From assembly GCF_016806735.1 (NCBI RefSeq), contig NZ_CP060530.1, positions 180,001-212,000 of the forward strand: a DNA stretch of 32,000 nt. The letters run 5' to 3'. The notes beneath the pieces are model-generated. The model did not search any database and was not told where the DNA came from. It saw nothing but the letters and a program-made list of their open reading frames with translations. This DNA comes from Candidatus Micrarchaeum sp. (GTDB taxonomy: Archaea; Micrarchaeota; Micrarchaeia; Micrarchaeales; Micrarchaeaceae). Position numbers and translations under genes: made by a program. Numbering within the stretch: the first letter of the stretch is position 1; each line of letters opens with the position of its first letter. Below, one piece after another: positions 1 through 32,000 of the stretch.

Positions 1-413
1 TACCTTGCGCCGCACGCCTCGCATACGAGCATGAGCATTCCTCTGCCGGCATTTTCAAGGTGCGTATCGGGCTTGTGGCACTCCCTGCAGATGACGTAGG
101 TCTCAAAATATTTGTGTATCTCCTTGTCCAGCTGCTCCTGGGCGAATTTTCCTGTGAGTACTAGCCTCTGGTCCTCCATGCTAGTCGGCACTCCAAATTC
201 CCTGCTTAAATATCTTGCGATATCCGAGACGTCCCTCCTTGCCTTGTCGGCAATTATTGCCATGTTTCTTATTATCGTCTTGTTTCCCTGCACCATGGAT
301 TCCACTGTGGGTATTACGAAATCGGATTTCTCCGCTTCTAGTGTGGGAAGCTTCGAAAAAGCCCTGTCGAGCAATTCCGAGTATTCTTTGTCATTTATTT
401 CAATCACCAGCAT
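1..413 (-). CDS. translation initiation factor aIF2 beta subunit (3' end of gene runs off the left edge of the window)
   Basis: Absent from the ORF track because there is no stop in the window. My reverse-strand translation from ATG at 413-411 is stop-free: MLVIEINDKEYSELLDRAFSKLPTLEAEKSDFVIPTVESMVQGNKTIIRNMAIIADKARRDVSDIARYLSREFGVPTSMEDQRLVLTGKFAQEQLDKEIHKYFETYVICRECHKPDTHLENAGRGMLMLVCEACGAR. YVICxxCxxPDT...CxxCG is the a/eIF2-beta zinc-ribbon signature. Confidence 0.85.
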   Translation of the reverse strand, partial: MLVIEINDKEYSELLDRAFSKLPTLEAEKSDFVIPTVESMVQGNKTIIRNMAIIADKARRDVSDIARYLSREFGVPTSMEDQRLVLTGKFAQEQLDKEIHKYFETYVICRECHKPDTHLENAGRGMLMLVCEACGAR

Positions 414-493
414 ATTATTCTAGAGAATAAAATATTTAGCATATGCTATTTTGAGCCTTTTCACTCTATCCCATTCTTATCTCCGCAAACCTA

Positions 494-500
494 TTTATAA
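494..500 (+). promoter_or_regulatory. TATA box (TTTATAA) for the SRP RNA gene
   Basis: cctaTTTATAAc lies about 20-25 nt upstream of the first paired nucleotides of the SRP RNA (about 518-520). This is typical archaeal box A spacing. Confidence 0.4.
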
Positions 501-517
501 CTCATTATTGAATATAA

Positions 518-788
518 GCCTTGGCGGATAGGCTGGGAAGCTAAGGGTTTCCCGTTCGCAAATCCCTTTCTGGCGGGCCAATGCCGGTTGCGTTATGCAA
601 GCGGCTTTTGCGCCCAGATGGAAGCGTTGATGCCTTGCCCCAGGTGGTAGCTTGGTGCGTGAACCAGGCCAGGCCGGAAGGAGCAACCTTAAGCACATTC
701 AGGCTACGCTCCCGGGATACGGGGCTGAGCTGAAGTATGGTCAACGCAACTGCTGCTTGCATGGCAAGGCCGGCTTCCGCCGCTAAGA
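518..788 (+). ncRNA. signal recognition particle RNA (archaeal 7S RNA)
   Basis: GC-rich non-coding block. It contains ccaggccaggccGGAAggagcaaccttaag, which matches the universal SRP helix-8 motif (compare E. coli 4.5S CCAGGUCAGGUCCGGAAGGAAGCAGCCAAGG) with its GGAA tetraloop. 5' cttggcgg (520-527) pairs with 3' ccgctaag (780-787) to close the molecule. Length of about 270 nt fits archaeal 7S RNA. The ORFs at 495..698 and 541..762 here are spurious. Ends are good to about +/-5 nt. Confidence 0.8.
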
Positions 789-821
789 TTTAAAAACAGT
801 GCAAACGTAAATGAATAGCAT

Positions 822-922
822 GCCGGGGTCGCCTAGAGGTATGCGCAAGCACTCTAAAGGGCGGCAGCCTGCTAAGCTGTTTGGCTGAAAGGCCTTCGTG
901 GGTTCGATTCCCACCCCCGGCG
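822..922 (+). tRNA. tRNA-Ser(GCU) with a ~15-nt intron in the D-loop (about 841-855)
   Basis: Fold by hand: acceptor GCCGGGG/CCCCGGC with discriminator G; D-stem GCC(831-833)/GGC(860-862); anticodon arm GCAGC-CUGCUAA-GCUGU (anticodon GCU at 871-873); long variable arm GGCU-GAAA-GGCC (class II); T-arm GUGGG-UUCGAUU-CCCAC. The D-loop is 26 nt instead of about 11. Removing AUGCGCAAGCACUCU, which forms its own hairpin UGC-GCAA-GCA flanked by AGAG/CUCU, leaves UAGAGGUAAAG and an 86-nt tRNA. No CCA is encoded. Confidence 0.8.
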
Positions 923-970
923 CTCATTTTTCAATGCCATAAAAATTCGGCATCTTCAAAATGCGTGCTT

Positions 971-1552
971 TCATGAAAGCATTCCGAGCACATCGCTGGT
1001 TTTTCTTACCAAGCCTATCCTCGGAAATATATTCTTGACTGTCGCATCGTGTTCCTCCCTGCTCATCGCGCCCATGGCGTCCTCGACGAATATCTGGTTG
1101 TAGCCGTTCTGGTATGCCTCTCTTGCAGTAGATTCGACTCCTATGTTCGTCGATATTCCGCACAGCACTATGTTTTTTATTCCCCTGCGCCTGAGCTGCA
1201 GGTCGAGCTCGGTGCCGTGAAAAGCGCCCCAATGCCTCTTTGTTATTATTATGTCTCCTTTCTGCGCATTCATTTCTGGCACGAATTCGTCCCAGTCTGC
1301 AGGCCTTTCGCCTCCCCAATTCGGTGCGCTGTCCACTATCGGATTGAGCATGTCCTTCCCATCTATGGAAGACACGTGCACCAGACACACAGGCGCTTTG
1401 TTCTCCCTGAACTTGGCTGCAAGCATCGCAGCGTTCGCAACAACTTCCGATGCAGCATTCGGTTCGATGTTTCTTCCGCTTGCGGCTATCCCCTTCTGCA
1501 GGTCTATAACTACGAGGGCTGTTTCCTTGAAATTGAATCTTTTCTCCTCCAT
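971..1552 (-). CDS. isochorismatase-family cysteine hydrolase
   Basis: 193 aa. TALVVIDLQKG...KRHWGAFHGTELDLQLRRRGIKNIVLCGISTNIGVESTAREAYQNGY is the canonical isochorismatase/nicotinamidase-like fold pattern (Asp, Lys, and the Cys in LCGISTN). Confidence 0.85.
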   Translation of the reverse strand: MEEKRFNFKETALVVIDLQKGIAASGRNIEPNAASEVVANAAMLAAKFRENKAPVCLVHVSSIDGKDMLNPIVDSAPNWGGERPADWDEFVPEMNAQKGDIIITKRHWGAFHGTELDLQLRRRGIKNIVLCGISTNIGVESTAREAYQNGYNQIFVEDAMGAMSREEHDATVKNIFPRIGLVRKTSDVLGMLS

Positions 1553-1647
1553 GCAATCACAAATATCAAACGCAATTTCTTTTATTTAGCATTTTCCCAA
1601 ATCTGTTCTGTAGTAATATGCACTATTTTCAGGCGGTTTAAAAAAAG

Positions 1648-1722
1648 CGGGCTCGGAGGGATTTGGACCCTCGACTTAGAGGTTAAAAGCCTCCCACTCT
1701 GGCCAAACTGAGTTACGAGCCC
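1648..1722 (-). tRNA. tRNA-Lys(UUU)
   Basis: Reverse complement reads GGGCUCG UA ACUC AGUUUGGCCA GAGU G GGAGG CUUUUAA CCUCU AAGUC GAGGG UCCAAAU CCCUC CGAGCCC G. This is a perfect 75-nt cloverleaf with no intron. A TATA-like ttttatatat lies about 28 nt upstream on the minus strand. Confidence 0.9.
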
Positions 1723-1811
1723 AAGAAACTAGATTATTTTGCCCTGAAATATATAAAAGCCTTAATACGTTTTATATCAAAACAAATAACAGCAAATAAT
1801 AATATGATTTG

Positions 1812-2660
1812 ATGGAAAAGGCATTGTTGATCGGCGGCTACGGTTTCTTTGGAAGCCATATGTACTCTGCGCTGGCCGAAAAATATTCTGTGGAAGTAAT
1901 GTCAAGATACAAGCATGACACCGGCAACGTTCAAGGCAAGGATTGGATAGAAGGGGACATAACGTCAAGGGCCGACGTCGAAAGGACATTGGAACGGGGC
2001 TACGACTATATATTTGATTTTGTTGGCTTGATAAATGAAAAAGCGCAGAAACATTCGGACGTGAACATAACAGGGACACGGAACATAACCGGAGCGGCAT
2101 TGTCTTCCGGCACCGAACCAAAAATAATTTATATATCGGCGATAAACGCCGAAAACGGAACTACAGAATATTTCAGGACAAAAAGGGAAGCAGAGAAAAT
2201 AATCTCTGCATACAAAAACAGTCTGATAATAAGGCCTTCAATAATATACGGCAAATACGATTTTCTGACCTTGCAGTTCTACAAGCTTCTCAATCAGAAT
2301 ATCCCTATTTTTCCGAAATCGGGCCTTATATATCCCGTATATGTCGACGATATAGTGGAAGTAGTGAAATCCAAGATGAACTTCACTGGGGTTTTCGACG
2401 TTTGCGGGAATGAAAACCTGAGGTTCGGGGACATGTTCAATATATTTAGGAAAAGGTTTGGAAAGAAACCCGTGCGCCAGGCGTCAATGCTGCTGTTTAA
2501 GGCAATATCACCAATATTGGCGCATGCTGGCATAATAGAAAAAGAACAGATGGACATGCTGGGATATGATTTTTACCGCCAAGACAGCATACTGAAAGAA
2601 GTTGTCAAAGAACCTACACTGTATTCGGAATTCGTCAAAGGATTGGAGGCACGCAACTAG
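1812..2660 (+). CDS. NAD(P)-dependent epimerase/dehydratase (extended SDR family) protein
   Basis: N-terminal Rossmann motif LIGGYGFFGSH (GxxGxxG). Length of about 282 aa and overall pattern are typical of atypical or extended SDRs. ATG at 1812 is preferred over the TTG at 1809 used by the track. Confidence 0.75.
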   Translation: MEKALLIGGYGFFGSHMYSALAEKYSVEVMSRYKHDTGNVQGKDWIEGDITSRADVERTLERGYDYIFDFVGLINEKAQKHSDVNITGTRNITGAALSSGTEPKIIYISAINAENGTTEYFRTKREAEKIISAYKNSLIIRPSIIYGKYDFLTLQFYKLLNQNIPIFPKSGLIYPVYVDDIVEVVKSKMNFTGVFDVCGNENLRFGDMFNIFRKRFGKKPVRQASMLLFKAISPILAHAGIIEKEQMDMLGYDFYRQDSILKEVVKEPTLYSEFVKGLEARN

Positions 2661-2669
2661 GTCGATCAG

Positions 2670-3431
2670 ATGATGAAAACTTCCGATGACATAATAGACG
2701 GCTTTGACGGGTTGCTGACCAAGGAACAGGCAGACAGGCTGTATTTGGAATCAAGGTCACGCTCAGGGATAAACGGGGGATTCGTGACTGCAGGGTATAT
2801 AAGCGATCTAATGGGTCCCGGCGCAACTGGCATACTCAAGGGGCTTGAAAAAGAAAGACTAAACCTAGAAGATAAAATTTATCGTATTTTTAACCCCGTC
2901 AAAAAGAACTTCGGCAACTCCGATTCCGTATCACGCATTTTGGTCCTGGGCTCCGAGGGCAGCACGGCAAATGTGCTGCTGGGCAAAAAACTATCAGATG
3001 CAATAGATTCTGGGTTGTTCTGCAGGGGAGACACAGTAGTAATTACAAACCTGACGATGGACATAAGGGCGTCACTTCTCCGGCCGACGCAAAAAACCTC
3101 AATCAAAAAGATTGCCGTTGAAGATTCATGCATAAAAGATTTTTCCTTGCTAAGCCCCGGAATGAAGAATATAGATGTCGTAGGAGTTGCGATGGAAGCA
3201 GGCCCTGCCGTAACGCTGGTAAATTCTGCGTCAAGGAAATTTGTATCTACGTACATTATGCTAAGCGATGGCAAAACTTCCGTCCGTGTTGCATGCACAG
3301 GCTCTTCGGCAGAACTGGCTTCGAAATTGCCTTTGAATTCAAAGGTAAGAATAGAATTCTGCGATGTGCGCGGAAACAATGGCACAACGGAAGTGCATGC
3401 AGGCAATCTCTCAAGAATTGCGGTTCTTTAA
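2670..3431 (+). CDS. hypothetical protein, possibly two OB-fold (RPA/SSB-like) modules
   Basis: 253-aa ORF starting 9 nt after the preceding gene. The segments ILVLGSEGSTANVLLGKKLSDAIDSGLFCRGDTVVITN and VVGVAMEAGP...YIMLSDGKTSVRVACTGSSAELASKLPLNSKVRIEFCDVRGNNGTTEVHAG resemble the beta-rich pattern of archaeal RPA OB folds. The function call is weak. Confidence 0.4.
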   Translation: MMKTSDDIIDGFDGLLTKEQADRLYLESRSRSGINGGFVTAGYISDLMGPGATGILKGLEKERLNLEDKIYRIFNPVKKNFGNSDSVSRILVLGSEGSTANVLLGKKLSDAIDSGLFCRGDTVVITNLTMDIRASLLRPTQKTSIKKIAVEDSCIKDFSLLSPGMKNIDVVGVAMEAGPAVTLVNSASRKFVSTYIMLSDGKTSVRVACTGSSAELASKLPLNSKVRIEFCDVRGNNGTTEVHAGNLSRIAVL

Positions 3432-3441
3432 AAATGACGTG

Positions 3442-6195
3442 TTATCTCTGCCCGTATTTTGCATAAAATGACAGGTACTGGCTCATGACAACGTCAGGGG
3501 CGGATGGCTTCGTCAATTTAATTATGCTCTCCAGGTCTTCATTCGTGACTTTCGAATCCTCACCGCTCTTTATTGTGCGCTGCATTGCCCTGGTTTTTGC
3601 CTCCCTGCAAATGCTCGCTATGTCCGCCCCGGTATAATTCTTGGTCATGCTCGCGAGCAGCTTGAAATCCAGATTCGCCGCTTTTGGGACCTTTTCCAAA
3701 TATTCTTCGAATATCTTGGCCCGCGCTTCCTCGTCTGGAGGTTTTATGAATATGAGCTTGTCAAATCTTCCGGGCCTCAATATTGCAGGATCCATCACGT
3801 CAGGCCTGTTAGTTGCCCCTACTACTATCACGTTATTCATCTGCTTCAGCCCGTCCATGTCCTTAAGCATTTCTGTTGTTATCTGTGCGTTTATCTCGCT
3901 CGCATTTTGCCTGTTTATTATTATCCCGTCTATCTCGTCTATGAATATGATTGATGGCTTGTTCTCTATGGCCCTGTAAAAAATCGACTTCAGCTTGGCA
4001 TTCGCGTTTTCTATGCCTTCGTTCTGCAGGGTGGGCGCGTCTATCTCCAGCATGGTCACTCCCTTCAACTCATTGGCCACTGCGCGCATCAGCATCGTCT
4101 TTCCCGTTCCGGGCGGCCCGAAAAGTAGCATGCCATTTATCGTCTTTATATCATATTTTTCAAGAAGGTCAGGATGCATCAGCGGTATCTGTATTGCTTC
4201 TACTATTGCCTTCTTTGCAGCATCGAGCCCTATGACTTTGTCGAGCGTGATTTCGTCTTCCTTTTTGGACGTGGTATCGTTGCCCATGCGCCTTTCGAAA
4301 TCTACCTTGAACGTATTGTATTTCTCAATCTGTGCGAGCGTAGTCGAAGGCTTTGTAGATTTTATGACGCTTAGCATGTCGTCCATTGTTATCTCAAGTA
4401 TCCTGTGCTCGTTCGCTGCTTCCTGGGCCACCATTTGGGCTACGCTTTGGCATACTGCTTTTATGTCGGCACCAGTATACCTGGGCGTCTTTTCCGCTAG
4501 CAGATCAAGGTCCATGTTGCTGGAAACTGGCAATTTTTTAAGGTATATCTCAAATATTTTCTTCCTGCCGTTGAAGTCTGGGAGCTGCATGTATATCGCC
4601 CTGTCGATCCTTCCTGGCCTCAAAAGTGCAGGGTCGAGTTTATCCGGTGTGTTTGTGGCTCCAACCACTATAACATGCTCCAGCTTCTGGAATCCGTCAA
4701 GCTCCTGCAACAGCTGCGATAATATGTGCCTGTGAACTTCATCAGTCTCCAAGTCCCTGCTCATTGCTATTGAATCTATTTCGTCTATGAAAAGCACGCA
4801 CGGAGTGTTCTTGTTTGCTATTCCGAATATGTTGCTGAGCATCTTCTCCGATTCGCCAGTGTACGCGGATACTATGTTCGTTCCTTTGATATAAAAGAAG
4901 TTCGCATGTATCTCGTTGGCAAGAGCCCTCATCATAAGTGTCTTTCCAGTTCCTGGAGGACCAAAAAATATTATGCCTTTGAGCGGCTTTATGTTGTATG
5001 CCCTTGAAATGCCCTTTTGCTCCAGAGGGGCTATTATGGCTTCCTTGAGCTCTGTCTTGGTATTTTCATAGTTTCCTATGTCATCAAAGGTTTCGGTAAC
5101 GTTGCCCTGCTGCAAATCTTCGAACGCTTCCCCGAACTTCATTCGCGTATCATACTTCTTAACGTCAAGTGCCTTTACAACCTTCACATTGTAAAGCTCC
5201 AGTATCGCTAGGCCAACAGGTGCTATTGCAAAGCTTATGAAAGGGTAAATGTAGTTTATGTTTATCGGCTGCAGTATTCCAACTGCAAGGTATCCTATTG
5301 GGATTATCACCCCTGCTATTGCTGCTTTTCCTCCCTTTATCTTGGATCTGCTGTTTATTGCAATCCTTTCAATGGCAAACGCGGCAAGCAGGTATATCGG
5401 TATTACCAAAAGGTAATATATCTGTTTTGAAATGGCGCTCAGCATCATCGCAAACGTCACGTCTATGCTTTCTATGGCATTTTTGGAAACGAACTTGTTT
5501 GCCGCAATGCTTGCTCCTTTGGCGAAATTTATAATGTTAAGGGCGGGCAACCCTTCATAAGTATAGTTTAATTCGCTACCGAAATCTTTTGTACTGAATC
5601 CCTGATGTACCAAATGCCCATTCAACGGCACAAGCGCGCTGGATCCTATGCCCATCACTCCGGAAAATGCGGCAATGCCGAGCACGACAATTAGGAACAT
5701 CATGACGGATCTTTTGAATCCCACCGTAAGCACTGCAAATATCGCTACCGGTATGGCAATGACTACTCCTACGAATGAAAACGCTGAAGCAATCAGTATG
5801 TAAGCGAACAGTATGGTCCTGTAATGCATGTAACCGTATATGAGCGAGAAGCTCAATATGAATAGGAATATCCATGCCAAAGCCGGCGTCTGGTACACCA
5901 ATATCGGTACCATTATAAGCATCAGCAATATGAATCCAAGAAACGGGTGTATCTCAGTGGCGGCGAAGAGCCCTATGACTATGAGCAGAATTATAAGGTA
6001 AGGGTAAAAGGGAAACGCGTATGCAATCGATACGAAAGCAAGTGCCACTAGGACTGCATCAAGGAAGTTCTTGTTGGACCTTATGTTCATCAGCAGGTCC
6101 TTTATCCTGTAATACCACAGCGGCCCTCGTTTTGCCTGCTTGAGTATATTGCGGACTCTTTCGCTTTTTATCTCCTCGTTACCTATTTTTGGCAT
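3442..6195 (-). CDS. membrane-anchored tandem AAA+ ATPase (Cdc48/VAT-like D1-D2 cassette fused to a polytopic N-terminal membrane domain)
   Basis: 917 aa. Residues from about 40 to 335 are a run of hydrophobic helices, roughly 8-10 predicted TM segments. D1 has Walker A FFGPPGTGKTLMMRALANE, Walker B CVLFIDEIDS and second region of homology ATNTPDKLDPALLRPGRIDR. D2 has LFGPPGTGKTMLMRAVANE, SIIFIDEIDG and ATNRPDVMDPAILRPGRFDK. There is no protease domain. Confidence 0.85.
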   Translation of the reverse strand: MPKIGNEEIKSERVRNILKQAKRGPLWYYRIKDLLMNIRSNKNFLDAVLVALAFVSIAYAFPFYPYLIILLIVIGLFAATEIHPFLGFILLMLIMVPILVYQTPALAWIFLFILSFSLIYGYMHYRTILFAYILIASAFSFVGVVIAIPVAIFAVLTVGFKRSVMMFLIVVLGIAAFSGVMGIGSSALVPLNGHLVHQGFSTKDFGSELNYTYEGLPALNIINFAKGASIAANKFVSKNAIESIDVTFAMMLSAISKQIYYLLVIPIYLLAAFAIERIAINSRSKIKGGKAAIAGVIIPIGYLAVGILQPININYIYPFISFAIAPVGLAILELYNVKVVKALDVKKYDTRMKFGEAFEDLQQGNVTETFDDIGNYENTKTELKEAIIAPLEQKGISRAYNIKPLKGIIFFGPPGTGKTLMMRALANEIHANFFYIKGTNIVSAYTGESEKMLSNIFGIANKNTPCVLFIDEIDSIAMSRDLETDEVHRHILSQLLQELDGFQKLEHVIVVGATNTPDKLDPALLRPGRIDRAIYMQLPDFNGRKKIFEIYLKKLPVSSNMDLDLLAEKTPRYTGADIKAVCQSVAQMVAQEAANEHRILEITMDDMLSVIKSTKPSTTLAQIEKYNTFKVDFERRMGNDTTSKKEDEITLDKVIGLDAAKKAIVEAIQIPLMHPDLLEKYDIKTINGMLLFGPPGTGKTMLMRAVANELKGVTMLEIDAPTLQNEGIENANAKLKSIFYRAIENKPSIIFIDEIDGIIINRQNASEINAQITTEMLKDMDGLKQMNNVIVVGATNRPDVMDPAILRPGRFDKLIFIKPPDEEARAKIFEEYLEKVPKAANLDFKLLASMTKNYTGADIASICREAKTRAMQRTIKSGEDSKVTNEDLESIIKLTKPSAPDVVMSQYLSFYAKYGQR

Positions 6196-6306
6196 CCGAA
6201 ATACCTGCTGCGGCTCAGTGCAGCATATAATGCTATGCTGACACGTTACCTGCTACACTGCATTATCTCTTATATTTATTAAAATTTAAACCCTTTTGCA
6301 GGACAG

Positions 6307-6831
6307 CTACCAGGGGACTTCTTTTAGCTTAAGCCTGTATGCGCCCACGTTTGTCATCAGATGTGTTATTCCTGTCAGCAGAACCAGAAAAACAAGTCCG
6401 TAAACTCCCGGAATGCCTACGCGGTAAGCTGCAAAGACAAAAACAAGGGCGAAAATGAAGAACCCATACTGGTCCATTACAGGAAAGCTCTTGCCAGATC
6501 TTACTCCGAGCTGCCTTTTTATGAAGCTTCCGATAAGGTCGCCAAAGTTGGCCCCAAGCGTAAGCAGTACCGCAACTGGCAGCATATAATGCAGGAACGG
6601 GTATTCTATGAGCCCTACAGCTATTCCTGCTATTAAGCTGGATGCTGTACCTCTGAAGGTCTTATGGTCTCCAAATATCCTTTTCCCGTTTATCTTTCTG
6701 CCCAAATCCAAGGGCTTCCCGCCGCCAAAGAGCACCGGAGCGCCATTCGCAGCATACGCTGGGAAGATGTAGATTATTGGGTATATTACTATCGAATATA
6801 TTGCGTAAAGAAGCGCGTCCATTGTAAACAC
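6307..6831 (-). CDS. carS: CDP-archaeol synthase (CDP-2,3-bis-O-geranylgeranyl-sn-glycerol synthase, DUF46 family)
   Basis: 174-aa polytopic membrane protein. PAYAANGAPVLFGG...GKRIFGDHKTFRGT...GDLIGSFIKRQLG matches the conserved CarS/DUF46 motifs. TTTATAA lies about 35 nt upstream. Confidence 0.8.
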   Translation of the reverse strand: MFTMDALLYAIYSIVIYPIIYIFPAYAANGAPVLFGGGKPLDLGRKINGKRIFGDHKTFRGTASSLIAGIAVGLIEYPFLHYMLPVAVLLTLGANFGDLIGSFIKRQLGVRSGKSFPVMDQYGFFIFALVFVFAAYRVGIPGVYGLVFLVLLTGITHLMTNVGAYRLKLKEVPW

Positions 6832-7007
6832 TTTCCGAATGTATACACTCTTGGCAGAAAACCCTTATAAATTATGGAGCAAACCGTATGCCATGTAAAT
6901 TGAAAAATCCCGGTCACAACACGCAAGGCATAAAATATCAACAGCGTAATAAATATGTTCGGATGCAACCGCATGCCGCAACGTAAATAGATACAGCTGG
7001 CGTTTGA

Positions 7008-7364
7008 TTGACAGAAATAAAGCAGGCAATAATAATAAGGTCCGACCTGGAAATGAGCAAGGGCAAGACCGCAGCCCAGGCTGCGCACGCATCCCTGATG
7101 AGCTATTTCGAAGCAGAGAGGCAGGACAAACAGATCGCAAGGGAATGGTTGGATACTGGAGAAAAGAAGATAGTCCTCAAGGTCAGCGATGAAGACTCAT
7201 TAATAAAACTATATAACGCGTTCAAGTTCAAGAAGGTACCATGTGCCCTGGTCACCGACGCAGGTCTCACCGAAATACCTCCGGGAAGCAAGACGGCCCT
7301 TGGCATAGGCCCGTGGAGAAGCGAAGAGATCGATCTGTTCACCAAGCAGCTCAAGCTGCTATGA
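7008..7364 (+). CDS. pth2: peptidyl-tRNA hydrolase, archaeal/eukaryotic type (Pth2)
   Basis: 118 aa. KQAIIIRSDLEMSKGKTAAQAAHAS...KIVLKV...ALVTDAGLTEIPPGSKTALGIGP is the Pth2 signature. The start codon is TTG. Confidence 0.9.
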   Translation: MTEIKQAIIIRSDLEMSKGKTAAQAAHASLMSYFEAERQDKQIAREWLDTGEKKIVLKVSDEDSLIKLYNAFKFKKVPCALVTDAGLTEIPPGSKTALGIGPWRSEEIDLFTKQLKLL

Positions 7365-7369
7365 TGCGT

Positions 7370-8296
7370 TCACACCTGGGTAAGCCAGTCCTTGTATCTG
7401 GCGTTTTTTCCGCTAACTATGTCCCTGTACGTAGAAGCAATTTTTGAAGTTAGTGACCCAACCATTCCGTTTCCTACCTGTATTCCGTCAACGTTTATTA
7501 TCGGAGTTACCTCTGCTGCAGTTCCTGCGAAGAATACCTCGTCCGCAGTGTAAAGTTCCTCCCTGTGCACATTCGCTTCAACGACTTCTATTCCTTCATC
7601 TCTTGCAACCTTAATTATGCTGTCCCTGGTAATGCCTAAAAGTATGTCCGATTGCTCTCCAAGCGCGAGCAATCTTCCTTTCTTCACAAGAAATATATTC
7701 TCTCCCGGGCCTTCTGCTATGTAGCCGTTTAGCGAAAGCAGTATCGCCTCGTCATATCCCGAAGCGTGTGCTTCGTTCTCGGCAATTATGGAGTTTATGT
7801 AATTGCCACTTGCCTTGGCCCTTACGGGCAATATGTCGGAATTTATTCTGCGCCACGAAGAGACCTTGCACTTTATCCCTTTGTCTACGCCGCTTCCGAA
7901 ATATGCCCCGAAAGGCACGGCAGCTATGAACACGCTCACGTGCTTTCCGGAAGTGGTCATACCTATTCCGTCATCCCTGTAAAATGCGAACGGGCGTATA
8001 TAGCAGGAATCAAGCCCATTTAGCTTTATTACTTGCAGTATCGCCTTGCTTATGTCATTCTCGGAGAAGCCAAGATTCATGGAATATATCTTGGCAGTTT
8101 CAAAGAAACGCCTTACGTGGTCCCCAAGCCTGAAAACCGCCGTGCCCGAATCGTTCTTGTAAGCCCTTATTCCCTCAAAAATCCCGCTTCCGTACTGCAG
8201 CGAATGTGTAAGTATCGGAACCTTCGCATCTGCATAATCCATAATTTTTCCGTCAAGCCATACCTTCAAATTGCTGCCATCCATAAAAACACCCAT
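7370..8296 (-). CDS. ilvE: branched-chain amino acid aminotransferase (PLP fold type IV)
   Basis: 308 aa. VWLDGKIMDYADAKVPILTHSLQYGSGIFEGIRAY...CYIRPFAF...NYINSIIAENEAHASGYDEAILL...EGPGENIF...GITRDS...FFAGTAAEVTPI are all classic IlvE blocks. An alternative ATG lies at 8284. Confidence 0.9.
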   Translation of the reverse strand: MGVFMDGSNLKVWLDGKIMDYADAKVPILTHSLQYGSGIFEGIRAYKNDSGTAVFRLGDHVRRFFETAKIYSMNLGFSENDISKAILQVIKLNGLDSCYIRPFAFYRDDGIGMTTSGKHVSVFIAAVPFGAYFGSGVDKGIKCKVSSWRRINSDILPVRAKASGNYINSIIAENEAHASGYDEAILLSLNGYIAEGPGENIFLVKKGRLLALGEQSDILLGITRDSIIKVARDEGIEVVEANVHREELYTADEVFFAGTAAEVTPIINVDGIQVGNGMVGSLTSKIASTYRDIVSGKNARYKDWLTQV

Positions 8297-8346
8297 AAAA
8301 CTCCCGCATGAAAATATAATAAGCTAATAGCGTTTGTGTTTGTAAT

Positions 8347-8694
8347 ATGATCATGGATGTTTTGCTAAGGAGAAAGCTTAAGGAAATGGGAATGACGGAC
8401 TTCCAGATTAGCGTCCTTGATGCCACATCTAATATACCCGCAGGCCAAGTCCGGACCTATAAGGAAATAGCGATTGAAATAGGACATCCGAACGCCTGCA
8501 GGGCAGTAGGCACAGCATTGCGCAAAAATCCGTTCCCAGTGACAATACCATGCCACAGGGTAATAAAAAGCTCGGGAGAGCCGGGAAAATATTCCGGCAA
8601 ATCCGGGACTAGGAAAATAAAACTGCTTCAGATGGAAGGAGTGAAAATAAGCAACGGAATTGTCAACCAAAAAAGAAGTAGCCCGGCGGAATAG
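8347..8694 (+). CDS. ogt: methylated-DNA--protein-cysteine methyltransferase, single (C-terminal DNA-binding/active-site) domain
   Basis: 115 aa. IPAGQVRTYKEIAIEIGHPNACRAVGTALRKNPFPVTIPCHRVI carries the PCHRV active-site cysteine motif. The usual N-terminal domain is absent. Confidence 0.85.
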   Translation: MIMDVLLRRKLKEMGMTDFQISVLDATSNIPAGQVRTYKEIAIEIGHPNACRAVGTALRKNPFPVTIPCHRVIKSSGEPGKYSGKSGTRKIKLLQMEGVKISNGIVNQKRSSPAE

Positions 8695-8722
8695 ACCGCC
8701 GGGATTCTTATCCACCCAAGGC

Positions 8723-9085
8723 TTAAAACCTGTAAGCTCCAAAGCTCTCATTTTTCGCACTGTAAGTCAGAGACACGCTTTCGTACCTTGCCATCAGGTC
8801 CTTTCCTTTCGCATTTATGCCTTCAAGCGTGCTTCTGCCCAGCTGGGTCAGCCTTAGCGGCTTTCCCAACTCATCCTTGCTTGCGAAATCCAGCATTCCC
8901 TTCTCCTTTAGCCTGTTGAGAAGATACCACACCGAGCTTTTGGATATGCTGTAAGTGTCGCTTATGTACCCAACGAAGCTGCTTGCGCTGTCTATGGCGT
9001 CGCTTCCTATCTCGAGAATCACGAGCTGCTCACGCTCAGTAAGTCTCAACAAACCCTTCTCTACACTAAATACCATTTGGCCCAC
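8723..9085 (-). CDS. winged helix-turn-helix transcriptional regulator (MarR/TrmB-like)
   Basis: 120 aa. LTEREQLVILEIGS...SFVGYISDTYSISKSSVWYLLNRLKEKGMLDF...GKPLRLTQLGRSTLE follows a wHTH pattern (helix-turn-helix followed by a wing). Confidence 0.6.
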   Translation of the reverse strand: MGQMVFSVEKGLLRLTEREQLVILEIGSDAIDSASSFVGYISDTYSISKSSVWYLLNRLKEKGMLDFASKDELGKPLRLTQLGRSTLEGINAKGKDLMARYESVSLTYSAKNESFGAYRF

Positions 9086-9390
9086 ATAAACACCTCAGAA
9101 ATTTTTTAAAGGGGGTTTATGCAGCCAAATGGTTCAATGGTGTGTACTTAATCATTGAATTATTTGCAATGCAGTCGCTGCCTATAAAGGATGAGACAAA
9201 ACTTCTCCACAGCACTGCGAATTGCATTTTTTTCACACCAGTTCCATTTGCTGCCTATTTACTAAAGCACATTGCGTTATGTTTAAACCAGAGCAACAAT
9301 ATTTAAACCTTATGTGCAGCAACGTCGGTGCGCGAATTGCATCAACCCAAAGAATAAATATTTCAAAAATTCATACGTCATCTGGTTTTC

Positions 9391-10437
9391 ATGGAAATAA
9401 AGAAGGAAGCAGCTACTGCAGGCAAAGATATGCACGAAGGACTTGCGTCTTTATCTAGGAAGGAATATTCCCGATCTGCAAAGGCGGATTTTCTCTCATG
9501 GATGGAATCTGAAGGGTACGTAATCAGGGATGGCAACGGAAAGCTAAAGTTCAATACAAATTGGCGCAATAAAGAGGACAGGATAAAATCCGTTCGCAAG
9601 CTTGTCGAAGTGATGAATATATCTCCGCTGGACCTTAAAAATGGGGACTTTTTCGAAATGGGGCTTATAGAAATGCTAAAAATATACTCTTTAAAACGCG
9701 GCAGTTTTCCAGCAGTTTTCAACGCCCTAAAGGAAGCATATCCAGAGCTTGAGATAAATCTATGGGATATAAGAAGCCTGAACGGAACCATATCTAAAAA
9801 CAGGGAAACTGCTGACGAAGCGATAAGATGGCTCGTCAAGAAGAAATCCGGAGTTGTTACAGAGGACGATTTCAAGAACAACGGAGTAAGCTTCGTACTT
9901 TCATTCTATAACAACGTGTTCGATGCAATCATATTCTCGAAGCCTGATTTCCTGGAAAGCAACTCCATAAAGGTCCTCGCAGGAAAATATTTGGACAAAG
10001 CATTTGCAAACAATGTCAACAAGAGACGTGCTGCCATATCTACGATAATAAAATTATCGGGATCTCCCAAATCGGTAAACTACCAAAGTTTCGAACGGTA
10101 CGGCATGGAAAGCCTATTGTCATGCTATTTGCAGAACCCCATATTTTTGAACAACTTCATAAAGCCGGAGGACGAAAGCAAGCTTCTTGCATGGCTTGCA
10201 ATATCTGACGTTATAAAAGATTTTAAAGCATGGGAGATGGAAGATCCTCCGAAATCGCTTTTGCTAAATAGGAAAACCAGGATAGAATCGACTGTTTGGC
10301 TTTCTTCCGTATTGCACAAGAGTGTATACAGGCTCTCTTATGCGGATTGGGAAAGGTCTGGGATAGAATGGATCATAAACGAATTTTATGGCGGAAACCA
10401 TTACGGTGCGATACACGACGTAATGGATTCAGTTTAA
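9391..10437 (+). CDS. hypothetical protein built of four ~55-aa internal repeats
   Basis: 348 aa. Four modules share N[KR]xxxhxxhxxLh...(D/Y)(F/W)xxxGhxxhhxxY/F...A/hh. Examples: NKEDRIKSVRKLVEV..DFFEMGLIEMLKIY..AVFNALKEA; NRETADEAIRWLVKK..DFKNNGVSFVLSFYNNVFDAIIF; NKRRAAISTIIKLSG..YQSFERYGMESLLSCY; NRKTRIESTVWLSSV..YADWERSGIEWIINEFYGGNHYGAIHDV. GC is lower than in neighbouring genes. Confidence 0.6.
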   Translation: MEIKKEAATAGKDMHEGLASLSRKEYSRSAKADFLSWMESEGYVIRDGNGKLKFNTNWRNKEDRIKSVRKLVEVMNISPLDLKNGDFFEMGLIEMLKIYSLKRGSFPAVFNALKEAYPELEINLWDIRSLNGTISKNRETADEAIRWLVKKKSGVVTEDDFKNNGVSFVLSFYNNVFDAIIFSKPDFLESNSIKVLAGKYLDKAFANNVNKRRAAISTIIKLSGSPKSVNYQSFERYGMESLLSCYLQNPIFLNNFIKPEDESKLLAWLAISDVIKDFKAWEMEDPPKSLLLNRKTRIESTVWLSSVLHKSVYRLSYADWERSGIEWIINEFYGGNHYGAIHDVMDSV

Positions 10438-10467
10438 GGTATCCGCCTCAAATTAACATTGCGCAGC

Positions 10468-11490
10468 TTACGCTATTGACGCAATGCCTTTGAACGAAGC
10501 CAGCTGTTCTCCCGCCTCGTCCATAGAGTTGAAAATATCTATTTTTATGTGCATCAATTCGGCCTTTGCGAGTATCTTTTGCACATCCTGATTTCCAAGC
10601 ATTGAGTCGTTGACTATCAGGCTGCCAACTGCATAGTCATCAATGGCAGTCGCAACGTTTTCTATTCCGTATTTTGATGTCCCAGAGGAAAGCCCCTTAA
10701 GAAATTCTTCCATGACTGCAAATTCGCTCCTTATGTGCTCGCTTCTCAAAAGGCTTTCGACTTCCGAGCTGCGTATTATCTCATACACTCCAGAGCGCTC
10801 GGTATTGCTTGCCTGCTGGTATATTATGCGCTTGTCTATCTTCTCCTGTTTGGATTCCATATAGGTGCGAACATCATCCTTGGTGAATCCTGGCCCTGCA
10901 ACTATTACTGTGTCTACATCCATGCTTTTTATCGTGCTTGTTATGGCTTCGTAGAACTTCCTTTGCTGTTCCTGGAAGTCTTTCTGCGTCATCCTTTTGC
11001 TCAGGTTGCTGTAAATCTCGTTCCTGAACTCCACGCCGTAGCCAAGAAGGTAAGCAGGAAGCGCCTTCTCGTCGTCGACCACTATTATACCAAGCCTGGG
11101 CTTTTTCGTGTCCCCAACCGCATTTTTTACTACATTGACCAGGTAATCCGGCCATGCGGCTTTTATTATGTCTAGCGTATCCGACGGGGCTATGTTGAGC
11201 GTATGGTAGCTGTTAAGCCGTATATACTGCTCTGGTTTCCCTTCGACTATTTTGCCCATTATCCTTAACCTCAGCGCATTCTTGTCAAGCTCTGTCTTCT
11301 CAACGCGCAGGGTTATGATAACCTCCTTCAGCTCTCCCACATCCGTCTCGTTTGCCTTGAACTTCCTGAGGCTCTTCGATTTCACAAGATCGTTCGGAAG
11401 CACTATGCGTTGCACCGTCCACAAGTCTTCCAGAGTGTCAAGCTTGAGCCTCATGACGCCTTCTCCTTGGTAAAACTTTACTATGTGCAT
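10468..11490 (-). CDS. pelA: mRNA surveillance / ribosome rescue factor Pelota (aDom34)
   Basis: 340 aa. The N-terminal GEGVMRLKLDTLEDLWTVQRIV, the central IIVVDDEKA...VIVAGPGFTKDD and the eRF1-like C-terminal domain (KYGIENVATAIDDYAVGSLIVND) match Pelota. Confidence 0.9.
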   Translation of the reverse strand: MHIVKFYQGEGVMRLKLDTLEDLWTVQRIVLPNDLVKSKSLRKFKANETDVGELKEVIITLRVEKTELDKNALRLRIMGKIVEGKPEQYIRLNSYHTLNIAPSDTLDIIKAAWPDYLVNVVKNAVGDTKKPRLGIIVVDDEKALPAYLLGYGVEFRNEIYSNLSKRMTQKDFQEQQRKFYEAITSTIKSMDVDTVIVAGPGFTKDDVRTYMESKQEKIDKRIIYQQASNTERSGVYEIIRSSEVESLLRSEHIRSEFAVMEEFLKGLSSGTSKYGIENVATAIDDYAVGSLIVNDSMLGNQDVQKILAKAELMHIKIDIFNSMDEAGEQLASFKGIASIA

Positions 11491-11551
11491 AAAACAAAAC
11501 CTTACACTACATTACGCTCATTTATTATTTGCGCTTATAATAAATATTGTT

Positions 11552-12484
11552 TTGGAGGGTGGTATTATAAGCAGAAAAGCAGTTGGCAATGAGTACCTGC
11601 TTATTGCGGCCATAATGATCTTGTCCATCGCGCTTGTGGCTGAATCCTTTGCCATATACCTCGGAACACATCCTGGCAATCTCAGCAGCACATCCCTGAC
11701 AAGCACAATAGCGCAAGCGCCTACCTCAAAGCTTAATCTAATACTGACTGCTCCGGAATATTCGGTTGTAAATTTTGAGGTTACTGTATCTGGTAGCGGT
11801 TTTAACGAATCGCAGTATGCAAAGCTCGGCCCAAAACTCTACATGCTGAATTACAGCGAGGTAAAAGGCATAAGCGCAGCCTCCGGCCCAATAACAATAA
11901 GCTCAAACACGGAACTTAACAAAACTGTGGTGGTGCCGGACAATGAAACACGCATGCTTTTCACAGGGCTTGAGCCCTACTCAAACTATTCGGTTACCAT
12001 AAAGGGCTCGGAAAGCCCGTACTGCTTCCCAGGCCTTGCATGCCCGATGTTCATACTTGCAATTTCGAGATCCTACGAACTGCGTACTGGCCCGGCGAAT
12101 TCTATAAGCAACTATTCCATAAATCTTTCACCTGCCCCTTACCAGAATTCAACCATCTCGCAATATGCTTGCAGCACAGGCCTTCCAATGGCAATAAACC
12201 AAAGTGCCTATGTCCGTTGCAATGACGGTTCACGCCTGCTGAACTTCGTACTGTCGCAGGTTAACTCCAATGGCACAATAACCGGCCTGGTATACCCATA
12301 CTATTACATTATGGTAAACACAAGCATAAAGCCATTGAAGGAAGTATTCCGTGACGGGCAGGAGGTAAGCTTCTCATGTTCAGGCTACATCGCATATCTG
12401 CAAAACTCCAGCTATGCCGGCCAATACGCGATATTCAAGGTCATAAGGATCCATCCTATACCATGCCCTGCCGAAGTTGGCTAA
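11552..12484 (+). CDS. membrane-anchored extracellular protein rich in N-glycosylation sequons
   Basis: It has a single N-terminal hydrophobic helix (LLIAAIMILSIALVAESFAIYL) followed by a Ser/Thr/Asn-rich ectodomain. The ectodomain has at least 12 NxS/T sequons (NLS, NES, NYS, NKT, NET, NYS, NLS, NST, NQS, NGT, NTS, NSS). The track start at 11483 overlaps the divergent pelota start, so I prefer the in-frame TTG at 11552, which has an AT-rich box about 25 nt upstream. The start remains uncertain. Confidence 0.55.
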   Translation: MEGGIISRKAVGNEYLLIAAIMILSIALVAESFAIYLGTHPGNLSSTSLTSTIAQAPTSKLNLILTAPEYSVVNFEVTVSGSGFNESQYAKLGPKLYMLNYSEVKGISAASGPITISSNTELNKTVVVPDNETRMLFTGLEPYSNYSVTIKGSESPYCFPGLACPMFILAISRSYELRTGPANSISNYSINLSPAPYQNSTISQYACSTGLPMAINQSAYVRCNDGSRLLNFVLSQVNSNGTITGLVYPYYYIMVNTSIKPLKEVFRDGQEVSFSCSGYIAYLQNSSYAGQYAIFKVIRIHPIPCPAEVG

Positions 12485-12529
12485 TAAAGCAGATTTTTAA
12501 ATTAAACCGCAAAAACAGTATGGATTCAA

Positions 12530-13147
12530 ATGTTTGAACTGGTTTTGTTATCAATACTCTCAAACGCATATGGTACCATAAACACCCTGATGGCGCAATA
12601 CGGATATCTGGCAATATTCGGACTGATGCTTTTGGAGGGTTCGTCACTGCCGGTGCCTAGCGAAGTGGTTCTTCCTCTAGCTGGTGTATTGGTTGCGCAG
12701 CACACCCTTTCCTTCGTACCTGTTTACATAGCCGCGCTCCTGGGGAGCATAGGGGGTCTGGCAATAGACTACTACATAGGGTATTTCCTAGGCAAGGACG
12801 TAGTGTACAAGCACCTGAGGCTATTCCACATAAGCCAGGAGCAGCTTGATGCTTTCGACAGATGGTTCGACAAAAATGGCGTGGCTTCGGTCTTCTTTAC
12901 CCGCTTCATACCTGTACTAAGGACCATAATGAGCCTTCCTGCAGGGTTCGCCAAAATGCCACAGAAAAAGTTCTATTCCTATTCCATACTCGGAACCGGG
13001 ATATACGACATAGTGCTCATAATATTCGGCATGAAGGCCCTCACCACGCACAATGCGATAATAACCCTTACTGCAATAGGCGTTTTCGCCATAGTGCTTT
13101 ACGCTCTATACAGGGTTGCGATGTCAAGAATGACAAGGCAAAAATAA
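12530..13147 (+). CDS. DedA-family (SNARE-associated/VTT domain) membrane protein
   Basis: 205 aa. YGYLAIFGLMLLEGSSLPVPSEVVLPLAG...FFTRFIPVLRTIMSLPAGFAKMPQKKF are the DedA signature blocks. Confidence 0.85.
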   Translation: MFELVLLSILSNAYGTINTLMAQYGYLAIFGLMLLEGSSLPVPSEVVLPLAGVLVAQHTLSFVPVYIAALLGSIGGLAIDYYIGYFLGKDVVYKHLRLFHISQEQLDAFDRWFDKNGVASVFFTRFIPVLRTIMSLPAGFAKMPQKKFYSYSILGTGIYDIVLIIFGMKALTTHNAIITLTAIGVFAIVLYALYRVAMSRMTRQK

Positions 13148-13229
13148 CTTCTGCAACCACAAAACTTATTTATAACCTATAATGCAATTCATAGCATATG
13201 ATGAATGAGGTAATCGCTGAGCTAAGGCT

Positions 13230-14123
13230 ATGAAGAGAGGTAGGCGGGCTGATTTATTGGATGCATTGCAAAGACTTGGCAAGAAAAGTATTCGCGCTAC
13301 TGACATAGCAGCGCAATACTGGTGCGAGAAGCAAATGGAACTCAACTACCTCATAGGTCCGTCAATAACAAAGGAAATAATGAAAGGGAAGGAGATACAC
13401 GAGGAGATGGAGAACGAGACCAACATTCCAATAGTTCTCCAGACGAAGAGTTATGCAGACTTTTTGTACAAAAGCCTGTACACCACGTGCGAAGCTCTCG
13501 AAACGTTGAAGAAAAACAAGAAGTCAAGGGAACTTCTCCTTTACGGAAACATGGGCAAATACAGGATTGTCGGGAAGATGGACGAACTTCTCATATCCAG
13601 CGGAAATGTCGTAATAGTCGAAGACAAGACCAGGGCAACAGACAAGCTTCCATCCGATGCGCAGCTAAAATCGCACAAGGCCCAAGTCATACTTTACAAG
13701 AAGCTTCTGGGAGACATAATATCTGGGGCGTACAACGAAGACGTTTTTTCAAAGGAATACGGGATACACAGGCTCAGCGTTACAAAGGAGTTTGAAAGGC
13801 AGCTTGACGCACTCAAAATCCCAAAGAACATGCAGACTCTGCCAGAAATAACTGGCAAGTTCTTCAAGTTATACAGGGGAATAGGCCATCTCAGCGAAAC
13901 GTTGGTTATAAGGTACATAAACCAGTACACCGGCAAGAAAATAGACAACTACAAATTCAAAGTGCCAGAAGAAGAACTCGAAGGCACAATAAATTTCGCG
14001 CTTAAATACTGGAGCGGGGAAAGGGAGGCGCTCCCGGTTCCCTACGAAGAGAAATGGAAATGTGACTACTGTGCATTCTTCGGCAAGGAATGCAAGGTGT
14101 GGTTCGCGCAAAAAACCCTGTGA
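13230..14123 (+). CDS. PD-(D/E)XK nuclease of the Cas4/DUF83 (RecB-like, 4-Cys) type, standalone
   Basis: 297 aa. It has an N-terminal Cys (AAQYWCEKQ), a D...ExK core (GKMDELL...VVIVEDKT), a QxxxY motif (KAQVILYKKL) and a C-terminal CxxCx5C (KCDYCAFFGKEC). Together these give the four-Cys Fe-S ligand arrangement of Cas4. No cas genes or CRISPR array are in the window. Confidence 0.7.
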   Translation: MKRGRRADLLDALQRLGKKSIRATDIAAQYWCEKQMELNYLIGPSITKEIMKGKEIHEEMENETNIPIVLQTKSYADFLYKSLYTTCEALETLKKNKKSRELLLYGNMGKYRIVGKMDELLISSGNVVIVEDKTRATDKLPSDAQLKSHKAQVILYKKLLGDIISGAYNEDVFSKEYGIHRLSVTKEFERQLDALKIPKNMQTLPEITGKFFKLYRGIGHLSETLVIRYINQYTGKKIDNYKFKVPEEELEGTINFALKYWSGEREALPVPYEEKWKCDYCAFFGKECKVWFAQKTL

Positions 14124-14132
14124 GTGATTGAC

Positions 14133-16802
14133 ATGCTTGACAAGGAATCCTTAAGGAAAGAATTTTCCGTAAAGCCGGATTTATACTACAAAACCAAGCT
14201 CTTCGAAAGCGAAGGCTTCGTGCGCAAACGCTGCATAGGCTGTGGGAAATTCTTCTGGACCGCAGACGAATCAAGGGAATATTGCGGCGATTCTGAGCAC
14301 GAAGGGTACAGCTTCATGAAAAAGGACCCTGAAGACATATCGCTGGAACAATTCTGGTCAAAGTTCGCAAAATTCTTTGAGAACAACGGGCATGCGGTGA
14401 TAGAGAGGTACCCAGTGGTCAGCAGGTGGCGGCAAGACCTTTATTTCACAATAGCCAGCATACAGGATTTTCAAAGGATAGAGAATGGAAACATGAGCTT
14501 CGAATACAGCTCCAATCCGCTTCTCGTGCCTCAAATGTGCCTGAGATTCAACGACATACCTAACACCGGAGTCACCGGAAGGCATTTCACGTCTTTCATA
14601 ATGGCCGGCCAGACTGCTTTCAACTACCCAAAAGAAGGATACTGGAGGGACAGAACCATAGAGCTAAACTACGATGCCCTGACGAAAATAGTTGGAGTAA
14701 AAAAGAAGGACATAACATATGTAGAAGACGTATGGGCTATGGGCGATTTCTCGGAATTCGGGCCAAGCCTGGAAGCTTTTTCCGGCGGCCTCGAAATGGT
14801 AAACAATGTATTTACCCAGTTCGAATATGCAGACGGAGTAAGGCGTGAGCTGTCCGGTAAAGTGGTGGATGTGGGCTGGGGTCTGGAAAGGCTGGTCTGG
14901 TTCAAGAGCGGGGCCCAAACCGCATACGATCCAGTATTCAAAGACGCACTCGCTTATATATACAAGAAGAGCGGCATAACCCCTGACAGGGCACTCTATT
15001 CGAAGGTTGCAGGGCAGTTCGGAAGAATAGACCTGAGCGAAACCAAGTCCTTTGAAGATGTAGAGCTCAAGGCTGTAGAAGCGGCAGGCATAAGCACATC
15101 GGACTACAACACAATAATAAAGCCTATGCAAGCCGCGTATGCGATAGCAGATCATGCAAAAACACTGCTGTTCGCGATAACGGACGGCGCACTGCCAAGC
15201 AACGTTGGCGGAGGCTACAACCTCAGGATAATACTTAGGAGAATATTCGATTTCAGATCAAGGTACCGCATGGATTTTGACATGAGGGAGCTCATGGAGA
15301 TAATTGCCAAATCAATGTCCCACATGTATCCAGAGCTATCCGGCAGCATAGACGAGCTAGAAGACATCATAAGAGTGGAGAAGGAGCGCTACGAGAATAC
15401 CCGGGTATCGGCGATAAAGACAATAAGTAGCATAATAGAAAAGCACGAGAAGATAACTCCTGAAAAAATGAGAGTGCTCTACGAGAGCAACGGCATAACC
15501 CCTGACCTGATAAACAGCGTAGCGGCGTCAAAGGGCGTTACCCTCGAGCTCCCGGAAAGCTCATACTCAAGCATAATCAAGGGAGACTTCACGGAAAAAG
15601 CCAAGAAGAAAGAACGTTTCGATTTGGACGTTTCTGGGATCAAGAAGACTGAGAAGCTGTTCTACGACTTCGCACTGGAATCCGATTCTAAGGTGCTTTT
15701 GTGCAGTTCCGATATGGTGGTTTTGGACAAGACGCCATTCTACGCCGAAAGCGGTGGCCAGGAAGCAGACCACGGCACCATAAATGGGATAAAAGTCAAG
15801 GACGTGCAGTCGCAGAACGGAGTGATAATACATCTGCTGGATGCAAAGCCAGATTTCAAGGCAGGTTCAAAAGTGCATTGCGTGGTCGACAGAAAAAGAA
15901 GGATGCAGCTCATAGCTCACCATACCGCAACACACCTTATAAGTGCGGCATCAAGGAGCATCCTGGGAAAGCATGCATGGCAGGAAGGCGCACATAAGGG
16001 CGTCACGAAAGCGCATATAGACATAGCGCATTACGAAAAGCTTAGCGACAAGCAGATAAAAGATATAGAGGCCACGGCAAATTCCTACCTGCAGAACGGG
16101 ATAAGGGTAAAAATGCAGGAGATGGACAGGAGCGAAGCGGAATCAAAATTCGGGTTTTCGATATACCAGGGGCACGGAGTCCCAGTCGCCAAGCCGAGGA
16201 TTGTGGAAATAACCGGCATGGACGGCAGCCTGATAGATGCGGAGGCATGCGGAGGCATACACGCCATGGGCATCGAATCAATAATAGGCACAATAAAAAT
16301 AATAGGCTCGCAGAGGATACACGACGGGATAGACAGGCTAGAGTATGTGGCTGGCCTTGCATCGTACAAGTACATAAATTCAACTGAGGAAAAACTTTCA
16401 GAAGCCGCAAAAATTGCTGGCACGGACAGCGAGAAGCTAACCGTCGCATTATCACAGATGTCGAAGCAACTCTCGGAATACAAAAGAATTGTCGAATCAA
16501 TGAAATCAACCGACGCATCGCAAGCAGCAGAAAAGTTTTTGTCTTCAAAGGAAAAATCGATAATAAGCGAGCTGGATTACGAAATGGATATGCTTAGGCA
16601 GATAGCCACAAATGTTGTCGATGCGGACGCGTCAAGGATAATACTTCTCTATAACAAATCGGGAAACGTAGTATGCATAGCAGGAAACGATTCGGGAAAG
16701 GACGCAAGCGAGTTCCTCAAGTCAAGCCTAGCTAAGCTTAAGGCCAAGGAGTTCAGGGGCGGAGGCTCGAAGCGCATAGCCCAGGGAATGCTTATAAGAT
16801 AA
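14133..16802 (+). CDS. alaS: alanine--tRNA ligase (archaeal type)
   Basis: About 889 aa. Class II core, editing-domain motifs HTATHL and CGGIH, and a C-terminal DHHA1-like domain. The ORF track starts at GTG 14124, directly abutting the preceding stop. The ATG at 14133 is more likely. Confidence 0.95.
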   Translation: MLDKESLRKEFSVKPDLYYKTKLFESEGFVRKRCIGCGKFFWTADESREYCGDSEHEGYSFMKKDPEDISLEQFWSKFAKFFENNGHAVIERYPVVSRWRQDLYFTIASIQDFQRIENGNMSFEYSSNPLLVPQMCLRFNDIPNTGVTGRHFTSFIMAGQTAFNYPKEGYWRDRTIELNYDALTKIVGVKKKDITYVEDVWAMGDFSEFGPSLEAFSGGLEMVNNVFTQFEYADGVRRELSGKVVDVGWGLERLVWFKSGAQTAYDPVFKDALAYIYKKSGITPDRALYSKVAGQFGRIDLSETKSFEDVELKAVEAAGISTSDYNTIIKPMQAAYAIADHAKTLLFAITDGALPSNVGGGYNLRIILRRIFDFRSRYRMDFDMRELMEIIAKSMSHMYPELSGSIDELEDIIRVEKERYENTRVSAIKTISSIIEKHEKITPEKMRVLYESNGITPDLINSVAASKGVTLELPESSYSSIIKGDFTEKAKKKERFDLDVSGIKKTEKLFYDFALESDSKVLLCSSDMVVLDKTPFYAESGGQEADHGTINGIKVKDVQSQNGVIIHLLDAKPDFKAGSKVHCVVDRKRRMQLIAHHTATHLISAASRSILGKHAWQEGAHKGVTKAHIDIAHYEKLSDKQIKDIEATANSYLQNGIRVKMQEMDRSEAESKFGFSIYQGHGVPVAKPRIVEITGMDGSLIDAEACGGIHAMGIESIIGTIKIIGSQRIHDGIDRLEYVAGLASYKYINSTEEKLSEAAKIAGTDSEKLTVALSQMSKQLSEYKRIVESMKSTDASQAAEKFLSSKEKSIISELDYEMDMLRQIATNVVDADASRIILLYNKSGNVVCIAGNDSGKDASEFLKSSLAKLKAKEFRGGGSKRIAQGMLIR

Positions 16803-16826
16803 GGCAGCATCCCAATACGAGACAAT

Positions 16827-18041
16827 TCATAGGCACATGTTGGCAAATACCTTCGCATCGTTTACCATATCGTCTATCCTGCAATATTCATTCGGCTGGT
16901 GTGCCATATCTTCGGCTTCAGTGCCCCATGCAACTGCAGGAAATCCCCTGTGCCTGAAGAATGCTGCGCATGTGCCTCCTCCTACGCCCATGGGCTTCGC
17001 ATCCACATTCATAACCTCTTTTATGCTCTTGAGCAGCCTTTTTACCACATCCGAATCCATGCTTGTAGGCTCTGCCGGATCTTCCCTGCTGAATGTTTCT
17101 ATCTCTATCTTAACTGCTTTGAAATCGTTAGAATTGCAGACGCTCTTTACGTCGTTAAGCACATCGTCCAGCTTGTACGTAGGAAGCACCCTGCAGTCGA
17201 AATAGAAAATGTCAGAACCCGGGACTATATTCACGCTGTCTACGTTTTTCTCCCTCTTCGTAGGTTCAAAGGTCGAATAAGGGGGCTGATAAATGTTATC
17301 CGTTGCGTTGTATTTCTGGTGCAGCATCTCGTCTATCTTTGTTATGAGCTTTGAGGCATTCCTGTTTGCGTTGACTCCGAGCGCCGGCGTGCTTGCATGC
17401 ACCTGTTTGCCATTCACTTTTATCTTGAGCCAAAGGGAGCCCTTCTCAGCTATCTCTACCATGCTTCCCCCTTCACTCAGGTAATCAGGGACTACAAACA
17501 TATCATTATCGCCGAATATTCCCTGCTCCTCCAGGAGCTTCTGTATCCCGTACTTGCTTCCAAGTTCCTCGTCTGCTACCAGTGCAACGCCCATATTGAA
17601 AGTCGTATCGCTTCCAAATTCCTTAATCGCCCTAAGTGCATATATCGACGCTATCAAGTCCTGCCCATTGTCATTGGTTCCCCTTCCGTAAATTTTGCCA
17701 TCTTTTATCTCGGCTTTGAAAGGGTCTGTAAGCCACAACGACCTGTCGCCAGGAGCAACGGTGTCCATGTGTGCCACAAACCACACGGTTCTTTCATTGT
17801 TTCCATGCCTGGCCACAAGATTTGGCCTCTTGGTGTTTGTCTCGTCGACATAATCATACCTTTTGACTTCAAATCCCCATTCCTTAAGCTTCCCTTCAAG
17901 GAAGTCTGCCCTTGCTCCTTCTCCTTTTCCATCGCTCATTGGGGAAATCGAAGGTATTGAAACCATTTCTGACATGGTGCTTACCATGTCGTCTTTGTAT
18001 TTTTCTATAATCGAAATAAGGCTGCTCTTATTCTCTTCCAT
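16827..18041 (-). CDS. M20-family metallopeptidase (ArgE/DapE/acetylornithine deacetylase-like)
   Basis: VWFVAHMDTVAPGD, ADEELGS, a dimerisation-lid region and C-terminal GGGTCAAFF..AHQPNEY are M20 blocks. I chose the ATG at 18041 (MEENKSS...) because a TATA-like aatttatac lies about 27 nt upstream. The track start is 18086. Confidence 0.85.
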   Translation of the reverse strand: MEENKSSLISIIEKYKDDMVSTMSEMVSIPSISPMSDGKGEGARADFLEGKLKEWGFEVKRYDYVDETNTKRPNLVARHGNNERTVWFVAHMDTVAPGDRSLWLTDPFKAEIKDGKIYGRGTNDNGQDLIASIYALRAIKEFGSDTTFNMGVALVADEELGSKYGIQKLLEEQGIFGDNDMFVVPDYLSEGGSMVEIAEKGSLWLKIKVNGKQVHASTPALGVNANRNASKLITKIDEMLHQKYNATDNIYQPPYSTFEPTKREKNVDSVNIVPGSDIFYFDCRVLPTYKLDDVLNDVKSVCNSNDFKAVKIEIETFSREDPAEPTSMDSDVVKRLLKSIKEVMNVDAKPMGVGGGTCAAFFRHRGFPAVAWGTEAEDMAHQPNEYCRIDDMVNDAKVFANMCL

Positions 18042-18101
18042 GCTATCACAGCCAATTTTAGCAGTCAAAGTATAAATTAATTCCATGCAGCTTTGGATAA
18101 G

Positions 18102-19514
18102 CTATACTGTGCAGCAGCTCTGCTTCGATATGTCTGCGAAAAAGGATTGGCATGCGAGCTTGAATCCCTCGCTCATGGTTGGGAATACGTGTACAGTGTC
18201 TATTACATCTTCTAATTTCAGGTGGAACTTTACTGCCATCACTGCTTCATGTATTAGATCTGCGGCTCCGTGCCCGAGCATGTGCACTCCAAGTATTTCA
18301 TGGGTTTTCGGGTTTATTACTATTTTTATGACACCCCTCGTGTCGGATATTATTTTTGACTTTGGTACAAATGCCATGGGTAGCGCGTTGCAGCCGCAAT
18401 TATTAAGGTCCTTTATCACCTGTTCTTCGGTTCTGCCAACCATTGCTGCTTCTGGCTCTGTAAACACTGCGCTGGGAACTTCGTTCAAATCTATCAGCTT
18501 TTTGCTTCCGAACATATTCTGCGTAGCTATATTTCCCTCTTTTGCTGCAAGCGTTTCAAGCATTGGATTTCCTGTAACATCTCCTGCTGCGTAAATGCCC
18601 TTAACGTTAGTCTGCAAGGTTCTGTCTATTTTTATGAAGCCTTTTTCATCCGTTTCTACTCCAACATTTTTCAAGCCCAGCTTTTCTGTATTCGGAGTCC
18701 TTCCTGTTGCCATGAGCAATTTGTCCGCAACTATGTTTTCTTCTTTTCCATTAACCAAGGCCTTCACTTCGGTTTTGCCGTTGCTATCTGCAACTGATTT
18801 TATTTCCACATTGGTTTTTATCTCTATTCCATCCTCCCTCAAGTATTTTTCCAAATGCTTTGAGACTGTCGGCTCCCAATTCGGTAGTATCGTCTGGCTC
18901 CTTTGCAATACCGTAACCTTGGTCCCGAACATGGAAAACATCTGTGCGAATTCCAATCCTATGGCTCTTCCACCAACGACTATCATGCTTTCCGGGAGCT
19001 CCTTAAGTGACAAGGCGCTTTCGTTGTCTAGGTATTTTACTTTGTCCATGCCCTGTACTTTAGGTACAAACGACCTTGCCCCTGTTGCTATCAATATCCT
19101 GTCTGCCTCTATTTCCTTTGAGCCTGCCTTTATGCGGTTAACTCCTTCTATTGAACCGAATTCGTTCAAATATGTGACTTTTTCAAGCGAATCAATAACA
19201 TCCGCGTATTTGGATTCGTGGAATTCTTTTATCAGATCGTCTTTTTCTTGGACTATTTCATTGTATTTCAAGATGCCAAGCTTGTAATCCAAACCTCCAA
19301 AGCGCTTGGTCCTAAGCTCTCTAACGAACCTTGCTACTGTTATCATGCGCTTGCTGGGCACGCATCCGACATTTACACACGTGCCTCCAAGCGTTGCTCC
19401 TTCTGTGGCATTCTTGCCTATCATTATTGTGCTCTTGCCCAGCTCGTTGGCTTTTATCGCTGCGGCGAAAGCTGCAGCTCCTTGCCCTATTATTGCATAG
19501 TCAAATTTTTCCAT
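18102..19514 (-). CDS. merA: mercuric reductase MerA (core enzyme, no N-terminal HMA/NmerA domain)
   Basis: 470 aa. FAD motif IIGQGAAAFAAA and redox-active disulfide GGTCVNVGCVPSK. The C-terminal vicinal cysteines ...ADISKQSCCTV are the pair that distinguishes MerA from lipoamide dehydrogenase and glutathione reductase. Confidence 0.8.
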   Translation of the reverse strand: MEKFDYAIIGQGAAAFAAAIKANELGKSTIMIGKNATEGATLGGTCVNVGCVPSKRMITVARFVRELRTKRFGGLDYKLGILKYNEIVQEKDDLIKEFHESKYADVIDSLEKVTYLNEFGSIEGVNRIKAGSKEIEADRILIATGARSFVPKVQGMDKVKYLDNESALSLKELPESMIVVGGRAIGLEFAQMFSMFGTKVTVLQRSQTILPNWEPTVSKHLEKYLREDGIEIKTNVEIKSVADSNGKTEVKALVNGKEENIVADKLLMATGRTPNTEKLGLKNVGVETDEKGFIKIDRTLQTNVKGIYAAGDVTGNPMLETLAAKEGNIATQNMFGSKKLIDLNEVPSAVFTEPEAAMVGRTEEQVIKDLNNCGCNALPMAFVPKSKIISDTRGVIKIVINPKTHEILGVHMLGHGAADLIHEAVMAVKFHLKLEDVIDTVHVFPTMSEGFKLACQSFFADISKQSCCTV

Positions 19515-19531
19515 TTATAAAACCTGTTTTA

Positions 19532-20104
19532 TCACAATGAGCCAGATAGGGAGTTTATTTTACTTTTAAGATTTTTCATCGTGGCTGCAAGGCTGCCGTC
19601 ATTCTCGTAAACTATCTTTCCATTTGATCCTATCAAATAATATACGTCAAGATAACCGTCTTTGTCGTATGCGAGAGATAAGTTATAACCTGAAATGGCA
19701 CTTCTGAAGTTGCTGTAGGAAGTCACATTTGGTGCATAATCATTTACGAATGTGTTTATTGGCGCGCCGCTATATCCCAAGTCTCTATAGAGCTCAATTT
19801 CGATTACATTTATGCCCTTATTTTTGAAGTAGCTGATGTTGTCATTTAGCATTTCGTTTCCCACTGCGCATCCGCTGCACCACGTTGCGACAAACCAGAG
19901 GAGCACGGGTTTGCCATTCAATGACGAAACATTTGCCACGGTGCCATTAGAAGCGTATATGAAAGAATAATCCGGTGCCTTCGCTCCGACCGCTGGCATG
20001 AACGACGGAGAAGCGCCTGCGCTGCGATTTATTCCAAAGAAATATACAAGGGCGATTGCAATTACTATTGCAGCAAATACATAGACAGTTCTCTTTTTTT
20101 GCAT
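19532..20104 (-). CDS. membrane-anchored thioredoxin-fold thiol:disulfide oxidoreductase (TlpA/ResA-like, WCSGC)
   Basis: N-terminal anchor VYVFAAIVIAIALVYFF, then KPVLLWFVATWCSGCAVGNE (CxxC) and a redoxin-like C-terminal part. The ATG at 20104 is preceded by GGTGA at -6, complementary to the 16S 3' end GAUCACCUCA seen in this window. An alternative ATG at 20122 would overlap the upstream gene by 7 nt. Confidence 0.7.
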   Translation of the reverse strand: MQKKRTVYVFAAIVIAIALVYFFGINRSAGASPSFMPAVGAKAPDYSFIYASNGTVANVSSLNGKPVLLWFVATWCSGCAVGNEMLNDNISYFKNKGINVIEIELYRDLGYSGAPINTFVNDYAPNVTSYSNFRSAISGYNLSLAYDKDGYLDVYYLIGSNGKIVYENDGSLAATMKNLKSKINSLSGSL

Positions 20105-20115
20105 TTTTTCACCAG

Positions 20116-20634
20116 CTAACATTCACACGAAGGTTTCTTTATCCTCTTCAACGAAACTCGGATCGAATAATAAAGCAGTAATGCTGCCATTACAATGAAA
20201 ACAGGGCTGAAATTCGAAAGTGCTCCCTGTATCGCGCCAGACGCAAGCGCAATGCCTCCGGATCCAAAAACTGCAACAAGGATAGAAGGTATAATCGGAG
20301 TGCAGCACATGGTTGAGGGCACGAGGCTTACTACGAAAGCGTATATTCCGCTCCTGTTGCCCTTTACATTGTTCCTAACTGTTTTTTGAGAATAGAGCCC
20401 AATAGCTATTGATAGTGCTGCCAGTATTGAAAGTGTAAACGAAGAAGCCAATATGTAATAAAAATAGTACTTAATCCCAAAAAGCGCAAGACCGAAACTG
20501 AAATACGAAAAAATTACATAGTAAAATATGAACATTGCAGCGAAGAATGTCAAAAACCTTACTTTAAGCGCCTTAAGGATTGCAGTAGTACCTTCTAAAG
20601 TTTCAAAGCTGCTGCTTTGTGCATAGCCGTTCAT
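20116..20634 (-). CDS. 4-TM membrane protein with intramembrane vicinal Cys pair and C-terminal CxC (candidate Hg(II)/thiol transporter)
   Basis: 172 aa with four hydrophobic helices. FVVSLVPSTMCCTPIIPSILVAVFG places CC inside helix 3. The C-terminus reads ...RIKKPSCEC. It is the first gene of the co-oriented merA transcription unit. I recognise no family by eye. Confidence 0.6.
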   Translation of the reverse strand: MNGYAQSSSFETLEGTTAILKALKVRFLTFFAAMFIFYYVIFSYFSFGLALFGIKYYFYYILASSFTLSILAALSIAIGLYSQKTVRNNVKGNRSGIYAFVVSLVPSTMCCTPIIPSILVAVFGSGGIALASGAIQGALSNFSPVFIVMAALLLYYSIRVSLKRIKKPSCEC

Positions 20635-20671
20635 GTAATCTACTGTTAAATAAGCGCAAACAAGGTATTTA

Positions 20672-20690
20672 AACTATAAACTTTATAGTT
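20672..20690. promoter_or_regulatory. perfect 9-1-9 palindrome AACTATAAA-C-TTTATAGTT in the divergent mer promoter (candidate operator and/or back-to-back TATA boxes)
   Basis: Read directly from the sequence. The two arms are exact reverse complements. The palindrome sits in the 61-76 nt gap between the minus-strand operon (start 20634) and the plus-strand HxlR-type regulator (start 20696 or 20711). Confidence 0.5.
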
Positions 20691-20710
20691 ATAAAGTGAG
20701 GTGTCCTATA

Positions 20711-21076
20711 ATGAACAATCCAAGCTCGTGTGCAGCACAGGATGCACTGTCATTAGTCTCGAAGAAATGGCTTCTTCTTGCTCTCAACAGCATAGCGGTT
20801 TATGGTACTTCTAGGTACAACCAGCTTCTGGAAAGGCTGTCACCGATAAGCCCTAAGGGCCTAGCTGACGTGCTGAAGCTAATGGAAGATAACGGGCTAA
20901 TCTATAAGAGCAGAAATAAGGATTCGGTGGGATACGCAATTACAAGCAAAGGCAGCGATTTGGATAAGGCTGCTCTGCCACTGCTGAAATGGTCAAGGCC
21001 GTTCTGCAAGGATGAGGAATGCAGCCTTGCCGTAGAAATTGACGGACAGCTATCAAAATCACACATTTCAAAGTAA
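20711..21076 (+). CDS. HxlR-type winged-helix transcriptional regulator with extra C-terminal Cys pair
   Basis: SSCAAQDALSLVSKKWLLLALNSIAVYGTSRYNQLLERLSPISPKGLADVLKLMEDNGLIYK matches the HxlR pattern (N-terminal Cys, GxKW, RFxEL..., GIS.K.L...L..LE..GL). The C-terminal FCKDEECS adds a CxxxxC. ATG at 20711 is preferred over GTG at 20696. Confidence 0.75.
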   Translation: MNNPSSCAAQDALSLVSKKWLLLALNSIAVYGTSRYNQLLERLSPISPKGLADVLKLMEDNGLIYKSRNKDSVGYAITSKGSDLDKAALPLLKWSRPFCKDEECSLAVEIDGQLSKSHISK

Positions 21077-21209
21077 AATCGCGGCAGAAAACTATGGACA
21101 ACTGCATAATTCTTCGCGTATTTGTCCAATAAATGCACTTTAAATAAATTTGTGCAAATGGCTATATATTTGGTCGGTCCTATATTATTTTTACATAAAA
21201 AGCGATTAT

Positions 21210-22463
21210 ATGGGATCCATTACAATATCCAAACCAAATAAACAAGAACGCGACAATTTGACGGATGTTCAAAAAAGGAACGCAGGCATAACCGCAAAAT
21301 ACGGGACACCTGAACAGCAGTCGGAGCTTTTAAACTCCGAAAGTATTAAAGACCTGCTTAAAATTAGCTATGAAGGCGAAGAAATCTACAAAATACTGGC
21401 CAAATCTAAATCAATTGATGTGAAATTCAAGCTTTTGGACTTTGTAACTTCAAAATCACCGGATTTGCTTGAAATGGTTGCACCGATACTTATAGAGGAG
21501 GCGAGACTTGCATATCGCAACGCTGAAATGCAAACAAGCAAAGATGTAATCGGAAAAGTTTGGGAATGCATAAAGATGGTTGACAACCCGGCAGATCCAA
21601 AAATACTTAATTCCGGCAAGAAAGAAAAGTTGGCTTATTCTTTATTTACATCCGAAGAAGGCTTTAGCCTTGTTTCCGATTTTCTTAGCTGGTTAAATGA
21701 CGCATCAGCGCTAAAGGCTTATAAAGAATATAGAGAGATCACCAAAGATAAATATTACAAAAACTCTCTTGACGCCATACCTACCAGAAAGAAAAATGTG
21801 GTAAAATCACGTCGTTACTTAGCGAACTATATTGCAACTTATGGTGGAGACAAGTTAAGGCTAGATCTTTTAAACACTATCGACCGTTTGAAGGCCTACG
21901 AACTGTTATATTTGGAAGACGAAACAAAAAGTAAGACAAGGTACAATTTCAACCCCATAGCATCAAAAAGCAATCACAACGAAAGCCTTTATTCAATTAT
22001 AGCTGCAAGCAGTGACGAAGAAGCAATCTCGAAATTTTTGGACGTGGTAGGCAAAATGGAAAACGGTGGCGAATTGCTCCTAGCAAAACCTCAGAACGAC
22101 TACTATTACAGCAAGTACCATTTTGACGGATTGGTTTCTCTCATAGCAGCAAAGATGGATTTCGAGTATAAATTTAATGCTGAAATTAACGGTGAGATTA
22201 GCAATAAAATATTGGCTCTTGCTGAAAAATACCCTCTAATACTCGGGTCGCGTTTCAGGTATGGTTCCGAAGAATATTACACAACCGTTGCCGAAATTAT
22301 AGCTGAGAAAGGCGGAAAGGAGATACAAGAGAAACTGCTAAAATTCATCGAAATCCCTGGTCTGGCAGAGCCTATAACAAAGGCAATAAACAAGTATAGC
22401 ACCGAAGAACTAAAGAAGGAAGTTCAAAAGTTCCTTCTTGGGCCCTTTAAACTTCGCGTCTAA
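21210..22463 (+). CDS. hypothetical protein (all-alpha, Lys/Glu-rich orphan in low-GC DNA)
   Basis: About 417 aa from the ATG at 21210 (MGSITISKPNK...). The track start at 21150 adds an implausible hydrophobic leader. I recognise no motif. A hand-counted 60-nt line (21421-21480) is 35% GC, versus 55% for 14881-14940 in alaS. Confidence 0.6.
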   Translation: MGSITISKPNKQERDNLTDVQKRNAGITAKYGTPEQQSELLNSESIKDLLKISYEGEEIYKILAKSKSIDVKFKLLDFVTSKSPDLLEMVAPILIEEARLAYRNAEMQTSKDVIGKVWECIKMVDNPADPKILNSGKKEKLAYSLFTSEEGFSLVSDFLSWLNDASALKAYKEYREITKDKYYKNSLDAIPTRKKNVVKSRRYLANYIATYGGDKLRLDLLNTIDRLKAYELLYLEDETKSKTRYNFNPIASKSNHNESLYSIIAASSDEEAISKFLDVVGKMENGGELLLAKPQNDYYYSKYHFDGLVSLIAAKMDFEYKFNAEINGEISNKILALAEKYPLILGSRFRYGSEEYYTTVAEIIAEKGGKEIQEKLLKFIEIPGLAEPITKAINKYSTEELKKEVQKFLLGPFKLRV

Positions 22464-22542
22464 AATAGGTCCAGTAAATAAGACACGGATTAAGGATTCT
22501 AACCGTTAAGGGATTTTTGCTATCCGGTTGCAACAATCTACA

Positions 22543-22941
22543 CTAGCGTGCTAACTCCATTGCTAGTTTCCTTACCCTTTCGTATAAATTTTCGAGGTTT
22601 TTTTCCTTTTCTTCCTCGTCCATTGCTTCGAATTTAGGTATGTCCCAGTGCTCGGCGTTGTAGCTTTTGGGGAGAAGCACGCAATCGTCAGGGTCACACA
22701 CGGTTATTATCCTGGAAGCAGACTTGAGCATATCTTCAGTGAGCATTTTCGGCCTCTGGCCGCTCATGTCTATTCCGTATCTGCTCTTCAATAATGCTAT
22801 AGCCTCTGGACTGACTTCTTTTGCCGGCTCAGCCCCTGAAGCGCTTATCGCAAAATCCTTTTTGGAAACGCTGTTGAATATTGCCTCTGCAATCTGGCTT
22901 CGGTAAGAGTTTTCCTTGCATACAAAAAGAACCAATGCCAT
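22543..22941 (-). CDS. arsC: arsenate reductase / low-molecular-weight phosphotyrosine phosphatase family (thioredoxin-coupled ArsC type)
   Basis: 132 aa. The P-loop VLFVCKENSYRSQIAEA (CX5R-S) plus the downstream Cys pair ITVCDPDDCVL are the three-Cys relay layout of Gram-positive-type ArsC. Confidence 0.75.
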   Translation of the reverse strand: MALVLFVCKENSYRSQIAEAIFNSVSKKDFAISASGAEPAKEVSPEAIALLKSRYGIDMSGQRPKMLTEDMLKSASRIITVCDPDDCVLLPKSYNAEHWDIPKFEAMDEEEKEKNLENLYERVRKLAMELAR

Positions 22942-22993
22942 AAGCCAAATTGGAAAAGAAAGAATAAATAGGAGAGGGTATTCTCCAATCTAT

Positions 22994-23518
22994 TTAGACT
23001 CTTGACTCCTTGAGCTCTTTCATGGCTTCCTCCCTGCTCTCAAACTTCTCGAACTTCATGAATTTCCCTTTCTCAAGCTCCTTGTAATGCTCGAAGAAAT
23101 GCTTTATCTTGTTCTTCATGAATTCCGGTATGTCCTGGGCATCCTTGTATGAAGAGAAAGCCGGGTCTACTTTTTCCACCGGTACTGCTATGACCTTGTT
23201 GTCAGAGCCCTCTTCGTCGCTCATTACCGCGATCCCTATGGGCCTTACCTTTATCACCATGCCGCTGGATATCGGCACCTGCGACATTACGAGCACGTCA
23301 AGTGGATCTCCGTCCTTTCCCTTTGTTCCAAGCGCAAATCCGTAGTTCGTAGGGTATGTCATAGAAGTGAAAAGGAACCTGTCAACTACTACTGCTTCGA
23401 GGTCCTCCTTGTACTCGTACTTTATGCCGCTGCCCTGGGGTATCTCTATGAACGCGTAAAACGTCTCTGGAAAATTGTCTGTCTGCTTTGAGAAGTTCAT
23501 TCTATCACTTGCGTGCAT
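22994..23518 (-). CDS. ppa: inorganic pyrophosphatase (family I)
   Basis: [14 protein letters not shown]...[19 protein letters not shown]...[10 protein letters not shown]...[19 protein letters not shown] are the canonical family I PPase blocks. An alternative ATG lies at 23500. Confidence 0.9.
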
Positions 23519-23587
23519 TTATTGTTTTAAACAGCTAAAAACGTTTCGAAAAAGAAGATAGCTCACGCTGGTAAGCAATTAAAAAAT

Positions 23588-23626
23588 TGCAGTCTTGAGG
23601 ATTTATGCAGGTACCGATATATGGCC
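23588..23626 (-). repeat. 16S rRNA 3'-trailer half of the processing stem (pairs with 25658-25708)
   Basis: tgcagtcttgagg (23588-23600) is the exact reverse complement of cctcaagactgca (25696-25708). ggtaccga/atatggcc (23610-23626) pairs with ggccatat...tcggtacc (25658-25685), with unpaired bulges between the helices. This is the classical archaeal pre-rRNA helix arrangement. Confidence 0.65.
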
Positions 23627-23766
23627 CGCACACTTATGTTTTTGAGGTGATCTATCCGCAGGTTCCCCTACGGATACCTTGTTATACCTTAGCCCACCTC
23701 GCGAAACCTTAGTTCGAAAACGCCAGTGGCGCTGCCTCACTAAGACCTCACTTGGGTGGCTTGGTA

Positions 23767-23802
<36 letters not shown>

Positions 23803-24078
23803 TCGATAGTGACAAGCGATTACTAGGGATTCCAGCTTCATGAGGGCGAGTTTCAGCCCTCAATCCGAACTTGGGCCGGTTTTAGGGGATTAGCTTCACC
23901 TTTCGGTGTTGCATCTCATTGTGCCGACCTTTGTATGCCGCGTGTAGCCCAGAAGATTCAGAGCATACTGACGTATCGTCGCCCTCTCCTTCCTCCTCCT
24001 TAAACGAAGGCGGTCCTAACAGAGTGCCCTGCTTATCTCTAAGCAGGTAGCAACTGTAAGCGAGGGTCTCGCTCGTTT

Positions 24079-24597
24079 CCGGGTCAATGAATAATACTCG
24101 CAATTCTAAGGCTGTAATCTTTTATTAGCGTTATGAATGCGGACTGGTTTGCAAGGTAATCCTTGCTGCCCCTTTTGTCCGTGTGTATGTTGAGCCTTTC
24201 GAGTACTACCTCGTCAACGCTGTCCATGCCCTTCAGAAAGATGCCTTTAGCATCCTTGCCTCCGTTGCAGTCGAACAGCGCCGCGAAGTAATTTCCGGAA
24301 TATGCATTGGCGTACTTGAATATGTTTACTCTTCTTTCAAGCGCCTTTTCAAACCTTTTCACCATCGTGGAGTTGTAGAAGAAAGTTTTCTTGACCTTGC
24401 CCTCGCTGTCGATGATTATCTTGTTAGGCTCAATGCCGAACTCGTCCATTGCGAGCTTGGCAAACCTTGCAATCATATCATCGTCGCTTGAGGACAGTTC
24501 AATCCGCTTTCCCCTGTTGCACCTGTATATTCCAAGCATGTAGCTTGTATCAGGCGTTAGTCTTAGCTTTTGTGTCATTGTATCACTCATAGACTTA
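24079..24597 (-). mobile_element. 16S rRNA intron carrying a homing-endonuclease-type ORF
   Basis: The exon sequence GUUAAGUCCGG is interrupted at 24598/24597 and resumes as AAACGAGCGAGACCC at 24078. Joining the two restores the universal GUUAAGUCnGGnAACGAGCGAGACCC block at the correct length. CCGG is repeated at both junctions, so the exact splice point is ambiguous within 4 nt. Confidence 0.8.
24084..24590 (-). CDS. LAGLIDADG-type (double-motif) homing endonuclease-like protein encoded in the 16S intron
   Basis: 168 aa from AUG at 24590, 7 nt into the intron, to UGA at 24084-24086, 5 nt before the intron end. Motif 1 is SYMLGIYRCNRG (24513-24539). Motif 2 is YFAALFDCNGG (24261-24287), about 84 aa later. 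The 60 N-terminal codons of track ORF 24084..24770 are translated rRNA exon and are excluded. Confidence 0.75.
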   Translation of the reverse strand: MSDTMTQKLRLTPDTSYMLGIYRCNRGKRIELSSSDDDMIARFAKLAMDEFGIEPNKIIIDSEGKVKKTFFYNSTMVKRFEKALERRVNIFKYANAYSGNYFAALFDCNGGKDAKGIFLKGMDSVDEVVLERLNIHTDKRGSKDYLANQSAFITLIKDYSLRIASIIH

Positions 24598-25657
24598 CCG
24601 GACTTAACCGGACAGTTCACACCACGAGCTGACGGTCGCCATGCACTACCTCTCGGCTTGTCAGGTAAGATCTTCAGTCTGACCTTCACACTGCCGTCGC
24701 TTCTGGTAATATTTCCGACGTTGGATTCAATTAAACCGCAGCATCCACCCCTTGTGTGCTCCCCCGCCAATTGCTTTAAGTTTCAACCTTGCGGCCGTAC
24801 TCCCCAGGCGGCAGACTTAACACTTACGCTACGGTACTGCAAGCATTCGTGATACTTGCAACACCAGAGTCTGCATAATTTACTGCTAGGGCTACTCGGG
24901 TATCTGATCCGATTCGTTCTCCTAGCCTTCGCTCCTCACCGTCGGATGCGTTCTAGTCAGGCGCCTTCGCCACCGTTAGTCCTTATAGGATTACAGGATT
25001 TAACCCCTCCCCCATAAGTACTCCTGACCTCACCCGCTCCCTAGCCGATGGGTATCTCGCGCACGCATTGACGTTGAGCGCCAATATTTCACGCGAGACG
25101 GCATCAGCCGGCTACGAGCGCTTTAAGCCCAATAATCGTGGACACCACTTGTGCTGCCGGTATTACCGTGGCGGCTGCCACCGGTCTTGCCCAGCACTTA
25201 TTCGCCAAGCTTGCTATACTTGGCAAAAGGTTCACAAAGTGAACCACTCAGATTCCCCCCATCACGCTTACGCGCATTGTGGAGTTTGCGCGCCTGCTGC
25301 ACACCGTAGTGCTAGGGCCCTTGTCTCAGTGCCCTTCTCGGGGCTTATGCTCCCACATCCCCTACGGGTTATAGGTATGGTGGGCCGTTACCCCGCCATC
25401 TGCCTGATCCGCCGCAGTCTCATCGTAAAGCGGAAGCGCTGCAATTCGCGCTCCTTTAAGTCAGGGCTCCTTCCAGAATCCCTGGCCTATGGCGCATTAG
25501 CCACAGTTTCCCATGGGTATTCGCCTCTTTACGGTAGATTGACTACGTGTTACTGAGCCGTACGCTGCCCAGCGAAGCCGCTGAGCGAACTTGCATGGCT
25601 GTCGAAATCTGATAGCAGTGCCCTCCAGCAGCATCGACTGGAATCGATGTCTGGAAC

Positions 25658-25708
25658 GGCCATATTTATCGCAATTGTCGGTACCTTATTGCACTCCTCA
25701 AGACTGCA
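25658..25708 (-). repeat. 16S rRNA 5'-leader half of the processing stem (pairs with 23588-23626)
   Basis: See the feature at 23588-23626: a 13-bp perfect helix plus two 8-bp helices separated by bulges. Minus-strand TATA-like boxes (cttataataaggtataaatac, about 25810-25835) lie upstream. Confidence 0.65.
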
Positions 25709-25978
25709 TCCAATTCCAAGCAGGAATTTTCATATTAAGCATGCAAAATTGCATCGGAACAAATAGTGGTCCAAAATAACCACAACAAGCACTATTGTTT
25801 TTAGGGATAAAGTATTTATACCTTATTATAAGCGCGCCGTCTGCAGACATATTGCTGTTTGCAACGCATGCAACATGATGCTAAATGCTTTAACGCCTTT
25901 TTCAGACACATACGCCGATTGACGAATCATAATGCATCATATAAATATAAAACCAAGAAAATTACTCGATGTGTTTTT

Positions 25979-26359
25979 ATGGAAAACATAACCAAAAAGT
26001 CGGACTATTCAGATAAAGCTATATTCGTTAAAATTAGCTCGAGAGATTCGGAGGACCTGGAGAAAACAAGGACTGTGCTTGAAAAAAAGCTGACTGACTA
26101 CGGCGGTGAATTGGCGGCCAGGAAATCCAAGCATAATTCAGGAGCTCATGAATCTGTTATAGCAATATACTTTGACAGCGAGAGCCAAATGTCGAAAGCG
26201 ATGAGCGATCTCAAGCTGGAAACCCTTCTCAGGTCAGAGCAGCACCATATAGAAATAGCAGACGGCGCTTCGAAGAAAAACGAGATGTCTAAAAAATATT
26301 TCAGGCAGGAAGCAGATAAGCTTCTAAGCGATTACATATACGAAACTCGCTGGGACTGA
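25979..26359 (+). CDS. hypothetical small acidic/basic protein
   Basis: 126 aa from ATG at 25979 (MENITKKSDYSDKAIFVKISS...). atataaatataaaa lies about 26-35 nt upstream, consistent with a leaderless transcript. The track start at 25859 is implausible. I recognise no motif. Confidence 0.45.
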   Translation: MENITKKSDYSDKAIFVKISSRDSEDLEKTRTVLEKKLTDYGGELAARKSKHNSGAHESVIAIYFDSESQMSKAMSDLKLETLLRSEQHHIEIADGASKKNEMSKKYFRQEADKLLSDYIYETRWD

Positions 26360-26390
26360 AAAAGAAGGGCAAAGCGCCCTTCCAACAAAG

Positions 26391-27374
26391 TCAAAGATCG
26401 TATACGATTCCCGGGACTTTCGGAAATGCCTGCACATCGCCGACATGCGAGGCATCCGTAATCCAGGCTATGAGCCTTTCCATTCCTATGCCCGCGCCGG
26501 CGCTCTGCTTTATTCTTCCCTCCTTTGCAAGCTCCAGCAGCAAAGAGTACAGCTCTTTTTTTACTCCTGCGCTTTCCATCTTGGACAGCATCTTATCGTA
26601 TTCGAACTCCCTCAGCGCACCGGTAACTAGCTCGCCTCTTTTCGGCAGGTAAAGGTCAAAGTTGTCCCATCTGTGCGTTTTTGGGTCCTCATAGTCGTAG
26701 AACTCCCTGGGAAGATCCACTATCCATGCGGGCTCGCTTATGTGTTTCGGCAGTTCTTCTTCCCAATCCACGCCGTATTCCTTTTCCAGCTCTGCCCTTT
26801 CATACACTTTGAAAGGGATCCCGAATTTTGGCGCTTCGGCCCCTATCTCGGAAAATTCTTCATCCATAACCTTTCCGACATGCTCAACAAGGCCGTGCAG
26901 CATTTTCTCTATAAGCGAGCGTATATCTGCTGCGGAATATCCCTGCGCCTCAAAATCCATCTGGGAGAACTCAAACAGGTGCCTGCCAGTGGCAGCCCTT
27001 TCCGGCTTTTCGAGCCTTATGTTCGGCGACACGACGAAAAATCGGTCCATGAGCAGCGATGTGCCGACAAGCTTGTGCACTATCATGCTGTGCATTGTCC
27101 TTACTGTAGTCCCATAGATGTCAACCTCCAGCCTTTTGTATATCCCTGCCGCGGGGTCTGGCCAAAGCGGATCAGTTATCGGCGACAGAAGCACTGGCAG
27201 CATCTGAGCAAAGCCCTCCTTTCGCATGAAGCCCTCCGCATATGCTATTATCTCCGATCCTATCCGTATCCTGGCAGCGCGCTCCATTCTCTCCTTTTCC
27301 GACATCTCGTGCAAGGGCTTAGGCATGCCCTTTTTTCCTATTCCTGCGTCTATCTTTTGTTTTTCATATTCCAT
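26391..27374 (-). CDS. class II aminoacyl-tRNA-synthetase-like catalytic core without anticodon-binding domain (AsnRS/AspRS paralog; candidate archaeal asparagine synthetase A)
   Basis: 327 aa. Motif 2-like TGRHLFEFSQMDFE and motif 3 SAGAGIGMERLIAWI. No N-terminal OB anticodon-binding domain is present. Size and architecture match the AsnRS-like AsnA paralogs described in Pyrococcus. Confidence 0.75.
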   Translation of the reverse strand: MEYEKQKIDAGIGKKGMPKPLHEMSEKERMERAARIRIGSEIIAYAEGFMRKEGFAQMLPVLLSPITDPLWPDPAAGIYKRLEVDIYGTTVRTMHSMIVHKLVGTSLLMDRFFVVSPNIRLEKPERAATGRHLFEFSQMDFEAQGYSAADIRSLIEKMLHGLVEHVGKVMDEEFSEIGAEAPKFGIPFKVYERAELEKEYGVDWEEELPKHISEPAWIVDLPREFYDYEDPKTHRWDNFDLYLPKRGELVTGALREFEYDKMLSKMESAGVKKELYSLLLELAKEGRIKQSAGAGIGMERLIAWITDASHVGDVQAFPKVPGIVYDL

Positions 27375-27627
27375 ATTCTCACCCTATGGTAAGCATGAAG
27401 CGGAAAATAGCCAGAGCTAAGAAATGCAAAAACAATGGCAACAGTACTGGCATGCAGGCTTCTAGCTAAAAACAAGTGCTTGTCCAAAGAGACAATTCCG
27501 TTCAGAAGCCCTTATATCCATTCTATCAAGCAAAGAAGCGCGCTTTCCGATATTTAAGGCTTCTGTGCAGCCATTGCAGTTTTCATAAATCAATAAAACA
27601 ATTTTAGCTGGCATGCGCATACTCGTA

Positions 27628-28200
27628 TCATATCCTTCCTTTAGAAATGCCGGTGCTGACTCCGTTTGCGATCATGTGCGCAAGCCTTAGAAGCTCGAAT
27701 GCAGTCGCCACTATTTTGTCCTGATCTATTTTTCCATCCGACTGCACGTGGAAACCATGCGCCCTCTTGAAGGGCCTTTCAGCGTTTAGGGCTTTTACTA
27801 CAGCGATTTTTCCGTTTATCGAATCGCGGTCCTCTCCGGAATTCATAAGGGCTTTTTCAAGCGCCTTGAAATCCGGCTTCTTTCGCGTAAGCACTATCAC
27901 AGGTATTCCAGTGCGGCGCTCTACGCTTTTCACGTCTACAACGTTGAGTCCCGCAAGCGCTATACCGTTGATTGCAATGAGCTTTATCTGGTCTCCAAAG
28001 CGCGACTTGCGCGCCATCTTTATTATCTTTGAAGTCGCATCATTCCCGTCGACAATAATCCTGTCTGAAATGACTCCTTCGATTGTCCCCATTCTTCCTA
28101 TTATTCCTACGAGCAGTGTAGTCCTCTTTTTTCTTTCGTAGATCGGCCCGCTGGCAACGGCAAGGAGCCGCACTCCTTCCTTCATGTTTAAAATAGACAA
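27628..28200 (-). CDS. DUF99/UPF0215 family protein (endonuclease V-like fold)
   Basis: 190 aa. MKEGVRLLAVASGP...LLVGIIGRMGTIEGVISDRIIVDGNDATSKII...IKLIAINGIALAGLNVVD matches the archaeal UPF0215 pattern. Confidence 0.7.
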   Translation of the reverse strand: MSILNMKEGVRLLAVASGPIYERKKRTTLLVGIIGRMGTIEGVISDRIIVDGNDATSKIIKMARKSRFGDQIKLIAINGIALAGLNVVDVKSVERRTGIPVIVLTRKKPDFKALEKALMNSGEDRDSINGKIAVVKALNAERPFKRAHGFHVQSDGKIDQDKIVATAFELLRLAHMIANGVSTGISKGRI

Positions 28201-28227
28201 AGAAAAAGATTTATCGCTTTCCGAGAT

Positions 28228-28503
28228 TCACTGCTTTGCGTTTATGCCCTTCTTTATCTCGGCTATCTTCTCGTCAAGGGCTTCGAGGGCTTTCTCGAGC
28301 GTTTCCGCGGCTTTCTTCTTGTTTGTCTTTATTATCAGCTGCGGTTTTCCGGTTTCCGGATGGTCCTTGGTTACTCCTGTAAACACGACGTCGTCGTTGC
28401 CAGAAAGCTCTGCGGCTATCATGTCAGGTATGGTCGTGTCGCCGTCTTCAAATTCCAGTATGAGTTCCTTGCTTTCGTTTTTTATGACGTTTATTCCATC
28501 CAT
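28228..28503 (-). CDS. rpoL: DNA-directed RNA polymerase subunit L (Rpo11/Rpb11 homolog)
   Basis: 91 aa. ELILEFEDGDTTIPDMIAAEL...VVFTGVTKDHPETGKPQLIIKT...AAETLEKALEAL fits the RpoL pattern (ExH/DT..N.L..EL...V.FA.Y...HP....P.L.I.T). Confidence 0.75.
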   Translation of the reverse strand: MDGINVIKNESKELILEFEDGDTTIPDMIAAELSGNDDVVFTGVTKDHPETGKPQLIIKTNKKKAAETLEKALEALDEKIAEIKKGINAKQ

Positions 28504-28513
28504 GTTGACACCA

Positions 28514-29167
28514 TCATTCCTCGTTGCTCTGGCCGTTGCGCATCAGAAGCTCCTCTATGCCTTTAGAATTGTCATAAAGCGTGCTTATCTTGGGCCTGAC
28601 TGTCCTCTTGCATGAGCTGCAGTACAATCCATCGCCGTGCTTGTCTAGCTGGAGCTTTTCTCCGCATTCGTCGCAAAGCGAGTATACCACTCCGGCTTCC
28701 GGGTCTCTCAGGCTGAGCGTGAATATCTCGTTGTCTTCCATTATTATCTTGGCAAGCACAACGTCGCCCATTTCAGCAGGCTTTGGCTCGTCCCTGCTCC
28801 TGTCATGCCTTTCGTGCATTCCTCCTCTCATCGGTGGCCTCCTTGGTGCCATTAGGACTATCTTTCCGTCCTTGCCGGCGATAAATTCCATGTTTCCTAT
28901 GGAGAAGTTTTCAATCTCTACGAATATTACGCTCTTGAGGACTCCTACCACTCTTCCAAGGACGAACATGCCTCTTTTCATTCTTCTTATGTCCCTGGTG
29001 GCGCTGTTTACGAGCATCTTGCCTTCTTCTGCATCTGCCTTGCCAAAAACAGCAGAATATACAACTCCGTTTTCCACGTATACGTTCCTGGCCGGCAGGA
29101 ATTCCTCTTCTGTAGAGAGCCTGTCTCCAGGAAATACTACTTCAGAAGTTGAAATAGGTTCTGTCAT
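28514..29167 (-). CDS. csl4: exosome complex RNA-binding subunit Csl4 (S1 domain + C-terminal Zn ribbon)
   Basis: 217 aa. N-terminal VVFPGDRLSTEEEFLPARNVYVENGVVYSAVFG, an S1-like core (RGMFVLGRVVGVLKSVIFVEI...GDVVLAKI) and the zinc ribbon CDECGEKL...YCSSCKR. Confidence 0.8.
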   Translation of the reverse strand: MTEPISTSEVVFPGDRLSTEEEFLPARNVYVENGVVYSAVFGKADAEEGKMLVNSATRDIRRMKRGMFVLGRVVGVLKSVIFVEIENFSIGNMEFIAGKDGKIVLMAPRRPPMRGGMHERHDRSRDEPKPAEMGDVVLAKIIMEDNEIFTLSLRDPEAGVVYSLCDECGEKLQLDKHGDGLYCSSCKRTVRPKISTLYDNSKGIEELLMRNGQSNEE

Positions 29168-29212
29168 TCAAATCATTCTGTATTGGGCTGGCAAGGGCTA
29201 TAAGCATAATGC

Positions 29213-29707
29213 TCATACGCGCCTTCCACGCTTTCCTCCTGGCCTTCTCGTCGTGTCCGTAGGTATGGGCGTCACGTCTTCTATTCTGTTGACGCGAAGG
29301 CCGCTCCTTGCGAGCACCCTCACTACTGCCTGGGCTCCATGCCCTGGCGTTTTTGAGTTGTGGCCTCCTGGGGCCCTTATCTCTATATTTATATTCATTA
29401 TGCCTTTTTCCTTGGCAGCCGCAGCAACCTTGTACGCTGCCTGCATGGCCGCATAAGGCGAACCTTCCTGCGAATCTGTATTCACCATCATGCCGCCGCT
29501 TCCGACAGCTATGGTCTCAGCGCCGCTTATGTCAGTGAGCGTTATTATCGTATCATTCTTTGAGGAGTAGACGTGCGCAACTGCCAGCCTTTCGGGCTTG
29601 GGCTTTGCCTTTGTCTCTTCCATTGCCTTTGCTTCGTACGAAACTGCCTCTTTCTTCTGTTTCTCCGCTGACGGTTTTTTATCCGCTGTTTTGCCTTTTT
29701 TAGCCAT
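29213..29707 (-). CDS. rps11: 30S ribosomal protein uS11 (S11P)
   Basis: [17 protein letters not shown]...[21 protein letters not shown]...[57 protein letters not shown]. Confidence 0.95.
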
Positions 29708-29722
29708 AAATATCTACCTTAT

Positions 29723-30265
29723 TCAGTTTTCGGCCTGCTCGACGCTTGGTTCTGCTTCGGCCTTTGCCTCTTCATGCTTTGCAGGCACTATGTCTATGGG
29801 CTTGTAATATCCTATCTTGTGCTCCTCTTCCGCGTTGACCAAATATCCAGGCACAGTGAGCTTGCGCCCGTTTATGGAAATGAATCCATGCGTTATGAGC
29901 TGCCTGGACTGCTTCATGCTCCTGGCCATGCCTCTTTTGTAGACAACGGACTCCAGCCTCCTGTCAAGTATGCTTCTTTCGCTTAGCTCGAGGAGCTTCT
30001 CAATCGGCGTGTCTTTGTCTATGATTCCAAGCTTTACGAGCCTGGTCTTAAGCGCTTGCTCGACGTTTCCCGTGCCAGTGGCTCCGGAAAGAAGAAGCCT
30101 TACGTTGCCTCGTATCCTGCTAAGCTCGCTCTGCACCTTCCACAGCTCGCTCATGTTTTTGAGGCCGTATTCCTTTATCAATGCGTTGTCAGCGTTTATC
30201 CTTGCCAAGTTCCATATGTCCTTTGGCTTGTCAAATTTTTTCCTGTTTCTTTTAGGTGCTCCCAA
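29723..30265 (-). CDS. rps4: 30S ribosomal protein uS4 (S4P)
   Basis: MGAPKRNRKKFDKPKDIW...EYGLKNMSELWKVQSELSRIRGNVRLLL...LDRRLESVVYKRGMARSMKQSRQLITHGFISINGRKLTVPGYLV. Confidence 0.95.
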   Translation of the reverse strand: MGAPKRNRKKFDKPKDIWNLARINADNALIKEYGLKNMSELWKVQSELSRIRGNVRLLLSGATGTGNVEQALKTRLVKLGIIDKDTPIEKLLELSERSILDRRLESVVYKRGMARSMKQSRQLITHGFISINGRKLTVPGYLVNAEEEHKIGYYKPIDIVPAKHEEAKAEAEPSVEQAEN

Positions 30266-30277
30266 GCAATCACTTTA

Positions 30278-30832
30278 TCATTTCTTGTCGGATTTCGCCG
30301 CAGGCGCTCCGGGCTTTACCGCCTGCTTCTTCGTGACTCCCATAGTGGCTCCGGTCCTTCCGGTTGACCTTGTGTGCTGTCCGCGCACCTTCTGTCCGTA
30401 CTGGTGCCTTGCGCCCCTCCACGTCCTAAGCGTAACGTCCCTTGAGACGTCCTGCCTGTTGGCGAAGATCAGGTCGTTGCCTACTACGTGCACGTCTTTT
30501 CCTGTTTCGAAATCCTTGTTTCTGTTAAGCATAAATCTTGGTATCCCGTACTTTTGCGGGTCCTTTATGAGCGCTTCAAGCTTTGCTATGTTCTCCTCGC
30601 TGAGCGAGCCTATCTCGTCCTTGGGGTCTATTTCAAGCTTGTTTTCCAGGGCGTAGCTCATGGCTCTTGCCATGTCCCTGCCTATGCCTTTGACAGAGTC
30701 TATGGCCCTTTCAACGCTTAAGCTGCCGTTGACGTCCTTTCCCGAAATTCTTATTACAGAGGTCAGCCTAGCGGAAGACTCTTTTCTTCCGTGCTGCTTT
30801 TCATTGCTTTGAGTATTTTTTTCTTCAGCCAT
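30278..30832 (-). CDS. rps13: 30S ribosomal protein uS13 (S13P)
   Basis: IRISGKDVNGSLSVERAIDSVKGIGRDMARAM...LTLRTWRGARHQYGQKVRGQHTRSTGR. The start is set at ATG 30832 because the 12 upstream codons of the track ORF overlap the tRNA-Ser 3' end at 30845. Confidence 0.95.
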   Translation of the reverse strand: MAEEKNTQSNEKQHGRKESSARLTSVIRISGKDVNGSLSVERAIDSVKGIGRDMARAMSYALENKLEIDPKDEIGSLSEENIAKLEALIKDPQKYGIPRFMLNRNKDFETGKDVHVVGNDLIFANRQDVSRDVTLRTWRGARHQYGQKVRGQHTRSTGRTGATMGVTKKQAVKPGAPAAKSDKK

Positions 30833-30844
30833 TTGAACACCAAA

Positions 30845-30959
30845 CGCCAGGGCTGGGATATTCAGCATAGAGCATTTGAACCCAGAAGGCTCGAGGAGCC
30901 ATACGCTTGCAGGTATTTAACTTCCAGGCGTACGCGTTACCAGTTTCCGCCACCCTGGC
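30845..30959 (-). tRNA. tRNA-Ser(GGA) with two introns: 14 nt at 37/38 and 16 nt at the T-loop/T-stem junction
   Basis: Reverse complement reads GCCAGGG UG GCG GAAACUGGUAA CGC G UACGC CUGGAA[GUUAAAUACCUGCA]A GCGUA U GGCUC CUC GAGCC UU CUGGG UUCAAAU[GCUCUAUGCUGAAUAU]CCCAG CCCUGGC G. Removing the bracketed segments gives a perfect 85-nt class II cloverleaf with a 3-bp D-stem, long variable arm and G73. Confidence 0.8.
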
Positions 30960-31186
30960 ATTCAAGCTATAATTCTAATGCGTTAATAATTTAACCTTTG
31001 CTTTTTCCTCATGCTGAAAATATGCCTATTTCCCTTTTGCTTTGCACCTATATTTTTGATGGAAGCTTTTTATAACCTTTCATAAACTCGTGATTATCGG
31101 CCCATCAGCACTATGGCATTGCTTTCGCATTTCCAGAAAAAGAGCCCACAGCACAATGATTCACCGCCAAAAATATTCTGATAAAA

Positions 31187-31339
31187 TTATTGCCTCTTTT
31201 CCGTTCCATCAGCCCAGATAAACTCGTAAACGTTGGAGTTCCCCTTTATCATTGCAACTGGCCTTGCGTTTATGGCGTACATTTCCAAGAATCTTTCAAG
31301 CTTCCTGTGCTTCATAATTTTGAATAGGTTAGTATTCAT
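31187..31339 (-). CDS. possible small ORF (50 aa), hypothetical
   Basis: Below the track length cut-off. My translation is MNTNLFKIMKHRKLERFLEMYAINARPVAMIKGNSNVYEFIWADGTEKRQ*. It is co-oriented between lysS and tRNA-Ser. I recognise no motif, and it could be non-coding. Confidence 0.25.
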   Translation of the reverse strand: MNTNLFKIMKHRKLERFLEMYAINARPVAMIKGNSNVYEFIWADGTEKRQ

Positions 31340-31400
31340 AATTCTACCAATCCTTCAATTATGCTAAAATTCATCCTGCCCTGAGAAAATACTGGAAATC

Positions 31401-32000
31401 TCACTCATTTTTATCCTGAGGCAGCGGCCTCACTGCAGGGAACGGGAGCACCTCCTTTATAGATACGTTGTCCGTGAGTATCATTGCCAGCCTGTCTATC
31501 GCAATGCCAAGGCCCGCTGTAGGTGGCATGCCGTACTCTATCGCTTCAAGGAAATCCTCGTCGCTAGGCGGCGCTTCCGAATCGCCCTTCCTTCTTTCGG
31601 CATCCTGCTCCTCAAACTTCTTCCTCTGCTCTATCGGGTCGGTTAGCTCGGAATAGCAGTTGGCATCCTCCTTGCCCGCCAGGTAAAGCTCAAACCTCTC
31701 GCTAAGCTTCGGGTTGCCGCGCTTGTCCTTAGTGAGCGGGCACATATAAGCAGGGAAATCAAGCACGAAAGCAGGGTCGAAAAGCTCCGGCTTTATGTAT
31801 TTGTCGAAAAGCGCATCTGCAACATGGTACGCGTTGACTATGCCTATCTCAAGCTTCTCCTTCTTGGCTATCTCTTTTGCATCCTCATCCGTGAGATCCG
31901 CAAGGTCTATGCCTGTTTTCTTCTTTATCTCTTCTACCCAGTAAACCCTCTTGAACGGCGGTTCGAAGTTCAGCTCTTTGCCCTGGTACTTGACCTTGTA
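31401..32000 (-). CDS. lysS: lysine--tRNA ligase, class II (C-terminal part; N-terminus beyond the right edge)
   Basis: The frame is open from 32000 down to the stop at 31401. It reads ...YKVKYQGKELNFEPPFKRVYW...FVLDFPAYMCPLTKDKRGNPKLSERFELYLAGKEDANCYSELTDPIEQRKKFEEQ...DEDFLEAIEYGMPPTAGLGIAIDRLAMILTDNVSIKEVLPFP. Class II motifs 2 and 3 of LysRS-II are present. The 'M' at 31766 in the track is an internal GTG. Confidence 0.9.
   Translation of the reverse strand, partial: YKVKYQGKELNFEPPFKRVYWVEEIKKKTGIDLADLTDEDAKEIAKKEKLEIGIVNAYHVADALFDKYIKPELFDPAFVLDFPAYMCPLTKDKRGNPKLSERFELYLAGKEDANCYSELTDPIEQRKKFEEQDAERRKGDSEAPPSDEDFLEAIEYGMPPTAGLGIAIDRLAMILTDNVSIKEVLPFPAVRPLPQDKNE

What the first reader, a model, noticed from the sequence alone, without database searches (positions are those of the whole stretch)
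3442..6195. Cdc48/VAT-like double AAA+ ATPase whose N-domain is replaced by a ~330-aa polytopic membrane domain
D1 and D2 are both complete, each with Walker A, Walker B and the second region of homology with its Arg fingers. The region where Cdc48/VAT carries its soluble substrate-recognition N-domain is instead about 8-10 hydrophobic helices. There is no protease domain, unlike FtsH or archaeal membrane LonB. The C-terminus (...AKYGQR) does not end in a canonical HbYX tail. A membrane-embedded type II AAA+ unfoldase could be a dedicated membrane-protein extractase or dislocase. That would be functionally analogous to Msp1, or to Cdc48 in ERAD, and is poorly described in Archaea.
Basis: partly seen in the sequence, partly recalled or inferred. 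Interest (0 to 1): 0.65.

Follow-up and report, generated by a model that had tools for sequence, protein, structure and literature searches.

The report
Membrane-embedded Cdc48-like double AAA ATPase
A real, conserved gene of the tiny symbiotic Micrarchaeota fuses a Cdc48/VAT-type two-ring protein-unfolding motor to a roughly ten-helix membrane domain of no known fold, which most likely pulls proteins out of or through the cell membrane and has not been described before.

Summary
Window 3442-6195 (-) is one 917-aa ORF with a hydrophobic N-terminal ~340 aa, an invariant linker (RMKFGEAFEDL) and two complete classical AAA modules. Their nearest solved relatives are p97/Cdc48/VAT.

The fusion is not an assembly artefact. 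The same ~900-930-aa architecture occurs in more than 110 species-level genomes, nearly all Micrarchaeota (DPANN). The membrane domain was never found in a protein shown to lack an AAA module.

The membrane domain has no Pfam match. Its confident AlphaFold model (pLDDT 88) has no structural neighbour in the PDB or BFVD.

Charge and glycosylation-sequon distributions support about 10 TM helices, N-in/C-in, with a ~74-aa external loop.

Only the membrane-proximal D1 ring keeps the aromatic pore loop. In D2 it is lost across the family.

There is no protease domain, no HbYX tail and no conserved operon partner.

The most deeply conserved membrane-domain motifs (PFYP, YQxP) lie on the outer face. 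A distant Thermoplasmatota sister family shares them.

Best reading: a hexameric membrane-integral unfoldase or dislocase whose N-domain takes an active part. Its function is inferred, not shown.

Verdict: a new variant of a known kind, of moderately high interest.

The parts
3442..6195 (-). Whole gene: 917-aa membrane-domain + D1 + D2 AAA ATPase (stop codon at 3442-3444)
   Evidence: Single ORF. Full-length homologs at 48-95% identity and 98-100% coverage.
6067..6195 (-). Residues 1-43: basic cytoplasmic N-terminal tail with conserved P25/Y29 motif and an amphipathic helix at 26-40
   Evidence: 8.6 K+R per sequence. P25 and Y29 are invariant in A1. Helices 12-21 and 26-40 in the model.
5185..6066 (-). 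Residues 44-337: polytopic membrane domain (about 10 TM) of unknown fold, with motifs FYP 63-65, HPFLG 83-87, YQxP 101-104, GYxHxR 121-126, GxKR 159-162, N185, RSKYKG 283-288 and E333
   Evidence: Hydropathy. AF2 pLDDT 88.1, pTM 0.86. No Pfam hit. No Foldseek hit in PDB or BFVD. Conservation.
5425..5652 (-). Residues 182-257: variable loop of ~74 aa with short helices, predicted to be extracellular
   Evidence: Sequon density is 1.60 per 100 aa here against 0.13 in D1 and 0.34 in D2. K+R density is low.
5095..5184 (-). Residues 338-367: membrane-to-D1 linker containing the near-invariant D-x-R-M-K-F-G-E-A-F-E-D-L (349-361); F354 is invariant
   Evidence: Low pLDDT (56-58) in the monomer model.
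4276..5094 (-). Residues 368-640: D1 AAA module plus lid (Walker A 412-419, Walker B 467-472, sensor-1 N515, Arg fingers R526/R529)
4846..4869 (-). Residues 443-450: D1 pore loop 1, S-A-Y-T-G-E-S-E; aromatic (Y or F) in 103 of 119 family members
   Evidence: One search gives the column composition. The residue sits in the S-x-Ar-x-G-x-S-E pore-loop motif, which I equate from memory with VAT K-Y-Y-G (Tyr264). That alignment was not printed here, because one search aligns the query's D2.
3445..4275 (-). Residues 641-917: D2 AAA module plus lid (Walker A 693-700, Walker B 749-754, N796, R807/R810)
   Evidence: Scores 195.3 bits against VAT D2 and 166.7 bits against VAT D1.
4003..4026 (-). Residues 724-731: degenerate D2 pore loop 1; the position aligned with the Trp of VAT K-W-V-G is G727 (family: G85, D17, N6)
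3445..3459 (-). Residues 913-917: conserved C-terminal tail KYGQR; not an HbYX motif
6271..6290 (-). A/T-rich TATA-like box (tttaaattttaataaatata) upstream of the gene, between the CarS stop (6307) and the ATG; suggests the gene has its own promoter
   Evidence: Read directly from the sequence. Not tested further.
2670..3431 (+). Convergent 253-aa neighbour (weak RPA/SSB-like OB-fold signal). It is the only neighbour conserved across the family. Its functional link to the ATPase is unproven.
   Evidence: Present tail-to-tail in 46 of 77-80 loci with a median gap of 6 bp. NCBIfam E 8e-4 to replication factor A.

Best explanation
The gene encodes a membrane-integral, Cdc48/VAT-type type II AAA unfoldase that is specific to Micrarchaeota.

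Shown here:
- It is one conserved polypeptide made of a basic cytoplasmic tail, a membrane domain of about 10 TM helices with no detectable relative of known fold, an invariant linker, and two ATPase-competent AAA rings.
- It has no protease domain, no HbYX tail and no operon partner.

Inferred:
- It assembles as a hexamer like its relatives, which would put about 60 TM helices in a ring directly over the mouth of the D1 pore.
- The D1 ring, which alone keeps the aromatic pore-loop residue, grips a polypeptide segment presented at or in the membrane and threads it from D1 to D2 into the cytoplasm. D2 would supply ATPase power and ring stability rather than grip.
- The membrane domain is an active module for substrate recognition or membrane distortion, not a passive anchor. 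It is large and is always coupled to AAA modules, and its oldest conserved motifs (PFYP, YQxP) sit on the outer face.

The most likely role is extraction (dislocation) of membrane or surface proteins for quality control or turnover. That would fill the niche that FtsH occupies in bacteria. The released chain would be handed to a separate protease or refolded.
For: - ORF and domains.
- The nearest solved relatives are exclusively p97/Cdc48/VAT, followed by AFG2 and NVL.
- All Walker A/B, sensor-1 and Arg-finger residues are invariant in both rings across 62 sequences reaching down to 33% identity.
- The D1 pore loop keeps Y or F in 103 of 119 members. In D2 it is replaced by G, D or N.
- The architecture is conserved in more than 120 protein clusters and 114 species genomes.
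- A profile search with the N-domain over 1.84 billion representatives gives only 75 clusters. Every long one carries AAA modules.
- hhalign links the N-domain to a Thermoplasmatota AAA-fused sister family (probability 96.9%, E 1.3e-10) that shares PFYP and YQxP.
- The positive-inside rule and sequon enrichment give an N-in/C-in topology with an external loop.
- The AF2 model of the N-domain is confident.
- Inteins are inserted in D1 of three homologs. Inteins characteristically sit in conserved sites of important proteins.
- Substrate entry through the D1 face is established knowledge for Cdc48 and VAT.
Against: - No substrate, activity or oligomeric state is shown here.
- The D1 pore loop is Ar-P/T-G rather than the canonical Ar-hydrophobic-G.
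- The monomer model gives no fixed orientation of the membrane domain relative to D1 (pTM 0.59; linker pLDDT about 57).
- AlphaFold draws residues 104-138 as one continuous helix, which conflicts with the TM4/TM5 hairpin that the 10-TM topology requires.
- Conservation on the outer face is not what a purely lateral, cytoplasm-side extractase would need.
- No protease partner was identified. I could not check whether the same genomes carry a canonical Cdc48, PAN, LonB or a 20S proteasome.
Confidence: 0.5

Rival explanations
1. Translocation motor with its own channel. The six membrane domains form or gate a protein-conducting path. The ATPase pulls polypeptides that start outside the cell (surface, secreted or host-derived proteins) all the way across the membrane into the cytoplasm. 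This would be a single-polypeptide retrotranslocon or importer.
For: - The most deeply conserved N-domain residues are on the predicted outer face: Y64-P65, Y101-Q102-x-P104, N185.
- PFYP and YQxP are the motifs retained in the distant Thermoplasmatota sister family, which adds a sequon-rich ectodomain of ~330 aa.
- The domain is far larger than an anchor needs to be.
- It is always fused to AAA modules.
- The direction of Cdc48-type threading (in at D1, out at D2) would point inward.
Against: - No pore is demonstrated.
- No hexamer model could be made.
- The outer-face motifs are rich in Pro, Tyr and Gly and could simply be structural helix caps.
- There is no precedent for an AAA-driven protein importer in archaea.
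- No partner genes are present.
Confidence: 0.22
2. Passive tether. The membrane domain only localises a general Cdc48-like segregase to the membrane. There it disassembles cytoplasmic or peripheral complexes in the manner of NSF or Vps4. The membrane domain plays no part in the reaction.
For: - The linker is predicted to be flexible in the monomer.
- The AAA part alone resembles general-purpose VAT/p97.
- Some plant Spaf-like Cdc48 relatives carry a simple TM anchor (PMC5070193).
Against: - Ten helices per subunit carry specific conserved polar and aromatic motifs on both faces.
- The linker is near-invariant.
- The domain co-occurs with AAA modules across two phyla.
- One or two helices would suffice for an anchor.
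Confidence: 0.17
3. Coupled membrane enzyme. The N-domain is itself a catalyst (an intramembrane protease, a glycosyl- or lipid-transferase, or a transporter) that the AAA motor feeds or regulates. This would be an FtsH-like machine with an intramembrane active site.
For: - Conserved H124, E333 and D/E276 lie within or near the membrane in the Micrarchaeota set.
- No separate protease domain is present.
Against: - Across the 62-sequence alignment no His, Asp or Ser in the N-domain is invariant. H83 is 33 of 62 and H124 is 44 of 62. The best-kept residues are Pro, Tyr, Gln, Trp, Lys, Arg and Asn.
- The model shows no fold similarity to rhomboid, S2P, CPBP, GT-C or any transporter.
- GYxHxR and GxKR are not kept in the sister family.
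Confidence: 0.06
4. Artefact. Two separate genes (a membrane protein and a Cdc48) have been joined by a sequencing or assembly error.
For: None, beyond one frameshifted copy elsewhere (L001/L077).
Against: - The same uninterrupted ORF appears in independent assemblies from many studies.
- The linker across the junction is invariant.
- No protein shown to be a stand-alone N-domain exists among 1.84 billion representatives. The shorter hits were not individually checked, and the one examined is a frameshifted fusion.
Confidence: 0.01

Closest known systems
VAT / Cdc48 / p97 (type II classical AAA unfoldases; TIGR01243)
   Same: Tandem D1-D2 with a complete second region of homology. These are the best PDB sequence matches (E about 1e-116). 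D2 aligns best with VAT D2. D1 keeps an aromatic pore-loop residue, as VAT D1 does. Both rings appear catalytically competent.
   Different: No double-psi-barrel/beta-clam N-domain; a membrane domain of about 10 TM takes its place. It scores 537 bits against the family cutoff of 802.65. The D2 pore-loop aromatic is lost, whereas VAT and p97 D2 have W-V/F-G. There is no HbYX tail or long C-terminal tail. D1 is about equally similar to p97 D1 and D2.
FtsH (bacterial and organellar membrane AAA protease)
   Same: A classical-clade AAA ring held at the cytoplasmic face of the membrane by N-terminal TM segments. The presumed job is pulling membrane proteins out of the bilayer. Archaea generally lack FtsH (my knowledge).
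   Different: FtsH has 2 TM helices plus a small periplasmic domain, a single AAA ring and a fused M41 zinc protease. Here there are about 10 TM helices, two rings and no protease. TIGR01241 scores 390 bits against a cutoff of 600.
Msp1 / ATAD1 (membrane-protein extractase)
   Same: A membrane-anchored AAA without a protease that extracts membrane proteins through its central pore.
   Different: Msp1 has one TM anchor and one AAA ring of the meiotic clade. Its anchor is passive. No homology exists beyond the AAA core.
MBA, the 'membrane-bound AAA' proteins of Sulfolobus (Serek-Heuberger et al. 2009, cited in PMC3493965)
   Same: Archaeal AAA proteins attached to the membrane, recognised as a cluster separate from CDC48, PAN, AMA and Vps4.
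   Different: The paper is not held and I had no MBA sequence, so no direct comparison was possible. From memory they are specific to Sulfolobales and have few TM helices flanking an external N-domain. The N-domain profile search returned only the Micrarchaeota-type family and its Thermoplasmatota relatives among the named hits.
Cdc48 + Hrd1/Derlin (ERAD) and the Ycf2-FtsHi chloroplast import motor
   Same: These are conceptual analogues: an AAA motor on one face of a membrane pulls polypeptides through or out of it with help from a polytopic membrane partner.
   Different: In those systems motor and membrane component are separate proteins recruited by adaptors or ubiquitin. Here they are one chain. 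No sequence or fold similarity to Hrd1, Derlin or TIC components was found.
Archaeal membrane LonB
   Same: An archaeal membrane-bound AAA+ machine for protein quality control.
   Different: LonB is an HCLR-clade AAA+ protein with its TM helices inserted inside the ATPase domain and a Lon protease domain. None of these features is present here.

Membership tests
CDC48/VAT/p97 family (TIGR01243) | Two tandem classical AAA modules (D1, D2), each with Walker A/B, sensor 1 and the SRH Arg fingers | tested here: met
   The top PDB hits are p97, Cdc48 and VAT.
CDC48/VAT/p97 family (TIGR01243) | N-terminal double-psi beta-barrel plus beta-clam substrate/adaptor domain (CDC48_N, CDC48_2) | tested here: not met
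   No Pfam hit on residues 1-345 at E<=10. The region is a helical membrane domain.
CDC48/VAT/p97 family (TIGR01243) | Reaches the curated whole-protein score of the family model | tested here: not met
   537.2 bits against a cutoff of 802.65.
CDC48/VAT/p97 family (TIGR01243) | Aromatic-hydrophobic-Gly pore loop 1 in D2 (the main translocating ring) | tested here: not met
   The position aligned with the VAT D2 Trp is G727. The family has G85, D17 and N6 there.
Proteasome-docking archaeal AAA (PAN, Cdc48, AMA) | C-terminal HbYX motif (hydrophobic-Tyr-any at the last three residues) | tested here: not met
   The tail is (K/R)-Y-G-x-R in nearly all of 120 homologs, with Tyr at -4. The motif definition is taken from PMC3493965.
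FtsH (TIGR01241) | Single AAA module followed by an M41 zinc-metalloprotease domain | tested here: not met
   No Peptidase_M41 hit. 390 bits against a cutoff of 600, covering only the AAA part of the profile.
Archaeal LonB | AAA+ module with inserted TM helices plus a C-terminal Lon protease domain | tested here: not met
   No Lon family appears among the listed Pfam or NCBIfam hits (best 25 of 55 and 60 shown), and D2 with its lid occupies the sequence up to the C-terminus, leaving no room for a Lon_C domain.
Msp1/ATAD1 | One N-terminal TM anchor plus one AAA ring | tested here: not met
   About 10 TM helices and two AAA modules.
Sulfolobus MBA (membrane-bound AAA) | Sequence membership in the MBA cluster of Forouzan et al. 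2012 / Serek-Heuberger et al. 2009 | not testable with these tools
   The paper is not held and no MBA sequence was available. This is only indirect evidence: the named hits of the N-domain profile search are Micrarchaeota or Thermoplasmatota.
IetAS anti-phage system (PADLOC IetA) | A single-domain IetA ATPase next to an IetS protease within a defence island | tested here: not met
   The IetA hits cover only the generic AAA core. The neighbourhood is made of housekeeping genes with no protease partner.

The most novel reading that the evidence does not exclude
The hexamer of the unknown-fold membrane domain is itself a protein-conducting or membrane-thinning dislocation channel, which would make this a one-polypeptide 'retrotranslocon plus motor'. 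It would be an archaeal, ubiquitin-independent analogue of the ERAD Hrd1/Derlin-Cdc48 machine. In these host-dependent DPANN symbionts it could even be an ATP-driven importer of surface or host-derived polypeptides.
Probability: 0.22. Interest if true: 0.85.

Novelty: new variant of a known kind. Interest (0 to 1): 0.6.

Why it matters
Membrane-protein extraction by AAA motors is understood through FtsH, Msp1 and Cdc48-ERAD. In those systems the motor is either anchored by one or two passive helices or recruited to a separate membrane partner.

Here a Cdc48/VAT-type double ring is covalently fused to a large, conserved membrane domain of novel fold. That domain has an essential-looking outer-face site, and only the membrane-proximal ring keeps a gripping pore loop.

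If the membrane domain takes part in dislocation, the protein is a compact single-gene model for how a polypeptide is handed from a bilayer to an unfoldase pore. It would make a natural cryo-EM target.

It also adds a lineage-defining component to the proteostasis of Micrarchaeota, and a new membrane-protein family with no Pfam entry and no structural neighbour.

Tried and rejected
- **Profile libraries on the N-domain.** Pfam at E<=10 gave nothing. PADLOC also gave nothing on the N-domain, and only generic IetA/TRIP13 AAA matches on the whole protein.
- **Word-indexed homology search with the N-domain alone.** It returned just 3 hits, probably because hydrophobic words saturated the candidate list. 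The one apparent stand-alone N-domain (P0122) proved to be a frameshifted fusion.
- **Foldseek on the N-domain model.** Against the PDB and BFVD there was no hit at E<=0.001 and TM scores were about 0.2 or lower.
- **The search for related loci.** The first attempt, with the N-domain alignment, failed because no stretch was conserved enough. An alignment centred on the linker solved this.
- **Synteny clustering of all neighbours in 77 loci.** No protease, adaptor or operon partner emerged. The only conserved neighbour is a convergent OB-fold-like ORF, plus patchy housekeeping genes.
- **CarS as a partner.** I considered it because it lies directly upstream on the same strand. I rejected it because that adjacency holds only in 7 close relatives.
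- **Literature.** Searches for this architecture in Micrarchaeota, Mancarchaeum or DPANN, and for the MBA paper, found nothing usable.
- **Enzyme hypothesis for the N-domain.** I judged it unlikely because no His, Asp or Ser is invariant.
- **Not possible with these tools.** I could not obtain model coordinates, so the conflict between the TM4/TM5 hairpin and the long helix is unresolved. I could not build a hexamer model. I could not scan whole Micrarchaeota genomes for canonical Cdc48, PAN, 20S or LonB.
Full report
**1. Checking the observation**

The window carries a single uninterrupted ORF at 3442..6195 on the minus strand: 917 aa with an ATG start.

Pfam detects two PF00004 AAA modules (combined E 9.9e-82; best stretches 408-537 and about 689-820) and two AAA_lid_3 domains. 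It detects nothing upstream of residue ~345. Scanned alone, the first 345 residues match no Pfam family even at E<=10.

Walker A (GPPGTGKT) lies at 412 and 693. Walker B (hhhhDE) lies at 467 and 749.

Kyte-Doolittle analysis gives strongly hydrophobic stretches at 43-189 and 257-340, separated by a more polar segment.

No protease domain is found. The FtsH model matches only through its AAA part and stays below its cutoff (390 against 600 bits). The protein ends in ...AKYGQR.

With E-values of this size, chance is not an issue.

**2. Is the fusion real?**

Yes.

- A database search with the whole protein returns more than 120 clusters of 904-983 aa that align over 97-100% of the query at 47-95% identity. 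The few shorter entries in that list, such as P0007 (669 aa, marked partial) and P0120 (850 aa), are incomplete.
- A scan of one genome per GTDB species finds 114 relatives. The 80 loci retrieved are almost all MAGs labelled Micrarchaeota, Micrarchaeia, Micrarchaeaceae or Mancarchaeum. A batch is labelled Marsarchaeota, and three strays are labelled Methanothrix, Acidoferrum and Bryobacterales.
- One of the strays (contig_16067, L001/L077) has archaeal PolD genes next to it, so it is a mis-binned contig.
- tblastn shows the gene as one continuous + strand hit of about 2.7 kb in 77 loci.
- The segment that spans the junction, D349-x-R-M-K-F-G-E-A-F-E-D-L361, is the most conserved part of the protein outside the ATPase motifs. 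F354 is invariant in 62 sequences that reach down to 33% identity.
- The only apparent 'stand-alone' N-domain (P0122, 389 aa) runs into that linker and is followed by four short AAA fragments on the same strand. It is a frameshifted copy of the fusion.

**3. The ATPase part**

Searched as a whole or as separate halves, the AAA region has p97/VCP, yeast Cdc48 and Thermoplasma VAT as its closest solved relatives (E 1e-107 to 1e-119). AFG2/SPATA5, NVL and Rix7 follow. All of these belong to the type II Cdc48 group.

D2 (641-917) scores higher against VAT D2 (195.3 bits) than against VAT D1 (166.7 bits). D1 (346-640) is about equally similar to p97 D1 (194.6 bits) and p97 D2 (203.1 bits). The two halves of the query are 38.7% identical to each other.

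The NCBIfam CDC48 model is the best family hit but stays below its cutoff (537 against 802.65 bits). The Pfam scan, which finds no CDC48_N or CDC48_2 domain on the N-terminal part, suggests the missing N-domain as the reason.

In a 62-sequence alignment the following residues are invariant:
- D1: Walker A Lys/Thr K418 and T419; Walker B D471 and E472; sensor-1 N515; SRH arginines R526 and R529.
- D2: Walker A K699, with T700 nearly invariant; Walker B D753 and E754; sensor-1 N796; SRH arginines R807 and R810.

Both rings therefore look catalytically competent.

The pore loops differ between the rings. D1 has S443-A-[Y/F]-[P/T]-G-E-[T/S]-E. The aromatic residue is kept in 103 of 119 members. 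It sits in the conserved S-x-Ar-x-G-x-S-E motif, which I equate from memory with VAT D1 K-Y-Y-G; I did not print that alignment. In D2, the position aligned with the Trp of VAT D2 K-W-V-G is Gly727, and across the family it is G85, D17 and N6. Only the membrane-proximal ring retains a canonical gripping residue.

The C-terminus is a conserved (K/R)-Y-G-(Q/E)-R that follows directly on the last lid helix. Tyr is at -4, so the HbYX rule used for proteasome docking (PMC3493965) is not met.

**4. The membrane domain**

An AlphaFold2 model of residues 1-348, built on 30 diverse family members, is confident (mean pLDDT 88.1, pTM 0.86). It is all-helical, with helices at 44-60, 66-82, 84-102, 104-137, 143-158, 160-181, 259-281, 287-308 and 317-334. 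Short helices lie in the 182-257 segment. The full-length model reproduces this.

Foldseek finds no neighbour for it in the PDB (best E 1.5, TM <=0.19) or in BFVD (best E 2.8).

Topology was inferred from the family alignment.
- Lys+Arg per sequence is 8.6 in the N-tail, 0.66 in L2, 1.35 in L4, 2.03 in L6 and 3.12 in L8.
- It is 0.03, 0, 0 and 0.27 in L1, L3, L5 and L9.
- N-x-S/T sequons reach 1.60 and 1.46 per 100 aa in loops 182-257 and 309-316, against 0.13 in D1 and 0.34 in D2.

This fits ten transmembrane passes, with both termini cytoplasmic and the ~74-aa loop outside the cell.

One conflict remains. AlphaFold draws 104-138 as one continuous helix, whereas the ten-pass model needs a turn at G121-Y-M-H-Y-R126. 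I could not inspect coordinates, so this stays open. In both the ten-pass model and the nine-pass alternative, everything from TM6 onward, including the external loop and the cytoplasmic AAA rings, has the same orientation. The nine-pass model would put the very basic N-tail outside, which the charge data argue against.

**5. Conservation in the membrane domain**

Within Micrarchaeota the domain has clear motifs:
- FYP at 63-65
- HPFLG at 83-87
- YQxP at 101-104
- GYxHxR at 121-126
- S140..G143
- GxKR at 159-162
- S178..G182..(Q)N185
- RSKYKG at 283-288
- E333

Across the wider 62-sequence set, the residues kept at >=90% are Y64, P65, P97, Y101, Q102, P104, W108, G159, K161, R162, N185 and P299. 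No His, Asp or Ser is invariant; H83 is 33 of 62 and H124 is 44 of 62. This argues against a hydrolytic active site.

Most of the best-kept residues map to the predicted outer face (L1, L3 and the start of L7). GxKR and RSKYKG are on the inner face.

**6. Distribution of the domain**

An HMM of the N-domain searched against 1.84 billion representative proteins finds only 75 clusters. Most are the same ~900-aa fusion or shorter proteins that are probably fragments of it.

The unusually long members all carry AAA modules:
- Three have inteins (Intein_splicing with or without LAGLIDADG) inserted in D1 just after the P-loop.
- Three have an extra N-terminal ~400 aa. These belong to a family of ~1290 aa labelled Thermoplasmatota. 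It has a signal-anchor, a sequon-rich ectodomain of ~330 aa, a polytopic region, one canonical AAA module and a degenerate second one.

Profile-profile comparison confirms that the polytopic regions are homologous (hhalign probability 96.9%, E 1.3e-10 over 232 columns, TM1-TM8). The shared landmarks are exactly PFYP and YQ(S/T)P.

So the membrane domain is an old module that was not found in any protein shown to lack an AAA motor, and its oldest conserved features face outward.

**7. Genomic context**

The window is archaeal housekeeping DNA: tRNA-Lys, isochorismatase, an epimerase, CDP-archaeol synthase, Pth2, a class IV aminotransferase, pelota, a VTT/DedA protein, Exo5, AlaRS, an M20 peptidase, a disulfide oxidoreductase, a redoxin and an exosome Rrp4/Csl4-like protein.

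CarS lies 111 bp upstream on the same strand, but that adjacency holds only in 7 close relatives. An A/T-rich TATA-like box (6271-6290) and a 7-bp hairpin (6221-6240) lie between CarS and the ATG, which suggests the gene has its own promoter.

Unbiased clustering of all flanking ORFs in 77 loci finds a single widely conserved neighbour. It is the 253-aa ORF at 2670-3431, convergent and tail-to-tail (median gap 6 bp) in 46 loci. It has no Pfam or PDB match and only weak RPA/SSB-type OB-fold signals.

There is no protease, adaptor or secretion gene nearby. The defence-system hits (IetA, TRIP13) are generic AAA matches.

**8. Mechanism**

*Shown:* the architecture, the competence of both ATPase sites, the asymmetry of the pore loops, the topology (with one open point), and the absence of a protease domain, an HbYX tail and operon partners.

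*Established for relatives (my knowledge):* Cdc48, VAT and p97 are hexamers that thread substrates in through the D1 face and out through D2.

*Inferred:*
- The protein is a hexamer with about 60 TM helices over the D1 mouth.
- D1 grips a chain presented at the membrane and pulls it into the cytoplasm.
- D2 contributes ATP-driven force or stability without an aromatic grip.
- The invariant linker and the basic N-tail (with conserved P25/Y29) sit in the gap between bilayer and D1, where they couple nucleotide state to TM10 or guide the substrate.

Three features of the membrane domain point to an active part in the reaction: its size, its constant pairing with AAA modules, and its outer-face conservation. 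I therefore favour a dislocase in which that domain recognises substrates or destabilises the bilayer (confidence about 0.5).

The rivals are a full retrotranslocation or import channel (about 0.22), a passive tether for a general segregase (about 0.17), a coupled membrane enzyme (about 0.06) and an artefact (about 0.01).

**9. Comparison with known systems and novelty**

The protein works like a member of the Cdc48/VAT group but fails several of that family's defining features: the N-domain, the model cutoff, the D2 pore loop and HbYX. It resembles FtsH and Msp1 only by analogy.

Membrane-bound archaeal AAA proteins (MBA of Sulfolobus) are recorded in the literature. I could not read that paper or obtain sequences, so a relationship is untested. 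The named hits of the N-domain profile search are Micrarchaeota or Thermoplasmatota only.

No paper in the searchable corpus describes this architecture. Databases call it just 'AAA family ATPase' or 'CDC48 family ATPase'.

I rate it a new variant of a known kind: a known motor in a known general role (membrane-anchored unfoldase) with a new, conserved membrane module of unknown fold and an unusual division of labour between the rings. Interest is 0.6.

Noticed in passing
window 2670-3431 (+): A 253-aa ORF with no Pfam or PDB match and only weak RPA/SSB OB-fold signals (NCBIfam E 8e-4). It sits tail-to-tail 10 bp from the AAA gene. That convergent pairing is kept in 46 of ~77 loci, down to 24-36% identity, and no other neighbour is conserved like this. 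It could be a functional partner or just frozen synteny.
   Followed up: partly
homologs P0141, P0161, P0186 (no window coordinates): Some family members carry one or two inteins (Intein_splicing with or without a LAGLIDADG homing endonuclease) inserted in D1 just after the Walker A P-loop. This inflates them to 1080-1912 aa.
   Followed up: partly
P0192 and relatives P0213-P0221, P0194, P0180 (Thermoplasmatota): A distant sister family of ~1290 aa: signal-anchor, a sequon-rich ectodomain of ~330 aa, a polytopic region homologous to TM1-TM8 of this N-domain (hhalign 96.9%, sharing the PFYP and YQxP motifs), one canonical AAA module and a degenerate second one.
   Followed up: partly
L001 / L077 (contig_16067, labelled Bryobacterales); L003 (Methanothrix sp.); L069 (Acidoferrum sp.): Contigs carrying this archaeal gene are filed under unrelated taxa. 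L001 has archaeal PolD DP1/DP2 genes beside it, and its copy of the gene is broken into a 389-aa piece plus four AAA fragments. These are probably mis-binned contigs, and the breaks may be indel errors from long-read assembly.
   Followed up: partly
window 6221-6240 (-) and 6271-6290 (-): Between the CarS stop and the AAA start lie an A/T-rich TATA-like box and, ~25 nt upstream of the ATG, a perfect 7-bp hairpin (CAGCATA-gcatta-TATGCTG). The hairpin could be a 5'-UTR element or the CarS terminator.
   Followed up: no
residues 104-138 of the protein (window 5782-5886, -): AlphaFold2 models a single 35-residue helix through the conserved G-Y-M-H-Y-R motif. The positive-inside pattern instead requires a cytoplasmic turn there between TM4 and TM5.
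   Followed up: partly
window 9391-10437 (+), 11483-12484 (+), 20116-20634 (-), 21150-22463 (+), 24084-24770 (-): Five sizeable ORFs have no significant Pfam match. The one at 24084-24770 has a faint LAGLIDADG signal (E 0.026), and the one at 11483-12484 a faint fn3 signal. The ORFs at 9391-10437 and 11483-12484 are conserved in the closest relatives' loci.
   Followed up: no

Follow-up and report, generated by a model that had tools for sequence, protein, structure and literature searches.

A merA-linked pair of cysteine-bearing membrane proteins in Candidatus Micrarchaeum harzensis as a probable Hg(II) acquisition cassette

Introduction

How Hg(II) reaches mercuric reductase is the question raised by a locus of the tiny acid-mine archaeon Ca. 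Micrarchaeum harzensis A_DKE (Micr_00220-00223), in which merA is preceded by two genes coding for cysteine-bearing membrane proteins. The archaeal mer operons surveyed in 2012 were without transport components, except for one merP homologue in Ferroplasma (PMC3466566). A description made from the DNA alone (hereafter the sequence-only reading) of the window, i.e. the whole stretch of 32,000 nucleotides that was analysed, had proposed that the locus is an archaeal module for Hg(II) capture, relay and sensing. Our analysis indicates that the two genes probably constitute a hitherto unnamed cassette for Hg(II) acquisition at a mercury-detoxification locus, which, if true, would fill the Hg entry step, for which hardly any genes are known in archaeal mercury operons.

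Genes of the locus

The four open reading frames described in the sequence-only reading were all found in place. The minus strand carries merA (18102-19514, 470 aa, Micr_00220), coding for an archaeal core-type mercuric reductase without the NmerA domain, a gene for a thioredoxin-fold (Trx-fold) CxxC protein predicted to be membrane-anchored and outward-facing (19532-20104, 190 aa, Micr_00221) and a gene for a cysteine membrane protein with four predicted transmembrane (TM) helices, hereafter called the 4-TM protein (20116-20634, 172 aa, Micr_00222). An HxlR/DUF24-family (YodB-like) regulator is encoded on the plus strand (20711-21076, 121 aa, Micr_00223), and the divergent promoter region (20635-20710) contains a putative operator palindrome with TATA-like boxes on its flanks. 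Spacing was as tight as claimed, the longest ORF of the Trx-fold protein (19532-20122, minus strand) sharing 7 nt with the 4-TM ORF and being separated from merA by 17 nt. The conserved start of the Trx-fold protein is, however, the ATG at 20104, preferred because the resulting 190 aa agree with the homologues and with the A_DKE annotation, and this start leaves an 11-nt gap to the 4-TM gene instead of the overlap.

The predicted MerA scored 517.6 with the TIGR02053 equivalog model (cutoff 454.45), and its closest solved structure was the MerA of M. sedula (4YWO, E = 4.5e-106), in an alignment reaching the C-terminal SCC. Signature criteria were taken from PMC3466566, according to which Tyr264, Phe605 and a C-terminal CC distinguish mercuric reductases from other disulfide reductases. 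The protein has GGTCVNVGCVPSK (C46/C51), Y103 (corresponding to Y264), F444 (corresponding to Phe605, the archaeal form) and the C-terminal SCC (C467/C468), and no HMA motif was seen on inspection of its sequence. As judged by all of these sequence criteria, it is a bona fide mercuric reductase, in agreement with the confident assignment made earlier.

The 4-TM protein and its relation to MerT and MerF

The cysteines of the 4-TM protein are found in STMCCTPIIP (C110/C111) and in a C-terminal CEC (C170/C172). No Pfam or NCBIfam model matched the protein, and its sole catalogue entry was arCOG08553, "uncharacterized membrane protein". The family is rare, with 75 representative clusters among 1.84 billion representative proteins, and comprises 207 clusters at 90 % identity. 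Hydropathy and charge place both termini inside, the CC pair in the middle of TM3 and the CxC tail in the cytoplasm, which bears out the cysteine layout and topology claimed earlier, including the outward CxxC protein on one TM helix. In an AF2 model of moderate confidence (pLDDT 68.8), TM3 has a kink just past the CC pair; a Foldseek search with this model gave no match. Apart from the initiator Met1, only C110, C111 and C170 were invariant in 48 family sequences. A second tail cysteine was present in 41 of the 48, as CC, CxC or Cx5C, and seven had a single one; the Cx5C form has the C76-x5-C82 spacing of the MerT sequences aligned here.

The sequence-only reading had regarded the upstream genes as unlike MerT or MerF, and the 4-TM protein did fail the curated MerT, MerF and MerC models, a weak MerT hit (E = 0.0047) being obtained for one of the 48 family members. 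Deep profile comparison with hhalign corrected this view. The 48-sequence profile matched MerT with a probability of 95.4 % (score 53.4, E = 1.7e-8, 77 columns) and MerF with 86 % (score 37.9), compared with 93 % (score 43.8) for the positive control, MerF versus MerT, and 9-22 % (scores 23.5-25.6) for reversed controls; column shuffles scored at most 16.6. An independent 100-sequence profile gave 66.6 % for MerT and 91.5 % for MerF, the probability for MerT thus being unequal between the two profiles (67-95 %). With the cysteines replaced by Ala the MerT match persisted (score 32.7), and the MerF match sank to noise once the cysteines were removed. Values were 0.2 % each for DsbD_TM, MerH and MerE and 1.4 % for a MerC-like protein. 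In one sequence (P0086), 4-TM and MerF-like sequences are fused. These comparisons indicate that the C-terminal half of the 4-TM protein is probably a remote homologue of the MerT/MerF core.

In the alignment with MerT, residues 94-172 correspond to residues 10-84, the CC pair to C24/C25 and C170 to C76. As in MerT, one TM helix carries a vicinal CC with a Pro after it, and a second Cys pair follows in the cytoplasm. The 4-TM protein differs in having four TM helices, two of them extra at the N-terminus, where MerT has three, in the motif CCxP instead of CCxxP, and in the position of the second Cys pair, which is C-terminal here and in a loop in MerT. The 2-TM protein MerF has CC in the first helix of its hairpin and a cytoplasmic C-terminal Cys pair, matching TM3-TM4 and the tail, although the 4-TM family has double the helices and true MerF-like genes coexist with it in bacterial loci. 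The Hg2+ transporter MerH of Mycobacterium marinum (pMM23), from an ArsR-type actinobacterial mer operon, is likewise a Cys-bearing membrane protein, of 171 aa, but it gave no BLASTP alignment with the 4-TM protein and 0.2-0.3 % with hhalign, and its CC sits in its first helix.

The Trx-fold partner

The only cysteines of the Trx-fold protein are those of WCSGC, and a KKKR stretch together with one TM helix suggests that its N-terminus is inside and its domain outside. The Pfam scores for Redoxin (36.5 bits) and AhpC-TSA (35.5 bits) were barely over the gathering scores. The closest PDB match was ResA, with 33 bits, and scores were well under the ResA, DsbE and TlpA cutoffs, the ResA model giving 48.6 against a cutoff of 170. 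The motif W-x3-TWCxxC-x2-G was invariant in 13 archaeal and bacterial Trx-fold partners, as was an Asp at the position of cis-Pro141 of ResA. As judged from this alignment, the partners are a separate, dedicated and conserved group which lacks the cis-Pro of oxidoreductases. When compared with the CcdA/DsbD and ResA/TlpA families, the upstream pair did not behave as a generic disulfide relay, the outcome that the sequence-only reading had set against its own proposal: DsbD_TM (Pfam) matched none of the 48 4-TM family members and the Trx-fold protein remained far under the ResA cutoff.

Linkage of the pair to merA

In Micrarchaeota, the HxlR regulator, 4-TM protein, Trx-fold protein and MerA occur together down to 56 % identity, despite a changed downstream flank. 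Other acid-mine archaea have the order 4-TM - Trx-fold - ArsR - MerA, another four loci, including at least one that is clearly archaeal, have ArsR...MerA...Redoxin - 4-TM, and in haloarchaeal plasmids merB-merA is divergent from ArsR...DUF3105/Trx-fold - 4-TM. The Acidiphilium plasmid pACMV1 carries an HTH regulator, which matched MerR-type regulators in the locus survey, followed by hyp-merA-redoxin-4-TM. The regulator beside the pair thus varies by lineage (HxlR, ArsR or MerR). A bona fide MerA was encoded at 20 of 50 bacterial loci of the 4-TM family and at 15 of the 27 Acidimicrobiia/Dormibacterota loci that have 5 kb or more of sequence on either side; merA was absent within 7 kb at 12 of the 27 well-flanked loci, some of which consist of ArsR-4-TM-Trx-Trx only. 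MerA is present in approximately 7.8 % of genomes (PMC8261052). Lack of conserved linkage had been named as evidence against the proposal, and the survey gave the opposite result, the pair being repeatedly joined to merA in distant lineages. The description as an archaeal module has to be given up, since the cassette is no less common among acidophilic Actinomycetota and Dormibacterota, and it also occurs on the Acidiphilium plasmid; it is not confined to archaea, nor is it unrelated to MerT.

The HxlR-type regulator and its putative operator

The regulator ORF in the window extends from 20696 to 21076 (plus strand) and carries FCKDEEC. Its true start is the ATG at 20711 (121 aa), because all homologues begin at Met6 of the ORF. 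The N-terminal Cys claimed earlier, C3 of MRCPI, consequently falls upstream of the conserved protein, and the conserved cysteine is C12 of the ORF (C7 of the 121 aa). The assignment as a cysteine-bearing HxlR-type regulator was upheld, with 38 bits for Pfam HxlR (gathering score 20.8) and with C7, C99 and C104 invariant among homologues. The closest PDB match was YodB (5HS7, E = 4.3e-7), with C99 aligned to YodB Cys101. In common with YodB, HypR and QorR, the protein has the HxlR fold with one Cys just before helix 1 and two near the C-terminus, and its gene is divergently transcribed, with a palindromic putative operator and presumed autoregulation. It differs from them in adjoining a merA operon as presumed target, and from YodB in its C-terminal Cys spacing, Cx4C here and Cx6C in YodB. 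YodB-type regulators sense electrophiles and disulfides in general, so that the regulator need not be specific for Hg. A Pfam search found no MerR-type or ArsR-type regulator in this lineage, and no description of an HxlR-type regulator for mer was found in the literature.

The palindrome AACTATAAA-C-TTTATAGTT at 20672-20690, to which the sequence-only reading had drawn attention, is real. It is the sole copy in the window even when three mismatches are allowed (0 expected by chance), and its core ACTTTATAACTATAAAGTTTATAGTTTAAATA is kept in four lineages with at most one substitution in each, while the surrounding intergenic DNA diverges. It is a conserved putative operator.

Proposed function and alternatives

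We give a slightly better than even chance to a relay in which the products of the locus capture, import and reduce Hg(II) under the control of a thiol-sensing repressor; each of the transfers, the direction in which Hg(II) is transported, the role of the Asp and the sensing of Hg are our inference. The Trx-fold protein, anchored beneath the S-layer on the outer side of the membrane, would take the role of MerP and capture Hg(II) on its CxxC, possibly aided by the invariant Asp at the cis-Pro position. Hg(II) would then pass to the vicinal Cys110/Cys111 at the TM3 kink of the 4-TM protein, whose final two helices together with the Cys tail would form a remote MerT/MerF-type core. Exchange of thiol ligands would carry Hg(II) on to the C170-x-C172 tail in the cytoplasm. 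From there it would be transferred to Cys467/Cys468 of the NmerA-less MerA and on to the C46/C51-FAD site, with reduction to volatile Hg(0). A YodB-like HxlR dimer on the palindrome, which overlaps both TATA-like boxes, would repress the operon and be released when Hg(II) or another thiol-reactive agent engages C7 with C99'/C104'.

The proposed relay resembles the Tn501/Tn21-type MerT-MerP-MerA system, in which an outside Cys-pair receptor for Hg(II) is followed by a membrane protein and MerA. However, the receptor here is a TM-anchored Trx-fold protein and MerP a soluble HMA-fold protein, MerA here has no NmerA, and the regulator is HxlR-type, not MerR. The merR(ArsR)-merH(TRASH)-merA-merI operon of Sulfolobus and the 'merA-only' operons likewise have an archaeal NmerA-less, Phe605-type MerA under a repressor. 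Unlike both, the present locus has candidate transport components, and unlike the Sulfolobus operon it has no TRASH protein or ArsR in a Pfam search.

The pair need not be an importer, because MerF-like, MerC-like or DsbD_TM genes, the first two coding for dedicated transporters, coexist with it in many other loci. It could, though this is unlikely, be a CcdA/DsbD-like system in which the 4-TM protein passes reducing equivalents outward from cytoplasmic thiols and keeps the Trx-fold protein reduced to repair or protect surface thiols oxidised or mercurated in stress, with MerA handling Hg(II) entering by other routes. CcdA/DsbD_TM with ResA/TlpA/CcmG also combine a small Cys membrane protein with a TM-anchored extracytoplasmic WCxxC Trx-fold partner, and the reductases ResA, DsbE and TlpA are the nearest named relatives of the partner. 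The outside CxxC and the in-membrane and cytoplasmic Cys pairs are suited to the exchange of disulfides no less than to that of Hg ligands, and at some loci the cassette occurs with ArsR and without merA nearby. Against such a function, the 4-TM family has no similarity to DsbD_TM/CcdA (Pfam 0 of 48 members; hhalign 0.2 %), its best remote match is MerT/MerF, and an operon with a 4-TM family gene (L085) already has a DsbD_TM gene beside it. CcdA/DsbD_TM have single cysteines in two helices, and not a vicinal CC in one; vicinal CC pairs are characteristic of proteins that handle Hg (MerT, MerF, the C-terminus of MerA), and known transmembrane disulfide relays do not typically have them. Unlike the CcdA/ResA systems, the pair is linked to merA and has no cytochrome c maturation context, and the Trx-fold partner is without the cis-Pro that thiol-disulfide oxidoreductases keep.

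Less probable again is an operon for thiol or electrophile stress in general, with a YodB-like sensor, in which a MerA-like flavoenzyme and two Cys proteins serve redox homeostasis, e.g. the reduction of low-molecular-weight disulfides or other soft metals, and not mercury specifically. HxlR/YodB-family proteins are known electrophile and oxidant sensors, YodB being the best PDB match, and neither a MerR-type nor an ArsR-type regulator accompanies the genes in this lineage; in addition, an ArsC-like LMWPc gene is conserved in the neighbourhood of the locus, and the A_DKE paper never mentions mercury. The MerA nevertheless scores above the equivalog cutoff and carries the signatures Tyr264, Phe605 and C-terminal CC, and mercury-specific merB, MerR and MerF-like genes accompany the cassette in other lineages. 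The Micrarchaeota flanks (LMWPc, pyrophosphatase, M20 peptidase, alaS) are likewise largely syntenic, as would be expected if the adjacency were inherited within one clade without functional meaning, but this is extremely improbable and is effectively refuted by the cross-phylum survey, in which the pair recurs by merA in unrelated phyla and plasmids with different orders, regulators and flanks.

Downstream gene and expression

By ORF coordinates, an M20 peptidase gene starts 15 nt past merA; homologue lengths suggest that the gap is nearer 60 nt, and this linkage was absent from the gene neighbourhood of a more distant relative (L001). Published co-culture values for A_DKE, from growth without added Hg, were 0.28 TPM for MerA, 0.051 for the Trx-fold protein, 0.026 for the 4-TM protein and 0.52 for the regulator. 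One simple transcript for the three minus-strand genes fits these values poorly, because MerA has a TPM 5-10 times as high as the two genes upstream of it; it is the spacing of the genes that suggests their co-transcription. The near-silent 4-TM and Trx-fold genes and the expressed regulator, with no Hg added, are consistent with repression.

Organisation and annotation of the mer-type locus

The four ORFs of a mer-type locus proposed by the sequence-only reading were all found, and every motif that it had named is present in the encoded proteins. The minus strand carries the ORFs for the mercuric reductase MerA (Micr_00220, 18102-19514), for a membrane-anchored thioredoxin-fold CxxC protein, hereafter called the Trx partner (Micr_00221, 19532-20122, with a conserved start at ATG 20104 giving 190 amino acids), and for a four-helix membrane protein of 172 amino acids (Micr_00222, 20116-20634), which is hereafter called Fam, as is the family to which it belongs. 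The HxlR-type ORF (Micr_00223, 20696-21076) is divergent, on the plus strand. The palindrome AACTATAAA-C-TTTATAGTT at 20672-20690, between the Fam and HxlR genes, is real: it is the sole copy in the window even when three mismatches are allowed, and none is expected by chance. The element TTTTATAA is located immediately 5' of the merA ATG.

The three mer-side proteins match exactly the database entries QRF73704-6 of Candidatus Micrarchaeum sp. (locus tag Micr_00222). The annotation table of Ca. Micrarchaeum harzensis A_DKE lists Micr_00220 as mercuric reductase, Micr_00221 as Bcp/CcmG-like, Micr_00222 as arCOG08553 'Uncharacterized membrane protein' and Micr_00223 as HxlR.

The window MerA scores 517.6 bits against the NCBIfam MerA equivalog TIGR02053 (cutoff 454.45), and the other flavoprotein disulfide reductase models, of which lipoamide dehydrogenase comes next, each remain under their own cutoffs. 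Its closest solved relative is the mercuric reductase of Metallosphaera sedula (4YWO, E = 4.5e-106), with an alignment reaching the C-terminal SCC. The redox-active CxxxxC (C46/C51), Y103 (corresponding to Tyr264), F444 (corresponding to Phe605) and the C-terminal vicinal pair C467/C468 are all present; the criteria of Boyd and Barkay for MerA are the CxxxxC motif, the C-terminal vicinal cysteine pair, Tyr264 and Tyr/Phe605, which is Phe in archaeal MerA (PMC3466566). The N-terminal HMA domain is absent. Judged by its sequence, the protein is a genuine archaeal-type core MerA.

The membrane protein family

The window Fam had no match in Pfam or NCBIfam even at E <= 10, including the curated Pfam models MerT, Transport_MerF and MerC and the NCBIfam models MerT and MerF. 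When Fam and its relatives were compared with the same collections at E up to 10, no MerT, MerF, MerC, MerE or DsbD match was obtained except one weak MerT match among 48 sequences (E = 0.0047). A word-indexed search returned only 12 close relatives, all from DPANN-type archaea. An exhaustive profile search of 1.84 billion proteins returned 75 representative clusters, mostly as full-length matches, and a profile-seeded search returned 207 clusters at 90% identity, including Halobacteriales and Nanohaloarchaea, all of them 'hypothetical' and without a Pfam domain. The matches of the window Fam to plasmids in tblastn (only E = 3) made sense only once a bacterial member was used as the query. Among the Fam records one near-identical copy carries the name Methanothrix sp., and the labels of several MAGs (Marsarchaeota, Parvarchaeum) contradict one another. 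The automated names 'energy-coupling factor transporter transmembrane protein EcfT' (JGI) and 'Yip1 domain-containing protein' or 'ABC transporter permease' (UniRef) look spurious, as those families were absent from the Pfam and NCBIfam scans.

In an alignment of 48 Fam sequences, most of which have 17-31% identity with the window protein, only the initiator Met, C110, C111 and C170 are invariant, and P116, G133 and Y38 are nearly so. A second cysteine is found in the tail of 41 of the 48 members (CC in 12, CxC in 10, Cx5C in 11, other spacings in 8), the remaining 7 having a single one. The motif PSTMCCTP(V/I)IPS is invariant among the close relatives. Hydropathy and charge predict four TM helices with both termini inside, a K/R-rich cytoplasmic loop at residues 84-94 and the C110/C111 pair in the middle of TM3; the basic, K/R-rich C-terminal tail with C170-E-C172 would accordingly lie on the cytoplasmic side. 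An AlphaFold model built from 100 sequences (pLDDT 68.8, moderate) has four long helices, with TM3 broken immediately past the CC pair, and that from an 11-sequence alignment was unusable (pLDDT 45.6). As the models were of this quality and a Foldseek search of the PDB with the Fam model gave no match (best E = 3.2), the fold comparison speaks neither for nor against similarity to MerF or CcdA.

A paralogous full-length 4-TM family has CxxC in place of the TM3 CC pair (AACSSCVAA) and CxxC or CxC in the tail. It was seen in three sampled loci (L084:4936-5433, L085:4447-5019 and L082:4421-4813). The L084 and L085 proteins match Fam at 95-97% in hhalign over about 155 columns, and the shorter L082 protein was assigned by motif only. 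The paralogue genes have merA on one side and the redoxin gene on the other, within operons that also carry a gene of the CC family.

Relationship of Fam to the Mer transporters

Reference alignments of MerT and MerF were built from annotated plasmid mer operons and compared with Fam profile to profile by hhalign. The profile of 11 sequences gave 17% with MerT (score 26.3, 58 columns, E = 0.0015) and 1.6% with MerF (score 18.0, 30 columns, E = 0.032); this similarity was dropped as noise-level, because reversed controls also reach E ~1e-3. The 48-sequence profile gave 95.4% with MerT (score 53.4, 77 columns) and 86% with MerF (score 37.9, 72 columns), and the 100-sequence profile 66.6% (score 35.1, 71 columns) and 91.5% (score 43.6, 69 columns), respectively. 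The two larger profiles thus disagree on the closer match, the former favouring MerT and the latter MerF, and the curated models miss Fam. As a positive control, MerF against MerT gave 93% (score 43.8, 37 columns); reversed-sequence controls gave 9-22% (scores 23.5-25.6) and column-shuffled controls scored at most 16.6. With every Cys replaced by Ala, the 48-sequence profile retained 60% with MerT (score 32.7, 66 columns) and 28% with MerF (score 26.6, 61 columns), so that the similarity to MerF is cysteine-dependent. The DsbD_TM protein of a related operon, the MerH of M. marinum and MerE each gave 0.2%, and a MerC-like protein 1.4%. Identity of Fam with the M. marinum MerH was likewise rejected when the two were compared directly.

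The alignment of the 48-sequence profile places Fam 94-172 on MerT 10-84, with the CC pair on C24/C25, C170 on C76 and the tail on C82. Like MerT and MerF, Fam has a vicinal cysteine pair within a TM helix with a proline soon after, although the spacing is CCxP in Fam and CCxxP in MerT and MerF, and a second cysteine pair on the predicted cytoplasmic side past the next TM helix (a single cysteine in 7 of the 48 members). The topology differs: MerT has three TM helices and MerF two, whereas Fam has four by both hydropathy and AlphaFold, and only TM3-TM4 resemble MerT. From these profile comparisons, TM3, TM4 and the tail of Fam are probably a remote homologue of the two-helix core of MerT and MerF, preceded by two family-specific helices. 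Sulfolobus has a MerH (TRASH)/MerI set with a stand-alone TRASH metallochaperone beside merA, unlike the window locus, where no TRASH domain was found in the seven proteins scanned around merA.

The thioredoxin-fold partner

The Trx partner exceeds the gathering scores of only the generic Pfam models Redoxin and AhpC-TSA, the latter marginally. A KKKR motif and one N-terminal TM helix would place its domain outside the membrane, and its sole cysteines are those of the CxxC (WCSGC). With ResA, TlpA and DsbE (CcmG) it shares the Trx fold, the WCxxC active site and the membrane anchor, and its closest solved relative is ResA (33 bits), but it stays far below the NCBIfam cutoffs for ResA (48.6 vs 170), DsbE (26.9 vs 359), the dsbE subfamily (22.9 vs 123) and TlpA (18.7 vs 230), and it differs from them in the cis-Pro loop opposite the CxxC. 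In the HMMER alignment to ResA, cis-Pro141 (LPTTFLI) corresponds to Asp (LDVYYLI). The Trx partners of Micrarchaeota, other archaea, Acidiphilium and Acidimicrobiia fall into a single conserved group in which, among 13 sequences, W-x3-TWCxxC-x2-G is invariant and the Asp is found in 13/13. Trx-fold thiol-disulfide oxidoreductases normally retain the cis-Pro, and its predicted loss argues against a routine ResA-like reductase. The replacement would be compatible with a metal-binding role; that the Asp itself might serve as a ligand is speculation.

No cytochrome c maturation gene or ccdA flanks the Trx gene in the window or in the Micrarchaeota loci; its partner genes are merA and the Fam gene, with a DsbD_TM gene in one sampled locus (L085). 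The Trx partner occupies the place that the sequence-only reading had compared with that of MerP, from which it differs in having a Trx-like fold and no HMA family match, MerP being an HMA-fold protein with GMxCxxC. Some database names call it Sco1/SenC, which is unsupported since there is no SCO1 match, or peroxiredoxin, which is equally unsupported, the AhpC-TSA match being marginal and the motif WCxxC instead of PxxxTxxC, the peroxiredoxin motif.

Linkage of the cassette to merA

The archaeal linkage was established from 11 locus look-ups. Among Micrarchaeota, the divergent HxlR gene remains in one unit with the genes for Fam, Trx and MerA down to 56% Fam identity, and one genome keeps this unit though ribosomal protein genes, not the M20 peptidase gene, flank it downstream. 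Other acid-mine archaea have Trx homologues with 53% identity within Fam-Trx-ArsR-MerA operons. The order ArsR...MerA...Redoxin(+/-DUF3105)-Fam is seen in four more sampled loci, of which one or more are clearly archaeal; the MerA of each carries CxNVGC, Phe605 and the C-terminal CC. On haloarchaeal plasmids merB-merA diverges from ArsR-hyp-'DUF3105'-Fam; this 'DUF3105' protein matches the Trx set, and a Redoxin domain is found within it in related loci.

The cassette is also bacterial. Plasmid pACMV1 of Acidiphilium multivorum has a gene for an HTH regulator, which matched MerR-type regulators in the locus survey, followed by hyp-merA-redoxin-Fam. A scan of bacterial genomes found 50 Fam loci in Acidimicrobiales, other Actinomycetota, Dormibacterota, Ferrimicrobium and the cultured Aciditerrimonas ferrireducens. 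The Trx gene follows the Fam gene nearly wherever the sequence runs on, usually with a second Trx-like gene next, and a gene for a MerF-like 2-TM protein often precedes Fam (94.9% for those ORFs against MerF in hhalign). Several of these loci are tight MerR-MerA-(MerF-like)-Fam-Trx-Trx arrays. The module had been proposed as archaeal, and with these Actinomycetota, Dormibacterota and Acidiphilium loci it is not specifically so.

A bona fide MerA is encoded in 20 of the 50 bacterial loci, and in 15 of the 27 with at least 5 kb on each side. Because MerA occurs in only about 7.8% of genomes (PMC8261052), this linkage is far above chance. The cassette stands without a nearby merA in 12 well-flanked bacterial loci and on one short contig (L024), in some cases with only an ArsR-type metalloregulator.

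Several variants of the components were seen in these loci. The MerF-like 2-TM ORFs (LPVLCCGGP...RRRRAACC) lie directly upstream of Fam in L036:4397-4792, L045:362-691, L065:6152-6454 and about 30 other loci of Acidimicrobiia and Dormibacterota, and one protein of 325 amino acids (P0086) is a natural fusion of a MerF-like unit with the 4-TM Fam domain. The Trx partner is fused to DUF3105 (337-441 amino acids) on haloarchaeal plasmids and in two more loci (L028:3617-4942, L082:4810-5994, L085:4988-6001), the L082 fusion having faint zinc-finger matches as well; the fusion suggests that DUF3105 has a function related to mercury. Plasmid pACMV1 encodes, in the interval that separates merA from the HTH regulator gene (L029:2127-2639), a Cys-rich hypothetical protein of 170 amino acids, which gave 0.1% against Fam in hhalign and may be another uncharacterised membrane component of mer.

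Regulator, operator and expression

That the regulator is of the HxlR type, and not MerR or ArsR, was borne out, HxlR being its only significant match in Pfam and NCBIfam (38 bits against Pfam HxlR, gathering score 20.8). The mer regulators MerR and ArsR (HTH_5) are unlike it, and one or the other accompanies the same cassette in other lineages. The best PDB matches are YodB (5HS7, the closest), EF0647 and HxlR. The true start is at ATG 20711 (121 amino acids), since all homologues begin at Met6 of the ORF, and the A_DKE annotation agrees; the N-terminal cysteine of 'MRCPI', which had been counted as part of the regulator, is therefore outside the conserved protein. Four lineages share C7, C99 and C104 without exception. 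In the alignment to YodB, C99 falls on the Cys of the motif 'qfCepg', and C7 is 3 residues ahead of the aligned block, at about the position of the N-terminal Cys of YodB. YodB has a sensing cysteine immediately ahead of helix 1 (C6) and further cysteines toward its C-terminus (C101 and C108), and C99 of the regulator corresponds to Cys101.

The operator core ACTTTATAACTATAAAGTTTATAGTTTAAATA includes TATA-like boxes toward both genes. It is conserved, with no more than one substitution in each, among four lineages in which the intergenic DNA around it diverges. In the published transcriptome of the A_DKE co-culture without added mercury (Krause et al. 2022, Supplementary Data S5), TPM values were 0.52 for the regulator, 0.28 for MerA, 0.051 for the Trx partner and 0.026 for Fam, with housekeeping genes at about 0.3-1.4. 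The low values for Trx and Fam without added mercury fit repression. The value for MerA suggests that merA is not driven by the upstream promoter alone, and the unevenness across 18102-20634 suggests either an internal merA promoter or different mRNA stabilities.

Proposed function and alternatives

In view of the gene anatomy, the homology and the linkage observed, it is moderately likely that the locus forms an Hg(II) capture, import and reduction relay under a YodB-like repressor. In the sequence of transfers that we infer, the CxxC of the Trx partner would capture Hg(II) outside the cell and pass it to the TM3 CC pair of Fam, from which it would move to the cytoplasmic CxC tail, then to the C-terminal CC of MerA and finally to the C46/C51-FAD site. 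The repressor would control the cassette, and its inter-subunit cysteines could bind Hg(II).

Fam might instead export reducing power and keep the outside Trx protein reduced. The coexistence of the cassette with MerF-like or MerC-like transporters and the loci without merA are in keeping with such a reductant relay, which we nonetheless regard as unlikely: there is no similarity to CcdA, DsbD_TM (PF02683) is absent from 48/48 Fam members at E <= 1 and hhalign gives 0.2%, the Trx partner is missing the cis-Pro, and one operon (L085) already has a DsbD_TM gene. The vicinal CC pair of Fam tells against it as well. CcdA and DsbD have six TM helices, two of which carry one essential Cys apiece, whereas the membrane cysteines of the four-helix Fam are adjacent in one helix. 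Less probable still is a general thiol-stress operon, given the MerA signatures and the merB, MerR and MerF-like neighbours of the cassette in other lineages. Mere inherited synteny as the reason for the adjacency is effectively excluded.

Beyond the mercury relay itself, a wider reading is put forward tentatively: that Fam and the Trx partner form a two-component system for acquiring Hg(II) that has gone unrecognised and been widely transferred, consisting of a new branch of MerT/MerF joined to a Trx fold turned into a Cys2-Asp metal site, which would supply the missing transport step of archaeal mer systems, and that the YodB-like HxlR protein would be the third independently recruited class of Hg-responsive regulator after MerR and ArsR.

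In a reference survey of mer operons, those of archaea often consisted of merA alone, and MerT/MerP-type transport was absent except for one merP homologue in Ferroplasma (PMC3466566). MerA has already been catalogued in Micrarchaeota and Parvarchaeota, where accessory genes were not examined (PMC8261052). No description of Fam, of its membership of the Mer superfamily or of a Trx-fold or redoxin mer partner was found in the literature searched, and nothing on mercury was found in the A_DKE papers. The locus can be described as a mer operon that combines a probable new branch of the Mer transporters with a candidate receptor of the Trx fold and a regulator of the HxlR type; it is neither an entirely new kind of system nor peculiar to archaea. 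If the assignment is true, archaeal mer systems would have in Fam and the Trx partner their first candidates for Hg(II) uptake, the Mer transporter superfamily would gain a new branch in Fam together with a sister family having CxxC for CC, the thioredoxin fold would have been repurposed as a metal receptor, and mer would have gained a new regulator class. The cassette is found mainly in lineages from acid mines and acid springs (Micrarchaeota, Acidimicrobiia, Dormibacterota, Acidiphilium), and inventories of mercury-cycling genes at acid sites thus currently miss it. The acquisition system, if it is one, could be tested in a cultivated DPANN archaeon, and induction by Hg(II) is directly testable because A_DKE grows in stable co-culture with published transcriptomes.

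Neighbouring genes

Downstream of merA, the ORF of an M20 peptidase (16827-18086, minus strand, longest form 419 amino acids) probably begins too early. Its NCBIfam match starts at residue 21 and its homologues have 403-404 amino acids, so that Met16 (MEENKSS) is the likely start and the gap after merA is about 60 nt instead of 15 nt.

On the other side, an ORF of 437 amino acids (21150-22463, plus strand) lies between the HxlR gene and the gene of an ArsC-like low-molecular-weight phosphatase (LMWPc) and has no Pfam, NCBIfam or PHROGs family. The GC content of its region is 0.371, compared with about 0.43-0.48 across most of the window. Since the HxlR gene directly adjoins or overlaps the LMWPc gene in three related loci (L001, L005, L008), with no such ORF between them, the region looks like an insertion particular to the window lineage. 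The LMWPc gene (22543-22941, minus strand) matches the arsC_pI258 family with 64 bits, under the cutoff, and is followed by an ORF (22994-23518, minus strand) at the position where related loci carry an inorganic pyrophosphatase gene (PF00719). These related loci keep the LMWPc and pyrophosphatase genes beside the HxlR regulator gene, LMWPc being convergent with it. The LMWPc gene and the ORF at the pyrophosphatase position may belong to a small metal or metalloid stress neighbourhood, or may reflect plain synteny.

Follow-up and report, generated by a model that had tools for sequence, protein, structure and literature searches.

Insertions in the 16S rRNA gene of Micrarchaeota have been described before. 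That of ARM-1 is 522 bp long and is located at E. coli position 1093, and both its splicing and the function of the encoded protein were left uncertain (Sakai et al. 2022, PMC8784108); further examples are ARMAN-2 (UNLARM2_0643) and Mia14 (Sakai et al. 2022, PMC8784108; Golyshina et al. 2017, PMC5498576). The insertion analyzed here lies in a 32,000-nt stretch of DNA from a Candidatus Micrarchaeum sp. (the window) and shares with these cases the phylum, the 16S locus, a nearly equal length (519 versus 522 bp) and a single ORF for a hypothetical protein, the likeness being one of site, size and annotation. Whereas the protein was reported there without homology, a bulge-helix-bulge (BHB) structure with covariation, a LAGLIDADG fold and a wider protein family are described here; the insertion itself at E. 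coli 1093 was already known from Micrarchaeota. The ARMAN-2 protein (EET90204) did not surface by name in the second profile search of the protein collection.

A second group of related systems comprises I-DmoI, encoded in the 23S rRNA gene of Desulfurococcus mobilis, and the 16S locus-1093 introns of Thermoproteales and Desulfurococcales (Jay and Inskeep 2015, PMC4496867). They have in common with the present locus the rRNA host gene, BHB-type junctions and an intron filled by its ORF; in addition, the 16S introns occupy the same or an adjacent locus, and the monomeric, double-domain LAGLIDADG fold of I-DmoI is the best structural match. In contrast to the I-DmoI type, the present protein is devoid of the catalytic Asp/Glu in either motif, has a shortened N-terminal domain and scores below the Pfam threshold, its inheritance appears to be largely vertical, and free-standing relatives exist. 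LAGLIDADG-coding inserts at conserved rRNA sites are also found in the ultra-small symbionts of the CPR bacteria, where the host tree shows a scatter of ORF-less and degraded versions and at least one enzyme is active (Tsurumaki et al. 2024, PMC11270868). Here, in contrast, every recovered intron carries an intact ORF without catalytic residues, and the predicted excision chemistry is that of archaeal BHB introns.

Results

Position of the insert in the 16S rRNA gene

On the minus strand of the window, positions 23642-25644 match the archaeal SSU rRNA model over its full length (Rfam RF01959, model positions 1-1478, 1333.5 bits). The resulting 2003 nt agree with the initial annotation, which had given about 2002 nt without stating the strand. 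The covariance-model alignment proposed there yielded, in a sub-window scan, one 520-nt insertion after GUUAAG, where the model expects 1 nt, in an otherwise full-length match. The insertion falls at approximately E. coli 1093-1101, within the conserved region of the GUUAAGU hairpin and ACGAGC, in agreement with the earlier claim (about 1090-1100, very conserved); counted strictly, E. coli positions 1101 and 1102 flank the cut, the name of the locus in the literature being E. coli 1093. The closest loci are named as Candidatus Micrarchaeota, and site and size (about 520 bp, one ORF) place it with the Micrarchaeota 16S '1093' insertion of PMC8784108. An assembly artefact was considered and rejected, because independent assemblies supply at least 16 distinct sequences with the same insertion at the same site. 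A metagenome pattern scan with GGTTAAGTCCGGTAAD was unspecific, as 115 of the 120 loci were chance matches and 5 were 16S. The elements of the gene are:

23642..25644, minus strand: 16S (SSU) rRNA gene, 2003 nt with the intron, 1484 nt spliced (RF01959 match)
24596..25644, minus strand: 16S exon 1, ending ...GUCCGGUUAAGUCCGGUA (cmscan alignment; junction from BHB geometry and intron-less relatives)
24077..24595, minus strand: BHB intron, 519 nt, with corrected boundaries (BHB geometry and intron-less relatives)
23642..24076, minus strand: 16S exon 2, beginning ACGAGCGAGACCC... (cmscan alignment, intron-less relatives)

The sequence alone does not fix the junction, because the presence of CCGG at both ends gives five equivalent registers. 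Judged from the geometry of the BHB and from relatives without the intron (...GTCCGGTTAAGTCCGGTAACGAGCGAGACC), the cuts fall between A24596 and A24595 and between A24077 and A24076, so that the intron comprises 24595..24077. The length of 519 nt given in the initial annotation is thus retained, and its boundaries (24079-24597) are shifted by 2 nt. Excision in the corrected register yields ...CCGGUA/ACGAGCGAGACCC (the slash marks the junction), identical to the 16S of six intron-less Micrarchaeota (L013, L026, L029, L031, L033 and L037), and it is only in this register that ...CCGGUA/ACGAGCG is obtained. Intron-less Micrarchaeota relatives read CCGGTAACGAGCG at the site, and the predicted junction GUCCGGUA/ACGAGCG makes the 16S colinear with the Rfam model. 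The earlier register would produce CCGGAAACG, which is present in no intron-less relative. Furthermore, relatives differ in the first two positions of the 3' bulge (AA, UA, UU) and share the third A and the CGAGC after it, which is the expectation if, of the three, the third alone is exonic.

A relaxed bulge-helix-bulge motif at the intron ends

The junctions, whose folding had been suggested as a check, can adopt a BHB motif of the relaxed type, composed of the following elements:

24598..24601, minus strand: 5' strand of the central helix, CCGG, last paired bases of exon 1; pairs with 24079-24082; invariant in 14 of 14 introns
24595..24597, minus strand: 5' bulge UAA, 3 nt between central and inner helices; predicted cleavage UA/A between 24596 and 24595
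24580..24594, minus strand: 5' strand of the inner (intron-intron) helix, GUCUAUGAGUGAUAC; 15 bp with 24083-24097, one U.U mismatch
24083..24097, minus strand: 3' strand of the inner helix, GUAUUAUUCAUUGAC (comparative pairing; mini-construct fold)
24079..24082, minus strand: 3' strand of the central helix, CCGG, intronic (pairing and Rfam consensus structure line)
24076..24078, minus strand: 3' bulge AAA; predicted cleavage AA/A between 24077 and 24076

The same geometry recurs in all 14 introns, with the 4-bp CCGG/CCGG helix between two 3-nt bulges, one on each strand. The intronic CCGG (24079-24082) mimics the exon CCGG at 24608-24611, which is the partner of 24598-24601 in mature 16S rRNA. 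Across the 14 distinct introns of relatives, compensatory changes were found in 11 of the 15 inner-helix pairs; 86-89% of the cells of the inner helix (also given as 88.6-91.3%) are paired, compared with 27-40% in slid registers, and none of 500 shuffles reached the observed pairing or covariation score. The central helix is consistent with the structure but, being invariant in 14/14 introns, is without covariation support. Cleavage within the bulge, after its second base, is the canonical rule for BHB motifs, and the predicted 5' cut position also fits the intron-less sequence.

The minimum free energy (MFE) fold of a mini-construct forms the inner helix, and constraining the whole intron to the BHB costs only 1.8 kcal/mol relative to the MFE. 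Unconstrained folding of the whole region of 601-616 nt did not return the BHB, the native CCGG hairpin being preferred by 1.8 kcal/mol, and for this reason the comparative evidence was relied on. The outer (exon-exon) helix is not continuous, as the ACGAGC of the 3' exon pairs with GCUCGU across a multi-branch junction in the 16S model, and the motif is therefore a relaxed (HBh'-like) one and not a strict hBHBh'. The epsilon2 EndA of ARMAN-2, also a member of the Micrarchaeota, cleaves strict as well as relaxed BHB motifs in vitro (PMC3239211); no EndA or RtcB was recognized when the window's 10 largest ORFs were examined. It should also be noted that the 5' strand of the inner helix holds the first AUG and an SD-like GAGUGAU (24588-24582), and its 3' strand the last four codons and the UGA stop. 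By its sequence features the insert is an archaeal-type BHB intron, for which splicing, exon ligation and formation of a circle are predicted.

The intron-encoded protein

The ORF and the two motifs discussed below are located as follows:

24084..24590, minus strand: ORF of 168 aa plus stop, 507 nt with the stop (ATG at 24590, TGA at 24086-24084)
24510..24542, minus strand: LAGLIDADG motif 1, degenerate, YMLGIYRCNRG (family alignments; helix of residues 13-24 in the model)
24258..24290, minus strand: LAGLIDADG motif 2, YFAALFDCNGG (profile-to-PDB alignment, family counts)

The earlier description of a 507-nt ORF that starts at nt 8 and stops 5 nt short of the end is exact in its own coordinates (24597..24079), and only 5 + 7 nt of the insert (12 nt) are non-coding. 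The start conserved in the family is, as a correction, the second ATG at 24578 (MTQKL..., 164 aa), which is probably the start of the intron protein.

The AlphaFold2 model of the protein (pLDDT 92.1, pTM 0.88) is compact and consists of two alpha-beta-beta-alpha-beta-beta-alpha domains packed via the LAGLIDADG helices, of which the N-terminal one has one strand fewer, with a single strand before its second helix. The top Foldseek matches are I-DmoI (TM 0.63-0.69, probability 1.0), at a sequence identity of about 15%, and the N-terminal domain of WhiA is also among the structural matches (3hyj, E 3.7e-3, TM 0.59). Profile searches against the PDB retrieved E-DreI (E 3.5e-4) and I-DmoI (E 0.016-0.09). 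In Pfam, LAGLIDADG_3 reached 16.4 bits, under the cutoff of 22.5 (E 0.011); weak Pfam matches occur in 7 of 23 family members, none above threshold, and NCBIfam gave no match for the intron protein. The suspected LAGLIDADG relationship was thus recovered by the fold and by the profile comparison with the PDB, and not by the curated Pfam model. Ubiquitin-like PDB matches in a single-sequence search were spurious, originating partly from a tag/linker stretch; the profile search then found I-DmoI. As judged from the structural model, the intron ORF encodes an I-DmoI-like protein with a double LAGLIDADG fold.

At the position of the catalytic Asp of motif 1 (I-DmoI D21) the protein has N25, in a register relative to I-DmoI that was assigned by hand, and N109 is found at the position of I-DmoI E117 and I-CreI D20, the 'FDcnG' of motif 2 being aligned with 'YVAEG' of I-DmoI and 'VDGDG' of E-DreI in the profile-to-PDB comparison. 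Among 31 Micrarchaeota sequences, a single one has the catalytic acid in motif 2 and none has it in motif 1; among 111 strong representatives of the family (E at most about 1e-8), three have an acid in motif 1, two in motif 2 and none in both. Borderline matches with canonical GDG/AEG motifs are ordinary LAGLIDADG proteins. D107 and G110 of motif 2 are conserved family-wide, and D107 (position 6 of the motif) is nearly invariant (D or E in 104/106). We infer that nuclease activity was lost in the family; a non-canonical active site including D107 is possible.

Selection, inheritance and genomic contexts of the family

The family is unannotated and basic (median pI 9.4), and its named sources are nearly all DPANN. 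It is under purifying selection, with dN/dS values of 0.08-0.20 for intron-borne and free-standing pairs alike and of 0.10-0.15 for the window ORF versus close relatives. Protein and 16S distances are correlated (Mantel r = 0.73, 0/5000 permutations), in a set of loci that was fetched by protein similarity and thus has an ascertainment bias, and the two trees are broadly congruent. A full-length family ORF (about 140-170 aa) is present in 16 of 16 completely recovered introns, and no ORF-less or decayed intron was seen among them, again in loci fetched by protein similarity. In 6/16 introns there is no in-frame stop before the 3' splice site.

Free-standing copies occur at a distance of 130-250 nt behind 16S genes in which the site has no interruption and matches the spliced exons exactly. 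The copies lie beyond the processing-stem sequence, and the DNA leading into them is AT-rich and promoter-like, in place of the BHB-like CCGG junctions that had been considered as their flanks. More distant members are embedded in conserved clusters (upstream ORF, gene, YjbQ/NAD kinase, RadA), in two cases with an overlap of about 30 nt with the downstream gene, and there is no 16S gene within 2.5 kb of them. The small ORFs upstream of these operon-embedded members were considered as paralogues of the family and rejected.

Intron-borne members are found on scattered branches of the protein tree, one and the same 16S site is used by divergent subfamilies (locus L132 versus the window), and one genome (L006) contains an intron copy together with a free-standing paralogue. 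Therefore, mobility clearly happened in the past, and paralogy blurs the 'vertical' signal. In this sample, obtained via a protein similarity search, the family nevertheless appears to be largely co-inherited with the host 16S gene.

Discussion

The reading that we regard as rather probable is that the 16S rRNA gene of this tiny DPANN archaeon contains a BHB intron with an old homing-endonuclease gene that has no nuclease activity, is kept as a nucleic-acid-binding protein and is transmitted vertically and not by homing. In the pre-rRNA, the exon CCGG (24601-24598) would pair with the intronic CCGG (24082-24079), and the intron ends would form the 15-bp helix, leaving the UAA and AAA bulges on opposite strands. 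The tRNA-splicing endonuclease would cut UA/A and AA/A, the exons would be ligated to ...GUCCGGUA-ACGAGCG..., and the 519-nt intron would be released, probably as a circle. The gene would have lost its nuclease activity and been retained for nucleic-acid binding, and the intron would persist as its vertically inherited carrier.

Two alternatives concern the RNA. The insert might be an expansion segment that stays in mature 16S rRNA, or it might be excised without ligation, resulting in a fragmented 16S rRNA. Removal of the equivalent 522-bp insertion of ARM-1 was stated to be unknown (Sakai et al. 2022, PMC8784108), the BHB is relaxed, and the unconstrained fold favors the native hairpin. However, the pairing of the ends is maintained by compensatory changes and the bulges are constant in size and position, which is the pattern expected for a substrate of the endonuclease; in the 3' bulge, free variation is seen at the two intronic positions and none at the exonic one, and a universally conserved 16S core would be disrupted by 519 nt located where the GUUAAGU hairpin joins ACGAGC. 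Together with the agreement between the predicted exon junction and the sequence of intron-less relatives, this argues for an intron, as the initial annotation had proposed, and renders an unspliced insert quite improbable. Even less credence can be given to self-splicing as a group I or group II intron. In rRNA genes of Micrarchaeota, group I introns that carry LAGLIDADG ORFs have been found (PMC6125680), but the 5 + 7 nt outside the ORF leave no room for a ribozyme core, and an Rfam scan of the insert matched neither a group I or II intron nor any other family, at the gathering score or at E values up to 1.

The third alternative concerns the protein and retains the BHB intron: a working LAGLIDADG homing endonuclease would cut intron-less 16S alleles and copy the intron into them, in line with the view of the initial annotation that the insert marks mobile-intron activity. 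The I-DmoI-like fold, the purifying selection on the ORF and the conserved Asp D107 left in motif 2 would fit such an enzyme, as would the occurrence of 16S genes with and without the intron within the phylum and of very different protein subfamilies at the identical site, which coincides with the recurrent endonuclease-intron locus 1093 of Crenarchaeota and Aigarchaeota (PMC4496867). On the other side, acids at both motif positions are found in 0/111 representatives, free-standing members share the contig with an uninterrupted, identical target, other members reside in syntenic gene clusters without rRNA, protein distances follow 16S distances, and no ORF-less or decaying introns were found among these loci, which were fetched by protein similarity, unlike in the rRNA insertions of CPR bacteria (PMC11270868). 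An actively mobile intron is thus unlikely, and the claim of mobile-intron activity is not upheld by these data. The rRNA intron with its LAGLIDADG-fold ORF is probably not currently mobile and looks like a long-resident, inherited passenger.

There are precedents for LAGLIDADG scaffolds that do not cut. The N-terminal LAGLIDADG domains of bacterial WhiA serve DNA binding, and the organellar LAGLIDADG maturases are non-catalytic derivatives. As in these proteins, the scaffold described here is under selection after the loss of the metal-binding acids; in contrast to WhiA, the intron protein is devoid of a C-terminal HTH domain. To our knowledge, BHB introns, which are cut by proteins, have no need for a maturase. 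Phages possess free-standing homing endonuclease genes beside the target gene ('intron-less' or collaborative homing), and members of the present family similarly adjoin the gene that other members interrupt. However, here the neighboring target is intact and identical and the proteins have no catalytic residues, so that, judged from these sequences, self-cleavage is evidently not occurring.

As a more tentative extension, for which we would claim somewhat less than even chances, the family, which has so far turned up almost exclusively in DPANN, might represent domesticated, non-cutting LAGLIDADG proteins that act as nucleic-acid-binding factors of the host, possibly on 16S rDNA or pre-rRNA. 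The usefulness of its gene would then be the reason why the intron is kept, and translation would take place on the intron RNA after its excision, probably in circular form. In the context of this domestication scenario, it should be mentioned that in many Micrarchaeota the only address of the gene is inside or right behind the 16S gene.

The results have practical consequences. A 16S rRNA gene that is lengthened to 2 kb at a universally conserved region causes length filters, chimera checks and rRNA-based binning to mishandle such organisms, and gene callers annotate a false protein of 228 aa, the first 60 residues of which are translated rRNA exon. A question left open for cultured Micrarchaeota is answered at the sequence level, namely that the 16S insertion shows the features typical of a spliced BHB intron, and the 'hypothetical protein' of this insertion is a LAGLIDADG-fold protein. 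If the loss of the catalytic residues means what it usually does, the copies within introns, those behind the host gene and those in ordinary gene clusters would form a well-populated natural series that illustrates the fate of a homing-endonuclease gene after homing stops, and would offer a testable hypothesis for the conversion of a selfish rRNA-intron gene into a host protein.

The 16S rRNA gene and its insert

Alignment to the Rfam archaeal SSU covariance model located one insertion in the 16S rRNA gene, directly after GUUAAG, with 520 nt in place of the one base in the model (re-scan of 23900-24760; flanks GUCCGGUUAAG...CCGGAAACGAGCGAGACCC). The initial annotation had called a protein-coding 16S intron; this call is correct and the feature real, on the minus strand, and the numbers given for the ORF and the insert agree with the SSU scan and the ORF call.

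25644 down to 23642, minus strand: 16S rRNA gene, 2003 nt (full model, 1333.5 bits)
ATG 24590 to TGA 24086-24084, minus strand: ORF of 168 aa inside the 16S insert
521-783, plus strand: archaeal SRP RNA with a large central-helix deletion; its 97.2 bits barely exceed the Rfam threshold of 96.5
1647-1722, minus strand: tRNA-Lys(UUU)

An assembly artefact was ruled out, because independent assemblies, with at least 16 distinct sequences among them, carry the same insertion at the identical place in 16S. The neighbours of the 16S gene are housekeeping genes (a CDC48-like AAA ATPase, AlaRS, an eRF1-family protein and a pyrophosphatase), and there is no 23S or 5S gene within the 32-kb window, so that 16S is unlinked to both there. 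Three complementary blocks in the 16S leader (25658-25707) and trailer (23589-23626), both on the minus strand (GCAGUCUUGAGGA/UCCUCAAGACUGC, GGUACCGA/UCGGUACC and AUAUGGCC/GGCCAUAU), form a predicted pre-16S processing stem; inspection by eye revealed no clean 3-4-3 BHB in it.

The window 16S gene has one intron only; related Micrarchaeota 16S genes bear additional ones elsewhere, namely a 671-nt insert at window-16S position ~744, the ORF of which is a Pfam LAGLIDADG_3 match (locus L013), an insert of ~845 nt near the 3' end, at window exon-2 position 272 (L023, L038, L107), and one of ~445 nt at position ~135 (L037). In public gene calls the ORF is extended to 228 aa (24084-24770, minus strand; protein entries P0001 and P0003) by a TTG start in exon 1, and residues 1-60 (MAGEHTRGGCCGLIESN...) are a translation of 16S rRNA, an annotation artefact.

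Predicted splice junctions and bulge-helix-bulge structure

CCGG is present at both ends of the insert, and thus five registers are possible from the sequence alone. The 5' junction of the RNA strand reads ...GUUAAGU-CCGG-UAA-GUCUAUGAGUGAUAC... and the 3' junction ...GUAUUAUUCAUUGAC-CCGG-AAA-CGAGCG; pairing yields a 4-bp CCGG/CCGG helix, one 3-nt bulge per strand and a 15-bp helix joining the intron ends, an arrangement that is a predicted archaeal bulge-helix-bulge (BHB) motif. The canonical BHB cut falls after the second bulge base, which would join the exons as CCGGUA|ACGAGCG and excise 24595 to 24077. The predicted intron thus retains the 519-nt length of the initial annotation, whereas its position is shifted by 2 nt.

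This register is backed by three independent observations. The intron-less 16S genes of six Micrarchaeota read GTCCGGTTAAGTCCGGTAACGAGCGAGACC at the site, and the previously proposed register would yield CCGGAAACG at the joined exons. In relatives, bases 1-2 of the 3' bulge vary (AA, UA, UU), while the third A and the exon are constant. Lastly, in a sample of first 11 and later 14 distinct introns, changes on both sides were found in 11 of the 15 inner-helix pairs, and 91.3% (n=11) and 88.6% (n=14) of cells were paired. Sliding the partner by 1-3 columns reduced pairing to 27-40%, and none of 500 column shuffles matched the real alignment in pairing or covariation score. Being invariant, the central CCGG helix fits the structure and is uninformative for covariation.

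The expected BHB was recovered when a mini-construct of the junctions was folded. The unconstrained minimum free energy (MFE) fold of the whole intron favours the native CCGG hairpin, and the BHB-constrained fold lies 1.8 kcal/mol above it. Past the 3' bulge, a multi-branch junction leads to ACGAGC, one strand of a native 16S helix, and a continuous exon-exon helix is absent; the window motif is classed as a putative 'relaxed' BHB. The splicing endonuclease of ARMAN-2, also a member of the Micrarchaeota, cuts both strict and relaxed BHBs (PMC3239211).

The intron-encoded protein

Sequence searches with the window protein were nearly silent: Pfam LAGLIDADG_3 scored 16.4 bits, under the 22.5 cutoff, the NCBIfam search gave no match, and a single-sequence PDB search returned spurious matches only. 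The LAGLIDADG assignment gains support from fold and family profile. The AlphaFold2 model, built from a 23-sequence alignment (pLDDT 92.1, pTM 0.88), has two alpha/beta domains, the first short by one strand. Its top Foldseek match is I-DmoI (TM 0.63-0.69, probability 1.0), the LAGLIDADG enzyme of an archaeal rRNA intron, followed by intein endonuclease domains, the WhiA LAGLIDADG domain and I-Tsp061I. By sequence, the family profile matched E-DreI (E 3.5e-4) and I-DmoI (E 0.016-0.09) in the PDB.

The profile alignment sets the family 'FDcnG' on 'YVAEG' of I-DmoI and 'VDGDG' of the I-CreI-derived sequence, placing N109 where motif 2 has its catalytic Glu/Asp; a hand alignment (YMLGIYRCN vs YLLGLIIGD) puts N25 at the corresponding position of motif 1. 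Among 31 Micrarchaeota sequences a catalytic acid occurs in none at motif 1 and in one at motif 2. The corresponding numbers are three and two among 111 strong representatives (E <= ~1e-8), drawn from 1.84 billion cluster representatives searched exhaustively by HMM (131 matches at E up to 0.001), and no sequence of either set has both acids. Borderline HMM matches bear canonical GDGS/AEGT motifs. D107 (motif 2 position 6) and the Gly after it hardly vary in the family, the proteins of which are basic (median pI 9.4).

SGNERDPR, a translation of exon 2, forms the C-terminus of other family entries, and also of predicted proteins of the 'GMWKGRK...GIGI' subtype. Six of 16 distinct introns (L028, L032, L041, L107, L123, L132) have an ORF without a stop ahead of the 3' splice site; in the pre-rRNA these frames terminate within exon 2, 6 codons in, or, if the excised intron were circularised, 0-9 codons past the junction, and in L028 and L032 a UAG would arise at the circle junction itself.

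Genomic contexts of the family

Family proteins are labelled 'hypothetical' in every named source. The 28 loci in species-representative genomes carry Candidatus Micrarchaeota-type names, except two Marsarchaeota and one bacterium, and one further member, from the protein collection, bears the name Candidatus Iainarchaeum (printed 'ainarchaeum'). The bacterial-named members, L030 (DATLRT010000016.1) and P0156 (Candidatus Acidiferrales, Candidatus Acidoferrum), are probably mis-binned archaeal contigs. Three contexts were distinguished.

Inside 16S, at exactly the window's site: window, L006-L012, L015-L019, L022, L023, L025, L027, L028, L032, L038, L039, L041, L107, L123 and the very divergent 'GMWKGRK...GIGI' subtype L132
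Behind 16S, free-standing on the same strand, 130-250 nt behind its 3' end: L026, L029, L031, L033, L034, L035, L037, L040; also L013 and L036, with other genes intervening
Away from rRNA: L163:2501-3028, L165:2501-3019, L166:2501-3025, L164:2501-3055, L042, L020, L021

The 16S genes of the second group are uninterrupted at the intron site. Their free-standing genes sit past a conserved trailer (...CTCAAGACTAC...), which matches the processing-stem strand of the window, and are preceded by AT-rich, promoter-like DNA. In L029, a direct repeat of ~35 nt (cattttctcgcattaaacctcaagacta) at ~3830-3860 and ~4590-4620 brackets the gene and looks like a 16S trailer duplicated on insertion of a gene cassette.

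In the third group, L163, L164, L165, L166 and L042 are distant members of the family. A conserved cluster, upstream ORF - family gene - (YjbQ) - NAD kinase - RadA, is common to L163, L165 and L166. In L165 and L166 the last ~30 nt of the family gene are shared with its downstream neighbour, and in L164 an epimerase gene upstream is overlapped by 4 nt. No rRNA lies within 2.5 kb of the family genes in L163, L165, L166, L164 and L042, and thus such members behave like ordinary cellular genes. In L006, a close relative of the genome in the window, an intron copy (L006:141-836) coexists with a 172-aa free-standing paralogue (L006:2190-2705; 45% identity) ~900 nt behind the 16S gene; a second copy is absent from the 32-kb window.

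Mobility, splicing and evolution

It should be noted that the insertion as such was already known from published examples. Introns in 16S were noted in Mia14 and ARMAN-2 (Golyshina et al. 2017, PMC5498576), strain ARM-1 has a 522-bp insertion at E. coli position 1093, the hypothetical protein of which is distantly similar to that of the ARMAN-2 insert (Sakai et al. 2022, PMC8784108), and introns recur at locus 1093 in Thermoproteales, Desulfurococcales and Aigarchaeota (Jay & Inskeep 2015, PMC4496867). In the literature searched we did not find a BHB assignment with covariation for this insertion, a LAGLIDADG fold that lacks the two catalytic acids, or the 16S-adjacent and operon-embedded relatives.

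The initial annotation had taken the intron as a mark of mobile-intron activity. For the present day this is probably wrong: the catalytic acids are missing, and the contigs with 16S-adjacent free-standing genes also carry a target identical to the spliced exons, so that an active enzyme with this specificity would attack the very chromosome that encodes it. Furthermore, protein distances track 16S distances (17 genomes, Mantel r 0.73, 0 of 5000 permutations, for loci gathered by protein similarity with paralogy present), and the two trees concur on the main groups, both with intron-bearing L038 as sister to a clade of 16S-adjacent free-standing genes. The strongest rival is a homing endonuclease that is still active through a non-canonical site; the presence of divergent subfamilies in one intron site shows that homing or relocation took place in the past.

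An insert that stays unspliced or fragments the rRNA ranks next. Removal of the ARM-1 insert from mature rRNA, like its function, was called uncertain (Sakai et al. 2022, PMC8784108), and the native hairpin is preferred in the unconstrained fold; the compensatory changes in the inner helix fit a substrate for BHB splicing. Self-splicing ranks last: group I introns also occur in rRNA genes of Micrarchaeota (Nawrocki et al. 2018, PMC6125680), but Rfam gave no match to the insert, with group I and group II models or any other, at E values as high as 1, and the ORF takes up all but 12 nt of the intron.

A full-length family ORF (~140-170 aa) is present in 16 of 16 completely recovered introns, and dN/dS is 0.08-0.20 for close pairs, both intron-borne and free-standing. 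The best-supported account is that an ancient BHB intron at this 16S site would have carried an endonuclease gene, which would then have lost its metal-binding acids and may have been retained by selection as a putative basic nucleic-acid-binding protein. Since then inheritance would have been mostly vertical, with repeated moves to the 16S trailer or to ordinary gene clusters, and the window copy is a typical intron-borne member of this family.

Follow-up and report, generated by a model that had tools for sequence, protein, structure and literature searches.

Crenarchaeal tRNAs can carry up to three bulge-helix-bulge (BHB) introns at noncanonical sites, position 59/60 being one of them. The multi-intron tRNAs of the Thermoproteales and other Crenarchaeota are reportedly cleaved by an (alpha-beta)2 splicing endonuclease (EndA). 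In each 3-nt bulge of a substrate, EndA cuts between the second nucleotide and the third. In the BHB motif, two such 3-nt bulges stand on either side of a helix of 4 bp (PMC5829648). A closer system is that of ARMAN-2 (Candidatus Micrarchaeum acidiphilum), whose tRNAs are highly disrupted (Fujishima et al. 2011, PMC3239211). In this organism, pre-tRNA-Cys(GCA) carries an intron at 59/60, pre-tRNA-Pro(GGG) carries introns at both 53/54 and 59/60, and a three-unit epsilon2 EndA cleaves strict as well as relaxed BHB motifs (PMC3239211). The epsilon2 enzyme processes the disrupted tRNAs of ARMAN-2 (Hirata et al. 2012, PMC3488258). Only EndA of the (alpha-beta)2 and epsilon2 types removes introns that are relaxed or that lie outside the anticodon loop, and a combination of two intron sites, 20b/21 in the D-loop and 37/38, occurs in the Methanopyrus kandleri pre-tRNA-Glu(UUC) (Kaneta et al. 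2018, PMC5829648).

Here, we analyzed a 32,000-nt stretch of DNA (referred to as the window; G+C content, 46%) and describe a locus on its minus strand at which one canonical and one noncanonical intron appear to occur together. We conclude that this locus is very probably a functional Micrarchaeota (DPANN) tRNA-Ser(GGA) gene interrupted by two BHB introns that are removed by protein splicing; the splicing itself we infer from the conservation and geometry of the motifs described below.

A serine tRNA gene with two candidate introns

The unspliced gene covers 115 nt (30959 to 30845, minus strand) and reads GCCAGGGUGGCGGAAACUGGUAACGCGUACGCCUGGAA[GUUAAAUACCUGCA]AGCGUAUGGCUCCUCGAGCCUUCUGGGUUCAAA[UGCUCUAUGCUGAAUA]UCCCAGCCCUGGCG, where the bracketed segments are the introns. 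Exon 1 (30922 to 30959) provides the 5′ strand of the acceptor stem, the D arm, and the 5′ strand of the anticodon stem, as assigned by ARAGORN on the spliced sequence and by covariation (alignment A3, below); it also holds anticodon loop positions 32 to 37 (CUGGAA). It is followed by intron 1, a 14-nt segment (GUUAAAUACCUGCA; 30908 to 30921) at the canonical site 37/38 with a relaxed BHB motif. Exon 2 (30875 to 30907) starts with position 38, continues with the 3′ strand of the anticodon stem, the variable arm, and the 5′ strand of the T stem, and ends in T-loop positions 54 to 59 (UUCAAA). Intron 2 (UGCUCUAUGCUGAAUA; 16 nt; 30859 to 30874) lies in the T-loop at the noncanonical site 59/60 and has a strict hBHBh′ motif. 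Exon 3 (30845 to 30858) consists of U60, the 3′ strand of the T stem (CCCAG), the 3′ strand of the acceptor stem (CCCUGGC), and the discriminator G73. The CCA is not encoded at the 3′ end of the gene.

When GTTAAATACCTGCA after position 37 and the 16 nt in the T-loop were removed, ARAGORN recognized the 85-nt product as tRNA-Ser(GGA), in agreement with the identity given in the original prediction. According to ARAGORN, the spliced tRNA has an acceptor stem of 7 bp, an anticodon stem of 5 bp, a T stem of 5 bp, and a D stem of 3 bp plus G13.A22. The variable arm has 5 bp (GGCUC-CUC-GAGCC), and the T-loop reads UUCAAAU. A long variable arm, the discriminator G73, and a serine anticodon, on a class II body, make up a serine identity set. 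The long variable arm, G73, and the anticodon GGA are all present here, and the anticodon is invariant in 59 of 59 orthologs.

Both segments must be taken out before the tRNA can be recognized, as had been claimed from the letters of the window. With the locus left unspliced, ARAGORN reported no tRNA regardless of whether its intron mode was off or on, and the Rfam tRNA model gave no match at its gathering threshold or at an E value of ≤10 with permissive filters. The covariance-model search that had been proposed as a way to find a better, intron-free fold thus returned nothing at this locus. Deletion of one segment alone did not lead to a serine tRNA call by ARAGORN. The silence of the finders on the unspliced gene is expected from the presence of two introns and therefore provides no evidence against the gene. 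Folded without constraints, the unspliced RNA reaches its minimum energy as a cloverleaf whose anticodon and T arms hold the inserts; 2 of 200 shuffles did as well as this fold (−44.7 kcal/mol, z = −2.83). A second copy of tRNA-Ser(GGA), one without introns, may be present elsewhere in the genome.

The 16-nt deletion in the T-loop can be made in three registers (58/59, 59/60, and 60/61), all of which yield an identical product. We assigned intron 2 to 59/60 because the BHB geometry selects that register. The outer helix of the motif is the T stem (5 bp, CUGGG/CCCAG). The two bulges are of 3 nt each, AA|U (A58 A59 | U) and UA|U (UA | U60), and the central helix of 4 bp is formed by U54U55C56A57 paired with UGAA of the intron; the inner helix, GC/GC, closes a loop of 5 nt. 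For the T arm with intron 2, the strict BHB fold has an energy of −8.6 kcal/mol versus −8.9 kcal/mol for the minimum, a difference of only 0.3 kcal/mol. Alignment A2, which comprises 38 distinct variants, was anchored at both intron ends with nothing imposed on the intron. Across these 38 variants, the H helix was paired in 100% of cells, and the UGAA of the intron was almost invariant. The first two pairs of the inner helix were paired in 38/38 and 37/38 variants, with switches between GC and UA and between CG and AU, GC, or UA. The covariation score of the motif was 0.241 versus 0.083 in shuffles, and none of 500 shuffles reached it. Among its 53 carriers, intron 2 is 13 to 40 nt long and variable in sequence. 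The 16-nt T-loop intron of the original prediction thus stands as an insert, on the basis of its BHB motif and its recurrence in 53 of 80 loci (see below), but its position has to be moved from 60/61 to 59/60 because of the symmetry of the motif.

The motif at intron 1 is relaxed. It consists of the pair C32-G(-3), a U33.U(-4) mismatch, and the pairs G34-C and G35-C; the inner helix has 1 bp, and the two bulges read AA|G and CA|A. Such a motif agrees with the relaxed hBH/BHL class described in the literature (PMC5829648). Nearest-neighbor energies do not favor this model (0.0 kcal/mol versus −7.3 kcal/mol for the minimum), and judging from the modeled fold, recognition of intron 1 would depend on the enzyme. 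Folding of the exon-intron junctions in search of hBHBh′ motifs, which had been suggested as a check, consequently gave a strict motif at 59/60 and a relaxed one only at 37/38. Across orthologs, the length of intron 1 ranges from 11 to 24 nt.

Could intron 1 instead be excised in the 36/37 register, leaving the anticodon GGC on a serine-type body? This possibility is raised by ARAGORN itself: with the option -i, the gene minus its T-loop insert and several orthologs are labeled “tRNA-Ala(GGC) i(37-38, 12-14).” We consider such a register scarcely credible. The rule for BHB motifs, cleavage after the second bulge nucleotide with the bulges 4 bp apart, matches 37/38, and so does the pairing between anticodon loop and intron, C32-G(-3), which 52 of the 53 distinct variants among the orthologs retain. 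The last two nucleotides of the intron vary freely, and it is this freedom, together with the conserved C32-G(-3) pair, that favors 37/38 over the 36/37 of ARAGORN. Moreover, a GGC anticodon on a serine body would misread Ala codons as Ser, and other orthologs are called Ser(GGA) by ARAGORN. The tRNA-Ala(GGC) call was accordingly ruled out by BHB geometry, C32-G(-3), and the serine-type body. The 14-nt canonical intron after position 37 that had been proposed is therefore retained, in light of in silico splicing and of the C32-G(-3) pair in 52/53 variants.

Other RNA features of the window were surveyed with the same programs. ARAGORN reported tRNA-Lys(UUU) (1647 to 1722) only, and Rfam reported tRNA-Lys(UUU), the archaeal signal recognition particle (SRP) RNA, and the archaeal 16S rRNA. 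A second hidden tRNA, tRNA-Ser(GCU), is located at 822 to 922 on the plus strand, with a 17-nt intron (841 to 857) at 20/21 in the D-loop; the fold of minimum energy is here the strict hBHBh′ motif. Enumeration of single deletions of 822 to 922 with ARAGORN was too permissive and produced many spurious anticodons; the gene was instead worked out manually from BHB geometry and then confirmed. The 16S rRNA gene (25644 to 23642, minus strand) carries an insertion of ∼520 nt near Escherichia coli position 1100. The junctions of this insertion fold as bulge / CCGG-CCGG / bulge, and the insertion contains an open reading frame of 151 amino acids with a LAGLIDADG match below threshold. At least three likely EndA substrates in 32 kb fit an intron-rich lineage. 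Default finders (ARAGORN and the Rfam tRNA model) miss two serine tRNAs in the window, including the Ser(GGA) that reads UCC/UCU. Because these finders miss disrupted tRNAs, automated annotation of such metagenome-assembled genomes (MAGs) would list tRNAs as absent and rate the genomes as less complete than they are.

Conservation of the gene and its introns across Micrarchaeota

Our sample consisted of the S13 loci of 80 GTDB species representatives, which were best matches and almost all Micrarchaeota MAGs, and the region upstream of S13 was searched with a structure-aware scan that tolerates a T-loop insert. We found tRNA-Ser(GGA) upstream of S13 in 59 of the 80 species loci. Both introns (37/38 and 59/60) are present in 53 of these 59 orthologs, while the other 6 (L015, L026, and L031-L034) have the 37/38 intron only and an intact UUCAAAU T-loop. 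Four T-intron-less orthologs that were scanned with Rfam RF00005 (L015, L026, L031, and L033) scored 44 to 47 bits against a threshold of 29, so that the gene family is independently confirmed by a curated model. No tRNA was found upstream of S13 in the remaining 21 of 80 loci, 1 of which ends at the end of its contig. In Micrarchaeota without the upstream tRNA, another conserved hairpin leader occupies that place. The S13 homologs, with identities of 55 to 97%, are labeled Micrarchaeota, “Marsarchaeota,” or Ca. Mancarchaeum, the last being the nearest named relative. The window accordingly comes from a Micrarchaeota archaeon. Contigs that encode an S13 protein identical to that of the window occur in GCA_027316705.1, GCA_027448505.1, GCA_002503225.1, and in three JGI metagenomes.

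The spliced sequences were compared in alignment A3. The 5′ motif loci were parsed in 65 of 65 cases. Across the 45 distinct sequences of A3, 98.0% of cells were paired, compared with 21 to 56% in slid controls; the parser placed the 3′ strands of the acceptor, anticodon, and T stems by complementarity, and their 100% pairing therefore arises partly by construction. Changes on both sides were found in 10 of the 25 pairs. Compensatory examples include a switch between A4-U69 and G-C in the acceptor stem, one between C-G and U-A in the T stem, and one between G-C and A-U in the anticodon stem that occurs in 21 sequences. Across the 59 species, little or no variation was seen in the UUCAAAU T-loop, in G18G19, in the anticodon GGA and G73, or in the long variable arm.

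Exons and introns differ markedly in how fast they change. The normalized edit distance was 0.10 for the exons, 0.49 for intron 1, and 0.50 for the interior of intron 2, whereas it fell to 0.07 in the final 6 nt of intron 2, which belong to the BHB motif. Judged from the aligned sequences, this variability of the introns combined with conservation of their BHB parts bears the mark of spliced BHB introns and not that of a pseudogene, of inserts that are retained, or of chance; the recurrence of the split gene in 53 other species with compensatory changes goes far beyond chance. The presence of the 59/60 intron in the same tRNA at 53 of 80 loci fits long vertical inheritance of a noncanonical intron, whereas for Thermoproteales it is introns gained recently and moved by transposition that have been discussed.

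The junction with the S13 operon and alternative readings of the element

Cotranscripts of tRNA and mRNA that are cut by tRNA nucleases are known from the thrU-tyrU-glyT-thrT-tufB operon of E. coli and from mitochondrial “tRNA punctuation.” At the locus studied here, the tRNA is followed on the minus strand by rps13 (30278 to 30832), which encodes S13 (184 amino acids) as identified by Pfam in identical contigs, by homologs named 30S ribosomal protein S13, and by the open reading frames. It is the first gene of a cluster S13-S4-S11-Csl4-like-Rpo11/L that continues to 28228. The spacer between tRNA and S13 (UUUGGUGUUCAA; 30833 to 30844) had been given as 13 nt, but only 12 nt lie between the G at 30845 and the A of the ATG at 30832. 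It contains a Shine-Dalgarno-like GGUG (30841 to 30838) that is complementary to the 3′ end of the 16S rRNA (...GAUCACCUC). Among the 53 species that have the T-loop intron, ∼46 have an S13 start no more than 45 nt from where the tRNA ends, mostly at 10 to 26 nt, and GGTG occurs in most of those ∼10- to 45-nt spacers. In 6 of 6 species without the T-loop intron, the tRNA is at least 136 nt upstream of the S13 start; the species compared here, with and without the intron, are not phylogenetically independent.

A putative promoter, consisting of a BRE-like AAAGG and a TATA-like TTAAATTATTAA, is located at 30983 to 30999 on the minus strand, −40 to −24 from tRNA position 1; its function is suggested by motif and position. 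Most relatives have a yTAAATA or TTTAAA box after purines at about −35 to −26 upstream of the tRNA. The tRNA is followed by TTT only, the spacer is too short for a promoter, and no separate promoter for S13 is evident. The S13-S4-S11 operon is thus most likely transcribed through the tRNA, considering the 12-nt gap with its GGUG and the lack of an evident separate promoter. Cotranscription with the S13 operon had also been proposed in the original prediction, and the spacing, the GGTG, and the upstream TATA-like motif all make it likely. A weak internal promoter ahead of S13 may exist. An S13 promoter inside the T-loop intron, whose 3′ end lies 27 to 42 nt ahead of the ATG, was also weighed; we discarded this idea since nothing TATA-like occurs in many introns of the orthologs (e.g., AGCCUAGGCUGAAUA) and since the conserved GGTG implies that the S13 mRNA is leadered. 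Our literature search for an archaeal tRNA-Ser/S13 cotranscript found nothing relevant.

Maturation could then proceed as follows. The primary transcript would begin at the TATA/BRE promoter ∼30 nt upstream. RNase P would trim the 5′ end of the pre-tRNA and RNase Z its 3′ end, EndA would cut between the second and third nucleotides of each 3-nt bulge, and the three exons would be joined by RtcB and CCA would be added, giving a mature 85-nt tRNA that would decode UCC/UCU. Cleavage by RNase Z would have two effects, freeing the tRNA and giving the ribosomal-protein mRNA a 5′ end with a short leader. From the spacing, cotranscription of tRNA and S13, with a cut by RNase Z that gives an S13 mRNA with a 12-nt leader, is the most parsimonious reading and in our view a probable one. 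One could go further and regard the T-loop intron as a single functional module together with the close tRNA-S13 junction, in which the S13-S4-S11 mRNA is made only as the trailer of the intron-containing pre-tRNA-Ser and processing by EndA and RNase Z gates or times the maturation of its 5′ end. If true, such coupling would explain why a noncanonical intron has stayed at a single site throughout the phylum as sampled, but we hold the module to be an unlikely proposal.

Which endonuclease would act on these introns? By Pfam, EndA (PF01974/PF02778) is absent from the window and from the flanks of the identical contigs. The EndA sequence of Methanocaldococcus jannaschii was validated against PDB 1A79, and the ARMAN-2 catalytic unit (4FZ2 unit 2) was recovered by alignment. 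A search of a protein collection with this ARMAN-2 unit returned 47 proteins, mostly single-unit proteins of 180 to 210 amino acids. None of the 47 EndA-like proteins was linked to this genome; the one that was looked up, P0126, came from a different assembly. An epsilon2 EndA occurs in Ca. Mancarchaeum, and loop-bearing alpha4 enzymes occur in several DPANN lineages (PMC5829648). The two introns were originally taken to imply an endonuclease of relaxed specificity. The relaxed motif at 37/38 supports this, whereas the T-loop motif, which is strict, does not. Consequently, the need for a broad-specificity EndA follows from the relaxed 37/38 motif and from the published lineage correlations (PMC5829648).

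Can the element be something other than a spliced, decoding tRNA? It might mainly be a tRNA-like leader or processing signal of the S13 operon, or a decaying pseudogene, an element that would offer RNase P/Z or a ribosomal protein a structured handle while its inserts stay unspliced. Several observations are in line with such a role, including the S13 start codon 12 nt away, the conserved adjacency, the different conserved hairpin leader found at this place in tRNA-less Micrarchaeota, and the failure of standard tRNA finders to detect the gene. However, the tRNA hallmarks vary little or not at all among 59 species, with compensatory changes in all stems, and the BHB features are conserved while the intron interiors drift. 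In addition, six species have the tRNA at least 136 nt from S13, and the four of them that were scanned are ordinary tRNAs to Rfam. We therefore judge a leader or pseudogene very unlikely. It should be added that a role in processing and a role in decoding are compatible and not mutually exclusive.

It could also be argued that the inserts are retained, so that the mature RNA would have an expanded T-loop and/or anticodon region and no splicing would occur, since the unspliced RNA already folds like a cloverleaf. The interaction between T-loop and D-loop is conserved in tRNA and is incompatible with a T-loop of 23 to 47 nt, so the loops that retention would leave here, which are of this size, would not allow the contact. 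Furthermore, the T-loop insert measures anywhere between 13 and 40 nt, and six species lack it, yet the flanking UUCAAA...U is invariant, and within the insert only the parts that build the BHB motif are conserved. The 59/60 site of ARMAN-2 substrates is, moreover, cleaved in vitro (PMC3239211, PMC5829648). Taken together, these points make retention extremely improbable, and a tRNA-Ser(GGA) with two spliced introns remains the reading that we prefer.

Comparison with known systems

The original prediction named the Thermoproteales and a few other archaea as the main source of multi-intron tRNAs with noncanonical sites. A two-intron archaeal tRNA is indeed what we find, but its host belongs to the Micrarchaeota (DPANN). 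The multi-intron tRNAs of Thermoproteales and other Crenarchaeota share with it the noncanonical intron sites and the fact that the genes are missed by standard finders; they differ in lineage (TACK versus DPANN) and probably in the architecture of the endonuclease. Like the gene described here, pre-tRNA-Glu(UUC) of M. kandleri combines one canonical with one noncanonical intron, and its site in the D-loop is similar to the one (20/21) at which the tRNA-Ser(GCU) at 822 to 922 of the window is interrupted. In M. kandleri, however, the noncanonical intron is the relaxed one (HBh′), whereas here the noncanonical introns are strict and the canonical one is relaxed.

With regard to the junction, the thrU-tufB operon and tRNA punctuation share with our locus a tRNA directly upstream of a translation-related coding sequence. 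The archaeal case differs in that it is deduced from sequence and in that the upstream tRNA also needs splicing. The 12-nt tRNA-S13 junction offers a clean natural case in which to ask whether tRNA-processing enzymes make the 5′ ends of ribosomal-protein mRNAs in archaea. In the literature that we compared, we found no earlier description of a Ser(GGA) gene with introns at 37/38 and 59/60, of its spread over 53 of 80 loci, or of the S13 junction.

The closest match is with ARMAN-2, which belongs to the same phylum and likewise has short BHB introns, genes with more than one intron, and the 59/60 site in the T-loop; its tRNA-Pro(GGG) also has a strict hBHBh′ motif like that of intron 2. The differences lie in the tRNA, which here is Ser(GGA), in the combination of introns at 37/38 and 59/60, and in a gene that adjoins the S13 operon. 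The two-intron tRNA-Ser(GGA) is thus a further example of a phenomenon already described in the same phylum in 2011, and our results do not overturn the current understanding but extend the ARMAN-2 findings of that year.

A second interrupted tRNA and a probable rRNA intron in the window

A second interrupted tRNA gene, tRNA-Ser(GCU), lies on the forward strand at window positions 822-922, directly after the SRP RNA gene (521-783). Analysis of this gene revealed one intron of 17 nt (841-857; AUGCGCAAGCACUCUAA) at D-loop position 20/21, with a strict hBHBh' motif consisting of GCCU/GGGC, a bulge, AGAG/CUCU, a bulge and UGC/GCA. The computed minimum-energy fold of the intron region is this same motif. 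Scans of the window with default ARAGORN and with Rfam gave no match to the gene; the intron mode of ARAGORN labeled it tRNA-Pyl(CUA), a wrong assignment of what is tRNA-Ser(GCU).

The 16S rRNA gene, on the reverse strand at 25644-23642, is 2003 nt long compared to a model of 1478 positions. A single insertion, about 520 nt long (about 24602-24077, same strand), interrupts it close to E. coli position 1100, within the loop GUUAAG^UCCGG. The insertion junctions fold as a 3-nt bulge, a CCGG-CCGG helix and a 3-nt bulge, and splicing out the insertion in silico in the BHB register restores GUUAAGUCCGGUAACGAGCG. Judged from this modeled fold, the insertion is likely a BHB rRNA intron. It contains a reverse-strand ORF of 151 aa (24539-24084) with a YFAALFDCNGG motif, whose sole Pfam match, to LAGLIDADG_3, is below threshold (E = 0.0077; 16.9 bits versus a cut-off of 22.5 bits). 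This ORF may be a degenerate homing endonuclease.

Site 59/60 and tRNA-Ser(GGA) variants in relatives

In five relatives (S13 loci L012, L022, L023, L029 and L040), tRNA-Lys(UUU), located upstream near tRNA-Ser, also has a T-loop intron at 59/60, as in the gene at about 2541-2639 of L012. These introns are 15-40 nt long and form the same UUCA/UGAA helix as in tRNA-Ser(GGA); site 59/60 is hence not confined to one tRNA in the phylum. The tRNA-Lys(UUU) gene of the window (1647-1722) has no intron, and thus intron presence differs among species.

All six tRNA-Ser(GGA) genes that lack the T-loop intron (L015, L026, L031, L032, L033 and L034) have a UAGGG/CCCUA T stem. The distance from tRNA to S13 start was at least 136 nt in 6/6 of these species instead of 10-45 nt, with species counted singly, irrespective of kinship. 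Either descent within one clade or an association of the intron with adjacency may account for the shared stem and large distance.

The tRNA-Ser(GGA) ortholog of L021 (about 2876-2987) carries C33 where U33 is nearly universal, and the pairing between its anticodon loop, CCGGAGA, and its intron is perfect (CCGG/CCGG).

A candidate split endonuclease

Locus L087 (GCA_023247085.1, region 3414-5305) encodes a single-unit EndA homolog of 193 aa that shares 69% identity with the catalytic unit of ARMAN-2. ORFs of 197 aa and 213 aa flank it, one on each side, and neither matched Pfam; the upstream one overlaps the homolog by 7 nt. The three ORFs may represent a multi-unit endonuclease that is split into separate subunits.

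The S13 locus with and without a tRNA

Where the tRNA is missing from Micrarchaeota S13 loci, a TTTAAATA promoter box is present, then a conserved hairpin, then GGTG-ATG (L013, L025, L058, L063, L065, L071 and L077, and L018, L027, L045 and L081). This arrangement lies about 100 nt upstream of S13. The hairpin occurs in two forms, CUCUGAAG...UUCUCAGAG or UUCUCGUC...ACGAGAG. It may be a ribosomal-protein leader in the place held elsewhere by the tRNA.

In the window, the reverse-strand cluster at 28228-30832 continues after S13-S4-S11 with genes for a Csl4-like exosome subunit (ECR1_N) and for Rpo11/L (RNA_pol_L_2). RpoD is absent from this cluster; in archaeal equivalents of the alpha operon, it usually comes next after S11.
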